A stretch of DNA of 64,000 nt from Octopus vulgaris (lineage: Eukaryota), in contig OX597817.1 in NCBI GenBank assembly GCA_951406725.2, positions 124,620,001-124,684,000 on the forward strand. The letters are read 5' to 3'. Made by a program: the position numbers and the translations under genes. Below the pieces are notes generated by a model, which saw only the letters and a program-made list of their open reading frames with translations, was not told where the DNA came from and searched no databases. Positions within the stretch are counted from its first letter, which is position 1. Every line of letters starts with the position of its first letter. Shown piece after piece: positions 1 to 64,000 of this stretch.

Positions 1-189
1 CGTCAACGATACACACGCAGTCACATTTGTGTGTGTGTGTGTGTATGTCTATCTTCATTTCCTTCAACTATTATCTCAACTAACAGTGATGTAGATGCAG
101 AGCAATTATATCCCAATAGTGGATGACACCAGGTAGCCCAAACTGTGAATGTGCTTTACTCAACACACTAATTGACATATACCCATTAG

Positions 190-225
<36 letters not shown>

Positions 226-410
226 CAAAGAGGTCATAGGCCAACAGGTTTTGGGATCTGAAGATATGCCATAAAGTTACACCCTTTATGGATGGGTAAC
301 CCTGTAAACTGGCCTTCATCAGGAAAATATATATATATACATGTGTGAGTTATCTTAGAGACCATAAGTCAGGGAAAAGATGCACTCATATATCTTTCAG
401 TACAGTGGGT

Positions 411-706
411 ATATTATCCGAAATATATAGTATTAAATATCCATCATCGCTGATCTTATCAATTGCTTTCATGTAAAGGATACAATGGAGTCTTAGGTAA
501 CAATCCGATTACACAAATTTAGCTACTATGGAAGGGAATATGGCGTCTGCTCTCTCTCCATAGTCCCCTTCCATATCAGTTAACTCTGATGAGTATAATG
601 TTATATAATCAGATTGTTACCAAACACTCCATTGTATCCTTTACACAAAATCGATTGGTAATTTCAGTTGTGATGGATGTTTAATACTATATATTTCGAA
701 TAATAT
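411..706. repeat. ~295-bp imperfect fold-back palindrome
   Basis: tattatccgaaatatatagtattaaatatccatc (412-445) pairs with gatggatgtttaatactatatatttcgaataata (672-705); tgtaaaggatacaatggagt..ggtaacaatc pairs with gattgttacc..actccattgtatcctttaca; inner tatggaaggg/cccttccata. Confidence 0.9.
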
Positions 707-845
707 ATATATGTATATATGTGTACAAAGAATTTAAAATGTCTAAAATCAGACCTAATTTTTGTATAAAAAAATCTAAAGGAAGAAAATAAACCTTTGA
801 TAAACAAGATTGTAATAGCATTAAATTTTGGGTAAGTGGGGTTGA

Positions 846-2046
846 TTTTTCCATGTGAAGCAATCTCCATTAAATGTAGGTTGATGCTATTTTTACTCTC
901 TAGCTTAACACTGAAATAAATGTATATAATTACGTGGAGTTACCCCAGTTCATAACTGGTGCCTCATATTATTGACCACTACACTAAAAGGAAGGAACAA
1001 AAAAGAGAATTGACCAGAAAGTAATTTAAATTCAATATATAAAAAAGTGGAATATTACAAGATATTTTCTCAGACACACTAATCTTTCTATCAATCCATT
1101 GTCTAAATCCTTCTCCTCTCCTCCCCTCTCCCCCATCCTATCCACCTCTTCTTCCATCTTTTACTAAATGATTCTTCCATCACAACCTCAAAAAGTTGTA
1201 TTAATACTATGCTTTGCAGAGGAGGTCAGAATAATACCAGAACACAACCAGAGTTGTCTCTTGTAGTTACTGAAATAAAATAGGTCATTGAAATAAAATT
1301 TCTTTGTCTCCAGATAATCATTTCTTGCTAACTATTTTTATCCACTCTAAACCATTATAAATTCTGAATTCTGCATTGTTTTTGTTATTGAGAGCATATT
1401 TCTTGACATAACTGGGAAGAAGAAAAGGTCAGTTATGTTCATTATCAGAAACCAGTATAAGCTCTGTTCATTTTTACATGAACTTTGAACTATATAACTG
1501 ACATTTCTAAAACTAGGCATTTTATGTATTTTTCATTTAACAAGATTTGAACATATAATTGCTGTGATATCATACCTTCATAATAAATAATTATAATGGA
1601 ATTTAAGTATATATATCTTTGACATCTTATGTGTTTGTTGTAAGGAGAATATATAAGAAAGAAAACTGGTCTTTTGAAACCTGAACTTCTTTTTACATAA
1701 TATATTAAGGCTGCAGTAAATAAGTATTCCAGATACATCTATGTATATATATGTATATATGACAAATGCAGAAAGAACTAGAGTTCTTTTGACAACTGAT
1801 ATACAATCAGAAAGTCATCGTATGGCAATAGGCTCTCGACTATAACTGATTACCTTTTGGCAACCATTAATTCTCATCAGCTTCAATGTTTCTGCTATAT
1901 ATTCTTTATGCATAGTGTATCAAACTACAGGAAAAGACCATATTTATATACCTCTCCCCCTGCTTTTTTCCATGTGAAGCAATCTCCATTAAATGTAGGT
2001 TGATGCTATTTTTACTCTCTAGTTTAACACTGAAATAAATGTATAT
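846..2046 (+). repeat. ~80-bp near-identical direct repeat (846-927 and 1965-2046)
   Basis: ttttccatgtgaagcaatctccattaaatgtaggttgatgctatttttactctctag(c/t)ttaacactgaaataaatgtatat occurs twice with one mismatch. Confidence 0.9.
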
Positions 2047-2244
2047 CCATCTATTTCTGTCTGACTGTCTCTCTGCTCATCTTTTTATCTACATACATAC
2101 ATGCCTACATACATGCATACAAACATTCATACATACATTCATACAAACATGCATACATATAAACAAAATAAATAACTATCTATGGTCCACCACTCTACCA
2201 ACTGAGATATTGTGAGTGTGCTTCTTTTTGGGATATATGAACTA

Positions 2245-2247
<3 letters not shown>

Positions 2248-2292
<45 letters not shown>

Positions 2293-2324
2293 CATATTTA
2301 TGTATGCATGTATGTATATATGTA

Positions 2325-2394
<70 letters not shown>

Positions 2395-2421
2395 CATACA
2401 TACATATATATATATATATAC
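2248..2421. repeat. compound (TA)n/(TCTA)n/(TC)n microsatellite
   Basis: read directly. Confidence 0.95.
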
Positions 2422-3929
2422 ATATTGACAAATTTTTGGATTATTGTGATGATAAATGGAAAATGACAAGTTTATAGTTAAAATGTATGGTGTGCAGAAG
2501 AGTCTAAATAAAAAGCCAAAACACTGATTGGACAGTAGAATTATGTGAAGTTACTATTGGTCGATAGGACGTAATGGGAAAATATTGCAAAAGAGATATA
2601 TATCCCTTATTTTCTTTATTTTATAATTTGTTTTTGCCCTCGTAGTGTAAAAGTAATTCATACGAAATAATGATCTCACTAAGTTTGTACTGTAGAGTAA
2701 TACTTTGTTTAGTCACGTTTGTTTTTACTCATGTATAGTTTCTATAATGAGTACCCAGTGTAAATTAAGGTTACACAAGAGATGCAGTGAGATATCAGGC
2801 AAACTGTAAGAAAAGAAGTACTTTGCATAAAGAGGAGTAATCATAGCAGTAAGTGCACTGATGAAATCAAGCCATTGAAATAATTGGTAGTTGATAGTAG
2901 TCAAGAGTTGTTACCTATGTGAGCTAATCAATTGTGGAGATAGAGATAAGTCTTCCAAAAGCATATTAGATAAAGAAATAAAAGCTTAGAAAACATTCAA
3001 AGAGCTATAACCACTGCTAATAAGAACCTGTTTCTCTATTTGGAAGGAGTTGCTACATTTGGTGAAGTAAAAATCAACTTGGAACTGAAATGAAAATAAA
3101 GATCAATTGAGATAGTAAAAGGAACAACAATCTCTAGAACTTAGGGATGGCAGCAGTTTAAGGAATAAATGCATAATTACCTCATATCCAAATACTGCTA
3201 TCCATGCCATTGTTATGCAGTGAGTGAAAGGAAAAAAAACTGATAGTTGCACATGCAAATCTACAAATAGTCAGAGAAAATCTTTTAAGACAAAAAAGAG
3301 GGAAAATCTCAGGGAAAATAAACTCAACATAAAGCCAGACACAATCAAGAATGAGTAATTTCTTTAAAACAACACTGATACCCACTTCTCAGAAAGATAA
3401 TTTTACCAAAAATGGGAGACAGATGAACGAAGATTTGCCAAAATTCAAGCAATTAACTGATAAAATGATGTATATTTGGTGCCATGGATTTCCAAAGAGT
3501 TAGAATGACACAAAAACAATTTGTTTTCAGAATACTAGCAACATGCAAAAGATAGGTTATCCATAACAATAAAACTAAGTCTTAACAATGAACTAAAAAG
3601 GGTATATCCCCCAAAACATCGTAATTTTTGAATACCAAAAGTGCTTAACTGTATATTTTGTTGCATTTGTGCTCAGTATGAACAATAGTTCATGAATAGG
3701 GTTGTTGAATGCAGCAACCCAACCTATCTAGTACTTTGTATGTGTTATTCCCTTCTATTATATCTTGTGCATATTTTATTTATTTCTGTACAAATATATG
3801 TACTTCTAGAATCTTAATACATCCAATTATATATTGCATAATGTCTCTCACCATCTCCTTTTCTTATTTGTAAACTTGTCTTCTACATTCAGCTCTTCTT
3901 TGTGACCCTGAGTGAGAGTTTTGATTTTT

Positions 3930-5095
3930 TTTATATCTCTTTGGGATATTGTTTTTACTTTCATACTCAGAATCCTGCTTATTTCAGTTTCAAAATCCGT
4001 GTATTTGGACAGTTTCTTACTTTCTTCTGGGTGATATTTTATTTAGAAGAGATTGATATGCTCTTCAATCCACGAAAACTTTTCTTCCTGTCCATGGTAA
4101 TTATATCGGGTCTGTTTTGTTGATCTCTCACAGTCAGGGCAGGTATGTCCCAGGTGATTATGATCTCACTTCTTATATGTTTTCATGTCAAAATGTTATT
4201 CTTTGATAAGTAAACACAGGTACCAACTAGATCATATCTGTGGAAATACACAGAACTGAGCACCCATAAGTAGCCTTACCAACTGCCTCATTGTACTAAC
4301 TGCAAAGTCTGCACTTAATGTTAGCTGTTCATTTTCTTTATTTTTGTAGCTATTTGTGCTTAAACGTTGATTTTGTGAAGCTAAAGTCAGACTTGTTTCT
4401 GCTTTTAGTCCAGAGCCTTCAAGTCATTCTTTGCCGTGACTTATTTATTTTTCCTTTATTGAAACTTGCGAGGGATTAGCTATGATTGAGAGGAGGGCGT
4501 TGTTTGTTCAATTTTTTTCGTTTTTTAGTATATTTTCAAATTTCTGTAATTGATTGATTTTTTTTCTTGTGTGTAAAAACGTTTCTGTTGCAAGTTCTAA
4601 AATCTCTCTGTTGCTTTGTTCTATAAATAGTTTTCATCAGTGTAGCTAGTTTAAATTTTGTAATTTATTTTTTCCTTATAGAGGGAAAAAAGTTTTTTGT
4701 TGTTTTTTCATGTTTCCTTATTACTTCAATCAATTTTTTGTTGTTTTATTCCAAGTACTTTTGTAATCCTACTCTTGTTAATTTGTATTAGTTTTTCTAT
4801 TTATGTCAGACTCCATCCTCCATGTGTATGGGGTAAGTACAACCTATCTCTGCTATCCCTCTGACTTCATCAATTCAGTTAACTACCAATTTAATTGAAG
4901 CTGTCGTTTATGACTGGGTTGTCTAGTATAATTATACTTGTCATTTTATTTTTAGCAATGAATTAATGTTTAATATTATTAGTCCAACTCTCCTGTAGTA
5001 CACTTTTCTAATTTTCTCCATTTCTAATTTTCGCCAACATGTTGTTGTATCTTATCAGTTTCAGCTACTTCTAAATATTGTATGGGTAGTCTTAA
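3930..5095 (-). mobile_element. degenerate R4/Dong-clade non-LTR retrotransposon, 3' half (post-RT region, Zn knuckle, restriction-like endonuclease)
   Basis: Minus-strand translation by eye gives, in order: MEKIRKVYYRRV (~5020-4985), DRLYLPHTHGGWSL (~4845-4805), GSGLKAETSLTLASQNQRL (~4420-4365), KCRLCS...GCSVL...HRYDLVG (~4315-4220), ITWDIP...NRPDII (~4160-4100), KYTDFETEISRI (~4005-3970); many stops and frameshifts. Confidence 0.85.
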
Positions 5096-6888
5096 GTACT
5101 TTTATGAGTACATTACCTAACAATCCACTTATTTTAATTTCAAGTTACATGTACTTTGATAGATTCTCAACCTCCTTCCAGGCAATGTTTTAGTCAGAAG
5201 AGATGGATTTGTATTTCCAAGAAAAGAACTTTTCATTCTGTCCTTGATAATTATAACAACAGTTTGCTTTAATCACCTTGTCAAACTGGACACACATATC
5301 CCACATTAGTGTAGCCAAGCAGTTTTAAACATACCATGTTTAATATATGCTTATATCTCATCTTATCTATTTTTATGTTGAAGTGTCAGAATATTATGCA
5401 ATGGAGTTAGCTGCTGACTTGATTATGTCAGTGAATACAGTTGGAGTTAGAAAGGACTGTGTAACAATAAATGTCATAATCAATTGTATCACAGTACTGA
5501 TGGCAATATCTGCACTGGATACTGTTTTTTATATTACTTTATTCTTATAGTTATTAATGGTTTGGCATTAATCCTTTGCATCTACCATCAGGCTTTCTAT
5601 TTCTGCTTTCAACCCAGAGCTAAAGTTAGCTTTCTCCCTGACTGCCAATTCATGTAGGGTATTGACCAGAGACTTTTCCTTTCATGCAGTTGCTTTCACA
5701 AATTTGTCTAGAAACATTCTTGTTTTTATATTTTTCTGAATTGATGTATAATTTTTAATACTTTCTCTAGTTGTGTATTATACCCTATAAACAGTGTTAA
5801 GTCAACCAAAGAGAAAAGATGATTTGCAATTTGTCCATAATATTTGTAACTAATGTGGGTTTTATTCTGTAGATTTGTTAATGGGGTCAAAGCTATGCAA
5901 AAAGGCAGAAGAAAAATGTCTTTCTGAAAGATTAATCTTTCAAAGGATATATGGCTGGTTGTATTTATCTTTCCTTTTCCTTGCAGGAGAGAAACCAAAT
6001 TAGTTTCATTTTCTTGCAGTAGCCATATTACTTATGTTGGTAATATCTTTAACAAAAGATTATTAACTCAGTTCACCTTATTTCCTTTTCTGCCTTGAAG
6101 TCTGCAGTCTGGCAATTATGTGAGAAATTATTATTATTATTATTATAGAGATAGAGATATCACAATGCTATCTCGGCAAACTTATCACTGTCTCTAGCTA
6201 AAACATGAAATATATACTGCAGTATTTTCTATGGAACAATAAATATCATTGTTTCATATTTTGCATAAAAGTAAATGAAGCTTAAAGATACTATAAGCAA
6301 GACTACACACACACACACACATCTATGTACTTCAAAAATGTTATACAGAGTAAAATAAAGATAGTATTACAAAGCCAAGTAAACGAATTTTCTTGAGAAT
6401 TAACTGCAGACTGTTTTCAGGATAAATTCCATTTAGTCTAGTAAGAAATTTCAGACTTTCATTCCATAAAGTCCATATGATATAGAATTCTACATTCAAT
6501 GTCTGTTGCAAATTATAGGAGAAAATTTGTAAGAGAATTATAATTCTATAATAATATTTCCTCCTATTAACTCTTCGTTAATGATAAAATGATTTAAAAA
6601 TAAAACACTGTGAATGTTACTATTTCAAACAGCACTTATATCACTTGATCTTCATACCGTAGTATTCCTGCTGTCGAGGCATGGAAAAGTTTTTTAAGCA
6701 ATAGTTTCTACTTTTGCTTGTCTTTAGTTTTCCAAGACCAGCTGCTCCAATACAGAAATAAATATTGTTGTAACTTCTATGAAGGCATTTTGAGCTTGGT
6801 CAACCCTGGTGGTGTTTATATTATTTCGCCAGGATATAAATGTTGTTGGCTCTCAAGGGTCAAATAATTTTTAAAATTCTGCTCAGTT

Positions 6889-7289
6889 AGGCGTAGGAGT
6901 GGCTGTGTGGTAAGTAGCTTGCTTACCAACCACATGGTTCCGGGTTCAGTCCCACTGTATGGCACCTTGGGCAAGTGTCTTCTACTATAGCCTTGGGCTG
7001 ACCAAAGCCTTGTGAGTGGATTTGGTAGACGGAAACTGAAAAGAAGCCCATAGTATATATGTATATATATATATATGCATGTGTGTGTTTGTGTGTCTGT
7101 GTTTGTCCCCCTAGCATTGTTTGACAACCGATGCTGGTGTTTTTATGTCCCTGTTACTTAGCGGTTCGGCAAAAGAGACCGATAGAATAAGTACTGGGCA
7201 TACAAAAGAATAAGTCCCGGTGTTGAGTTGCTCGATTAAAGGTGGTGCTCCAGCATGGCCGCAGTCAAATGACTGAAAGAAGTAAAAGA

Positions 7290-7298
<9 letters not shown>
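6889..7298 (+). mobile_element. tRNA-derived SINE, family A (~410 bp)
   Basis: A-box-like tggctgtgtggtaag, B-box-like gggttcagtccc, internal (TA)/(TG) tract, (gtaaaaga)n tail; at least 11 copies in window. Confidence 0.9.
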
Positions 7299-7325
<27 letters not shown>

Positions 7326-9007
7326 ATACATATTACTTACTGGAGGATCTAGTTAACAACCACTCCAAAATGTTTTTTTAGTACAACCACTCAAACATGT
7401 TTTTCAAGTATTTGGTGACATAATTACTTATAGCAAGTTTCCATTTGTTTCTAATGGAAAGGTCTTGACCTGATACACATGAAACTAATCCTTACTTCAA
7501 AATTTGAGGCATTATGCCAATGTTACTAATCAATATTTATATATTCAGTATGTTTATCAATCATCAACCTGTGTCTGATGTTGGATGTGTACATAGAATC
7601 TTATTGAATTCACACTAGGAACTTATACTCTTATTGGTTTAGCCATGGAAGCATGCAGAATTGTCCTGTACTATGTTGTGAGGCCTAGAATTGAAACCTT
7701 GCAATACTGATAGCTAGGTGCTGTCTACAGTGTAGTTCAGGCAACATGCTCTGATTACTGACCAATCAACTTTCAGAAATACCAATCCAAACAGTAGAAC
7801 TTTCTATGGATTTCCATGGTTGTTCCTATGCAAAAGGGGTTATAAAACTGAAATTTTGCCAAGATCAGCTGCTTAGGTTGAGAAAGCTATAAGATGACAC
7901 ACATCCTTACCTCTCACAATAATCAAACCAGAGCATTGCTCACCGTAGCAAAAGCAATTAATCCTTACAATGATTAATTTTTTCCTTTGTTTCAGTATAG
8001 AGTAAAAAGGATTTCTGGAATAATGATGAATAAGCTTATTTCCTGCCTTTCCAGCAATACTAATTTGCTTCTGTTCACAGTTTGATCACGGCTCAGTTTG
8101 ATTTCACCTTCTTAGAATACACCACTGGCAACTAGCATGAAGACTATCATTTATAAATGTACATATTGTAATTACCTAAATAACAAAGAAATTTATTTCA
8201 ACTCTGTGCTCATTAGGTTTGTTATTAGGATGCGCCACAGCCAACAAACACCAACACAAGGACCCACACATCAAACCTTAAAAATATATCAAAGAAGATA
8301 TTTCTTGACAATCAATAATCAAATCCATCAAAGCATTACCAATAGACAAAATAGATTGATATACAAAAGAGAAGATATGCAAGTATGTTCCAAAACGTAG
8401 GCCTCAGTTTTGTTCCTGAATAATTGAAATTTTACACAAGAAGTTTTTTCAAGCAGATCATAAATCATATGACAATTTTTGTCAGTCTGATATTTTCTTT
8501 ATTCTTGTATATTCTATTTTCTATATTCTTCATAATCACAACCAATACAATAATAGTGGGAAAAGTTACTGTTCAGAAACTAATTCATTTAGAGTAATTA
8601 TGTAAATTAGTACAATATTTTTCATGAAGAACATATGTTACCAAAAAAATAAAATAAAACAACTGTAATTGTTTTTCTTTAAATTTAGGTTCTATATTTC
8701 TTTATTTTTGTTTTTAATTTTTTGATTTTATTTTGCACGTGTTAATGAATCTCAACTTGAACCTTTTTCTGTATTGCTTATATGCTATAATTGAAAATGA
8801 ATTAATGGCCCTAAACAAGCTGAAATGCTCAGTAACTGTTTTTTAAAGCAATTTATCTAAATTATAGTGAATTTAAATGATTGCTTTTGTTTTTTAAATA
8901 TTACTGAAGCCAAGCAATGCTGGGCACTGCAGTAAATTTATAATAGGACTGATATATCACAAGGTTTATGGTCTCAAAAATTATAATTGTATTAAAAATA
9001 ATTAATC

Positions 9008-9612
9008 TCTGCCGAGGTTGACTTTGCCTTTTATCCTTTCAGGCTTGACAAAATAAGTACTAGTTAAGCACTGGGGTTGATGTAATTAACTTCCCCACTT
9101 CTTCCAAATTGCTGGCCTTGTGTCAGAATTTGAAATGAATTAAAATGAACATTTCTATCTTCACTGAAGTTGACAAACTGGCAGAATTGTTAGCATGTTG
9201 GGCAAAATGCTTAGTGACATTTTATTCATCATTACATTCTGAGTTCTAATTCTGACAAGGTCAGTCTTGATTTTTATTCTGTCAGGGCCATTAAAATAAG
9301 TACCAGCTGAGCCCTGGGGGTTGATGTAATCAACTAATCCTCTCCCCAAGAATTTCAGACGTTGTGCATCTAGCAGAAAAGATTATTATTATTATAATTA
9401 AAGTGGTGAGCAGGCAGAATCATTAGCATGCCAAGCAAAATGATAGCAACATTTCATTAATCTTTACATTCTGAGTTCAAAATCTGCCAAGGGCAACCTT
9501 GCTTTCCAATCTTTCAGGGTCAATAAAAATACCAGTTGTGTACTGGGGTTTGATGTAACTGACTTAACCATCCCACGAACTTGCTGGCCTTATGTCAGAA
9601 TTTGGAACCAAT
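9008..9612 (+). mobile_element. three tandem diverged family B SINE copies (~9008-9135, 9175-9385, 9400-9612)
   Basis: repeated ggcagaat..ttagcatg..aaatgcttag..acattctgagttc..gactttgcctt..aagtaccag..ctggggttgatgtaat. Confidence 0.8.
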
Positions 9613-10231
9613 ATTTCTACCTTCACTTATGTAACTGTTTCATTCTTCACATAGTTACAATTAAACTGTAGAGGATATAAGAGATTGTTCTTGATGTTGT
9701 CAAGTAAACCTTAGAGTCAGTGCTGACTGAGTATACCTTATGAAATGGATAAAATTAACCGAACAGCTAGATGCAACCCACAGAACTACTGATACAGTTA
9801 TACTTAAGGGACAGGTGTAGTTTTCCAACTACTTTGTTCTAGGTACAGTTCTATTGCATAGCAAATTGGGCATATTCTGCTATAACCCCAAACCAACCAA
9901 AAGCCTTGGATCTGATTAACGGAAATTAAAAGAAGCCCCTTGTGTGTGCATGTGTCCGTACTTACATGATGTGAGTTGGCATCACTCACATCATGTCACA
10001 CACGTTGCATTGATGTGTGTGAGTTCGCGTCACTTACATGATTGATGTAAACAAGTTTCACCAATATAGAAGCTGCATCCTTCATTTCCAAACAACCATG
10101 GAAATATGTCCAACCATGAGGAACTATTACCTCAGTTGGAAACAGGTGATGGTTGGTGACTGGAAAGGAAACTGGCTGCAGAAATCTGCCTCAAAAAATT
10201 ACATCTGACCAATGCAAACATGGAAATGAAG

Positions 10232-11042
10232 ACATTAAGGAAAACAGACATTAAATAAGGATGTATAAATCTATGTCTTAACCAAGGATTTATATTTCTA
10301 GGGTACGATATATCGAGCATAGTATTACTTATAACACAACAGTTAATGCTGGAACTATACTTTGTCACTGTTGGTAATATCAGGTAATGATAGCTCAGTA
10401 ATTAATTGAAAATTGAATGATGTTATGGATAACATGATTATGCAAATATACATGTAAGAAAGTTATTTGAATTTATTTTATTTTAATTTTATAAAACCTT
10501 ATATTTTAAAAGCAATATTCATTTCATTATTTTAGATGTGTCCCATGAAAGTTGAAAGCAGTAAAACTAATATTTTTGCATGGAGAGGTATATATATGGA
10601 GAGGCAGAATAGATAGCTCACTGACAAAATGGTTGCAGCATTTTGTCTGTCTTTACATTCTGAGTTCAAATTCTGCTGAAGTTGACTTTGTCTTTCCCCC
10701 ATTTGGGGTTGATGAAATAAGTATCAGTTGAGCACTAAGGTTGATGTAATTATCCTGACCTCTTTCCCAAAATGGTTGGCTTTGTGCCAAAATTTGAAAC
10801 CAATATTGTTGCATGGAATAACATTATTTAATGATATTTAGATTAGCAACATTATCCATTATTTGGCAAGTAATGCTCCAGTCTCTGTATAAATTTACCA
10901 ACTAATATGCTGCAATACTTATACACAGCGTAAGTAATACTATGGTTGATATATTGTACACTAGAAATATAAATCCTTGGTTATGACATATATAAATAGA
11001 TTTATATATACATCCTCATTTAATGTCTGATCTCCTTAGATG
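10232..11042. repeat. ~100-bp inverted repeat (10232-10332 / 10930-11042) enclosing a family B SINE (~10600-10805)
   Basis: taaccaaggatttatatttctagggtacgatatatcgagcatagtattactta is the reverse complement of taagtaatactatggttgatatattgtacactagaaatataaatccttggtta, with a few mismatches. Confidence 0.8.
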
Positions 11043-12191
11043 TATGTATATATATATATATATATCACCATCATTTTCATCAATTAATTTTACTACTCAA
11101 TTAGGCCATGAAGGTCTTTTAACAACTTGACATGAGGACTGAACAGATCATGTCCTATATTTAACAGTCCAGCAGGATTTGCTCCCCACTCATACCCAAA
11201 CTGCTAATGAGAATAGCAGAAAGCTGATTCTTAAAAAGAAAAAAAAAATTAATGCCACTAATACAACTCAGTTACAAAATGGTACAAAGCTGATGATCCA
11301 GCATTAATTATCAAAATACCAATACAAAAGAATAGCTTTTGAATAAATAAATATTCAGAGCCATATCTCTATACACTTTCTGTAAAATTAGGCCTAGCGA
11401 AGGCCTTTACAACATCTTTTCAATCTACATTCTGTATTAGCTTTACTATAATCCTTTCTCCTATCAATAAGTCATTTTTGCTTCTATAAAATGGTATGTC
11501 TTTGGTAATTTTGATGCAGCTGACATCAGACAGCAGACATTAGCAATACTATCTTAAACTATCTGATTAGCTAATCAAATAATTTGTACTACCTTTATTT
11601 CCCCTGAAGCTTTCAACATCATTTCACCAACTTTCCATCTTCTCTCTCAGATTCGTTTTCTTAATTATCTCTTGTGCAATTAATTACTACTCACGCAAGC
11701 TCCTTAATTAACTTCTATAGCTGTCTCAGTTCTAGAATTATATAATAAAGCATACCTTGTTAATGAAGTGTATCTAGATCAGTACTAATGCTACACACAA
11801 ACATCCAACATGACATCTCCCAAGAAGTCTTGTCATTCTCCTCCTCACCGGCAAAAACTCAATACAACCACTCTCCTTTATTACTGTTACTAAATGAGAT
11901 TTCTGTAGTTTACCTAACGGCATATCGACCTTCAGTTAAGACCCTTGATATAACCTTTTCTCTTTTGGTTATCCCTGTGTCCAGTATCACAAATTCCCCA
12001 CACTAAATATTATTATCTAAAATTTGCAGCCCACTGAAATTCCCTTTCACTTGCTTAGCATATGTTTTACTGCATATATCAAAGAGTACATGTTTAAACT
12101 CAATATTAACTGCCTTGATCCAGGCTGAGAGAGATTACTAGGATCATGGGCTCTACTTCGCATGTTTAGATCATCTAATTAAAGATAAGGC

Positions 12192-12231
<40 letters not shown>

Positions 12232-12264
12232 GAAGTTTAGTGCAGGTGTAATTCAAATACTTTT

Positions 12265-12353
12265 ACTTCCGACACATGTTTCAAAGATATCACTGATATT
12301 TTTCCAAAGGAATAAAATGGTGTAAAACAATGTAATGTTCTCTTCAGGGAAGT
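12265..12353 (-). ncRNA. type I hammerhead ribozyme motif
   Basis: minus strand: acttcc CTGAAGA [~58-nt stem/loop II] GAAA catgtg TC ggaagt; perfect 6-bp stem I, intact core, GUC cleavage triplet, minimal stem III. Confidence 0.7.
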
Positions 12354-12468
12354 GAAGAAATGAAACTCGTCAATAAGACATTTTAACATTTGCTACCCTG
12401 ATAACTATTTATCTAATTTTTCAATGTTAATTGTTAACAAGGGAAAAATACACACATTTATTTATATA

Positions 12469-13902
12469 CTAGCAGTATCGCCCGGCGTTGCTCGGGTTTG
12501 TAAGGGAAATAACTATAAAGCATTTTTAGAGAGTTATAGCCAAAAAATAGCAAAAAAATGCATTAAAAATGGAAAAAAAATGATGGTAATTTTTTTTTAA
12601 ATCGTTGACTCATCGTAGACGCGCGCTAATACACAGACGGACTCGATATGAATCACGACTATAAGATACCCGAATTTGGTTAAACTGCACCGCAAAATGT
12701 GGGAGTAGTTAGGAATCTAAATCGTAGGAGACAGACACTCACACAACTTCACTTTTATATATATAGATATATATATGGTCTTATGCTATATGCGCACATA
12801 TATGTGCGTGCGCGAACGTGTGCGTGCGCCTGCGCAAAAGTGTGACTGCGCATGCGCGAACGTGTGCGTGCGCATGCGCGAACGTGTGACTGTGCATGCG
12901 CGAACGTGTGACTGCGCATGCGCGAAAGTGTGATTGCGCATGCGCGAACGTGTGCGTGAGCATGCGCCAACGTGTGACTCCGCATGCGCGAACGTGTGCG
13001 TGCGAATGCGCGAACGTGTGAATGCGCATGCGCGAAAGTGTGACTGCGCATGCGCGAAAGTGTAACTGCGCATGCGCGAACGTGGGCGTGCGCATGCGCG
13101 AACGTGGGCGTGCGCATGCGCGAACGTGTGAAAACGCATACGCGAACGTGTGAATGCGCCTGCGCGAACGTGTGCGTGCGCATGCGCGAACGTGTGACTG
13201 CGCATGCGTGAAAGTGTGACTGCGCATGCGCGAAAGGGTGACTGCGCATGCGCGAACGTGTGCGTGCGCATGCGCGAACATGTGAATGCGCATGCGCGAA
13301 CGTGTGCGTGCGCATGCGCGAACATGTGAATGCACATGCGCGAACGTGTGACTGCGCATGCGCGAAAGTGTGACTGCACATGCGCGAAAGGGTGACTGCG
13401 CATGCGCGAAAGGGTGACTGCGCATGCGCGAAAGTGTAACTGCGCATGCGCGAACGTGTGCGTGCGCGTGCGCGAACATGTGACTGCGCATGCGCGAACG
13501 TGTGCGTACGCTTGCGCGAACGTGTGACTGCGCATGCGCGAACGTGTGCGTGCGCATGCGCCTACGTGTGACTGCGCATACGCGAACGTGTGCGTGTCAC
13601 ACTTTACGAGGGAGGGAAGAAGGGGGAGAAGCAACACAGGTGCAGGTGTGAGCATGGACGCCAACTACGCCGCCATCGACACACGAAAAAATATGCGTTA
13701 AAATGGAAAAAAAATTATGTTAAATTATTTTTAAAATCGTAGACTCATTGTAGACGCGCGCTAATACCCAGACGGGCTCGATATGAATCACGACTATAAG
13801 ATACCCGAATTTGGTTAAACTGCACCGCAAAATGTGGGAGTAGTTAGGAATCTAAATCGTAGGAGACAGACACTCACACAACTTCACTTTTATATATATA
13901 GA
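12469..13902 (-). mobile_element. composite non-autonomous Helitron with two 5' ends (12767, 13902) and one 3' end
   Basis: minus strand A|TCtatatatataaaagtgaag at both 5' ends; 3' hairpin cccgagcaacgccggg followed by CTAG|T at 12469; 12560-12767 is duplicated at 13695-13902. Confidence 0.8.
12800..13596. repeat. 22-bp CpG-rich minisatellite, ~36 units (consensus tgcgcatgcgcgaacgtgtgac)
   Basis: direct tandem repetition; explains the three overlapping repetitive ORFs. Confidence 0.97.
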
Positions 13903-14436
13903 TATATATATACGTGTGTGTGTGTGTGTGTGTGTGTGTATACACATACAATATGTATTAATGAGGAAACCATTCTTCTGTTAGTTTCACCTACAAGAAA
14001 TAGTGGTGAAATCCTGCTTAAATCAAACTGCTTCATCTCAGGAAAGAACACATTGGACAATGAAGTCATCGGTGAACTGAAAAATAACAGGGTGGTCCGG
14101 GCAGGGGTATCTTTTACTGTAATATGCTTCTTTAGAGCTTCCCTGAAGTAAAGTCACAACAACATATCTATAATATACAGCAATATGGATTCTTCAGATA
14201 ATGAATCATAATCTCTGCTTCATTGCTTTCCAGCATATCCACTAAAGCACACATGACTCTATATAAATGAACTTACTGACTAGCACACTTTAAGTTCTGG
14301 TTCACCCACAAATTGTATCTCTCTTTCTGTCTGTCTCTTTCTTTTTTCTTTCTCTCTCTCTGTTTATTTCTCTCCAACCTTCTCTCTCTCTCTCTCTCTC
14401 TCTTTGCCTTTTCAGCTGTTATTATATTTGGCTTTT

Positions 14437-15036
14437 ATTTCTTGAAGTTATCTGGCCTTGTGCCACTTTTACTCAGATTTTCCCGTGATATAATTAGTCT
14501 ATTGTGTTTTTGATTAAGTGTCAAAAGACATGGTACCCACCAAGCAAAAACCTTCATAATGCCAAGGTCACTGTGCAGAATATTCTCAACTCTCTTACAA
14601 GATGAGCTAATAGTATTGGCTATTTGATTTAGTGTCAATCATCTATCACCCATTATTATGCAGTAAGCACAATCAATGTTTTCCTCACTGGTGACAGTTG
14701 CAGGATGTCCAAACTTTGAGTTATTTTCAAGACTCTCTCTCTTCCCCTCCAAAATTCAGTTGCTCTCTTTTGCACTTCTGATAAAACAGGTGCCTCATCC
14801 CCTAATATAGCAACCATGTCAGCATGAATGTCCTTGTGGGATAAATGCTTTTTTTTTTCAAGGGAGGTCACAACTAGTGACTTTTAAAATCTTCTTTGAT
14901 GAGTCAGATGTCAGTTTACCTGGAAAGAAACGATGTAGTTATTGATAAGAATATTTAAAATAGATGCATGCAAGATTTTACATCTCTAGAATAACCTCTT
15001 CATAGTCAGTATATGAATTTTTCAGTCCATTCTCAT
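14437..15036 (-). mobile_element. mariner transposase 5' fragment (pseudogene)
   Basis: ORFs 14656-14871 (KDIHADMVAILGDEAP..VQKRATEFWRG) and 14435-14638 (ILHSDLGIMKVFAWWVPCLLT, matching the mariner WVPHEL/WVPRLL linker). Confidence 0.88.
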
Positions 15037-15115
15037 AGCATTAAATACAGAATGAATAACTGCATATATTACTTTGACGTACTCAGGGATTGTTCTCAGA
15101 AGAAATCATCTAGAA

Positions 15116-15450
15116 GAGGGATTCTCAACCCCTTTGATGTTTATTTTATTCTGGTGACCCCCATAGCCATTTAGTGTTTAAAAACCAGTTTTATTGAAAC
15201 TCCTTTCAAACTTCCTATTCTGTTTCCAACACATTAACTTGTGGAGGTTGAATTTATATAAAATTTCAGAGAAAGAAACCTATCTGTTCCTTGCAATAAA
15301 TACTGATATATACATCAAAAGCAACATTTTTCAAGGATCGTTAAAATACATTTGTAGATCTCTAGTTTACTATTTTGCTTATATAGACCCCCACTCACCA
15401 AACTTATATGGACCCTCAGGGGCCATGTGGATCCTGGCTGAGAACCACTG
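15116..15450. mobile_element. hAT (Charlie/MER5-like) MITE
   Basis: TIRs gagggattctcaacc / ggctgagaaccactg; 8-bp TSD atctagaa / atctcgaa matching the NTCTAGAN target preference. Confidence 0.8.
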
Positions 15451-15979
15451 ATCTCGAAGACAACTTAGACTAAAAACATATTCCTTTTTTTTTATTGTCT
15501 AACTTTAGTTGCCATGTGAAACTTTAAATACTTCAGTTTTATTTGTGTGTGTATAACTGTTTGTCTTTCATGTTTATGTCTCATTATTTTCTGTCAATTA
15601 TATAACTGTATATAGTTGTTATATATATTTTTGTACCGACTTACTGTAGTAGAGAGTCAATAAAATATCTATTTATCTGTCTAGCAAACAAACAGCAGTT
15701 TTGTTATTTTATTTCAAAGTTGATTGATAGCAAAGTAAATCATAACTATCATACCAATGTTAGTAACCAAACCTCATGTATAATATATTTTTGTACTAGT
15801 TAACGTTTCATGTTTTAACTCTTGAGAGTTCACATTCCACTGGACATGAGAAACATGTGGAGAGGTGAACGACATTACCATTTACCTATTGATTATAAAT
15901 AATGAAATAATCAGTAATATTCTAAAGTTATTTGCATTACCTTCATTACAAAATTAGCCTTCTGTTCCTTTAATGAATA

Positions 15980-16016
<37 letters not shown>

Positions 16017-16039
16017 TTTTTTTTTTTTTAGACATTCAT

Positions 16040-16185
16040 TAGTACAACACCAAAACTCCCCCCCCCAAATATATGGCACACTAGGCATAACAACAACATG
16101 AACTACCAACCTGTTGTCTCTTGAGGTCTCTAGGTGAGACTTGGAGCCAACTTGTACAAATATAAAGCAAAAGTCAAACATAGAA
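16040..16185 (+). mobile_element. probable 3' UTR remnant of a (TAA)n-associated retroelement
   Basis: short unique segment (gaggtctctaggtgagacttggagcc) lying between two (AAT)n tracts; family assignment is inference. Confidence 0.35.
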
Positions 16186-17149
16186 TAATAATAATAATGA
16201 TAATAATAATCCTTTCTACTATAGGCACAAGGCCTGAAATTTTTGGACAGGAGTTAGTTAATTCCATCAGCTCCAGTGAAAGCATGCATTAAAAATAAGT
16301 TTACTGAATGTTAATAATAAACCTCTGTTGTGTTGTGCAACTGGTCAGCCTTGACAGAGTAGAAACATTATGCAAGCATTCCGTGTGTGACCTTCCAGTA
16401 TTTTCTCTGTCTAGTACTACATTATTCAATGTTTTCTTCTTTATGCAAAAAGATAGGTTTTAATTTAAGGGAATTTTCACTCACATTTCTAGCAGGTTGA
16501 TTAACTGCATAAATGCTTCCTCACTATCTTTCTCTCTCTAAATCATTTATATTTTATTGGAATTGGTGAAAGAAATAATGGAAAGGAATATTTTTAAAAT
16601 AAAAATTATGAGACTGAAAATGAAAGTAGCAAATAACTGACTCAGAGAAGCTTATTATGCATGTATTTGTTATAAGAATGTGTCATAGTTTTGCCAATGT
16701 ATTTTGCTATACAAGCTATCAAATAGAAATGTAGTTAAATCTCGCTACCATATTTTAAACAGAAATGACAGTCCATCAGAATGTAAACCTTACAAATGTA
16801 TATACACATCAGAGAGAAGCTAGCTACAACTAGAGTGCAAGTTGATTGATGCTGAATGAAGTTCAACCCAGGATAAGTTGATACTGTCCAGCCAGTGTCA
16901 ACTTAGTACAAGCTATGTAGTTAAGCAACTATAAGCTGTTTAAATCCAGTTATGAGCTTAAGTTATTGTTATTGCTTAGCCCCAGGACTGTCACAGTAAA
17001 GTGTACTTGTGATCTGACATAGTGTATCTAGAATTACATTGTTAAATTGTGTCCGCAGTGCGTGTACAACTATTTTATCATTTGTATACAAATGGTAGGA
17101 TGTGCAATTTTGGAATCATTTGGCATCTGCTTCTTATTTATCAAGAGAT

Positions 17150-17545
17150 AGGTGCAGGAGTGGCTGTGTGATAAGTAGCTTGTTTACCAACCACATGGTT
17201 CCGGGTTCAGTCTCACTGTGTGGCACCTTCGGCAAGTGTCTTCTACTATAGCCTCGGGCCGACCAATGCCTTGTGAGTGGATTTGGTAGACGGAAACTGA
17301 AAGAAGCCCGTCGTATATATGTATATATATATATGCGTGTGTGTTTTTGTGTGTCTGTGTTTGTCCCCCAAGCCTTGCTTGACAACCGATGCTGGTGTGT
17401 TTACATCACTTAGCGGTTTGGCAAAAGAGACCGATAGAATAAGTACTGTGCTTACAAAAAGAATAAGTCCCAGGGTCGAGTTGCTCGATTAAAGGCGGTG
17501 CTTCAGCATGGCCGCAGTCAAATGACTGAAACAAGTAAAAGAGAG
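17150..17545 (+). mobile_element. SINE family A
   Basis: colinear with 6889-7298. Confidence 0.9.
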
Positions 17546-17849
17546 AGAAAGAGATCTTGTAAAAGTTTCCTTACTGATTCATGAATGCTTAAGTTTATCT
17601 TCTTTGTGAATCTGTACATTCGGTAGAAAAAGGGTACAAAATCACGATAAAATAATAGGTGATGTGCCTGCAAAATAGAAAATTAAAGGATATATCATTG
17701 AATTAATTCACCAGAAAATATTTTCTTTCTCTCTTTTTTTTCTTTTGCTTATTGCGTTCAGAGGGAGGGACAGTATCCATTTACTTTGCAAGCCTTCTGA
17801 GACCAGTGAGATTGGAGCTGTTAATATTCTGTTTAAGCCTTTGAAAGTT

Positions 17850-18238
17850 GACACCTACAAGAAAGACAAAGAGCAAGGGTGAGATTCCATAAAGCTAATG
17901 TTCTGGGAAGGAAGAACTAGATGTAGGGTGTGGTGCAAGGCCTGACAGGGTTTAGCACAACAAAATTGATGAGATGTGGAGGAGTGTCCAAATAGGGATT
18001 ACACAAGATCAGTTAACTCTGGAGCATAAAGGACATTATTTGTAGTAAGAGAAAAGATAATGGAAGAAGACAGCATGCTTGTAGGTAAGAGGCCAGAGCA
18101 TATCTGTCAGTGATTGTGAGACAATTAATCAAGTTGTCTTTCTCTGGATTCTCTCCAGAATATTTGTGTGTATGGCAGCAGGACTATCCCATATGTGGGA
18201 GCAATACACTATTGCAGTCCTTACTTGAGCCTTATAGA
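17850..18238 (-). mobile_element. 3' fragment of a CR1/Jockey-group LINE ORF2
   Basis: minus strand FYKAQVRTAIVYCSHIWD...ILERIQRKTT*LI matches the post-RT YKxxVRPxLEYCSxxW...LERIQR motif. Confidence 0.75.
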
Positions 18239-18696
18239 ATTTTAAATAAATATGGTTGATGAGGATGTTTTTTTAGAAACTTTCATTATATTATTTGAGT
18301 TTCTATTAAATAAGTCAAAAAGTTACTGTATTTTTCCATATAATTTGTCACCAAAGTAATTCAGCTTTATTCATGCTCAATTGCATTTTCTTTGCTTGGT
18401 CTCTGCCTTATTACATGTAAAATGTACCAAGGTTCGCAGGGTTTTACAATCCCCCCCCCCCCCCAAATTCTATCATTCGAATAAATTTGATGCCACAACA
18501 AAAGATGAATGCCAATGTTTCAAGAATCGTAAAACTTATACCTCTATTTGTGCTTTTTGCATTACTCTTTGCCAATACAGGTCATTATTAATGCGTTCAG
18601 ATTGTTCATTGTTATTATTTGATACATAATGCATTGGTATTAGAGTGAAATGCCAAGATTTTCAGATGTTGTGGATTCAGATACTTTTATATTTTG

Positions 18697-18884
18697 GCTC
18701 TTTTACTTTTCCAGCCATTTGACTGCGGCCATGCTGGAGCACCGCCTTGAAGGATTTTAGTTGAATGAATCAACCCCAGAACTTATTCTTTTAAGTCTAG
18801 TACTTGGGAGCTTGCAAATAAATGTTCACTTTACTAAAATTATACTCGGGCTAAGCCCAAACACCCTGAGCACCAGAGTTGCCA

Positions 18885-18924
<40 letters not shown>

Positions 18925-19089
18925 CAATGGGCTTCTTTAAGTTTCTGTCTACCAAATCCACTCACAAGGCATTGGTTGGCCTGAGGCTAGAGTAGAACAC
19001 ACTTGCCTAAGGTGTCATGCAGTGGAACTGAACCCAGAACCATGTGGTTTGGAAGCAAGCTTCTTCCTACACAGCCATGCCTGTGCCTA
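18697..19089 (-). mobile_element. SINE family A, centre replaced by an unrelated ~80-bp segment (18806-18887)
   Basis: tail and head match the family; middle portion does not. Confidence 0.8.
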
Positions 19090-20289
19090 CATAAATCTAT
19101 TTGATAAATCTATTTGATAAAAATGTAAATTCCTTTCATCTTGTAGCATATTTTGTGCAGAGATAGATATATTGGTTCCCAAAACTTTATAGAAATGCAT
19201 GAAACAAGAACCAGAGGCAAAACGATATATAAGACAATGAGAGATACTTTTCAGATTCACTCTTTTCGATGCCTCCGTACAAACTTGTAATTCTTTGAAT
19301 TTCAGTGTTATTTCACTTACATTTCATAAGAAGTACCAACAATGTTTTTCTTTGCCTCGTAAGTTTATTTTAATTGATTAAAATTTTGGCATAATTCACT
19401 ATATTAACTATGTTAGCACACATAAGCTCTTGATGTAGATGACAACTCTGTGAAATTTTCACATGTCCTTAAGTAAAATTTTCTAATCAATAAGACTATC
19501 ATTTCTTTTAAAACTTTACATAAATGTACAATTCGTTTAAGATTCAGTTGTAAGGGTAAGGCCATAGGTTCCTGAGGAGGTCTAATAATAGGGGAAATGT
19601 CTAGAGTTGTGAAAATACTTAGTATAAATCAAATTCATACCTTGCTGCACGTTACCATTCAATTTTAAACAATTTAACTTCTAGAAGTGCTTCCCTAGTC
19701 ATTCTTGATAAAAATTGCCATTAACATTATGAGTGTAATTTTAATTGAATAAAGACTTTTAGAAGATCACTATGAAATGTTTCTAGCTTCTGCTTAGGTG
19801 TGAGCTTATATAGTAATACTAAGTAACAGTTTCATAATATCATTGGTTATGTTTTGCTTTTATTTTTGTTCATGTTATTTGCAGTGTTTTTAAAGGTATT
19901 AATTTTGTCCTTGAAAATACTAAACCTCCTTGGGGCATTCTGAAAGAATTAATGTGGGGTGAATGGTCTGAAGAGTTTGAATATGAAGAAGAGAGAGTCT
20001 TGTCCAGAAAAATGATGTATCTAATCATATGAATTTGCTGCATGTGTCAGATTGGTCAGAAAGACAAAGATGCCTAGAATTAGTAAATATTTAATCATTT
20101 ATCTAGTTTGATAATCAAAAGTGTGCAAAAGACAGCTTGTGATTTAGGAAAATTAATTATAATATGATTCATAATAACTTGTGAAATGGAACTGATGCAG
20201 AAACGTTCAAATAGTATTACCACTTTTGGATGACTGAAGTGCAGTGGGTTGGAATAATTGTTACAAATATCATGCAATATTTGTTCTAG

Positions 20290-20540
20290 CTTGAGTTCAA
20301 ATCCTGTTGAGGTTAACTTTGCCTTTCAGCCTTTGAAGGTTGATGAAATAAACACCAGTTGAACACTGGGGTCAATTTAATTGACTTGGTCCCATCCCCC
20401 AAAACTACTGGCTTTGTGCCAAAATTTGGAACCAATATTTGTTTTAGCTCTTTACAATCTGAGGTGAATTCCCACTAACCACTTCACTTTCTTTCCTTTT
20501 AGGGTTGATAAAATAAAGTACCAGACTATCGTTTGGGGTT
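20290..20540 (+). mobile_element. diverged family B SINE fragments
   Basis: tgagttcaaatcc..ctttgccttt..accagttgaacactggggtcaat. Confidence 0.6.
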
Positions 20541-20605
20541 GGGTTTATTGACTATATCTCCCAACTTATTTCAGAGCTAAATTACATTTTTAAAAAAATA
20601 TTCAT

Positions 20606-20808
20606 TGGCATTAAAAAGGACATCCAGCTGTAGAAGCCATGCCAGATCAGACTGGAACACGGTGCTGCTTACTGGCTTTCCATATAACCAACATGGAAAG
20701 CAGACATTAAATGATGATGATGATGGTAGTGGAGTTGGTGGTGGCAGCATTGGCGGTGATGGTGGTGATGGTGGTGGTGATGGTGGTGGTGGTGGTGATG
20801 ATAATGAT
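20606..20808 (+). mobile_element. RTE-type 3' tail element with (GAT)/(GGT) microsatellite
   Basis: catccagctgtagaa..tgccagatcagactgga..catggaaagcagacattaaatgatgatg; same tail as 32660-32900 and 35530-35708. Confidence 0.7.
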
Positions 20809-21209
20809 ATAGAGCGTGATTGAATGAAATTTTGGCCACTGTTTTCTGTAGGTTAAGTGACAAGGTAGAATCTCCTCTGTAGCTTGTTTAATTTTGTTCT
20901 CTGTGTCTGAAAGATAATGAGATATCATCAATGATTGTGAATAAAAAAATATAAGAAAAATGAAATAACAAAATATTCAATTCATAAAATACGAACAGTA
21001 TCTGAAATATTTATTTATCTATTGAAAGAAAGAAATAAGACAAATGATAATAATACGCTTAAGAGAAAAACACAATTTTTCTATGTCCATTTTTCATACT
21101 TTATTGCTTAGGTATATCAAGATTCAATGAATGTCATTCTATTTATGAACCTTCATAGATTTGTCACTCTTAGAATGGTATAAATGATTTCTTTAAAATA
21201 ACTGTTAAT

Positions 21210-21610
21210 AGTGCAGACATAACTGTGTGGTAAGAAGCTTGTTTCCCAACTGCATGGTTTCAGGTTCAGTCCCACTGTGTGGCACCTTGGACAAGTATCT
21301 TCTACTAGAGCCTAAGGTCAACCAAAACCTTGTGAGTGGATTTGGTTGATAGAAACTGAAAAAAAAACCTGTCATATATATATGTGTGTGTGTGTGTGAG
21401 TGTGTGTATTTATGCATGTGTGTGTGTTTATGTTTGTCCCTGCACTACTGACTGACAATTGGTGTTGGTGTGTTTTTGTCCCTGTAATATAGCAGTTCAG
21501 CAAAAGAAATTGAGAAAAAATAAGTCCTGGGGTTGATTCATTTGACTACAAATTCAAGGCAGTGCCCCAGCATGACCACAGTTTAATGATTGAAACAAGT
21601 AAAAGATAAA
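21210..21610 (+). mobile_element. SINE family A (diverged)
   Basis: colinear with 6889-7298. Confidence 0.85.
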
Positions 21611-21851
21611 TGATAACATAGATGCAAGACCTGAAATTAAGGAAGTGGATTAGTAGATGACATAACCTCCAGCATTAACCATAGTAGAAGAAATTGTCTT
21701 GTACTACTTGATAAAGAACTTTATCTTCTGGGTTCGAATGTTATCAAAGTTAACTCTGCCTTCCATCTTTCTGGGGTCAATAAAATATAGTAACATCAAA
21801 TGCTGGGCATTATTTACATTGGATAGATGTGTCCTCATCTTGTTTGTTGTT

Positions 21852-21897
21852 ACCACAATGTTTTGACTGATTCACTCTCTAGCATTCACCAGGTGTC
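21852..21897 (-). ncRNA. degenerate hammerhead-like motif
   Basis: minus strand acac CTGGTGA a tgctagagagtgaatcagtc AAAA ca TT gtgg; two core substitutions, so probably inactive. Confidence 0.35.
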
Positions 21898-21962
21898 CTG
21901 GTAGAAGTTTGAACCTAACCCTGGGTTCTCATTCCTAAGGTATTTTATTTTTGGTGTTGTTG

Positions 21963-21996
<34 letters not shown>

Positions 21997-22081
21997 TTAT
22001 TCAAGGCAATGTCTGGAATTGAGTTCGTAAAGCTACTAACCCCAAGACTACAAGCTCAGTTCCAGGCAGTGCCTTGAATAA
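21997..22081. repeat. fold-back hairpin, ~33-bp arms
   Basis: ttattcaaggcaatgtctggaattgagttcgta / tacaagctcagttccaggcagtgccttgaataa. Confidence 0.85.
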
Positions 22082-22089
22082 ATAATATT

Positions 22090-22250
22090 AGATCAACCCC
22101 CAGTATGCAACTGATACTTAATTTATAGACCCCAAAAGGATAAAAGGCAAAGTTGGCCTCAGTGGAATTTGAGCTCAGAACGTAAAGATAGACGAAATAC
22201 CACTAAGCATTTTGCCCAATGTGCTAATCTTTCTGCCAGGTCGCTGCCTT
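22090..22250 (-). mobile_element. SINE family B
   Basis: reverse complement of the 30371-30567 family. Confidence 0.8.
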
Positions 22251-24501
22251 CCAAGATGGTGAATATTGAAAGATAAATGTTGTCTGAGTTAGACAGTTCC
22301 TGAATGTCTTTGACCATAGTTCTGTCTGATCAAGACTGATCTGGAACTAGACAATAACAGATATTGAAAGAGTAAGGGAAAATTCATTCCTATTAGTAAC
22401 AGTACTAAAAATCAGATAAGCAGTTCAGTTCATCAGATTGTAGTATTGAATTCAATTCCTTCTCTAGGACTGGAAAAAAAAAGAAGATGGAAAAAAACTA
22501 TCCTCTTGGGTGCTTGGTTTTATGACATGCCTTACAAGTTGTTTTGGAGTGGATATAAATTGTTGTTGTTTGATTTATACAAGTCAGACCTGATGAAATA
22601 AACCATGAGTCAAGGAATTTCATGCATTCTTGTATTTTCGATATATGAGAATATATGTTCATACTGTCCTTCCCCCTTAAAACAGTATGATGTGATTTGA
22701 AACAGATTAGGCTGTTATTCCTAGCAAACTAGCAACAATGTTGCTGGTTCAGGAATTGGTATTGTACCAGTTCAGTTAATCCTTGAAAGTAGTTTTAGAA
22801 AATAAAAGCAGTTGTGTATAAATACTTTTTTAAAATGTGGAATAAAAAAAATTACATAGAATTATATTTATATTTTACATTTCTAGTACAATATTCAGAC
22901 CTACTCAATCTTTTGGTGGGATAATGATTATGAAAATAATATAGTGAGTGACTTAAGCATCATGACAATATAATTCAAAGGTAATATAATAATAATTCAT
23001 ATGTTATTGGAAAACTGACACTTGAAGTCAAATAAAACAGTTAATATTATTCCATACAAAATATAATCATTGCAAATTTAGATTAGTCAGCAATGCATAA
23101 GTTTTTAAAATGACATTTCACACACACACACACACACACATGCACACACGCTTGCACACATATACTCACACACACACACATACACACACACACACATGCA
23201 CACACGCTTGCACACATATACTCACACACACACGAGTACACACACGTACACACTTGCACACAAGTGTATGAGTGTGTAGGAGAAAACTGTGCATCTGGAT
23301 ATTAACACTAGGAAATTTTGAATGTTACACAAATAAAGATTATAATTTAACTGTGATAAAATTCAGAATGTACTTGCTTTTACAAAGTGGCACATTCATT
23401 CTGCTAAACACATTTCATGTTGAGAGTATCTGAATGTAAAGTTCCATTCAAACTTAAATTTATATTATTGCGACAGATGAAGAATACTATAAAACAGAAA
23501 GTTGCATGGTTTGCAAACTGTAGAAAGCAAAATGGTAATATTTGCATGGGTGAAGGATAATGTGTAGCTGAAAGCTACAAGAAACTGCAATGGTTTGTAA
23601 CATTAGTTTAAGCTGCAATGGACTTGAACAGTAAATTGTGCATTTGCTCACATTTTCAATGCTCATGAAATGCATTGAAGTTGCTTTAGTTTTGGAGAAC
23701 TGTGTAACTTGAAAGAAGCTGTAATATTGAAGTAGCATGTAGTTGATAAATGAGCTGCAAAGCTGTAATGATTTCTGTATTAATAATTAGTTTGCACAGC
23801 TGCTCTATATAGATGTTAATGAAAGAGAAGTAGCTTACTCTACTAGTTAAGAGATTGTCTGCAGGTCAGGCTGTGAAGAAGTAAAAATACAGAGGAAAGG
23901 CTTGATAGGAAAACACAAAACAGAGAATGTGAATAAAGAAAACCAGTAGAGAAATGCTTTAAGCAAATCAAAAGAAAGAAATGACTCTTTCTTTTATAAT
24001 ATCTGTCAGAAGAGTTTGTGTTCAATCAATCCATTTCAACAGTGAATAGTTCAGTTTATTGAATACAGAAATATATCTGCTGTATCAGGTTCAAATCTTG
24101 GAACAAGCAATTCAATGACAGATATGTGAAATATTTCTGTTGAAAAGAAATCAAATGGCATGACAACAGTTTTAAAGGCAGATTTGATGAGCATAGTGCT
24201 ACTGCACACATATTCCCCAGGAAACGTATCAGATTTGAAAAATTGTGTATGAGATGGATTTAGATACAAGCACAAAAATGTGCAGGTGTTACTTCATATC
24301 ATTTACATATTGTGCATATACTCCTCTTCCTTTTCACCACAAGTTATACACTACTGATGCAAATGTCTCTAGAATCATCTTTTTAAAAGACTTTTAGTTA
24401 GCTCTGACTTTCATTGTATTCATCAAACAAATGGTAAATCATGGAGCTGTACTTGCATAGCAAGTGACCTGATCTGAGATTGTGTGCTGGAACGAAAGCA
24501 A

Positions 24502-24765
24502 TTGCAGCGTGGAAGGTGTTTATAAGCCATTTAAGAAACACACAAAAACCGTTAGATTCACTTCAACATTTAAATTAAATTTGTCAAAATATTTTCGTCG
24601 GTTTGAGACTGCGACTTGTTCACTGCAGCACGGAATTTTTTCAGTGAACAGGTTGCGGTCTCAAAGCGATGAAAATATTTTGACAAATTAAATTTAAATG
24701 TTGAAGTGAATCTAAAGGTTTTTGTGTGTTTTTTAAGTGGCTTATAAACACCTTCCACACTGCAA
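24502..24765. repeat. 264-bp palindrome (~124-bp arms, ~16-nt loop)
   Basis: arms are near-perfect reverse complements, hence the twin ORFs 24482+ and 24570- with the same peptide. Confidence 0.97.
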
Positions 24766-24919
24766 AAGATAAATCTCCTCCTGGATAAGACAGTAGTAAA
24801 TTACATTTAATCTTTCTGGATTGAAGATGAATGCCTCCATTAATGATTTTTATTTTTGGTGTGTTAACAGTACAGTTATTTCCTTAGCTTGCATCATTAA
24901 TGTGATGTGATGCCATTAT

Positions 24920-25328
24920 TCTTTTATTCTTTTACTTGTTTCAGTCATTTGACTGTGGCCATGCTGGGGCACCACCTTTAGTTGAGCAAATCGACCCCAG
25001 AACTTATTCTTTGTAAGCCTAGCACTTATTCTATCAGTCTCTTTTGCCGAACTGCTAAGTTACAGGGACATAAACACACCAGCATCGGTTGTCAAGTGAT
25101 GCTGGAGGGACAAAGACAGACATACAAACATATACGCAAACATATGTACATATATACATATATATGATGGGCTTCTTTCAGTTTCCGACTACCAAATCCA
25201 CACACAAGACTTTGGTCGGCCTGAGGCTATAGTAAAAGACACTTCCCCAAAGTGCTGTGCAGAGGGACTGAACCCATACCCATGTGGTTGATAAGCAAGC
25301 TACTTACCACACAGCCACTCCTGTGCCT
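24920..25328 (-). mobile_element. SINE family A
   Basis: reverse complement of the family consensus. Confidence 0.9.
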
Positions 25329-26596
25329 ATTCAGAATATCATCAAGATAACTAATATCAAACTGTATAAGCATTTATTTTATTTTTTAATTGCATCATAG
25401 TTTTAGAAAAGATTCCTTTACACATTTCAACTCAAAGACCATGGCCATGCTGGGGCACCACCAATGTCATCACCTTTTCAATGGCTATTCTCCCATTGTT
25501 GGCTTTTGGTGAAGGAAGGAGTCTGATATTTTTGAGTTACTTGCATTGGTCAAGCTACTGCTTAAAAACATCTGCTCACTACACTGTGTTGATCTGTCAA
25601 GATTTATGGCTATAGGTCTTTGAATCCCAAGCTATTGCAGTACTTAGTTCTCAGTTTAGATGGAATGGGTGGGGCCTTTGGAGCAGTCAGTGATGTCCTG
25701 TTCAAGGGCAGGCATAAGTCTCATTGTCAAAGTTTTGCGTTAATCTCTTCTAGGATCTTTCATATATATATATATATCAGCACATATCTTTCCCAGGAAG
25801 TTCTTTCAGTCTCTCCCAGTAGCTCAGATGAAGAATTTTGTGTATAAGGGATTTTTGTATGGTTCTTCAAATTTCTCAAGATGCCAGCCATATCTCTCAT
25901 ACTGGACTAAATTAAAACCAAGACACTGAGCTAATGAGTGATCTTTTAAGTGGTTACTTGGAGTATTAGAAATTGCAACCAAATCTCTTTCAAACCATAC
26001 ATTACATCATTATATAAGAAGAAATGGTCATAATTGGAACAATTTTGATTTTAGTTTTGTTTACTCAAGGTCAACAAAGAGCCAAAAAAACAACAAACCA
26101 ACAAACAACAACTAATAACACTTTAGATGTAATGTACCCCTAGATACATTATGTTGTGAAATAAAGATGACATGGTTATGATGAGAGAACCTTGAACAAT
26201 AGGTCTGAAGAATCATGGTTCATCATAGGCTAAACAATAGATATATTGCCTGGCAATCTGTTAAGTGGTTAGCATTAGGAGTGGTACCCAACCAGAGAAA
26301 CCATGCCAAAGCTGACAGTAGAGCTGAAGTCTAACCATCCAACCCATGCTGGATGGTCAGACATTGGGAAAATGGACTTTAAATGATGATAATAATTATA
26401 ATTATGATGATGACGAAATTAAATGGGTTTGCATGTTATCTTCACCAAGGTTTTGTTGAAATAGTCTTCAGACATTGTAAACTTTTGTGCCATAAAATAG
26501 ACAAAACAACACATACATAGAAATATGTTTGTGTCTGTACGTATTTAAAATGCATGTATATCATGTATATATGTGCGTGTGTGTGTATGTGTGTGC

Positions 26597-26634
<38 letters not shown>

Positions 26635-28003
26635 TCATATATATATATACATACATATGTATGTTTATATCCACGACCACAATCAGAGAAACAGTCTTGC
26701 TGTATTGAAAGAAAAGTCAAAATTTTTAACTCCAAAGGGAAAACACAAGGTTGAGGAAAATGAACAAGAAAAGCAAACCTAGCACTAACCTTGTTTTCAA
26801 TTTCCTGTCTTTCCTCATTATCACTTTGAGGATATATTGACATATCATAGCTAATTCTAATTTTAAACAACATACACGGAATTGAATCTCGTAGACACAA
26901 CACAAGATCAGGCAATGGGATTCAAGATACAAATCAATATCGAAAATGGAACTTATAAATCTATGTGTCTCTCAATGCTTTTTAATGGATTTTGTAATAC
27001 TCTCTCCATCTATTTGCAGCAGATTTTGAATAGGATCTGGCTTTGTTATTTATTAACATAGAAGTAGCAACTGCTGCTGCTACCATTGTGTAAATGACTG
27101 GCATAATTCATACCAGTGCCATTCGTATTAGTTTATTGTACACAAGCAGATGTTTTAGAGCGTATGACATTCCTACAACCACTCACCTTTGAGATAATGT
27201 GTTATTCTTCATCACTGCTGCATTAGCAGCTTTATCAATTTGCTTGCTGTTTGTTGTTGTTGTTGTCGTAGTTGTTGAATAGTGCACAAGGTATAGAAGA
27301 TCTGAAGGTGCTAAAATAACCACACACAAACACACACACACACACACAATCACACACATACACAAATGCCTAGATCATAGAAATTATAGTAGAAGCTGAA
27401 GGAATCATGACGAATAGGAATAGAAAAGGAGGATATTCTATAGATTCAGATGTCTATTAGTTTTTTCTTATTTTCTAGCCATCTCGCTTCATCCTAACAC
27501 ATTAGCTGTTCCAATAATTCAAGTAAATATCTGTGAAAAATAGACCAGCGGTCTCTGAGTCTTTAATGTTTAAAACATATTGGTAGTGGACATTAATGTA
27601 TGTAGGTACTTAAAATAAACACAGTTTGTCCTGTGGATAAGAAAAATGATTTTAGTGAAACATTTTCTACTCTTACATTTCATACAAAAACCAATAATTT
27701 TCTTTGTAAATATAATGCAATGTGTGAAGTTTAAGGCCAGAAAAATTTAAGTAGCTTAACAAAGGAAGATAGCGTTCTTTAATTATTATTAACTGTGGGG
27801 TTGATAACATAACTACCAATCAAGAATATCGTCAATAATATTGACTATACTTATACATCCCAATTATGAAGCCTCGTGTTTACCATCAATAAAATAAAAT
27901 ACCAGTCAACACATGGGCTAATGTATGATATATTCAGTTGTTCCCTCCAGGTAAGATACTGGCTAGATGTCTATATTAGAAATTATTATTATCATCGTTA
28001 TTA

Positions 28004-28186
28004 TTAAGGTGGTGAGCTGGTAGAATTGTTAGCTTGCTACACAAAATGCTTCGTGATATTTCATCCATTTTTATGTTCTGAGTTCAACTTTGCCTTCTTC
28101 CATTTGTGGTTGAGGAAATAAGTACTAGAGGAGTACTGGGACCCCCCTCCTCCATAATTTCAGACTTTGTACCTATAGCAGAGAGG

Positions 28187-28219
<33 letters not shown>

Positions 28220-29114
28220 GAGTGAGAGAGCAGTGCATGCCATCAAAGTGACACTGGGGTAAAATATACGAAGTCCAGTATACCCATCATGACTACCCGT
28301 CTGATAAGGGTACACCAGGCATATGCATCACAACCATATGTGCACGGCATGACGATCTCATATCAAAATAAACAGCACATGACCTTGCAGGTGGGGCCCA
28401 GTTAGAATTTTCTTCTGATCGAGTAACCCATCCTGCTAAAAGGTCCCTGAATAAGGGGTGTTTAAGGATGTTGAATGAAACACCCATGTTTCCAGAGGTG
28501 AATTATTCAAACCCCATAGAATCCCTCTCAACACATGGCTATGATGCTCTCTCACTACTTCTGCTCGTGATCAGAGATGCACATATCATCAGCCACTAAG
28601 GGACATGCTAAACTGGATATGGTCAAACAACTGACAAGCAAATCTGTGGTATTGAGCAGAATGTTAGTAGTTGCATAAGATACCACAATACCACTGATTT
28701 TCTTGTCAGTTGTTTGACCTTAACCAGTTGACCATGTCCCTTAGTGGCTGACGATATGAGCATTTCTGATCATGAGCAGAAGTAGCCATGTGTTGAAAGG
28801 AATTCTTAGAGGTTTGGGTATTTCACCTTTGAAAACATGGGTGGTTCTTTGAACATCCTTAAACAATCCTTATTCAGGGACCTTTTGAATGGGATAGGCT
28901 ATTCGACCAGAAGAAAATTCTAACTGGGCCCCCACCTGCAAGGTCATACACTGTTTATCTTGATATGAGATCACCATGAGGCGCACATATGGTTGTGATG
29001 CATGTGCCAAGTGCACCCTCATCAGACAGGTAGTCATGATGGGTATACTGGGCTTCGTATATATTTTACTCCAATGTCACTTTGATGGCATGCACTGCTC
29101 TCTCTCACTCACTC

Positions 29115-29153
<39 letters not shown>

Positions 29154-29370
29154 CATTTCTACTGTAGGCACAAAGCCTGAAATTTTGGGGGTGGGTTTTA
29201 AGTTGATTACATCGACCCCAGTACTCATCTAGCTCTTAATTTATCATCCCCAAAAGGATGAAAGGCAAAGTCAACCTTGGTGGAATTTGAACTGAAAACA
29301 TAGCAGCAGATGAAATACTGATAAGTATTTCGCCTTGTGTGCTATCAATTCTGCCAGCCCATCACCTTAA
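28004..29370. repeat. ~1.37-kb composite inverted repeat: SINE-B + (ATT)n + ~440-bp element, mirrored
   Basis: 28219-28655 (tgagtgagagagcagtgcatgccatcaaagtgac...caactgacaag) is the reverse complement of 28681-29116; outer SINE-B 28004-28190 mirrors 29152-29370. Confidence 0.93.
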
Positions 29371-30370
29371 TGATAATAATAATAATAATGATAATGTTGC
29401 TATGCAACATTTTATTACATCCTCCAGTTTGAATTCAAATCCTATTGATGTAGCTTTTGTCTTTGAATTTCATGTCGTTGATAACATATATCTGTTAAAT
29501 AATGATATCAGTTATAATAAATGGTTCTTCTCACCCTAGTTTTCTGGTACTAAGCCTATGCTAAAAATCATTGTCATCATCATCATTCTTGTTCGTATTG
29601 TTTCCTGTCCTGGCAAGGTGTGTTGTATAGCATTGCCATGTTTAAACTACATTTTGTTGATTTTGTTTTTTTTCTCAAAAGATAATGTTTCCTTATTCCT
29701 GTTTTATACTGTACAAAACCATTACAAAGAAAGAATAGAAGTTTACTTTTATATTTTAATAGCCAGACTAAGCTAAAACAAAAACAACAAAAAAAAAGAC
29801 AGAAAAAAGACATTTTTGAACTGCTTCTGAAACAATTTGCTTATTCAACACAAGATGTTGATGAGAGATAGAGGTAATTCTTCCTCAAAGAAAAACTTTA
29901 GTAATGACAACAACAACAAACAAACAAATATATAATGAAAAAATCTGTACAACAAAGAACATACGTAGTGAAACAAAGAAACTGTCATGTTTCTGCGGAC
30001 ATTGATTTAGTCAGTAATAGAGCTGCCTCTATGGACATTGATAGTAATGAGAATGATTTTGTGATTTTGGCAGCACTTTTAGTAATAACAGTGAGAGCAA
30101 CAACAACAGGTCAAACGAAAGCAGTTCCATATAATTTTAATGATAGCAATTTGATTGTAATGCCATTCTTTATTGTTTGCTCTGAATGAGCAGATCTATG
30201 ATCAAAAGTTATTTCAGAATTTGAGCATCTCTTCTATTTTTGTTTTTTGTTTTGTTTTCAAACATTGTTGTTGCTGTTTAGCTCCAAGCCGACTCTAATA
30301 AGATGAACATATGATCAAAATCATTCAGTTTTCAAAGGTATTTAGGTTTACATTATGTAATGTGTCTACC

Positions 30371-30567
30371 AAGCTGGCAGAAACGTTAGCGCGTCAGGCG
30401 AAATGCTTAGCGGTATTTCCTCTGCCGTTATGTTCTGAGTTCAAATTCCGCCGAGGTCGACTTTGCCTTTCATCCTTTCGGAGTTGTGCACTGGGAGTCG
30501 ATGTAATCGACTTAATCTCTTTGTTTGTCCCCTCTATGTCTAGCCCCTTGTGGGCAATAAAGAAATA
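30371..30567 (+). mobile_element. SINE family B (CpG-rich, young-looking)
   Basis: agctggcagaaacgttagc..gagttcaaattcc..ttgtgggcaataaagaaata. Confidence 0.88.
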
Positions 30568-30654
30568 ATGTGTCTACCATTTCTTTATATCTCTAGGATA
30601 TGATTTGAAAGAAATTTAACTGGTATTTCTTGCAAATCAAGCAGAAGAAGGCAA

Positions 30655-30978
30655 CCTCCTTCAGTCATAAATGACAATGAGATTGCATCAAGAAAGTTCC
30701 CCTCTGAGGTACAAGTCTGGGCAAATTTGTTTATGGAAGACAAACAGTCATCCATGCATACCAGCCTCACTCTCCATGCTACCAATGTTATCCAAGGGAA
30801 AGGCAAAGGCTGATACAGCTTGGCACCAGTGACATTGCTACTCATTTCTACAGCTGAGTGAACTGCAGCCTTGTGAAATAAAGTGTCTTGCTCAAGAACA
30901 CATTACACAGCTTGGTCCAGGAATTAAACTTACTATCTCATGGTTGTGAGCCTGATACTTTAACCACCAAGCCATACA
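30655..30978 (-). mobile_element. SINE family C
   Basis: homologous to 34255-34570 (+) and 54290-54614 (-); tRNA-like head at the right end. Confidence 0.85.
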
Positions 30979-32659
30979 TGAGTAGAAATTTCTTAATTGA
31001 CTATATACTTTTCAGGCATAAAAAATCCAAGTTGGCATTATCCAAAATGCCCTTCATCTTTTTAAGATGGCATGATATTATGTAAAGGGTATTTGGTTAT
31101 TTCTACCAGTGAGGCTGTGCAGCCACATAGATGTCAGGCTCTCTCATCAGTTAGTCGTTGTAACGTGTTCATAAGAGAAAGTTTGTGGATCAGCTCATCT
31201 TGACCTTTAACTTCCACAGTTTTATATGCAGTCTAGCTCTCTGTGAGTATGTATGGGCATGTGTGTATGTGTATGTGTATGTTTATGTGTGTATGTATGT
31301 ATTTGAGTGTGTGTGTGTGTAACTATCTGTCTGTGGCAGCTACACTGGCTCTGGTAAGTGAGTACTACTCAAGTGTAGGGGTTTTAGTAAAAGGTCTGCA
31401 AATATTCAAATGTACTATCTTTTGGATATGATTATTGTAAGAAAGAGAATTTCCAAAGGTAGAAATTATAGCCTTAAACAATAAGTGCAAATTAATGAAG
31501 AATTATAGGATAGCTAAAGACAAGACAATAGTTTTCTTATATTGAACTAAATTATATCAAGAATTTCTATGAACGGTTACATTCCATATTAGGTAATAAA
31601 AAAAACACAGTAACATACACTGATTCATATATGTTGATATACATCAATTTCTTATTCTTTCATTGCAGACATGATTCATTCTAGTGTTTCAATAATAGTT
31701 GAGCTTATGAGTTTTGCTTCAACAATTGCTATTTTGTAAACATAATTTTAAAACTATAATCCGGACAACAATATAATTTCTGCCAACAATATAGCAAACG
31801 ATAACTTTATTACTAAACAAAATGGCATTTAAATATATAAATATTCTTAAAAAATGAATAAAAACATAATATATAGTCTTTAACAAGGACATATTCATGT
31901 GTTTACTTTCCGAATCTTGTAGCAAAAGGAAATATTTCGTTTTTTGTTATAACATACAAAATATTTGAAAGAATTGCATTATTTTCAGTAAAGACACCTA
32001 TTATTTGGGAAAAAATTATTACTTTTTTAAATGCAATCTTGCAATGTGATTGTCAATCAAAATTTTAATATATGTTTCCCTTTGGCAATTTCTAAGAATC
32101 ATTTTAAAATTTATCAAGCGTATTCAACAAAATCCTAAAAATTAAATATGATGATGATGATGATGATTATCATCTTGTTATTACCACAGCAACAATTATC
32201 ATCAGCAACAATAGTATTACATTTATCACCATCATCATCAGGTTTAACATGATTCTTCATATTACTATACAGAATTGAGCAATCCTTTACATCAGATTAC
32301 ATCTTACAAAACATCTGTGAGCTCCCAGTTTAGAGATTGTATCAATACCAAAGCACAATCTTCATCAAACATTAATGGCAGAATCAGCAAAATACTTTGC
32401 AATATTTAGTTGCATACGTTTTGTGTTCTAAGTTTGTGTCTTACCAAAGAGACTTTACTATTCAGCTTTTTGGGTTTGGGTTTGGGTTTGCAGTAAAGTA
32501 CCAGTCAAGAATTAGGATCAGTCTAATCAATAGTACTACTCCAACCAATACTTCAGGCCTCATGCCTAAGTTAAAACTTGATACTAATTTGGGGTGTTTG
32601 AACCAACAGTGTGTCTTTACTCATAGAACTGCAGCCGAATCTTCTTCAAATCACACTCA

Positions 32660-34010
32660 TCATCATCATCATCGCCGCCGTCGTTTAACGTCCGCTTTTC
32701 ACGCTGGTATGTGTTGGACGATTTGACTGCGGACTGGCAAGCAACAATGCTGCATTGTAGCTTGCCAGTCTGCAGTCAAATTCATAGTCAAATTCATAGT
32801 CAAACTTAGCCAGATCAGATTGGAGCCAGGCTCCAATCTGATCTGGCTAAGTTTCTACAGTTGGATGCCCTCCCTAATGCCAAGCATTCTGAGAGTGTAG
32901 TGGATGCTTTTTATGTGCCACCAGCATGAGGGCCAATCAGGCAATACTGACATTGACCACACTTGAATGGTGCTTTGTATGTGCCACCAGCATGGGGCCA
33001 GTCAGCCAGCACTGGTAACGACCACACTCAGCCACCACTGGCAACGATCACGCTTGAATGGTGCTTATTACATTCTGCCGGCACAGGTACCAATCAAGTA
33101 GTATTGTCATCAGCCATGACAATGACTTCACTTGACTACCTGAAGGGATTTGTGATTCATCTGCCTCCCTACTTATTAAGACTTTGGTTTTTGCTAGATT
33201 GACTCTAAGGCCCTTCGATTCTAGGCCTTGCTTCCAGACTTGAAACTTCTCCTCTAGTTTTGATAGTGACTTAGCTATTAGAGCAAGGTCATCAGCATAG
33301 GGCAGCTCCCAGGGGCATCCTGTCTTGAATTCCTCTGTTATTGCCTGGAGGACTATGATGAATAAAAGGGGGCTAAGGATTGATTGTTGGTGGACCCCTA
33401 CCCCTACCTGGAATTCTTCACTATACTCATTGCCAACCCTCACCTTACTGACAGTATCCCTGTACATGGCTTGCACAGGTCTCACTAACCATTCGCCTAT
33501 CCCTAGTTTCTGCATTGACCACCAGATAAGGGATTGGGAGGACCCTGTCAAAGACTTTCTCCAAGACAATGAAAGCCAAGTACAGAGATTTATTTTTGGC
33601 AAGGTATTTCTCCTGTAGCTGTCTTACCAGTGGTTCTTTTCCCTGGCACAAACCAAAACTGCATCTCATCTAGACTGACTCTCTCCCTAATTAGTTGGGC
33701 TATGACCCACTCCGTGACTTTCTTTACCTGATCCAACAACTTGATACCTCTGTAATTATTCATATCTAATGCATCACTTTTATTTTTATAGCAGCTGACT
33801 ATAGTGTTACTACACCAGTCATTGGGTATGACTCCTTCATATATTACCTGATCGACTATATGGGTGACTAGATTATAGTCAACACTGCCAGATATTTTAA
33901 GCATCTCTGCAGTGATTCCTGATGTCTTCATATTTGTCTTCATACTTTATCTACCAAGGTACTGTCAATTTGGATAGCTGGTCCTTCTGTTGGGTCGACA
34001 TTTGACAGAC
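32660..34010 (-). mobile_element. 5'-truncated RTE-clade LINE: RT pseudogene (33135-34010) plus 3' tail
   Basis: ORFs give IPNDW..YKNKSDALDMNNYRGIKLL, QFWFVPGK, LYLAFIVLEKVFDRV, VGVHQQSILSPLLF, YADDLAL, GLRVNLAKTKVL; frameshifted; ends in ggacgttaaac..(gat)n. Confidence 0.95.
32721..32854. repeat. two adjacent 1-nt-loop hairpins (30 bp and 26 bp) separated by a tandem 12-mer
   Basis: 32721-32781 (2 mismatches) and 32802-32854 (perfect: aaacttagccagatcagattggagcc a ggctccaatctgatctggctaagttt). Confidence 0.95.
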
Positions 34011-34254
34011 TTTCATTCTCTTATTCGAAAATAAAGGAGGGAAGAATGCATTAGATAATGTAATGATAAACACTTCGAAGATGGGATGATCACAAATGAA
34101 ATACTTTGATCACACATACACCATACGGAAACATAATTTCTTTGTCTGCTCCAAGGACAATACTTTCTTAATGGGAGAAGCAAATGAGGTTTCCTCAAGC
34201 TAGAAGAAATAACAGTCAAATATCCATCAAATCACATCTTACTATCTTATTAAA

Positions 34255-34570
34255 GGTGCATCGGGTTCCCAATTATGAAGTAGTGAGTTTGATTCCTGGA
34301 CCAGGCCGCATGTTGTGTTCTTGAGCAAGACACTTTATTTTCATGATGTTCCAGTTCACTTTGCTGTATAAAAACCAATTGCAACATCATTGGTGTGAAA
34401 CTATATCAGCCTTTATCTTTCCCTTGGTTAACATCAGTGGCATGGAGGAGAGGGGAGGGTGGTATGCATGGGCAACTGCTGGTCTTCCATAAACAACCAT
34501 ACCCAGGTTTGTGCCTTGGAGAGGAACTTTCTAGATACAACCCCATTGTCAGTCATGACCAAAGGAGGTC
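34255..34570 (+). mobile_element. SINE family C
   Basis: reverse complement of 30655-30978. Confidence 0.8.
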
Positions 34571-35336
34571 TTTATCTTATTAAAGGGAAGAAACACTTGA
34601 CTATGTGATGTGATATATATAAAAAACACCATTAATATTGGACTAAACAGCAGCAACTTGTAGCATGCTTTTGCCTTCTCTTCCAGCACACACATTCCAT
34701 TCACTTGCAAACAACCTCTTCTGCAGTAGAGACCTAATTATTTTGGCTCAGCACGATCATGGGCCATTGTGTGTTACCATCAGTCAGTTATCAGTTGGGA
34801 TATGTAAGTCCCTCTTATAAGATTCTATACTTTGCCCAAGGATAACTTCAGAGAAATTTTCACTATCAGTGACCTCTGATGATAATGGTTTAGTTATACT
34901 GGTGATGACATTTTATGCCCCTGGTTACAGTCAATATTGACATGGAGACAGAATTTCTTTATCAGTATAAAAGACAACAAGTTCTAAGTTGAATAAACAA
35001 ACGTGATTACTTAGATCTACTAGAAATAGCAGTCAAACCTCCCTTAAATTGCATTGTTCTTTCTTATAAAAGTAAGTAAATATCGATTCATGTTATCCTA
35101 GATATACAAAGATATGAAAGCTTTCTCTGTAACTGAGTTAAAATTAGGCAACGATCTTCTGGTGTTGATATAAAGTACCAATTCAAAGCAGGGAATTGGC
35201 AGAATTGTTGGAGGGTTGGATGACATACCCAGAATTATCTGTTCTAGCTATTTGTGTTCTGAGAGGAATGCCTGTGATGACAGTGGTGATAAGCTGTATT
35301 AGTCTTGATCAGTGGCCTTCCTTTTAAACAAAGATC

Positions 35337-35708
35337 AGTGCATCCAACCCATGCCAGCATAGAAAACGGGTGGATGATGATGACGATGACAATGATGACG
35401 ATGATGATGATGACAACGACAGTGATAATGGTGATGACATGAAGAGGTGAAGGAAATTAATGCATAGCCACCAGCACAGGTATCACAGCTACAATTTCCA
35501 TTCAACATCAAAAAATCAAATGGTGCCTCCCCTGGCACATAAAAGGCATCCACTACACTCATGGAGTGGTTGGCATTAGGAAGGGCATCCAGCTGTAGAA
35601 ACACTGCCAGATCAGACTGGAGCCTGGTGCATCCTCCTTGCTTCCCAGACCCCGGTTGAACCATCTAACCCATGCTAGCATGGAAAATGGACATTAAACG
35701 ATGATGAT
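35337..35708 (+). mobile_element. RTE-tail element, two tandem tail pieces with (GAT)n
   Basis: ccaacccatgccagcatagaaaacgg and gagtggttggcattaggaagggcatccagctgtag..gcatggaaaatggacattaaacgatgatg. Confidence 0.8.
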
Positions 35709-36344
35709 TTGGCCTGTATTGTCAACATTAACTGATCAAAGCCCTACAAAAATATGAGATGATCAGAGCTGGAATACCTTTGACCAAAGTCATGCTTACT
35801 CAGAGTTAACTTGGAACTAATCTACTACAGCTATTATGCTACCTAGCTGCATATATTTCCCACCTGCAACACTAATGGTTTAGAAGATATTTATCTGGTT
35901 TTACTTTTTTTTCTATTTACATGATTATTATAACTGTCCATTCCTATTTCTGCTCTACTTTTGAAGAATCAATGCTGAAGTATGGATATATGATGAAGCC
36001 ATCGTTAAAGTGATTAGAGTAACGTTTCATGGTTTTGTTATTTTTTTTGTTGTTTTTGCTTTTATTTGCATTTATGTATCCACAAGTTAAAAGGATGGGT
36101 GAGTCAACTACTTAACTAATCACACTGATAAGTACCCGATAATGTGTGGTCAGCTTTTGTGTTAATGTATATACGAAGATAGCATAAAGCTAGCACTTTG
36201 CAAAACAAAATGTAATTAATTACAGCAATGTAGGAGAGAAAAAAAAACGATTCTATGCAGCTCTTTACTAACTAGAAATAGCATCAAAGTCCTCCCTTCT
36301 GTAACAACACACTCTGCCTGCTTAAAACAAAAAGAAAATAAAGA

Positions 36345-36660
36345 CAAAAATAGGGAGGGTGGGAGGAGGAGGAGATGAAGGGGGAGGAGAAGACATGAAG
36401 GAGGGGAGAGAAGGTGAAGGAGAAGATATAAATGAGGAGGGGAGAGGAGATGGAGGAGGAGGAGGAGAAGATATGAAGGAAGGGAGAGAAGGTGAAGGAG
36501 AAGATATAAAGTAGGAGGGGAGATGAGATGGAGGAGGAGGAGGAGATGAAGGAGGAGGAGAAGATATGAAGGAGGGGAGAGAAGGCGGAGGAGAAGATAT
36601 AAAGAAGGAGAGGAGAGGAGATGGAGGATGAGGAGGAGAAGAAGAAGAAGAAAACAGAGA
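36345..36660. repeat. polypurine GGA-rich higher-order tandem repeat
   Basis: recurrent ggaggaggagaagatatgaaggaggggagagaaggtgaaggagaagatataa units; almost no C on the + strand. Confidence 0.9.
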
Positions 36661-37106
36661 TGACATTGGTATTGATGATGCCACTGCCTCTGATGACATT
36701 GGATGATGTTGTTCTACGTACAATTAGTTCAGAAAGAAAAACTTTGATTAAAAGACCTGTGATACCTTAATTATAAGCTTACTTTAAGCAGAGCTAACAT
36801 AAATGTAAAATGCAATAATTGCAGCAATAACATTATTCCCATTTGTTGCAACAGTAACCCTTTGAAACAAAAGATACCTACTTAGAGCCACAAGGACAGG
36901 ATCATTGAAAGTTATGTGATAGAGTCAGTTTGTCAGATCCTCAATTGAAGATGATAAAAATAAAATCAACTTTTGTCTGGATGACTGAAAAGCAAAGAGT
37001 GTATGTGTTCTGTCTACTATATCGTACACATTCTGATCAACCACTGTGTACCAGGTTGTGCATTATGGTTATCAGTAAAGCAGAAGCATAGTATATGTGT
37101 GTAATT

Positions 37107-37155
37107 ATCTATCTATCTATCTGTCTATCTAGCTATCTATCTGTCAGTCTGTCTG

Positions 37156-37220
<65 letters not shown>

Positions 37221-37255
37221 GTATCTGCCTGTCTGTCTCTCTGTCTATCTATCTC

Positions 37256-37331
<76 letters not shown>

Positions 37332-37960
37332 AAATGTGACTTCATTGACCGAGGTTACCGTGGTCTTTTCCGTAGGCTTTTCTTTCCACGGTAAACCTCA
37401 CCTGTCCTCCCCTTTACACTTCATATTGACATTTCTGTGATAACGATCCCTATTGATCAATTTTTTTCCTCCCCCCTTTTTTAACCCCCTTTTTTGTCCT
37501 CTTTCTCTCCTTTTACGATCCTTTGATGAAACTCCCCCTTCCTTTTTTTTTTTTTTTTTTAAACCTTCAAAAGAAAAGCTCTACCTTGTAATTTGTTCTA
37601 TCTGTGTGCAGCCCTGTGTGGCTAATAAAGAAACATATCTATCTATCTATCTATCTGTCTGTCTGTCTGTCTGTTTATCTGTCTATCTATCTGTCTGTTT
37701 GCCTGTCTGTCTATCTATCTATCTAACTATCTACTTATCTACCCGTGTGTTCATTTGTCTGTTTCTCTCTCTCTCTCTCTCTCTGTCTCTGTCTCTCTCT
37801 CTCTCTCACTCTATCTATCTACCTACCTGTGTGTTCATTTGTCTGTCTTTCTGTCTGTCACCCACTCTCTATCTTCTCTCACTCTCTCTCTATCTCTCTC
37901 TATCTATCTGTCTACCTGTCTGTTAATCTGTCTGTCTCTCTGTCTATCTATCTATCTATC
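37107..37960. repeat. (TCTA)n/(TCTG)n arrays interrupted by a ~305-bp insert (37331-37635)
   Basis: read directly; insert has hairpin gaggttaccgtgg/ccacggtaaacctc and ends with aataaagaaac. Confidence 0.85.
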
Positions 37961-38427
37961 TCATCACCTTGATCATTATATTAATGTCTACATATCCATG
38001 ACTGCATGCATTCGACAGAATTTACTGAGGCAGATTTCTCATGCTTATATAATGAGCTCCTTTCAGTTTCTTTTTTACCAAATTCTCTCAGAAGGCATTA
38101 GTTACCTAAAATTGTAGAAGACACTTGTCCAGGTTTCTATGCAATGGGACTGAACTCGAAACCTTGTGGTTTAGAACTCAATTTCTGATCTACACAGCCA
38201 TGTCTGTGACTAAGTCATACCTACATATCATAAATATAAATTGGTCACTAATAAAGATATAAGTTTGATCTTGTAAACTGATTGCTAAATATATATTACA
38301 AGATTTAATCTATTTGTAGATCGATAATGGATCTCTGTTGTCAGTTTCAAGCTTAAGTATTCAGTAGTTTGAACTCCTGAGCTACCTGCATATTAAATTA
38401 GCATGGATTAATTGCTCCACTGACATA

Positions 38428-38849
38428 CTCTTTACTCTCTTTTACTCTTTTACTTGTTTCAGTCATTTGAGTGCGACCATGCTGGAGCACATCCATTAGT
38501 CGAGCAAATTGACCCCAGTACTTATTCTTTGTAAGCCTAGTACTCATTCTATCGGTCTCTTTTGCCGAACTGCTAAGTTACGTGGACGTAAACACACCAG
38601 CATCGGTTGTCAAATGATGTTGGGGGGACAAACACAGACACAGAAACACACACACACACACACATACGCACATATATACATATATACAATGGGCTTCTTT
38701 CAGTTTCCGTCTACCAAATCCAGTCACAAGGCTTTGGTCGGCCCGAGGCTATAGCAGAAGACACTTGCCCAAGGGGCTATGCAGTGGGAATGAACTCAGA
38801 ACCATGTGGTTGGTAAGCAAGCTACTTACCACACAACCACTCCTGTGCC
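38428..38849 (-). mobile_element. SINE family A
   Basis: reverse complement of the family consensus. Confidence 0.9.
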
Positions 38850-39723
38850 AATGTGTACCATTGAAGTAATTCTCAAACAAAATTAGTATAAAAGTAACAA
38901 GGTTTGACCTATGTTTTACAGGTGGATACCCTCTGGCAGGTTTCAACATATTTTGTCTCATAGTTTTTCCACATATCTTTTATCTACAGTATTTCACTCA
39001 TATGGCTTGGATTGGTCTAATGCATTTACACAAGTTACTATGCAATGGGATCAAACCTGAAACCTTATGATTGCAAAGCAAACTTGTTAATCATTTAGCC
39101 ATGTTAGCATTCATGATATGACCGATGTATAAACAACAAATCAGTTATGTTGAATATTCAGGAATGTTACCCACAAGGAAAATAATAGTTAAGCTAATAT
39201 TTACATATTTAATTTGATGAATATTAAGATGTAATTTCATCTACTTCAGTAACAGAGAAAAGAAAAACCCATTCTTTCATTCACTAATTAGCAAAATTAA
39301 GGTAGATCTACTTCTCTGATCTACCTGAGGATGTCTAATAAGATTGAAACATGTTAAGCGTTGCTTCTCTTACCTATTAAAATTTTTAAAAGAGCATTGA
39401 TCATTGAATTAATATTGTCTTTCTTTTACCTCATGAGTATTTTGATTAGATTTTTTATCAATAAATGCCTGGTTAATTGAGAAACAGAGCAGAAGCAATT
39501 GTGTATAAGACTACTGAATTTGAATGAGACCCAACCAGGCTGAAATTATGACCATTCTTTTATTGGATACATATGTTCTCTTCATAGGTAATAGCATTAA
39601 CGATAGGTATGTATATGTGTGTGTGTATACATATGTATTTAGAATACATATCGTTTAACGTCCGCTAGCATGGAGAACGGACGTTAAACGATGATGATAA
39701 TGATGATGATGATATATATATAT

Positions 39724-40143
39724 AGGCGTAGAAATGGCTGTGTGGTAAGTAGCTTGCTTACCAACCACATGGTTCCGGGTTCAGTCCCACTGTGTGGCAC
39801 CTTGGGCAAGTGTCTTCCACTATAACCTTGGGCCGACCAAAGCCTTGTGAGTGGATTTGGTAGACGGAAACAGAAAGAAGCCCATCGTATATATATGTAT
39901 ATATATATATATATGTATGTATGTGTGTGTATATGTTTGTGTTTGTCCTATCCAACATCGCTTGACAACCGATGCTGGTGTGTTTACGTCCCTGTAACTT
40001 AGCGGTTTGGCAAAACAGACCAATAGAATAAGTACTAGGCTTACAAAGAATAAGTCCTGGGGTTGATTTCCTTGACTAAAGGCGGCGCTCCAGCATGGCC
40101 AGTCACATGACTGAAACAAGTAAAAGAGTAAAAGAGTAAAGAG
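39724..40143 (+). mobile_element. SINE family A
   Basis: colinear with 6889-7298. Confidence 0.9.
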
Positions 40144-40212
40144 TATATATACACATGCACACACACACACATATGTATATGTATATATATATATATATGT
40201 GCGTGTGTGTGT

Positions 40213-40970
40213 GGTCTGATCAATAAGTATCCAGTCTGTTGCCATAGTAACAAAGCTAAAGAATGCAAAGTAAAGCTACTTGGCACAGATTCACCTTGGA
40301 TTCTGCTGTGCATGTGCACTAAGTTTTCAAGTTCTAGCTAACTTCTGCGGTTTACAGCAGTGCTTGGAAGGAAGGTGTGTAGCATGTAATCTTTACAATG
40401 ACCATGACAGAGAAAATTGAGCAGAGAATCTGCATTAAATTTTGTTTGGCAATACCTGCTCAGAGACCTACACAAAGTTTTCAAAACAGCTTTCATTGTT
40501 CTCGATACAATCATGGAGATCTTGTGCAACATAAAACCCGAGTGCTTTTTTAGTCAACTGAAATCAGTTTTGGCAGAAATTTGGCAGACATGTGTTTCAT
40601 ACCTAAATCTTCAGTGATAAAGGACCGAACTGAACCGTAACTAATCTGCACATCCTCTGATAACTCACGGATGGTGATTTGATGATTTCCTCTCACAGCT
40701 GTATGCTGTGATTTTTTCTTACTTCCGCTGGTTGCAGGTCTCCCAGAACGTTTGTCGATAGCGACATTTTTTCAACCACCTTGGAAACATCTGACCTACT
40801 CATACACTTAGGTGTGGTTCATACACTCCTCTCCATACACTTTCTACAACTTTGCATAGGCCTCTGAGAAGGTATCGCCATGGCAACGTTTGGAGTTCAA
40901 GGGCAATCCGTACCAAGAGGCTTAGCTTCGTTACTATGGCAACAGTCCAGATACTTATTGATCAGACCTC
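40213..40970. mobile_element. non-autonomous mariner derivative made of two facing 5' ends
   Basis: TIR ggtctgatcaataagtatc..ctgttgccatagtaac at both ends; + strand MTEKIEQRICIKFC (~40405); - strand GDTFSEAYAKL..VYGEECM..DKRSGRP..ITIRELSEDVQISYGSVRSFITEDLGMKHMSAKFLPKL (40880-40560). Confidence 0.88.
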
Positions 40971-41003
40971 ATATATATATATATGTATATACATCTATAT
41001 CTA

Positions 41004-41047
<44 letters not shown>

Positions 41048-41154
41048 AGAAACTGCTGCAAATTACCCTAGCTACTTACACAATATATAATAATTAAAGA
41101 TAGTTATGGCTAGTCTATGCAGTTATCCAGGGTTTTACATTCACAAAGCACTTA

Positions 41155-41202
41155 GCATTTCTTCAGATCCTAATGGCCAACAATTAGGGTCTGAAGAAAT
41201 GC
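41155..41202. repeat. 20-bp hairpin
   Basis: gcatttcttcagatcctaat ggccaaca attagggtctgaagaaatgc. Confidence 0.85.
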
Positions 41203-41389
41203 TGTAAAACTAGGTGATTTATAGAGGTGAACCCCTAGGTAATCCCATAGAGTGACCTTAAATGTCTTTATTTTGTTACTTTACAGCTTAAAGTGTGCTT
41301 CTCTTTTGGATTTATGCATTACTGATGATATATACACATACAAATACACGCTCACACACACACACACACACACACACACATCTATTTAT

Positions 41390-41784
41390 TTATTCTTTTA
41401 TTTGTTTCAGTCATTTGACTGCGACCATACTAAAGCACCACCTTTAGTCAAACAAATCAACCCCAGAACTTATTCTTTGTAAACCTAGTAATTATTCTAT
41501 TGGCCACTTTTGCCCGAACTGCTAAGTTACAGGTATGTAAACACACCAACATTGGTTGTCAAACGATGGTGGGGGGACAAACACAGACACACAAACATAT
41601 ATATATATATATATAATATATATATATATGATGGGCTTCTTTCAGTTTCCGTCTACCAAATATACTCACAAGGCTTTGGTTAGCTATAGTAGAAGACACT
41701 TGCCCAGGGTGCCACACAGTGGGACTGAAACAGAACTATGTGGTTGGTAAGCAAGCTACTTACCACACAGCCACTCCTGCACCT
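41390..41784 (-). mobile_element. SINE family A
   Basis: reverse complement of the family consensus. Confidence 0.9.
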
Positions 41785-42191
41785 ATGAATATATGTTTAT
41801 ATTCTAAATTAAAATACTAAGCTACCTAAGTGTAACATTTTCAGTGATATCTATTCAAGTTTTTTAAAGTTCATGAAGACTTACCCATAACTTAAAATTA
41901 ATTATCTACAAACCACCTGATGAATGTCAAAGAAAGTTTTAAGAGTGTCAATGAAAATTGATAATGGCTAATTTAATTGAATTTAATTTATAGATAAAGT
42001 TTTTATGTATTGAAATGCACTCTTTGTTTGATTTGCATAATAGTGGAATTTTTATGTCTCTGTTTTATGGTTCAGTTAGCAATGATTATTACTATCAAAA
42101 TTGGATTAATGTGAAATCTGATTTGCCCTGTAAATTTGGATTTATTCTCTAATAGCCTTCTATTAGTATATATATATATATATATTTGGTA

Positions 42192-42237
<46 letters not shown>

Positions 42238-42649
42238 TAAGGGTAGAAATTGATATTTATCAATTAAGACCAGTGGTCTAGCATTTGAAAAAAATAAAAA
42301 ACAGAAAGTTTGATGTAGCACAAACGTGACACTACCATTCTTATCATTACTGAATCTCTTTCTATATGAAAATCACACATTTTGCTTTCTTTCTAAACCA
42401 CTACTCCAAACAAAATATGACACAACTACTCCAAACAAAATATGACACAACTACTCCATTTTGATATTCATTTTTTTTACATTTTCTTTCTTGGTAGGCA
42501 TTAATGTGTTTGCAGAGGAAGAATTTTAGATATTTCCTAAAAAAATGTTATACAAATTTCCATGTGAACTGGTAGACAGTTGTACATAAAGTTATTAGTT
42601 CCAGTAAACGAGGAAGCTATACATATAAATTTACTCTTATATAAACATA

Positions 42650-42671
42650 AATATATATATATATGTATGTA

Positions 42672-42750
<79 letters not shown>

Positions 42751-42769
42751 TTATCTATCTATCTATCTC

Positions 42770-42822
<53 letters not shown>

Positions 42823-42837
42823 TTTTATGCATACATA

Positions 42838-42869
<32 letters not shown>

Positions 42870-43025
42870 TGTATATATATATGTTCCCAACTTTGACACT
42901 CCATAAATCCAAAATTTTGGATATATATATATGTGTGTGTGGGTGTGTGTGTGTACGTATGTATATATATATATATATGTGTGTGTATGTATATATATAT
43001 CTATATCTATCTATATATATATAGT
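42650..43025. repeat. compound (TCTA)n/(TA)n/(CA)n microsatellite
   Basis: read directly. Confidence 0.95.
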
Positions 43026-43159
43026 CTATCACATTATACTTTTGATGCATGCATAATTATTGCTAACTGAACCATAAAAAGAAAGACATAGAAATTCACA
43101 CTTTCCTGCGAACACCTCCGAGTGCATTTCAGCTCTAGGAGCTTGTCTCTATTTTGCTT

Positions 43160-43791
43160 CAAAATTATAAACAACTTATAAATAAGGGCAAAAGAAAAAA
43201 AAATTCCTATACCAAATGTGCTGGGAAATAGACTTTAAATCGTCAGTAACCACATATAATTCATCACTAAAAGTTTTCACCTTAAAAGGTATCTTTTAAT
43301 ATGCTGGCCACTGATAAAATTTTTTGAAAATTTTATCCTATATTAGATGCAAATTTAATACCATTCACATCTGGGCAGTCTCTTACTTAATGGGAATTTT
43401 CACTCTGATCACGTGTGTCTTGAGGTGTGCTGCAAAATTTCTATTTGGATATATTTAGGGTACTTAAGTGTACCCATGGCTTTGCATATGCTTGTTCCAT
43501 GTGTGCAAGTAAGTATTTCATTTATTTCTTAATGTATTTATCACTGATGATGAGAAAATTATTTATGAATCAACTCAGAAATTGGGACCGATTTGGTGAT
43601 AATAGAATTTTTTATAAATTTCTGACAGCTTCCTTCGAGACACGTGTTTTTAGTGATGAATTATATGTGTTTCTTGACAATTTAAAGTTTATTTTTTGGC
43701 ATATTTGGCATAAGAATTTTTTCTTTTGCCCTTATTTATAAGTTGTTTATAATTTTCACCTTAAAAGGTATTTTTTAATATACTGGCCACT
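43160..43791 (+). mobile_element. hammerhead-containing monomer, subfamily 1 (479-bp period, 43274-43752, restarting at 43753) with an inverted 5' fragment (43160-43273)
   Basis: ttttcaccttaaaaggtat.ttttaatat.ctggccact at 43274 and again at 43753; 43160-43273 is the reverse complement of ~43646-43756. Confidence 0.8.
43538..43599 (+). ncRNA. type I hammerhead ribozyme HHR1
   Basis: ttatca CTGATGA tgag[19 nt]ctca GAAA ttgg-ga-ccga TT tggtga. Confidence 0.75.
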
Positions 43792-43836
43792 ATATAAGTT
43801 ATATATATATATATATATATATATATACAAATATAT

Positions 43837-44333
43837 AACTTATAAATAAGGGCAAATGAAAAAATTTCCAATGCCAAATATGACGAAATTGGACACCAAT
43901 GTGTCCAATTTGGCATATTTGGCATTGGAAATTTTTTCATTTCCATTACCATATAATTTTTCACAATACGCACGATACTCGAAAAAGGTCGACAGAAATT
44001 TCTAAAAAATTCCATTATTACCATATTGGACCGATTTCAGGGTTAGCTCATAAGAGCCCTCCCTTCGTCAGTGATAAATGTGGCAAAAGAAATAAATGAG
44101 ATACTTACTCATATCCATGGAAGAAGCAAACACTAAGTCATGAGCACATTTAAGTACCTCCAAATATATCCAAAATAGAAATTCTCCAGCCCACTCGAGA
44201 CACGTGCGATGTGAACTGAGGCTCTCACAGAGTGAGAGAGTCCGGAAGTGAACACTATTAAATTTATATCTAATGTAGGATAAAATTTTTTAGAAAAACC
44301 TTTAAAGGTTAAATTTATAAACAACTTATAAAT
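43837..44333 (-). mobile_element. hammerhead-containing monomer, subfamily 2 (486-bp period)
   Basis: aacttataaat at 43837 and 44323; reverse complement is colinear with, but diverged from, 43274-43752. Confidence 0.8.
44018..44077 (-). ncRNA. type I hammerhead ribozyme HHR2
   Basis: minus strand ttatca CTGACGA aggg-ag-ggctc-ttat-gagct-aa-ccct GAAA tcggtccaa TA tggtaa. Confidence 0.8.
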
Positions 44334-44368
44334 GAGTAAGTATCTCATTTATTTCTTTGCCACATTTA

Positions 44369-44547
44369 TCTTTCTTGGTAGGCATTAATGTGTTTGCAGA
44401 GGAAGAATTTTAGATATTTCCTAAAAAATGTTATACAAATTTCCATGTGAACTAGTAGACAGTTGTACATAAAGTTATTTAGTTCCAGTAAATGAGGAAG
44501 CTATACATATAAATTTATTCTTATATAAACATAAATATATATATATA
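44369..44547 (+). repeat. near-identical copy of upstream DNA 42485-42660
   Basis: tctttcttggtaggcattaatgtgtttgcagaggaagaattttag...tataaacataaatatat at both sites. Confidence 0.92.
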
Positions 44548-44648
44548 AGTATTTATAAGTTGTTTATAAATTTAACCTTTAAAGCTATTTTTTAATATGC
44601 TGGCCATTGATAACATTTTTTTTCAGAAAGAATTTTATCCTACATTAA

Positions 44649-44706
<58 letters not shown>

Positions 44707-44784
44707 TCAGAGAGAGAGAAAGTGAAGAGTGTGAGTTTATAAAGCTTGAAGTTGCTGGTAATTTTCTTGTCAAATTGTTTAAAT

Positions 44785-45170
44785 AAAGGTCTCTTGGCTC
44801 TCCAGTATATTTACCCAAACGTTACAACATACTTGAACCCAGTGCACCCATGCTTTTCTATCTCACTGAAGGTGTATTCACTCACGGTAGCTTCTTATTC
44901 ATTGGTGAGTTCTACCAGTAGGTATCTGGGGTGTCTATGTGAATGAAAATGGGTCCCAATATTGCCAACATATTTGTTGGATCAGAAATCGTCAGTAACC
45001 ACATATAATTCATCACTAAAAGTTTTCACCTTAAAAGGTATCTTTTATATAGCTGCTACACTGATGATTGTATCATCACCTGTGAACAACTGATTAACTT
45101 CCTCAGTTACTTCAGTTCATTTCACCCCATTCTTCGATTCCCCTGTGTCATTTCTGAATCCTCTGACTCC
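44785..45170 (+). pseudogene. Penelope-like element reverse transcriptase relic (motifs B' to C), interrupted at 44988-45047
   Basis: KGLLALQY / EPSAPMLFYLTEGVFTHGSFLFIGEFYQ*VSGVSM*MKMGPNIANIFVG (cf. FxFxGxxYxQxxGxAMGTxMGPxxANLFVG), then CYTDDCI..EQLINFLSYFSSFHPILRF..ISE (cf. RYIDD...FVNSFHPxLKFT). Confidence 0.88.
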
Positions 45171-45430
45171 TTTAACTGACTCAACTGCTCTCTCACCTCA
45201 GCCACGTTCTTCAAACCCATTGATACTTACTTCTCTTTTGACTTTTCTTCCCCCAACCCATCTACACCAAAGGCACAATCTCTTACTACCAGTTTCTCTG
45301 ACTCTGCCTTCTGTGCATCCATGACCAAGTTTTTGAGACATATGTGTGTGTGCATCTATACATGTATGTATGTATATATATATGTATGTGTTAGTATATA
45401 TATGTCTCTCTCTCTCTCTCCCTCTCTCTC

Positions 45431-45471
<41 letters not shown>

Positions 45472-45898
45472 TCATCATCATTATTTAACATCCATATTAC
45501 AAGCAGTCATAGGTTATTTATATATGCATGTATGTATATACACTGAAAGCCAAACACTCACACATGCTCAACCCACTTACATCTCACACATTCAGATATA
45601 AATTACATACACACACATATAGATATATCTATAAATACAGACACACACACACACAGTCTTTAGACTAAACAGTAGTTGCTTTAGACTTGGTTTGTTTTAG
45701 TGTGATCTTGATGTGTTGAAAGGGAAAAAACATTCTCTCATACATCATTTATTTTACTGCCTAACATGGCAGGCAACCTGGGATCTGATCTCACTTAATC
45801 TTGTTAATACATGCAACTAAATGACTATGAGCTTATGCTGCCTTCATATTTTTCAATATAAATAATTATAAATCAAACAAGTGAACATACAACCTATA

Positions 45899-46255
45899 GG
45901 TTAAATTTATAAACAACTTATAAATGAGTAAGTATCTCATTTATTTCTTTGCCACATTTATCACTGACGAAGGGAGGATTCTCACGAACTAACCCTGAAA
46001 TCGGTCCGATATGGTAATAATGGAATTTTTTAGAAATTTCTGTCGACCTTTTACGAGTAGCGTGCGTATTGTGAAAAATTATATGGTTATGGACAATGTG
46101 TCCAATTTCGGCATATTTGACATTGGAAATTTTTTCGTTTGCCCTTATTTATAAGTTGTTTATAAATTTAACCTTTAAAGCTATTTTTTAATATGCTGAC
46201 CATTGATAAAGTCCCAATAGTTTTAATTCTAGAAAATTTTATCCTACATTAAATA
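45899..46255 (+). mobile_element. partial subfamily 2 monomer; HHR3 bracketed by a perfect 27-bp inverted repeat (45899-45925 / 46147-46173)
   Basis: ggttaaatttataaacaacttataaat ... atttataagttgtttataaatttaacc. Confidence 0.85.
45958..46017 (+). ncRNA. type I hammerhead ribozyme HHR3
   Basis: ttatca CTGACGA aggg[18 nt]ccct GAAA tcgg-t-ccga TA tggtaa; quasi-palindromic stem III. Confidence 0.85.
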
Positions 46256-46338
46256 TAGAAAACAAGGAAACATACTAAACGCATATAAATGTTAAAAAAG
46301 AAAGGAAAAAGTGGAGGTAAAAAACGACATTCATTTTT

Positions 46339-46549
46339 AATTGTTTAAATAAAGGTCTCTTGGCTCTCCAGTATATTTACCCAAACGTTTCAACATACTT
46401 GAACCCAGTGCACCCATGCTTTTCTGTCTCACTGAAGTTGTATTCACTCATGGTAGCTTCTTATTCATTGGTGAGTTCTACAAGTAAGGTATCTTACTAT
46501 GTGAATGAAAATGGGTCCCTATATTGCCAACATATTTGTTGGATCAGAA
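46339..46549 (+). pseudogene. second copy of the Penelope-like RT fragment
   Basis: colinear with 44774-44987. Confidence 0.85.
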
Positions 46550-46599
46550 GTGGCCCAAATCTTCTCAAAATGTATATATTGATATAAGATAGAAAATTA

Positions 46600-46614
46600 T
46601 CTGTCTATCTGTCC

Positions 46615-46707
<93 letters not shown>

Positions 46708-46768
46708 GTTAACTATCTATCTATCTATCTGTCTCTCTGTCTATCTGTCTTTCTATCTATCTAGTTAA

Positions 46769-46822
<54 letters not shown>

Positions 46823-46835
46823 CTCTATATATATA
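46600..46835. repeat. (TCTA)n/(TCTG)n microsatellite
   Basis: read directly. Confidence 0.95.
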
Positions 46836-47015
46836 CATGCACACATAATTATGTAAATGTGCATGTGTGTATATATACGCATATATACATAGTATATATA
46901 TTTATATATATATATTATATGCACCCCTGCCATGCACACATATATCTATATCCTCATGCTCCTTATCATTTTAAGGACTTCATATTCCATGCTGGCTTAG
47001 TTGAACAAGATATTT

Positions 47016-47303
47016 CGAAACTGAAAGAAGCCTGTCGTATATATGTATATATATATGTATGTGTGTGTATGTTTGTGTGTGTATGTTTGTGTGTCTGTGT
47101 TTGTCCCCCTAGCATTGCTTGACAACCGATGCTGGTGTGTTTACATCCCCATAACTTAGCAGTTCGGCAAAAGAGACCGATAGAGTAAGTACTGGGCTTA
47201 CAAAGAATAAGTCCCAGGGTCGATTTGCTCGACTAAAGGCGGTGCTCCAGCATGGCCACAGTCAAATGACTGAAACAGGTAAAAGAGTAAAAGAATAAAA
47301 GAG
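47016..47303 (+). mobile_element. SINE family A, 5'-truncated
   Basis: starts at gaaactgaaagaagcc. Confidence 0.88.
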
Positions 47304-48184
47304 AATATACATAGATGCATACATGCAAATACAGATACACATCATTGGCTTTCGATAATCTGCACATACCAAATCCTCTCATAAGTCCCAGGATTGTAGA
47401 AGTTACTTACCCAGGGATGTGTGTTTATTTACATCTATACATATCACAAACAGGTGTGTGTGTATATGCGTGTGTGTGTGTCTGTGTCTGTGTGTGTTCT
47501 GGGTATGACTTTAAACTAAATGTCATTTTCAGGCTCCAATCTAGAAGTTCTTGGAGTTGTAGTTGGAGTTAATTATGATCACTCACAGGTCCATTCTGAT
47601 TCAGAATGGTGGCTCCTGACAGGGTTCCACCTATGGGCTAGATATATTACCTAGTGGTAGAGGAGGCTCCCATTATTTTTGACAAAGCTGGGGTGAAAAC
47701 AGCTCTTCTAAAAGAAAGATACTCTGATGTAAATCTTGCTGTCAATATAATACCAATCATCTTGCAATGCATGGCATTGGAACCTACTATGGTGACTGGA
47801 GAGTGGCCAAAGTATTCTACAAGCTTTGACACTTGAATCCAAAGGTATACAGACTGTCATTTGAATTTCAGACAGCTATTATCTGTCAGGATGAAGTAAT
47901 CATCTTCATATATATACATAGTAGAATAGTAAAAAAAGTTTGTGGTACAGTATAATATATTTGAAAAAATGAGTAGAGATGGCTTTTGTGGGGATAAGTT
48001 TTATTTTAATGATAATGAATATAGTTATTCTAATGAGTTTCAAGCTTTTCAATAGCTGAAAACAGCTATTGAAAAGCTCAAAATGCATTAGAGCAACTGT
48101 AAACATTATCATTGAAATAAAAAATTATCCCCACAAAAGAGGGGATACTCATTTTTTCATATATATATTACTCTTTTTTTTTAT

Positions 48185-48592
48185 TACTCTTTTATTTGTT
48201 TCAGTCATTTGACTGTGACCATGCTGGAGCACTACCTTTAGTCGAGCAAATCGACCCCAGGACTTATTCTTTGTAAGCCTAGCACTTATTCTATCGGTCT
48301 CTTTTGCCGAACCACTAAGTTATGGGGATATAAACACACCAGCATCGGTTGTCAAGCGATGTTGGGGGGACAAACACAGAGACACAAACATATACACACA
48401 CATACATACATATATATATACATATATATACGACGAGCTTCTTTCAGTTTCCATCTATCAAATCCACTCACAAGGCTTTGGTCGACCTGAGGCCATAAGA
48501 AGACACTTGCCCAAGGTGCCATGCAGTGGGACTGAACATGGAACTATGTGGTTTGTTAGCAAGCTACTTACCACACAGCCACTCCTACGCCT
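48185..48592 (-). mobile_element. SINE family A
   Basis: reverse complement of the family consensus. Confidence 0.9.
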
Positions 48593-48775
48593 ATATATAT
48601 ATGTTGGATTTTACTCACAAGGTATTAGAATCTTATATGTATACAATTCTGCCTAAATAATGGATATACAAATGCAATATCCCTGCATATCTCACTTTCT
48701 ATTTTCACTCCTCCACTTCACTCTCTATTTCGTATCTTATCTAAATTAACTATCACTTAAGCATTTTCTCACACC

Positions 48776-48823
48776 GTCTCCAATGAAGGGATATAATAAA
48801 TATCCTGGAAACAGCTGTAAGAC
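48776..48823 (+). ncRNA. degenerate minimal type I hammerhead (Penelope-type)
   Basis: gtct CCAATGA a gggata-taataaa-tatcct g GAAA cagctg TA agac; all stems present, palindromic stem III, core mutated. Confidence 0.55.
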
Positions 48824-48926
48824 CTACTATTTATAAATTATAAATGTTCTAAAATCTTCACAGCCTTCTTTTTTTTATCTCATACTGAAAAAAAAAATGT
48901 TATGTATATATATATATATATATACT

Positions 48927-50141
48927 AAATAATGGAAACACCTTAAAATTTCAAACAAATTTATTTTAATATGGGGTAGGACCGCTTGTGGCTGTAATTA
49001 CAGCTTGAATTCTACAAGTTATAGACTCATACAAAGATTGAATTGTTTCCAAGGGAATTGTTGTCCATTCTTCAGCTAAAACAGTCTCCAATTCTTGTTG
49101 TGATAATGGTGGAGGATATCGACTCCTTACTTGTTTTTCTAAAATGCACCATAAATGTTCAATAATATTGACATCTAGGGATTGTGATGGCCAGATAAGA
49201 TGTTCAACTGTACTTCAATGTTCCTCATGCCATTCAGTAACAACTTTAGTGATTGGAATTTATGTATTATTATCCTGAAAGATTGCGTTTCCCCCCAGAA
49301 ATAGTTCTGCAACCATAGGATGAATTTGATCAGATAAAATGCTTAAATAGTCTTCAATATTAATTCTGCCATGAAGGGAAACTATGGGGCTGGTGGATTT
49401 CCAAGATATAGCCCCCTCAGATCATTAGAGATCATCCTCCATAACATTTGGAAGAAGACAGTCAGGACCAAATGCTTTTAGTTGTCTCCATACATATACT
49501 CGGCTGGTGGTTGAAAATAAGGTAAAGGATGACTCATCCAAGAAAATAACATTCTTCCACTGCTCAAGGGACCAATTCTGTAGGTTTTTACTCCACTCTA
49601 AACGCTTTGCAACATTTGTTTTTAAAAGTAGCGGTTTTCTGATTCCAGCTCTCCCATGAAATTCAGCTCTGTGCAGCTCCTGGTGAACAGCTTTTGTAGA
49701 AACTGGGTTCTGGAGGTGGTCATTAAGCTCAGCAATAATTTTGGGTGCTGTACTTTTGTGATCCTTTCTAACAATTCACGTAAGAGTTTGACGAGCCCTA
49801 TCTGAAAGTTTTGGTCTTCTTACTCAAAGGCTGTCATTACTTTCAAAACAGTACTTCTTGATACACCAAATATTTCAGCTGTTTTCATTATGCTAGCACC
49901 TGCCATATGAGCACCAACAATTTTACCTCTTTGAAAGTCCAATAGATCTGTAATTTTAATGAATTTTAATTACCCTTTCCTAATGATATCTGAAAAGAAA
50001 CAGCAATTTTAGGAAAAACATATTAAGCAACACAAACAATAAATCAAAAAACGTAAAAATAAACAAGCTTTTGATGGTTTTATAGAAATTTCAAAATAAT
50101 GATGCTATGATGCTAGGTGTTTCCATTATTTTGTAGAACCC

Positions 50142-50144
<3 letters not shown>
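48927..50144 (-). mobile_element. Tc1-like DNA transposon, near full length, transposase pseudogene ~49010-49950
   Basis: TIR aaataatggaaacacct / aggtgtttccattattttgtagaacccctg|TA; minus-strand DLLDFQRGKIVGA, NVIFLDESS, IFQDNN, IWPSQSLDVNIIEHLW (DD34E-type motifs). Confidence 0.93.
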
Positions 50145-50190
<46 letters not shown>

Positions 50191-50198
50191 CATACATA

Positions 50199-50229
<31 letters not shown>

Positions 50230-50300
50230 CATACATATATATATATATATATATACATACATACATAAATATATATATATATATATATACATACATACAT
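50145..50300. repeat. (TA)n/(TACA)n microsatellite
   Basis: read directly. Confidence 0.95.
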
Positions 50301-50771
50301 ACTTATATATAACATGGGATGATTTGGTATCCAGAAGATCCAAAAGGCAGGTATGGCTTTGTAATTTCTTGTATATCTCCCCTTCTCCAGAATAAAAGAA
50401 TAAAAAAAAGAATATATATATATATATATTGGTAGATAGAGCGAGAAAAAATAAATGTACAGATAAACAGATAGATCTGTAAATGAGCCTAACCCATATG
50501 TGAACCTAACCCAAGTGCATCTCTTTATGCTCTTTTCTCTCTGTTATATTTTATTTTCTGTCTTCATTTTCTTTCATTGACTTTCTTCTCATATCCAAAG
50601 AATCTGTGTAATGCTATAACTTCCCTCTATAACTTGTTTCAGTCAGTGTGAACCAACATGATATTAACAGTCAACGTCATTTTATTTGTGTTGTCTTTTT
50701 TTTGTTGTCTGTATATAATTTATGCATGTGTATGTGTATGTGTGTGTGTGTATAAACATATTTTCATACAT

Positions 50772-50803
<32 letters not shown>

Positions 50804-50965
50804 CAAAATAAGCAACAAGGATATCCAAAGGTAATGCAGTATATTGGATATCTTTGTTGCTTATTTTGATTACAATCGTCCCATTTTGAATTATATGGAT
50901 AGTACCATACCAAATTCTGGTGCCTTTAACTTAAGTACCATATTCAACTGAATCTAAATTTTTAC

Positions 50966-51172
50966 TGAACGCAGGGTGAAATGCTTAGCGGTATTTCGTC
51001 TGTTGTTACGTTCTCAGTTCAAATTCCACCCGAGGTCGACTTTGCCTTTCATTCTTTCGGGGTCGGTAAATAAAGTACCAGATTCGCACTGGGGTCGATG
51101 CAATCGACTTAATCCCTTTGTCTGTCCTCGTTTGTCCCCTTTGTGTTTAGCCCCATTGTGGGCAATAAAGAA

Positions 51173-51174
<2 letters not shown>
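50966..51174 (+). mobile_element. SINE family B
   Basis: colinear with 30371-30567. Confidence 0.88.
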
Positions 51175-51215
<41 letters not shown>

Positions 51216-51350
51216 AATATATATATATATATATATTGTTGTATTTAGGAATGGTCATTTTGCCAGTTTAGCCAATAAAAACACACGCACTATATATTGG
51301 TGTTACTTTGCTTCAGTGTTATTTATTTTTTACATTAATCTTAATCTTAT

Positions 51351-51595
51351 ATGAGAACATCATATCATTATAAAAGACCGTCATCATCAGATGAGGAAGG
51401 TCATTTTACAACATGAAGGGATATCACAGGAGTCTGTGATATCAAAAGTCTGAGCTTTGAAGTGGACATCTCCCACTTCACACCTTAGCCTCGACAGACA
51501 TTTCTCTGCTGCATTCCTTTGATATCCCTTCATTTTGTAAAATTACCTTCCTCATCTGATGATTACGGGCTTTTATAATGATATAATGTTCTCAT
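51351..51595. repeat. fold-back palindrome, ~76-bp arms
   Basis: atgagaacatcatatcattataaaagaccgtcatcatcagatgaggaagg... pairs with ...ccttcctcatctgatgattacgggcttttataatgatataatgttctcat. Confidence 0.93.
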
Positions 51596-52066
51596 TCTTC
51601 CATTAAAAGTTACATAAAAAATAGTTGTAATGAGCTGACACTTATCCATCGTATTTTATTCATTTGATTATAATACACCAAGGGAATGATTTGTTGGACA
51701 CCCTAGAGTATACCAGCAATGTACTACTCAAAGTAACACATAATGTAGACCAGCCCCTTAGGCAATAAAAATTCATAGAGTTTTACTTTCCTCTGTGTAC
51801 AAAACAAGAATATCCAAAGGTAATGCAGTATATTGGATATCCTTGTTGCTTATTTTGATTACAATCACCCCATTTTGAATTATATCGATAATGCCATACC
51901 AAATTCTGGTGCCTTTAACTTAAGTACCATATTCAACTGAATATCTCAACTCCAACCAGCCATTGGCTGGAACCACTACCTGGTGCATACTTTTCAAGTA
52001 CCTGATTCTATCAGAATTCTCTTCTTAATTCTATACGTATACATACACAAACACACACACATATAA

Positions 52067-52160
<94 letters not shown>

Positions 52161-52877
52161 GCATGTATTTTTGATAACAAATATATATGATTATATATAA
52201 ACCATCCGAGCATGATAAAGCAGACATACAATATGATATTGATATGTAAGCATATCTCCATACATATACATATGTGTATAAATGTATATATATGTGTGTG
52301 TGTGTGTGCTTATCTTGATATATACATATCGATAGCCATAAATATTTAGATACATATGTGTGTGTAATATATGTGTCATGTGAAGACGTTTGGAGATCGA
52401 AATGAAGTGAAGCAGACAAATATCGGAATGATATGATCAATAGTCTGAAACATGGAAGTTAATATTACAATAATTTATATCAGAAATACAGAAAAATCAA
52501 TCATATTTGTCATTCGCCAATCACTGAACTCACATATATGCACATCCACACACATATACAAATGCACGCACACACATACACACGAACTGTTAACTGGTTC
52601 ATTATTTCTTTTTAGTTTAGTATATTTAGTTATTATTACCAAAATCTTAGTCCTCTCTTCTTGGTATATCGGTTTCAGGCTGTTTGTGTAAAAAGCGTTT
52701 TGAAAACTGTGACAAATGGTGTTATTGTTGATGTAAGCCAACCCTAGGTCAGTCCAATGATTAGTTAAGTTATCCAATATACAATATATATGTTATCAAT
52801 ATTAGTATACTTATGTTACAAGCAAAAATGCTACTTCTAAAATCTGTCTAAGAGATCAATGCAGTAGTTGTACTTAC

Positions 52878-53110
52878 AAGTAATGTTCATAGCCACTTCA
52901 ACATGACTGTCCATTCGAACAGACTTTACTGCGATTTTTTAACCCCAAGAGGTCGTCTCCTTTAAATGGTTAACGATGCACAGCTGCATCTGAGATATTG
53001 CAAGCTGTGTGTCGTTAACCAGCTAGAGGAGATGACCTCTTAGGGTTAAAAAATCGCAGTAAAGTCTGTTCGAATGAATAGCCATGTTGAAGTGGCTACG
53101 AACATTACTT
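52878..53110. repeat. 233-bp palindrome (~108-bp arms)
   Basis: aagtaatgttcatagccacttcaacatg..ttcgaacagactttactgcgattttttaaccc pairs with gggttaaaaaatcgcagtaaagtctgttcgaa..catgttgaagtggctacgaacattactt. Confidence 0.95.
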
Positions 53111-53804
53111 ATAGTTATGTTATTTAAACTTGAAATTGCAGACATCACTGATTGATGTTTCATTAGAGAACAGTGGACATCATCAACTGACGTTCCAAAG
53201 ATTTTTCATGGACATGGCCATCATCAAAGGAAAGTAAATATTTTACAGAACTTTTCGATAATGAGATTGTAAATTTTTGTTGTGCAAGAAACTAACTATT
53301 ATTGAAGAATTTGTAATTATTTAAGTGGAAAATAAGAGAAATAATTACCACTAAGAAAAGGAGATATTGTTCAGGGTTTTTTTTTTTTGGGGGGGGTGCC
53401 CATTTTATAAACATGTTTATGCAGTCATTTCATGCTGTTTAATAGTTAAGTCATTAAAGTTGCAAGAAAGAGATATTTTCATTGCATCACATTTGCCATG
53501 TAGTTGTCTATAACTTGTTGAGGGATTAAATGAACGCTCATGATAAACACTGAACAAACTTTGTGAATATTTGCAGTTAATTTATGGATTGACACTGTCC
53601 TAACAAACTACAGTCTTCTTGATGGTAGAATGATTTCATTGAAGCTTGTACATTATAGCCAGAGAAACTGCCTTTTATATTTCCAAAACTGATGATTCCT
53701 AATAAATTCAATAATGATCTTTTGATACTTGTTGAAGAAATTCGTGCAAACAAACATAACCTGTAATTTGTTTGATAAGGCCTCAGAGATATGGTGTGAT
53801 GCTA

Positions 53805-53970
53805 TTATTTAATTAGAAAAATGATTTCATTTGCTCCAAGATTATTTTAATTTATTTTGAAGCTATTTCATTTCAAGCTATTTTAAATTGCTTCAGGTTT
53901 ATTTTAATTTGCTTCAAGTCTAATTTGTTTCAATTTGAGTTTATTTTAATTTGTTTTGAGATCATTTTAA
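53805..53970. repeat. degenerate ~21-bp AT-rich minisatellite
   Basis: recurrent ttattttaatttgcttcaag-like units. Confidence 0.6.
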
Positions 53971-54107
53971 TATTCACTTGCAAAGATATGGAAGTTTGGA
54001 TTTAACATAAAAAGTTATGGTTTTGGTTGATGATGTAATTTATTCTAATGGTTTTAAATTGTTATAAACATAAGTAATACATTCATATTTCTTATTTATA
54101 ATAGCAT

Positions 54108-54975
54108 TAAGGTGGTGTGCTGGCAGAATCATTAGGATGCCAGGCAAAATGCTTAGCGGCATTTATCTGTCTTTACATTCTAAGTTCAAATTTCACCAAG
54201 GTCAACTTCACCTTTCATACTTTCTGGAGTCAATGTAATTGACTTACCCACTCCCCTGAAATTTCAGGCCTTGTGCTTATGAGACATCATTCGGTCATGA
54301 ATGACCATGGGATTGCACCTCCAAAGTTAATCTCCAAGGCACAAGTCTGGGCAAGGTTACTTATGGAAGACCAGCAGTTGCCCATGCATACTTGTTCCCC
54401 TCTCCATGGCATCGATGTTAACCAAGGGAAAGGCAAAAGCCAATACAGCTTGGCACCAGTGACGTTGCAACTCATTTCTAAAGCTAAGTGAACTGAAGCA
54501 ATGTGAAATAAAGTGTCTTGCTCAAGAACACAACACACATCCCGGTCCAGGAATCAAATTCACAACCTCACGATCGTAAGATTGATACTCTAACCACTGA
54601 GCTATGTGCCTTCACTTGTGTTTATAGTAGAAAGGAATATTTATAATAGCATTTACAGCAGTGAGCTGGCAGAATTTATAGCATGCTAGTCAGATGGCAC
54701 TACTTATGTGCCACTGGCAAGGGAGCCAGTCTGGGGGCACTGGCATCGGCCACATGTGGATGGGGCTTTTTACATGCCACCAACACAGGGAACCAGTCAA
54801 GCAACACTAGCATTGACCCACATTTGAATGTTGCTTATTACATGCTACCAGTATGGGTGCCAGTCAGGTGGCACTGGCATTGGCCACGACTACATCTTCA
54901 CTTGACACAACACTGGGGTCTATGTAATTGACTTACTCTCTTCCTGAAATTTCTAGCTATGTGCCAAAATTTGAA
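54108..54975. mobile_element. nested SINE cluster: B (54108-54280), C (-, 54290-54614), B interrupted by an RTE-tail segment (54655-54975)
   Basis: similarity to other copies in the window. Confidence 0.75.
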
Positions 54976-55311
54976 ACCTATTTTTATAATAGGATTTTCA
55001 CAATAAATATTATTGCAATATCAGATTTATTATACTTGATAATATTATATTTAATGTCACTTGTTCAGCTATGCTCAATTCAATGTTGACTTCAAAAACA
55101 AAGAAGTTCCTGCCTTTTTTTACCAAGTCAAGAAACCGATATTTTTACAAGAATTTGTATCAGAGTATTGGTATTTGATGGCTTTATTTCAAAAATATCA
55201 ACCACAAGAATTATCATTGATGTTCCTGGTGAAAGAATTCACTGTAAATGATATGCTGCATGGCTTCTGTGAAAGTAACTGGTGCGTACAATTTCAAAAA
55301 TACCATCCACC

Positions 55312-55343
<32 letters not shown>

Positions 55344-55611
55344 TGTATGTATGTATGTATGTATGTATGTATGTATGTATGTATGCATGTATGTATGTAT
55401 GTATGTATGCATGTATTTATGTATGATGTATATATATATATATGAATGTGTATATACATATATATACATACATATAAATATATATACTAACATATGCATG
55501 TATATATATACAAATACAGTTACATATATAGTAACCTGCATTGCATACTACATACATACATACATATTTACATACATACATACATACATATTTACATACA
55601 TACATAAATAT

Positions 55612-55688
<77 letters not shown>

Positions 55689-55691
55689 ATA

Positions 55692-55749
<58 letters not shown>

Positions 55750-55800
55750 GCATGTATGTATGTATGTAGTATGCAATGCATGTTACTATATATGTAACTG

Positions 55801-55865
<65 letters not shown>

Positions 55866-55890
55866 ATATATATATATATATATATGTACA
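55312..55890. repeat. (TATG)n/(TA)n complex with an internal inverted duplication (55501-55560 / 55755-55815)
   Basis: tacagttacatatatagtaacctgcattgcatactacatac vs gtatgtagtatgcaatgcatgttactatatatgtaactgta. Confidence 0.9.
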
Positions 55891-56475
55891 AATATACATG
55901 TGTATGAATATGGATAAACATTATTGTTTATGCACACTCACATTTTCTGTAACCTTTCCAAAGTGGTAACTTTGAAGAACTGGGTCAATGAGATCAAAGT
56001 TTCAACCATAATAACATCTAGGAATATTGGACATGGTCCTGTATTTCCCTGGATTAATGGTCTTCATTTGGATTATGTTGCAGTCATAAAGACGTAAGTG
56101 CTTATTTATGTTCCAGCATGAATGTACTTCGGTATAATATATGTAAAATCTGTAAGTGTTGAAATCTTTGTATTTGGTTGTATATTTATATATATATATG
56201 TATAGAAGACGTCAAGATGTCGTAACATGCAGCTATATGAATGTATATATGTGTGTGCTGTGGCGATGTTTGTATGAATATATAGATGGGATAAGTGTGT
56301 ATAAATGTATGTATGTGTGTATGTCAATATTCAGTTTTATTTCAAGACTTATTGCCAATAGAGAAAGTATTGGTTTCTAACCCAGATTCAAGATTTCTTC
56401 ATTGGAATTTCAACTACATCAATAGGTATTGTTGCATGTATGAGTGTCAATGTTCAGTTTTTGGAGTCAGCACAT

Positions 56476-56911
56476 ACTCTTTTACTCTTTTACTTGTTTC
56501 AGGCATTTGACTGCGGCCATGCTGGAGCACCGCATTTTTGGTCAAGCAAATCGACCCAGGGACTTATTCTTTGTAAGCCTAGTGCTTATTCTATTGGTAT
56601 CTTTTGCTGAACCAATAAGTTACAAAGACGTAAACACACCAGTATTGGTTGTCAAGCGATGTTGGGAGGACAAACACAGACACACATGCATACACATACA
56701 CACACATATATATATATATATGTGCGTGTGTGTATGTATATATACATACGACGGGCTTCTTTCAGTTTCCTCCTACCAAATCCACTCACAAGGCTTTGGT
56801 CAGCCCGAGACTATAGCAGAAGATACTTGTCCAAGGTGCCATGCAGTGGGACTGAACCCAGAACCATGTGGTTGGTAAGCAAGCTACTTACCACACAGCC
56901 ACTCCTGCACC
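56476..56911 (-). mobile_element. SINE family A
   Basis: reverse complement of the family consensus. Confidence 0.9.
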
Positions 56912-56990
56912 TATGCAAAAACTTTTATGGTTTGTTTTATATATGTATACTCATGCATATAGTTACATGTCTAGACATGTGTACATACAG

Positions 56991-57075
<85 letters not shown>

Positions 57076-57109
57076 TAAATAGATAGATACAGATGTAGAT
57101 ACACATACT

Positions 57110-57370
57110 GGCATTCCATCGATTATAACGATGAGGATTCCAGTTGTTGACCTGATCAACCGAGCAGCCAGCTTATGAAATTAACTTGCAAGTGACTGAA
57201 CACTCCACAATCGAGTGTACCCTTAAAGCACTTCTCGGGGAGATTCAGTATGACACAGAATGAGAAAAGGCCGGCCTTTTGAAATACAGGTACTACTCAC
57301 TTTTGCTAGCTGAGTGGACTGGAGTAATGCTGAAGGACACAATGTGCTACTGGAATTGAACTCATGAGCC
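57110..57370 (-). mobile_element. another SINE-like element sharing the ctcacttttgctagctgagtggactggag core with family C
   Basis: shared core segment. Confidence 0.55.
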
Positions 57371-58261
57371 AAATTACTAAGGTGTTTGTCTTCACAATAC
57401 ATACATACATGCATAGATATATTACATTATAGTTTTTAAAAAAAGAAGTAAATAAAACTGGAAAAGGTACAGAAATATATTTTAGAGAATGTTTAATAAA
57501 ATATTACTGGTTTCAATTTATCCATATTATCAAATTCTGGAAATATTAGAAAGAATTTTTGGGTGAGTCAGAGAGAAAAAAATATTTTCAGGAAGGGTGT
57601 AACAGTTTGTACCTATATCTGAGTTCTTATGTTATATACATAAAATATATATGTATAAGTATTATGAGTATAGAAATACAAGAATGAAAATCATACATAT
57701 ATTTGCTCAAAACATGTTCCTGTAATTCAGTAATTGTGATGTGAATATCCTTTATGTTATTACATTTTATCATAGGAGAAATTCTCCCTTTTAACAAATC
57801 GTGATAACAACACACACGCTTCATGCATCAGTAATATAGTGAACTCTGGGACACCAGCGTTTTGGTATGTTTGTGCACCTTCAGTCTGAGACACTGATAG
57901 AAACAGTGAATCAAAAAAAAAAAAAACAGGTCATTCTTATTTGTAGACTTTGGTAAATAAATTATTTGTTGATATGTACCAAGCATTAGCAAGCTGTTAT
58001 TAAATTATTATGATTCTGCGAAACAGTGAGAATCAAACAATAGTGTGTATATTTATTCTTAACATGTTCCAGCAGAAGTAAACATGAATAGGCTACTTAC
58101 TGAAGGGTTTCATCTTTGGAGACCAATTTTTTCTTTTAGAGGATGTGTGTTGACAACACACATGCTTCACTGATGTATCTGTACCTGCTCACACATTTGT
58201 CAATTAATATACATACATACATACATACACATATCTATGTATCTCACTCTCTTTCTCTCTC

Positions 58262-59000
<739 letters not shown>

Positions 59001-59389
59001 CACTTAACACAGATATTCTATAACTAATTTTATGAATTACTTGGCAAGAATTATATTAAAAAATTTTCTTACAAATGTACTGAAATCAACTTAACTCATC
59101 ATTTCTGATCCTCAGTATTAACATCCTTCATTTCATATTGAATAATGTTTTAGAGGAAATGGGACTGCTTCTCAAGAGAACATCTATGATTGGAACTGTT
59201 GTATAGCTTCTGATCAATTTTCATGCTGCAGATTTATTGTGAAAGCATTTTAGATATGATCATCTCCTCTTATTAAGGCTCTCTAAAAGTAATGGTATCC
59301 AATTGTCCTTACCATTTTTAAGCTATGCAGTTATTGTTGTAATTGAAGCCCCAGGTGAGCCTTGTGACCTAAGACAATCTCTATGGAGC

Positions 59390-60167
59390 AAAATTAAAGG
59401 AAGTTTGTATGATGCATGCATATGGACATCAAGTCTACATGGTAGTGAGATGTGAGCCCTAAATTCAGTGGACATACAAAGGTAAAAAAAGAATGAGGCT
59501 AGTATGCTCTGCTGGATGTGTAATGTAAGTGTACATGTTCAACAGAGTTGCCAGTGTTCTGAGAGAGAAGTTGAGAGGAATTTTTTGCTGTGTGCAAGAG
59601 AGAAAACTGCACAGGTTTGATCATGTGATGTGGAAGGATACCAATACCTCCATAAAGAAGTGCTGATCTCTCAAAATAGATAGAATACATAGATGTGGGA
59701 GGCCCAAGAAGACATAGGAGGAAGCACCGAAGGAGGCTAAACCTTTTAGAAGAGATGACAAAGGACCAAGATACCTGCTGCCTGGCTGTACTCATGAAGA
59801 CCCGTACTCTGCAGCAGAAATGTTAAGACTAATCCTTCTGGTGGCAGAAAGCACTCATAGTGGTGCCATGTAAAAGTACCTGTACAGTGTCATGTAAAAG
59901 CCTCCATGTGGCATCACATAAAAGCACCTGCATGGCACCACATGAAAGCACCTGTGTGGTGTCATGTAAACGTGCCCATGCAGTATCACATAAAAGCACC
60001 TGGCACACTCTATAAAGTATTTGGTGTTAGGAAGGGCATCCAGCCACAGAACCCATACCAAATCAGACTGGAGTCTGGTGCAGCCACCCAGTTTGCTAAC
60101 TCTGATCATACAGTCCCACTCATGCCAGCATGGACAATGGATGTTAACTGATGAGGATGATGATGAT
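59390..60167 (+). mobile_element. RTE LINE 3' fragment with tail; includes a 24-bp tandem repeat (~59860-60000)
   Basis: KGSLYDACI..LHGSEM* (cf. KGRLYxACVRxAMLHGSETW); tail ggtgttaggaagggcatccagc..catggacaatggatgttaac(tga)n. Confidence 0.8.
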
Positions 60168-61109
60168 GTATTCTTACCAATTCTAAAGTTGATAGTTGTC
60201 ATTTGAGAGAGATTTTCCTTGCTATTTCTAGCAGGGTGAGAACCATATAGATACTTCCTCATTGATGCAAACATTTATGTTATTATGTTTTTAAGTTGAT
60301 TTAAATATGTTTTATAAAACAGTGTCTTAATAAAATCCTTGATTAGTAATGATTTATATAAGTTTTAGAAGATTTATTTAAGCTATCAACTTCACATTCA
60401 TATGATAAATAAAATACTGTCTCCAGAACTTGGGTTGACTCTTCTCTTTTCTCTTTGGATTGTACCGATAATTCAAAGTCCTTTTTTATAATACAGTATG
60501 AAGCTGACGATTCAGCCTGAGTACTATATTACTGTATTAATTACACATAACCATGACATACTCAACCACTTATTATCAAATTTCAAAAGTAGGAATTCAC
60601 TATGTTAAACAATAGAATGTTCGTTGTTGAGACTAATAGAGAATCTACTGTGGTTGGTTCTTTCCTGAGAAATTTACACCACATTGAGGACCTTCCAGCA
60701 TAACGGGCCAAAATAAGCTATATCAGCCTAAATTTATCAGCTCTGTCAGTTGTATCACCCCAAATAAGCCATAAAAATTTTCTGAAGTTTTCTCTCTTAA
60801 AACAATTCATGACAGCAGAATACTACACTTGCTACTGCCCTCCCTTTCGTGAATATTCTTGTTAAATTGCTTCATAATTTCCATAATCTTTGTGATACTG
60901 TTATTGTGGAATTCAATAGCAAGAATTTTTTTATGGTGTTACTGGTTTTACAATAACATATAGTAGTATGCATGAGTGTGAATCAGTTATTATAACAATG
61001 CAGTTCTGGCTCAATGAAAAATGGTGACTGCAAAAGAAAGGAACACACACACACAAACATACATGTATACACACACACATGCACACATGTATGTATATAT
61101 AAAGGTATG

Positions 61110-61170
<61 letters not shown>

Positions 61171-61303
61171 TAAGTGGGGTTGAAACGCAATCATTTTTAA
61201 GGAACCTTAATTCCACAGTATGTACAGAGTTTCAAATAGTATTTTACATAAAATATATGAAAATTAGGGTTATGTGACCCCTGTACCCCTCGCATACCCC
61301 CCA

Positions 61304-61340
<37 letters not shown>

Positions 61341-62009
61341 CGCACAATTAAATACCCTAATTTTCTATATTAATCATATAATCTCTAACACATATATACT
61401 AAACTGCTGAAGCATATGAAACATTTGATCATATTTCACTGCAGAAACCTTGCTTAAAACATCTGATGAGTAAAGATAGCAAAAACATTGCAACAAAAGA
61501 CAATTGGTAGGTAGCTACTTCTCCAAATTCCTACTTTTCAATATGTGTTAAATGAATTTTTTTAGAATATGTATACATTTGTTAAATGATTTTCTTTTTT
61601 CTTTTTTCCAGATTATTTCAGAGCTAAATTGTATTATAATTTTACAAAATTACCTACATAAATTTAAACTGTAATAATTTAAGTATATAAAATTATATAA
61701 TGGCAACTAGAAGTAGTTAAAGCCGTAATACAGCATTTGGATTTCCTGTAGAATTTCCTACAGCAACGACCCTGTCAAAGCAGATTTATTCTCATGTGAA
61801 GAACACATATGCGAGGGGTAGGAGTGATCGCACACTTTTTAAAATTTGTTAATTTATTTCTCACACCAAAATGTTCACTTAAAGAGAGTAACAATCTACA
61901 TCGTGCAAAATTTTTACTTTTCAAAAAAAATTGAAAGCATAACAAAACCAAGCAATATGTGGAATCAGAATATAAAATTTTGACCCCCCACCTAATATAT
62001 ATATATATA

Positions 62010-62432
62010 CTAGCAGTATAGCCCAGCATTGTTCAAGTTTGTTTTTTAGTTGCACTTAAAACAGCAGACTTTGATGTCGCGTTAACAAAGTTTTGTCATA
62101 CTTTCAATCTTTTTTGAAAAGTAAAAATTTTGCATTATGTAGATTGTTATTCTCTTTAAGTTAACATTTTTCTGATTGAAGTACACCAAAAAATGGCGAC
62201 ACAGAAGTCAAAGAATTGTAAAAATTAGGGATCTTCATAGAAAAAAGGCACCTTTTTGATGTAAATAACTTTTGGGCTTAACATGGTCTGATTTGAATTT
62301 TTTCTTCTATGGAATGAAGAGCAAGCCTTCAATCATACTCTCAATTTTGGTCAACTTGATAGTGTTTGTTGAAGGCTACCAAACCTGCCACACACACACA
62401 CACACAGACAACTTCAGCTTTATATGTATAGA
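62010..62432 (-). mobile_element. non-autonomous Helitron related to the 12.5-kb element
   Basis: actagcagtatagcccagcattgttcaagtttg (decayed 3' hairpin + CTAG) and caacttcagctttatatgtataga|t 5' end; different internal sequence. Confidence 0.7.
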
Positions 62433-62946
62433 TATATTTATCTATATATATATCCAAGTTCAAATAAAAAGCCAAATGTTCAAAGTTCTATGACTAAATA
62501 AACTAGTTTAGCATTAAGAGTAAGATAGAATAGAAAAATACTGCCCTCAAAAGTACGATCTCTAGTGAGACTGCTCAGTTTATGGAGTAATAAAAGCAGA
62601 AACAGTGGGTAAAACTGACAAGAAATGGATAGATATTGTTGTTTGTAATAGAAATTTTAGTAGTCCTTGATTATAATGTTCTACTTCAGTTTGCCAAGTG
62701 CAGCTGGTGTCAGCTAGGAGACCCACAAAGTAAATTTTTACTTTGAAAAATCATGCTGCAGCCAACTTATGTGTCATACAGTTAAATGCTTTGCATTGTC
62801 ATTCATTTCTGGTGTTGAATTTATTTTATTGCTAATTGAGAAGATAAGATTGTATGCGAACATTTAAAACTTTTGCTGTTTTTGTTTATATGTTGTAGTT
62901 ATAGGGTTTAGCAACAGCATACAGGCTTCATTACAAGATTATTTAT

Positions 62947-63166
62947 CCCTTTAGTGTTTAAACTGGCCATATCAGGCCAAAATTATCTTACTGTTTTATG
63001 CTCAAACCAGCCAGCTCTGACCTCTCACACCTACCCTACAAAGTCATTCTAAAAATAAACAGGGACAAAATCAAAATCTCAGAGTTACAAGATGCTGTAC
63101 AATTAATTTAAAACAATGTAATTAAACAGGCTTTACATTTGACAGGGTAATCTGAATGCTAAAGGG
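62947..63166. mobile_element. piggyBac-type MITE
   Basis: ttat|ccctttagtgtttaaa ... tctgaatgctaaaggg|ttaa: CCC-initiated TIRs with a TTAA-like target. Confidence 0.65.
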
Positions 63167-63594
63167 TTAATAGTAATTATTCAGCTAATGATATCAGTTA
63201 AAATAATGTTGAAGCAACAGCAATTTCTAAAAGACGATGACAATATTGCAATAGCAAAATTTTTAAAAAGTGAAAGTCATTTTGACCAATAACTGACTGC
63301 TGTTATTTACAAAAAATCGAAATTATTTTATTTTGCAGAACAGCACACTCAACCTCCACCAACATACTTGTCTGTGTCACCGTGCCATCTCTACTCAAAT
63401 TTTTTCAAGTAGCTGTTGAAAACTTCTTGAGATGTCCTACACATGTGCTTCAATTTTTTTTTTATTGGACTGAAACCTAAAGGACTCAATATTGCATATG
63501 CATGTGTGTATGCTTGTGTGTGTGCAAGAGGGAGAGGGAGATTAAGTGAGAGATAGAAAGTAAGTGAGAAAGAGAGATGAGTTTATATAAATAC

Positions 63595-63645
<51 letters not shown>

Positions 63646-63821
63646 GAAAAAGAGATGACAAAGTAATAAATGATTATCTTACAAACTTCATTGGCTTACA
63701 ACTGTTTCCACCATAAGATGTAGCGAACTCATAGTTAAGTGCCTGAGTAACACCTTGCAGCTTCATCAGAGCCTCAGACATGAAATGCATTTCATTTGGG
63801 AAGACAAATACATTTAAGCAC

Positions 63822-63853
<32 letters not shown>

Positions 63854-64000
63854 GGAAAGCATTACCAATGAGCAAGCATATACATGAGGGATGAAATCCA
63901 GTGGTTCCTCCCATAAATGGAATAAGATTAAGTCTAAGATTGTATACTGACGAGTATACCCAGATGTAGAAAAAGAGTAAATATATCTATCAATAAAAGT

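Follow-up and report, generated by a model that had tools for sequence, protein, structure and literature searches.

A dispersed hammerhead-bearing unit in the Octopus vulgaris genome is apparently an undescribed non-autonomous Penelope-like mini-element of the retrozyme kind

What copied the short hammerhead-bearing units that lie close together in one part of the Octopus vulgaris genome, and from what form of template? The window analyzed here is a stretch of 64,000 nucleotides (assembly GCA_951406725.2, contig OX597817.1, positions 124,620,001 to 124,684,000), and a first-pass annotation of its sequence took the units at 43160 to 46255 for a candidate retrozyme family of permuted, ~480-bp monomers copied by a Penelope reverse transcriptase. 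The units, their arms, and their motifs are as follows (window coordinates):

43161..43272, minus strand: inverted arm of unit 1, 5'-truncated, with its 3' end near the first start site (86.6% match to 43648-43756, and unit map)
43274..43800, plus strand: unit 1, of the older subfamily B, one 479-bp period plus ~45 nt of redundancy, running into (TA)n
43536..43601, plus strand: type I hammerhead motif of unit 1, an aged copy, with the predicted cut after 43593
43800..43837, no strand: (TA)n tract common to the 3' ends of units 1 and 2, the putative target site
43837..44336, minus strand: unit 2, of the younger subfamily A, 3' end at site A, which has lost an internal stretch by deletion and gained a fold-back insert (43854-43942)
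44016..44079, minus strand: hammerhead motif in unit 2, mismatched once in stem III and predicted to be cut between 44024 and 44023
44332..44655, plus strand: head-to-head partner arm of unit 2, 3' end at site B (93.9% match, and alignment)
44986..45065, plus strand: local duplicate of the unit 1 inversion junction at 43237-43315 (93.8%)
45895..45925, minus strand: inverted-arm remnant at unit 3, with the junction as in 44303-44370 (98.5% over 68 nt)
45924..46257, plus strand: unit 3, a 5'-truncated arm with its 3' end at site B, duplicate of the unit 2 partner arm
45956..46019, plus strand: hammerhead motif of unit 3, intact, predicted cut after 46011, with a palindromic stem III and a predicted dimer fold

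Unit 1 does return to its own start after 479 bp, as had been claimed (43274-43322 against 43753-43800, 90% by self-BLAST). For unit 2, a period of 486 bp on the minus strand had been given, and an 11-nt repeat is indeed found after 486 bp, but the figure is an accident of the internal deletion and the fold-back insert. The third, partial unit carries its motif intact but is not an independent copy. It has the inversion junction, the 3' end, and the downstream flank in common with the plus-strand arm 44332-44655, the duplication taking in the flank as well (46330-46486 matches 44764-44920); therefore, the window holds two insertions plus local duplications. In that arm, the hammerhead region has been swapped for a 211-bp copy (44347-44557) of 42466-42673, as found by self-BLAST and alignment. 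Short local duplications are seen across 42466-46549 (42466-42673 into 44347-44557, 43237-43315 into 44986-45065, and 44303-44987 versus 45895-46549), and their position around the insertions suggests template-switching rearrangement. None of the 43 window frames of at least 100 aa looks by eye like a Penelope open reading frame (ORF), in agreement with the annotation. Elsewhere, the window contains a GC-rich 22-bp minisatellite of 35.6 copies (12809-13592) and, on the minus strand at 33048-33946, an apparent LINE reverse transcriptase fragment, called by eye.

The unit is not single-copy. A 28-nt word from the hammerhead has 468 exact copies in the genome and a second word, downstream of the hammerhead, has 506, with none for either word when reversed as a control. 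DNA searches with units returned 3129 and 3020 first-look candidates, and a rough capture-recapture estimate (25/87) puts the arms of the younger subfamily at ~1,800. The copies are dispersed through the genome, truncated at the 5' end and fixed at the 3' end. Natural unit periods range from 473 to 511 bp, and the unit itself is non-coding and measures 497 nt with 32% GC; unit 1 belongs to the older subfamily, and its best relatives are 79-87% identical. In assembled contigs of four of 24 candidate sequencing runs (guessed to be RNA, or unlabelled), many unit variants occur in short pieces, from which neither strand nor circularity can be read.

Permuted breakpoints had been expected from a plot of copy ends. 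The ends were mapped in 135 distinct loci on contigs C1-C4, chosen by the two exact words, with the natural unit of locus L060 as the reference. This mapping leaves out 29 loci chosen by likeness to unit 2, and the samples used for ends and alleles are biased to young subfamily-A copies on these contigs. The 3' ends turned out to be fixed at two sites. Site A lies ~159 nt past the predicted cut (+140 to +165) and site B at ~+260, the two being ~105 nt apart, and together they account for the 3' ends of 195 of the 229 arms (98 at A and 97 at B, with 11 between and 23 shorter). Both sites read TATA and then an AATTT run, and (TA)n follows 187/229 arms, compared with 248/3470 (7%) random flank positions. 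The 5' ends are scattered, occurring at roughly the same rate throughout and without any stop at the unit junction, and arms extend as far as -662. The "permutation points" are in fact random 5' truncation combined with one of two fixed 3' start sites, and the unit ends are not permuted in a rolling-circle manner.

Use of the two sites is strongly paired. A head-to-head pair is present in 81 of the 135 loci, the partner arm being absent from the remainder. After 21 of the 83 pairs were left out due to a short or intermediate arm, 59 of the 62 scored pairs combined one arm ending at A with one ending at B (31 expected; p = 8e-15). Either arm of a pair may reach further in the 5' direction (32 versus 27). 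Among the first 100 of the 468 word places, there were 9 pairs head to head, 3 direct pairs, and no triples.

These ends bear directly on the form of the template. In a strict retrozyme, loci with two hammerheads would release a ~490-nt monomer that is ligated to a circle, on which a Penelope enzyme would prime at sites A and B and roll past the origin. This model has already been proposed (PMC4209133, PMC7229834), and read-through that does not fall at the unit junction, with arms to -662, is what it would produce. Two tandem hammerheads, from which a monomer could be released, are present in 4/135 loci (L057, L060, L085, and L088; L066 was set aside as two insertions), and the copies in the window have no such tandem. 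However, trimers were seen neither in the 135 loci of 3 kb nor among the first 100 of the 468 word places, and the head-to-tail arrays that had been foreseen are not supported. Moreover, the 5' ends do not pile up at the cut, with 0/92 arms within 3 nt of it and the 203 blocks likewise showing no excess there; some arms (6/92) cluster at +8 to +14, but this cluster was not prominent in the larger set. Cut-defined 5' ends were rejected on these counts, although two long arms (L082 and L101) appear by eye, post hoc and weakly, to begin at the upstream cut site and to run across the downstream cut. For what they are worth, these two arms would fit a trimmed linear RNA better than a circle. In Xenopus, 8/9 retrozyme dimers were uncleaved in vitro (10.64898/2026.07.22.740005). 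Taken with the structural evidence below, a strict retrozyme seems to us a possible but rather unlikely account.

A different reading takes the copies for truncated terminal repeats that belong to an autonomous Penelope element outside the sampled set. In its favor, autonomous elements have the identical end pattern, many Penelope families exist in this genome, and our searches score the best candidates only. However, the unit junction is crossed by 28 of the 229 arms (24 arms being at least 490 nt), and the unit is without homology to the sampled terminal repeats. Furthermore, a word close to the start of the unit gave 168 matches, and in the 30 of them that were examined, the sequence before the start was the unit's own end (24/30) or simply stopped (6/30), and a same-strand GIY-YIG end leading into the unit was found in 0/30. 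The copies are thus not bound to a Penelope-like ORF, as the pseudo-LTR of an ordinary element would be, and we regard this reading as improbable.

Alleles were compared at 26 diagnostic sites across all 164 loci. Tandem repeats within one insertion were discordant at 16/158 diagnostic alleles, where 34% was expected (19 pairs), and inverted repeats at 54/353, where 40% was expected (50 pairs); the two did not differ significantly (Fisher p 0.13). In 11 of the 50 inverted pairs, the arms differed at a quarter of the sites or more (e.g., 7/12 in L034 and 5/12 in L054). This sharing within insertions indicates that a single source sequence usually serves to rebuild the tandem, as it also would on a circle; some inverted arms likely had two sources. 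Spread at the DNA level, through satellite amplification, gene conversion, or fold-back self-priming with the hammerhead as a passenger, is in our estimation highly improbable, even though duplication and template switching are evident in the window and self-priming has been put forward for head-to-head Penelope repeats (PMC3846280). The differing alleles of arm pairs such as those of L034 and L054 would not be possible by fold-back and favor two separately primed cDNAs; likewise, either arm can be the longer one, and the copies are scattered, 5'-truncated, and 3'-fixed.

The annotation assigned a type I hammerhead to each unit. The motif is there in all three (CUGANGA, GAAA, UH, and stems I-III), but unit 2 has the stem III mismatch and unit 1, when modelled, folds away from the active shape. 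A motif scan of the window returned type I hammerheads at 43544 and 45964; that of unit 2 was missed because of its mismatch and was picked up only afterwards by a relaxed motif. Rfam models gave 0 hits to the window at the gathering score. All core residues are kept in 84 of the 102 copies found by the relaxed motif. Over 85 distinct copies, chosen without the hammerhead word except for second copies in two loci that had been picked by it, pairing of the hammerhead structure holds in 91.5% of cells, compared with 86.5% in shuffled copies and 26-43% with slid partners, the tested structure having been drawn from the same sequences on which it was scored. AU/GC swaps occur at four pairs, namely 55/17 of stem I, 49/28 of stem II, and both 50/23 and 59/19 of an extension hairpin, and stems I and II stay paired through compensatory changes between the two subfamilies. 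The number of pairs with a double change is not above that in shuffles (8 versus 6.9; 139 of 500 shuffles), and the covariation represents few events along one family tree.

In fold predictions, unit 3 cofolds with itself as an active-type dimeric hammerhead, which units 1 and 2 do not, and the cut-to-cut monomer has a good predicted fold as a circle (z -5.7). Both results, along with the compensatory changes that kept the hammerhead, would suit a strict retrozyme. Helices outside the hammerhead, however, are without double-sided covariation among 44 units, which speaks against it. A rod structure of the whole RNA was considered and rejected, since its long helix is conserved but without double-sided change. 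Self-cleavage of the hammerhead transcript is a prediction of these models.

Directly upstream of the hammerhead, a splice-donor-like GTAAGTAT and a pyrimidine tract are kept in both subfamilies (43495-43535 and 44085-44125 in the window), and no form of the unit spliced at these elements was seen. In D. virilis Penelope, an intron ends at the hammerhead of the element (PMC4209133). An intron over the octopus hammerhead was rejected as an explanation of a 444-back joint in the contigs of 3/4 runs, as the joint is not GT-AG and is present as a genomic deletion copy. This copy (L216, G000:C29:10233990) is missing 53 nt, including stem I of the hammerhead and part of its core, and its junction is the one also found in the contigs of 3/4 runs.

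Penelope-like frames were found in the flanks of unit copies. One of them is of a very young Neptune-type element with a period of 4271 bp, which carries an intact 775-aa ORF with reverse transcriptase (RT) and GIY-YIG domains, and 150/150 scored matches were 100% identical over the C-terminal 234 aa, many of them within a 775-aa frame. A Cys-rich linker lies ahead of the GIY-YIG domain, which is a mark of Neptune or Nematis (PMC8557442, PMC3846280), and the element has a minimal hammerhead variant with a CCGAAGA core. In 17/18 of its head-to-head insertions, a short and a long end meet (TA)n; in the remaining one, a 1-nt indel is present and the sequence continues toward the long site. The start sites are ~32 nt apart, versus ~105 nt in the hammerhead unit. 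The element lies at L247 and L248 (G000:C1:27839000-27848900 and C5:5978000-5987000), on C1 as three copies in tandem, and the 775-aa RT frame is overlapped there by a separate frame of ~430 codons upstream of it.

No terminal repeat homologous to the unit was found in 103 Penelope-bearing loci of Neptune-type and other families, which sample the families of this genome and do not exhaust them. The matches that this search returned were rejected as neighboring insertions of the unit and one 37-nt AT-rich chance match. Since terminal-repeat homology was absent from these loci, it is the shared insertion pattern, and that only, from which we infer a helper: an intact Penelope-like element likely supplies the enzyme that copies the unit.

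Other hammerhead-bearing sequences occur in the genome. A different unit in tandem at L018:500-1245, also with a 497-bp period and with its end in (TA)n, has a related copy in L257 and is probably a second non-autonomous family. Another hammerhead family lies head to head at L009:1000-1345, ending in (TA)n, with a weak match to the L257 copy, and more hammerhead-like motifs of other families are found in L017:700-1000, L020, L024, L258, L303, and L314.

We consider it very probable that the unit is a non-autonomous mini-element mobilized by a Penelope enzyme. In the cycle that we propose, a transcript would be made from a copy longer than one unit, and a Neptune-type RT-GIY-YIG protein would bind the unit RNA and nick both strands of (TA)n DNA. 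One nick would prime reverse transcription at site A (~+159) and the other at site B (~+260), with UAUA at both; each cDNA would end at random, and the two would be joined head to head. Penelope-like elements are known to begin reverse transcription from two internal sites, on both strands of AT-rich DNA (PMC11167929). Long cDNAs would continue seamlessly past the junction between units and restore a partial tandem, probably through strand transfer over the terminal overlap. The hammerhead that is copied was likely left uncut in the template, and upstream read-through would be trimmed by cleavage of a dimer.

Two considerations constrain the template: (i) every hammerhead-bearing copy spans the cut site, so the template must have been uncut or religated there, and (ii) truncation shortens the copies, so the tandem must be rebuilt in each cycle, either by strand transfer over the overlap or by rolling on a circle. 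We lean toward a linear, uncut RNA, which seems somewhat the likelier template, since no trimers were seen, two arms appear to begin at the upstream cut, and an Anolis Penelope-like element mainly used uncut RNA as its substrate in vitro (PMC11167929). The genomic data do not cleanly separate linear from circular templates; a circle would account just as well for the shared alleles and for a junction without a seam. That the unit is a true circular retrozyme, whose insertions record Penelope copying of circles by a dimeric enzyme acting on two (TA)n strands from two start sites, sometimes with two RNAs and rolling past the origin, appears to us unlikely. If true, it would bring the tail, the inverted arm, and the pseudo-LTR of Penelope elements under one account and identify what mobilizes animal retrozymes. 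With a 490-nt RNA, a young 775-aa protein, and a (TA)n target, the octopus offers a small system in which circular and linear templates could be compared in vitro.

The family is real and sizeable and apparently undescribed, and it is of a known kind, for which reason the surprise is moderate. Neither a description of it nor a count of the A+B rule was found in the literature searched, which lay outside subscription journals, Repbase, and Dfam. For giant squid, 235 hammerhead matches are listed without analysis in the part of PMC6962438 that concerns them. The taxa named in the text of a recent survey of animal retrozymes (10.64898/2026.07.22.740005) include no mollusc, and its family tables may bear on novelty.

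Like the animal non-LTR retrozymes (Cervera & de la Pena 2020, PMC7229834; Li, Clavereau & Pollet 2026, 10.64898/2026.07.22.740005), the octopus unit is non-coding, AT-rich, and self-tandem, with a type I hammerhead and a small palindromic stem III, and it occurs alongside Penelope-like elements, with monomers common. Its length falls within the 51-972 bp reported for animal families in the latter study, so the claim that its monomer exceeds those of typical animal retrozymes is weak, though invertebrate retrozymes measure 170-400 nt in the former. Unlike them, the octopus unit, known from its sequence, is mostly dispersed, truncated, and head to head, with rare dimers and no multimers seen. 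By sequence, then, it would be classed as an animal retrozyme, but it does not have the array pattern. What stands of the first-pass annotation is a non-coding, self-tandem, high-copy hammerhead unit with Penelope-type insertion marks; the permuted ends and arrays do not. In Xenopus, 24/57 retrozyme families match a known transposable element, mostly Penelope-like elements (10.64898/2026.07.22.740005), whereas no parent terminal repeat was found for the octopus unit.

The unit also resembles the non-autonomous Chlamys elements such as MRC1 (PMC8557442), which are non-coding and form pseudo-LTRs and head-to-tail insertions with a Penelope-like helper. Those elements, as described there, generally resemble their helper at the 3' end and belong to a clade without canonical hammerheads. 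With the minimal, palindromic-helix-III hammerheads of metazoan Penelope-like elements (PMC4209133), it shares a long helix II, a palindromic helix III, a predicted dimer, and an arrangement singly or in opposite-strand pairs 100-700 bp apart; it differs in that helix II is extended by a second covarying hairpin and that the motif lies within a self-tandem unit instead of following an ORF.

In insertion structure, the unit is like the endonuclease-bearing Penelope, Poseidon, and Neptune elements (PMC8557442, PMC3846280, PMC11167929), which have partial tandems, an inverted, 5'-truncated partner arm, an optional tail that only one of the arms carries, two internal sites behind the hammerhead at which copying starts, and an AT-rich target. 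The octopus unit differs from these in having no ORF and a tail of ~105 nt instead of 30-40 nt (PMC8557442), and its sites A and B both have TA microhomology to the target, unlike Poseidon of Anolis, which starts at non-homologous sites. That only one inverted repeat carries the tail has already been published (PMC8557442, PMC3846280), and the A+B rule puts numbers to this remark. Penelope mobilization of animal retrozymes has so far been argued from co-occurrence and terminal-repeat similarity (10.64898/2026.07.22.740005, PMC7229834); here, two elements of one genome, the non-coding hammerhead unit and a candidate helper that is intact, obey a near-strict insertion rule (59/62 and 17/18).

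Follow-up and report, generated by a model that had tools for sequence, protein, structure and literature searches.

The window analyzed here, a stretch of 64,000 nucleotides of the Octopus vulgaris genome (contig OX597817.1, positions 124,620,001 to 124,684,000), contains three type I hammerhead motifs in its 43-46 kb part, namely HHR1 (43538..43599, plus strand), HHR2 (44018..44077, minus strand), and HHR3 (45958..46017, plus strand). Cleavage is predicted to occur after positions 43593 (AUU), 44024 (AUA), and 46011 (AUA), respectively, with these AUU and AUA triplets being present as claimed in an initial annotation of the sequence. Each motif was indeed found where that annotation had placed it, with CUGAnGA, GAAA, and UH elements, helix I having 6 bp and helix II 4 bp, the latter being tgag/ctca in HHR1 (10.1 at 43551, 11.1 at 43577) and aggg/ccct in both HHR2 and HHR3. 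The motifs stand above chance: a pattern made of the core and helix III matched 535 + 580 places in the 2.8-Gb genome, that is, at least 1,115 exact-core copies, compared with 1 place for the reversed control. Rfam returned no hammerhead match at the gathering score for the window, nor any at E ≤ 5 for 43400-46200, a miss that is probably due to the long loop II.

All three motifs lie in copies of a repeat. HHR1 is carried by a copy of subfamily 11 that is slightly longer than one unit and is followed by a (TA)n tract (43275..43789, plus strand); this copy differs from the subfamily 11 consensus at 34 of 299 positions, and is preceded by an inverted, 5′-truncated piece of the older, subfamily 11 insertion (43158..43273, minus strand; blastn to the subfamily consensus, 90.5% over 116 nt). 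HHR2 is carried by about one full unit of subfamily 6 (43831..44336, minus strand) with a short internal inversion at 43897-43942, and the HHR1 and HHR2 copies meet tail to tail at a (TA)n tract without strand (43800..43828). A single CpG transition breaks helix III of HHR2, and the second helix in its loop II has a C-G pair where the consensus of HHR3's subfamily has U-A. Further downstream are a fragment of the 3′ end of the repeat, with TA/CA repeats after it (44550..44653, plus strand), and the copy carrying HHR3, a 5′-truncated member of subfamily 6 (45924..46257, plus strand). An identical 65-nt inversion junction is common to the HHR2 and HHR3 copies (44306..44370 and 45898..45962, both plus strand), which probably represent the arms of a single head-to-head insertion that a local duplication split later. 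Local duplications were also noted by eye around this insertion (42500-42660 vs 44385-44545, and 44770-44970 vs 46340-46510).

The repeat unit is 448-498 nt long, as measured on 10 HHR-to-HHR units; it runs back into itself and is non-coding, with a longest open frame of 69 codons. The same 10 units represent head-to-tail tandems, a run of three being absent from the loci scanned. A pattern anchored only in the flanks matched 721 genome places, compared with 0 for its control. When folded as circles, units are predicted to be 60-73% paired (z −2.7 to −7.2, 25 shuffles each), and one unit with an inversion junction folds as a circle at z −14. In 265 copies, the first downstream (TA)n tract was located after a first fixed site in 84, after a second in 66, and elsewhere in 74, and 41 copies had no such tract; 185 of the copies have an inverted piece upstream and 18 have one downstream, and the 5′ starts of copies are scattered. 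Fixed internal 3′ ends, a (TA)n target, 5′ truncation, and an upstream inverted copy, the features of a Penelope-mobilised insertion (PMC8557442, PMC11167929), are thus found together with those of a non-LTR retrozyme, that is, a non-coding unit of a few hundred nucleotides with one type I hammerhead, tandems, and a highly self-paired monomer. Judged from genomic sequence, the element is a non-LTR retrozyme with Penelope-type insertion anatomy. All 12 subfamilies, as well as a sister family described below, also have a splice-donor-like GT about 25 nt before helix I (45928-45933 in the window) and a pyrimidine-rich AG after it. An intron reading of these motifs is unsupported, with no spliced genomic copy at any place for the pattern tried and no GT..AG joint in four contig sets.

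Two further hammerhead families resemble the main one. The sister retrozyme family (86 pattern places, a few being decayed main-family copies; loci L292-L321, e.g., G000 C2:149,446,032-149,447,178) has a 543-556 nt unit and includes one trimer. Its core has U3-A8, position 3 being T in 29/31 motifs, and it has the A.A foot of helix II and the GGA/UCC helix of the main family and a similar 3′ end; no blastn match between the two families was found. A third hammerhead type (L315:1894, plus strand, and 1500, minus strand) has C3-G8 and the same helix II foot, with different helices I and III. The foot mismatch (A.A or C.A) is thus ancestral and has been kept, rather than being a product of decay, since it is common to the main, sister, and third types. 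Another type I hammerhead, unrelated to these, has a palindromic helix III and a long loop II and was observed as an inverted pair (L099:454, plus strand, and 3056, minus scan).

For comparisons within the main family, 286 loci were reduced to 274 distinct copies, from which two chimeric junctions and two near-identical duplicates were dropped; 12 groups of 8-55 copies were kept as subfamilies, a mixed group of 5 staying outside the 12-subfamily tests. In addition, the counts of CpG decay and of core and flank decay left out the 42 copies, of 270, that core patterns had retrieved. One fold plan is seen in all 12 subfamilies, consisting of helix I, the core, helix II, a 2×2 internal loop, a second helix, and a palindromic helix III. 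The loop II of HHR1, initially described as unrelated to that of the other two motifs, is in fact alignable, with the 2×2 internal loop and second helix of 4-5 bp being present in 12/12 subfamilies. Helix I has a short extension past a 3×3 loop, U occupies position 1.7 in 12/12 consensuses, and AA is found on the 3′ side of loop 2. A loop 1-loop 2 contact involving a 6-bp helix I, a 4-bp helix II, and an unpaired U1.7 has been described (PMC11875169), and the predicted geometry of the retrozyme fits such a contact. Unaided, RNAalifold recovered the second helix, helix III, and helix II, the last lacking only its first pair.

The first pair of helix II, its foot (10.1-11.1), is A.A in 4 subfamilies, C.A in 1, A-U in 5, G-U in 1, and G-C in 1; it is therefore paired in 7/12 and mismatched in 5/12, while the next pair is G-C in 12/12. 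The closing pair other than G-C noted in the initial annotation is thus real at the subfamily level and more extreme than claimed, and the foot is the least constrained pair, adjoining an invariant G-C. Furthermore, helix III does not form in the minimum-energy folds of 10/12 consensuses, where its 5′ strand is paired with the core CUGA instead. Because of the foot mismatch in 5/12 subfamilies and this competing pairing, ribozyme activity may be low.

Against this background, the evidence from three copies that was first offered for selection is weak and partly wrong, because one pair is likely a product of CpG decay, loop II is homologous, and divergence is no greater in the flanks than in the ribozyme. 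The two helix II pairs initially described as compensatory fare differently. The third position (A-U vs G-C) is a true subfamily difference; the closing U-A pair of HHR1, in contrast, likely arose by CpG decay of a C.A mismatch, as indicated by the state of its siblings (C.A in 24, T-A in 3, and gapped in 1 of the 28 copies of its subfamily) and by CpG transitions. CpG C>T decay affects 55/332 sites (17%) in this subfamily, and 7 of the 11 differences between HHR1 and the subfamily consensus in and beside the ribozyme are CpG transitions. The A-U pair in helix I of HHR1 that gives it a likeness to HHR3 is likewise probably decay, CpG transitions having occurred on both of its sides. Nor are the flanks clearly diverged relative to the ribozyme: identity between HHR1 and HHR3 is 44/62 (71%) inside it, 28/38 (74%) upstream, and 50/70 (71%) downstream. 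As a general warning, CpG decay in a single copy can look like a compensatory change.

The claim itself, that purifying selection acted on the fold in the source elements, is borne out by covariation measured against neutral simulation, by pair counts in 46 copies, and by a comparison of inherited with post-insertion changes, and is supported far better by genome-wide copies than by the three. Among the 12 consensuses, placed on a tree built from flanks only, 11/11 core columns are invariant compared with 67/130 flank columns, an invariance that is partly built in, some subfamilies having been reached through core patterns. Stems change more than flanks between subfamilies (1.13 vs 0.69 changes per column), and pairing is nevertheless kept: 218/228 stem cells are paired vs 169 ± 12 in neutral simulation (maximum 208 in 5,000 runs). 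By parsimony, pairing was kept by 11 double-sided and 12 single-sided changes and gained or lost by 7. Similarly, in an alignment of 46 real copies picked by flank divergence (2 of the 48 picked were excluded for large deletions), 90% of cells are paired vs 81.4 ± 0.6% after shuffling and at most 53% after sliding, and both-sided changes occur in 102 cells vs 41 in shuffles; two of the five measures applied to this alignment, pairs with double changes and pair types, were not above shuffles.

The time at which selection acted can be read from neighboring copies, of which 31 head-to-head and 15 tandem pairs were compared, nearly all of them made up of a single subfamily. Since 30/31 head-to-head pairs consist of one subfamily, an origin of the two arms from two templates was rejected as the rule. 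Private differences are common to both head-to-head arms in 34% of cases vs 8% for random pairs, indicating that the arms derive from one source and that the sources are many. Mixed-subfamily neighbors were observed at L065 (head-to-head) and L217 (tandem), pairing subfamilies 7 with 6 and 7 with 8, respectively, and suggest an occasional template switch or a second insertion. Changes present on both arms of one insertion were inherited from the source RNA, and can thus be separated from unshared, post-insertion changes. In the 43 pairs formed by one subfamily, and with CpG sites left out, inherited changes per site amounted to 1.75% in the flanks, 3.2% in the loops, and 0.36% in the stems, with 0/429 in the core (6.7 expected, P 0.0015). 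Post-insertion changes, which did not avoid stems, reached 2.6% in the flanks, 1.7% in the loops, 3.6% in the stems, and 1.75% in the core (15 vs 23.7 expected, P 0.044). Local duplication or conversion would weaken the inherited-change signal, not generate it. With respect to decay, the core stood at 2.0% vs 3.3% across all copies (P 0.0002), and 44 flank-anchored copies showed 1.8% in the core, 1.9% in near flanks, and 2.3% in stems. The simplest reading of these patterns is selection on templates with little after insertion; the small residual core deficit among post-insertion changes is not predicted by pure neutrality.

Overall, the repeat is likely a non-LTR retrozyme copied by a Penelope-type reverse transcriptase, with only copies of intact fold apparently having served as templates, a reading to which a probability of roughly 0.8 is assigned. 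In such a cycle, a read-through transcript longer than one unit would be cut by the ribozyme, acting either as a monomer or as a dimer joined by the palindromic helix III, and the cut RNA would probably be ligated into a circle. The Penelope enzyme would start reverse transcription at two fixed internal sites, copying onto nicked (TA)n DNA and frequently from both strands, which would give head-to-head arms. After insertion, most copies decay, mainly at CpG, HHR1 being one of them. The helix III homoduplex (10 bp, predicted at −11.7 to −15.0 kcal/mol) fits dimer cleavage, a behavior of hammerheads that has reportedly been addressed in work by Lunse et al. The steps of this proposal are drawn from those described in PMC7229834 and PMC4209133. 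Contigs of presumed RNA runs cover the unit, contigs by their nature showing neither ends, strand, nor level. One copy (L287:1160-1640), lacking 53 nt of the 5′ half of the ribozyme, is located immediately downstream of, and antisense to, a gene-like stretch that is rich in GC, and two contig sets cover both at equal depth; it is likely a passenger in a 3′ UTR. RNA processing as the origin of the main, deep contig joint of 53 nt was rejected, the joint corresponding to a genomic deletion in this copy whose depth equals that of its neighbor.

Selection on the fold need not mean selection on cleavage, and the fold might serve the Penelope enzyme as a protein-binding or RNA-folding signal. In favor of this, AUU triplets occur in the same 5/12 subfamilies as the foot mismatch, and predicted folds show the competing core pairing; moreover, in a lizard Penelope element, ribozyme mutants insert normally in vitro and cleavage needs protein (PMC11167929). 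However, the 11 catalytic-core positions are kept, and the positions that vary do so only as the chemistry allows, with N7 variable and H17 being A or U, never G. The C3-G8 to U3-A8 swap in the sister family is, furthermore, a covariation that keeps the catalytic pair (PMC4209133), making a role restricted to signaling improbable. A bolder reading is conceivable though doubtful: the octopus repeats might carry a hammerhead variant of their own, distinct and long-lived, in which an A.A (or C.A) mismatch is stacked below an invariant G-C and helix II has two storeys. This variant would have persisted in three families that otherwise no longer align and through the C3-G8 to U3-A8 swap, and would be a deliberately slow or protein-switched ribozyme; the paired arms of single insertions would then show that each round of copying by a Penelope enzyme in vivo depends on its catalysis. 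Ribozymes of Penelope-type elements have been suggested to be possible parasites (PMC8557442), and this reading, if true, would decide between a necessary role and mere passenger status for the hammerheads associated with Penelope elements.

In line with copying by a Penelope enzyme, the genome contains an autonomous element of Penelope type that is young, encodes RT and GIY-YIG domains, ends in (TA)n, and is present in many copies (L121-L126, e.g., L124:268-3968). It has a 781-codon RT/GIY-YIG frame, an overlapping upstream open frame of about 480 codons, and a U3-A8 minimal hammerhead in its pseudo-LTR. A helix in this element, GGUUC/GAACY, matches the second helix of the youngest retrozyme subfamilies, a resemblance that may be due to chance. 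A search for an autonomous parent of the unit was negative: blastn gave no match between the unit and the sequence of the 781-codon element, and a comparison with the young family and with 30 GIY-YIG loci revealed no related pseudo-LTR, the single match being a copy that had inserted into a (TA)n tail. These observations bear on the idea that the copies derive by truncation from pseudo-LTRs of an autonomous Penelope element, with selection acting on the parent and the short unit not replicating by itself. The Penelope-type anatomy would be expected of such copies, and frog retrozymes are related to pseudo-LTRs (bioRxiv 10.64898/2026.07.22.740005). Copies longer than one unit, however, run back into the unit and not into an ORF; no RT/GIY-YIG ORF was found inside or contiguous with the unit in 250 loci, where Penelope coding fragments occur in 7, at least 266 nt from the copy; and the sharing of private differences (34% vs 8%) points to many source copies, which leaves this origin unlikely. 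It is very unlikely that the double changes reflect common ancestry, CpG decay, and core-based ascertainment without selection, for although this holds for the closing pair and first helix I pair of HHR1 and several searches were centered on the ribozyme, the tree used flanks only, neutral simulation never reached the observed pairing, CpG sites were excluded from the inherited-change test, and 29/30 flank-anchored copies keep the core with at most one mismatch.

Metazoan non-LTR retrozymes, as described in PMC7229834, share with the octopus element a low-GC, non-coding unit with one type I hammerhead, tandems, and a self-paired predicted circle, and a weak helix II foot is also found among them (U.U in the axolotl HHR_Amex2). 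The octopus unit is longer, at 448-498 nt compared with 170-400 nt, and differs further from the retrozymes of that study in having mostly one or two units per site, an internal loop and further helix in loop 2, and an A.A or C.A foot. With Penelope-derived retrozymes, reported from a sample of vertebrates, three insects, and a coral (bioRxiv 10.64898/2026.07.22.740005), it shares co-occurrence with Penelope elements, a unit within the 51-972 bp range, and many monomers. Unlike in that report, no sequence-related pseudo-LTR was found for the octopus unit, the link being its insertion anatomy.

The hammerheads of Penelope-like elements (PMC4209133, PMC8557442, PMC6765202, PMC11167929) likewise have a palindromic helix III, (TA)n targets, two internal 3′ end sites, and a U3-A8 variant, as well as many consensus families per genome with compensatory changes and opposite-strand pairs 100-700 bp apart. 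Helix I of the octopus hammerhead, however, has 6 bp and an extension, in contrast to the 4-5 bp of the minimal form in those elements; helix III has 4 pairs beyond A15.1-U16.1; the unit is without an ORF; and its two end sites are about 84 nt apart, compared with 30-40 nt. A close parallel in terms of selection is the pDo500 satellite hammerhead of Dolichopoda crickets (PMC2837043), a 500-bp repeat with a conserved core and compensatory changes, including at 10.1-11.1, for which selection was inferred. In pDo500, conservation is higher in the ribozyme than elsewhere and higher in stems than in loops, whereas the octopus subfamilies differ from one another more in stems than in flanks, and selection can be dated to the time before insertion.

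Literature on this octopus family, on any octopus hammerhead, or on a 10.1-11.1 mismatch (A.A foot) was not found, although the supplements of retrozyme papers may list the family. Retrozymes (PMC7229834), their Penelope origin (bioRxiv 10.64898/2026.07.22.740005), compensatory changes within a genome (PMC4209133), and selection on a repeat hammerhead (PMC2837043) were, according to these sources, already known, whereas the family, the helix II foot variant, and the paired-arm test are new. The 12 subfamilies, with five states of 10.1-11.1 and both AUA and AUU, provide a natural variant series for kinetics. The octopus family also provides a genomic test of the role of the hammerhead in Penelope-type elements: inherited differences avoid the core and stems, indicating that an intact fold was needed for a copy to be a template.

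Follow-up and report, generated by a model that had tools for sequence, protein, structure and literature searches.

The locus described here, in a 64,000-nucleotide stretch of Octopus vulgaris DNA (the window), is a real but ordinary fossil of a Penelope-like element (PLE) beside a real and abundant hammerhead repeat of PLE type. A preliminary description had taken the interleaving of a PLE reverse transcriptase (RT) relic with ribozyme monomers as a link between these monomers and the RT family that probably mobilizes them. This interleaving is most likely a product of assembly; its absence elsewhere was directly seen, while assembly as its cause is what we infer. The explanation that we consider probable combines a decayed PLE relic, retrozyme-like insertions upstream of it, and a merge of two versions of the locus out of register during assembly. 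The proposed link between the monomers and the RT of the relic does not stand, as the insert within the relic and the second RT copy are absent from the sequencing runs compared, the duplicates appear to represent one locus seen twice, and the depths of relic and repeat are disparate.

Hammerheads have been described in PLE terminal repeats (PMC4209133), animal retrozymes are known, with PLEs as candidate mobilizers (PMC7229834), and Xenopus retrozymes are directly homologous to PLE termini (bioRxiv 10.64898/2026.07.22.740005). A general link between PLEs and hammerheads has already been proposed (PMC7229834) and is supported in Xenopus (bioRxiv 2026.07.22.740005). A non-exhaustive literature search identified no paper on the repeat family at this locus; a related family may be present among the consensus files that accompany PMC8557442. 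A true physical link between RT and repeat would be useful and is not provided by this locus; its remaining value is an abundant repeat family with PLE-type ends, which offers a handle for finding the autonomous partner in the genome. To our knowledge, the enzyme that moves animal hammerhead repeats still lacks direct demonstration.

Table 1. Features of the hammerhead repeat and RT relic cluster (window coordinates)
Feature	Position	Strand	Remarks
Short inverted arm of M1 (copy of monomer 3' part)	43161..43272	-	86.6% to 43648-43756, opposite strand
Monomer M1, divergent subfamily	43275..43789	+	Type I hammerhead with core at 43544; direct repeat of 49 bp at the termini, 479 bp apart
(TA)n microsatellite, common end of M1 and M2	43800..43837	.	
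Monomer M2	43831..44336	-	Hammerhead core at 44071; one mismatch in helix III
Start of inverted arm adjoining M2	44332..44370	+	97.5% to 44073-44112 reversed; exact to 45924-45962
Putative patch from unique flank 42485-42663	44369..44547	+	Offset +1884; 179 bp vs 183-bp M3 middle
Monomer arm: 3' end, tail, short extension	44550..44653	+	
(AC)n microsatellite, between arm and RT relic	44655..44703	.	
Copy A: decayed Neptune/Nematis-type PLE RT fragment	44782..45340	+	Protein search, profile alignment
62-bp patch from junction 43237-43298	44986..45047	+	Offset +1749; replaces RT sequence; absent from X3, X4, X7
Monomer M3	45898..46257	+	Hammerhead at 45964; skipped by X4 contig
Local flank, the "spacer" of copy B	46251..46343	+	Joined to sequence before 45898 in X4 (side 93)
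RT copy B	46339..46571	+	Offset +1566/+1562; own letters in 0/4 runs

The presence of a PLE RT relic, as claimed in the preliminary description, was confirmed. A frameshift-aware profile alignment of 44782-45340 on the + strand reached 111 bits, compared to 13-17 bits for six shuffles, along a path with two frameshifts and three stops that covers profile positions 371-560 of 805 (about 190); the two peptides quoted earlier lie in one + frame from 44820. An exhaustive phmmer search of 1.84 billion proteins yielded 264 matches at E<=1e-3 (best E 2.9e-17, 41% identity), and RVT_1 and GIY-YIG were matched by 13 and 8, respectively, of 15 scanned relatives, mostly below Pfam cut-offs; these matches place the relic, through its relatives, among the PLE-clade RTs. 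Long relatives consist of an RT, a CX2-5CxxC linker and, at the C-terminus, a GIY-YIG domain. As this linker, found in 21 of the 28 relatives of at least 500 aa, marks Neptune and Nematis PLEs (PMC8557442), the relic is classed as Neptune/Nematis-type through these relatives only, since it ends before the linker region itself. Copy A extends from the core motifs to the start of the thumb, with the N-terminus, linker and endonuclease missing, and a profile of the 28 long relatives found nothing past the thumb in the 64-kb window, where the relic and copy B were its only PLE protein matches; the GIY-YIG endonuclease is lost by truncation. Searches of the relic against Pfam, a word-indexed protein collection and PDB sequences gave no match, and none of 24 candidate RT relatives in viral contigs was confirmed. 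Few relatives are named, and those are snails; the region itself is AT-rich, microsatellite-laden, animal-type DNA. What remains of an old Neptune/Nematis-type PLE at this site is an RT fragment of 560 bp, which has decayed in situ. Compared to the Neptune/Nematis EN+ PLEs (Arkhipova 2006, summarised in PMC8557442), the relic is alike in the RT core, at 36-46% to the ten best matches and with one at 35% just below, but carries stops and frameshifts, covers only about 190 of the 805 profile positions, and has no linker, endonuclease or terminal repeat of its own.

A strict descriptor identified only three type I hammerheads in the 64 kb, at 43544 (+), 44071 (-) and 45964 (+), with the CUGANGA and GAAA core, helices I-III and the NUH site of that class. 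Across the three rows 41 of 42 cells are paired and two helix II pairs are changed on both sides, a covariation that with only three rows is not above that of shuffles (110/500). No Rfam family matched at gathering score in the 64 kb, the 43 Rfam matches to E 10 over 42800-46700 included no hammerhead family, minimum-energy folds of the three hammerheads lacked the full motif (z -1.2, -2.6 and 0.0), and a loose hammerhead pattern was not enriched in the window (33 matches, with 7 of 100 shuffles as high). In the hammerhead of the repeat, helix II carries a long extension and helix III is a palindrome of 4 bp. M1 and M2 form an inverted repeat of about 1 kb (43327-44289), the inverted arm that starts at 44332 stops just short of the hammerhead core, and the ends of M3 match 44306-44370 and 44550-44653 at an offset of about +1595. 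With regard to coding capacity, an open frame of 67 codons that follows the hammerhead of M2 matched none of 258 PLE-like proteins, 27 monomer frames searched against the same number of proteins revealed no ORF remnant (best E 0.019), and the monomers, spacers and downstream flank showed no PLE protein similarity. The monomer pattern occurred in none of the metagenome contigs searched. Within M2, and in neither M1 nor M3, there is a near-perfect palindrome of 89 bp (43854-43942, 91%). Each of the three monomers has a GTAAGT that resembles a splice donor, some 35 bp upstream of its hammerhead (45925-45935 in M3); the Penelope terminal repeat contains an intron.

The hammerhead repeat (43161-44653 and 45907-46202) is very abundant, with a summed depth thousands of times that of single copy in all four runs compared. 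Summed depth over the hammerhead was 2,772-12,784 times, and at the monomer 3' end 20,412-30,814 times, that of the RT block, ratios that are not copy numbers and are read only as "thousands". Loose ends behind 46164 were (TA)n in each of the four runs (28-33 contigs each), and repeat depth dropped steeply after 46202, past the tail. Together with the inverted arms at 43161-43272 and 44332-44370, this (TA)n microsatellite target and the tail are hallmarks of PLE insertion, which include a tail, an inverted truncated copy and a microsatellite bias (PMC8557442, PMC3846280, PMC11167929). Like the PLE insertion units of these reports, with their pseudo-LTR, inverted truncated copy and 30-40-bp tail, the repeat has a 5'-side inverted truncated arm and a microsatellite target and extends about 38 bp beyond the common 3' end; unlike them, it has no ORF, and its hammerhead is not the minimal form of intact relatives. 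It resembles animal non-LTR retrozymes (PMC7229834; bioRxiv 10.64898/2026.07.22.740005) in being non-coding and AT-rich, with a type I hammerhead and very high depth. Its 479-bp period falls within the 51-972 bp reported for vertebrate retrozyme families but exceeds the 170-400 nt of invertebrate retrozyme circles. In place of the tandem arrays of retrozymes, the window shows units that stand singly, with inverted arms; M1 carries a 479-bp terminal repeat, yet nowhere in the window do two full units follow each other.

These sequence features suggest that the repeat is a high-copy, non-autonomous, retrozyme-like family of about 480 bp that derives from a PLE. The part of the earlier reading that stands is that some PLE probably moves the repeat, as judged from the (TA)n ends, tail and inverted arms; a PLE mobilizer is plausible at the level of the clade, whereas the link to the RT family of the relic fails. 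While the anatomy of the repeat is directly visible, its mobilization can be sketched by analogy with the PLE literature. The repeat would most likely work like a PLE terminal repeat, being transcribed and optionally cut by its ribozyme, for which the palindromic helix III suggests dimer-type cleavage (PMC4209133). An RT-GIY-YIG protein would then bind the transcript in trans, nick AT-rich or microsatellite DNA and copy the transcript, and the copying would leave the tail and the inverted truncated arm. The repeat appears to have inserted more than once in this way into microsatellites just upstream of the relic, as M1 and as M2 with its inverted arm.

The interleaving itself has two components, an insert in the relic and a second RT copy. 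The insert had been described as a 60-bp copy of an inversion junction; it is present and exact, spans 62 bp (44986-45047, identical to 43237-43298), has no RT similarity, and is swapped in for RT sequence, not merely added. The RT block had further been reported as duplicated at 46339-46549, with both copies at a similar distance after the same monomer segment. The window text does contain this duplication (44773-44987 and 46339-46549, 93.5% identity) and the shared monomer segment, with 7 substitutions plus indels in 212 bp between copies A and B and with several of the A/B and flank differences being transitions. The end assigned to the block was incorrect, since copy B stays in the RT frame to about 46570 (E 1e-6), and the distances differ, with spacers of 119 bp (copy A) and 81 bp (copy B) that show no alignment to each other. 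Since copy B continues, a common breakpoint at the end of both RT copies was rejected as well. By running on in the RT frame, copy B preserves the RT continuation that the insert replaced in copy A.

Four sequencing runs from other individuals (X1, X3, X4 and X7, with X3, X4 and X7 under organism labels A, B and C), of 24 listed, the best of the 24 sharing 0.48 of words, were compared with the window over 45500-46590 at 80% likeness, using Logan contigs, which drop rare alleles; X1 and X3 were covered to about 80%. X3, X4 and X7 each contain one contig (669, 682 and 500 letters; depth 32, 42 and 5.4) across 46339-46571, with depths in X4 and X7 close to those of the unique flank (43 and 6.2, respectively). 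In each of the three, this contig agrees with copy A at every one of the six diagnostic substitutions, extends upstream by 89-90 letters that match spacer A as far as the (AC)n and not spacer B, and passes through an uninterrupted RT continuation; X1 shows copy-A letters at 5 of 5 covered diagnostic sites (of six) and the uninterrupted letter at 46550. A single contig across the RT block means that the orthologous relic in X3, X4 and X7 is uninterrupted, with no twin to break the contig, and none of the four runs contained copy-B letters. A contig in X4 furthermore joins 45898 to 46251 and skips M3, and in X1 and X7 contigs depart from the stretch at 45898 with a further 193 and 188 letters to run; the flank is not covered in X3. 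Compared to the window, these flanks show only 1-2 differing letters in 276-290. Single-copy depth of the relic was seen at 80% likeness, and in every run half or more of the contigs have a likeness to the stretch of 90% or higher. The insert and copy B are hence unsupported, in the runs compared, outside the window's own text; locus A is read here from contig letters and lengths, with the junctions at 44369 and 44986 lying outside the compared 45500-46590. A clock test assigned 8 of 10 differences to copy B (P 0.003) but is not counted as support, as copy B could be a second allele and rare alleles are lost from the contigs.

The arrangement of the local duplicates points to assembly. All are direct and co-linear with the donor upstream, at offsets of 1.56-1.88 kb: 42485 recurs at 44369 (+1884), 43237 at 44986 (+1749), 44306 at 45898 (+1592), 44550 at 46146 (+1596), 44773 at 46339 (+1566) and 44935 at 46497 (+1562), with a range of 1592-1604 for M3. 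The 179-bp patch (about 44371-44549) occupies exactly the place taken in M3 by a 183-bp middle with the hammerhead, and switches between versions fall at short look-alike stretches. Direct duplicates in the same order at a near-constant offset argue for two versions of one locus, possibly two haplotypes or read sets, that would have been merged 1.6-1.9 kb out of register, with a consensus that toggled between them at look-alike stretches and so yielded the 62-bp insert, M3 and RT copy B. The insert then is a patch and one locus is seen twice, which is why "monomer then RT" appears twice; the true layout would probably be a monomer arm, (AC)n and an uninterrupted RT relic, i.e., one neighbourly contact, best explained by a shared preference for microsatellite targets and not by descent. 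The locus thereby warns that out-of-register merging can fake "repeated" associations. Further short direct duplicates lie about 1.0-1.1 kb apart at 846-927 and 1965-2046 (98.8%) and at 50814-50953 and 51803-51942 (95%), and may be further cases of such mis-merging in this assembly. Just upstream of the donor of the first patch lies a perfect 25-bp tandem duplication (42400-42458).

The chief alternative is a genuine rearrangement confined to this individual's haplotype, in which the mosaic would have arisen by repeated template switching, either in replication repair next to the 1-kb M1/M2 inverted repeat or through template jumps of a PLE RT; the relic would still be unrelated to the origin of the monomer. 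The junctions at short similar stretches, the adjoining inverted repeat at 43327-44289, the template jumps proposed for PLEs (PMC3846280), and the transitions among the A/B and flank differences all agree with such an origin. We nevertheless consider it unlikely, since the near-constant offset, same order and near-equal length of the replaced pieces persist over 2 kb, the mosaic is absent from the runs compared though the flanks differ by only 1-2 letters in about 280, and 7 substitutions plus indels in 212 bp are high for a recent copy. Capture of host DNA between two monomer repeats and its mobilization in trans, as in rotifer Penelope, would account for the direct monomers on both sides of the relic in the window, and DNA capture between terminal repeats has been described (PMC3846280); as X4 skips the downstream M3, contigs of X1 and X7 do not run into it, and the relic shows one contig and not a source plus a copy, we regard this origin as exceedingly improbable. 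Very improbable, too, is a real mosaic written by a still-active PLE RT that jumped templates of a read-through transcript, with the relic marking the Neptune-type parent lineage of a repeat with thousands of copies; if true, this one locus would record, in a living population, how a retrozyme family copies the DNA next to it, the RT of its parent included.

With an out-of-register merge as the preferred reading, the question becomes whether the monomer could still have arisen from the terminal repeat of a PLE of which the relic is the body, in which case this RT family would mobilize the monomers. Arm and relic do share a strand, with about 120 bp between them, and the sole PLE relic and the sole monomer cluster in the 64 kb lie closer together than expected by uniform chance; in addition, linker-bearing relatives are thought to target microsatellites (PMC8557442), with the monomers ending in (TA)n, and vertebrate retrozymes match PLE terminal repeats (bioRxiv 2026.07.22.740005). 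Several results nonetheless make this descent improbable. About 370 profile positions of the ORF are missing between arm and relic, where an (AC)n microsatellite separates the two, and nothing follows the thumb; X4 has no downstream monomer, and upstream of its hammerhead the monomer holds no remnant of an endonuclease end. The relic is single-copy at 80% likeness while the monomer is thousands of times deeper, and the "second instance" of the contact is not independent. No hammerhead terminal repeats of its own were found to flank the relic ORF, M3 being skipped in X4 and the arm being cut off by (AC)n and the missing N-terminus.

The preliminary description had proposed checking whether the ends of intact PLEs match the monomer. 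As a proxy, 80 of 332 metagenome loci that encode relatives were used, 26 of which had the ORF end plus 300 bp; none of the 80 matched the monomer (best 21 bp, E 0.011), which is a weak test of terminal-repeat identity as these loci come from other animals. With a relaxed descriptor, a sense hammerhead was detected 105-161 nt after the ORF end in 12 of the 26, as compared to 0/26 in antisense and 0/520 in shuffles, and with the strict descriptor in 2 of 26. All 12 are of the minimal form, unlike that of the monomer, and the intact relatives thus combine a different hammerhead with no DNA similarity to the monomer, again within the limits of a weak test in other animals. These Neptune-type PLEs with a minimal sense hammerhead at a tight distance (L004, L006, L012, L015, L022, L029, L035, L042-L044, L046 and L053) are an observation in their own right. 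That PLE-type insertions gather here although they are not one element is evident from M1 and M2, two copies of a divergent subfamily with a microsatellite in common. Nothing at the locus ties a PLE mobilizer to the relic, and the interleaving does not name the mobilizer.

Other repeats were observed in the window. A GC-rich 22-bp minisatellite (35.6 copies) at 12560-13890 lies between two element copies of about 200 bp, each ending in a TA run, which may resemble Helentron/DINE-type ends. A dispersed SINE-like family is represented by many copies of 88-95% identity, at 6885-7294, 17146-17543, 38426-38853, 39722-40140, 41400-41785, 47095-47313, 48160-48593 and 56749-56915.
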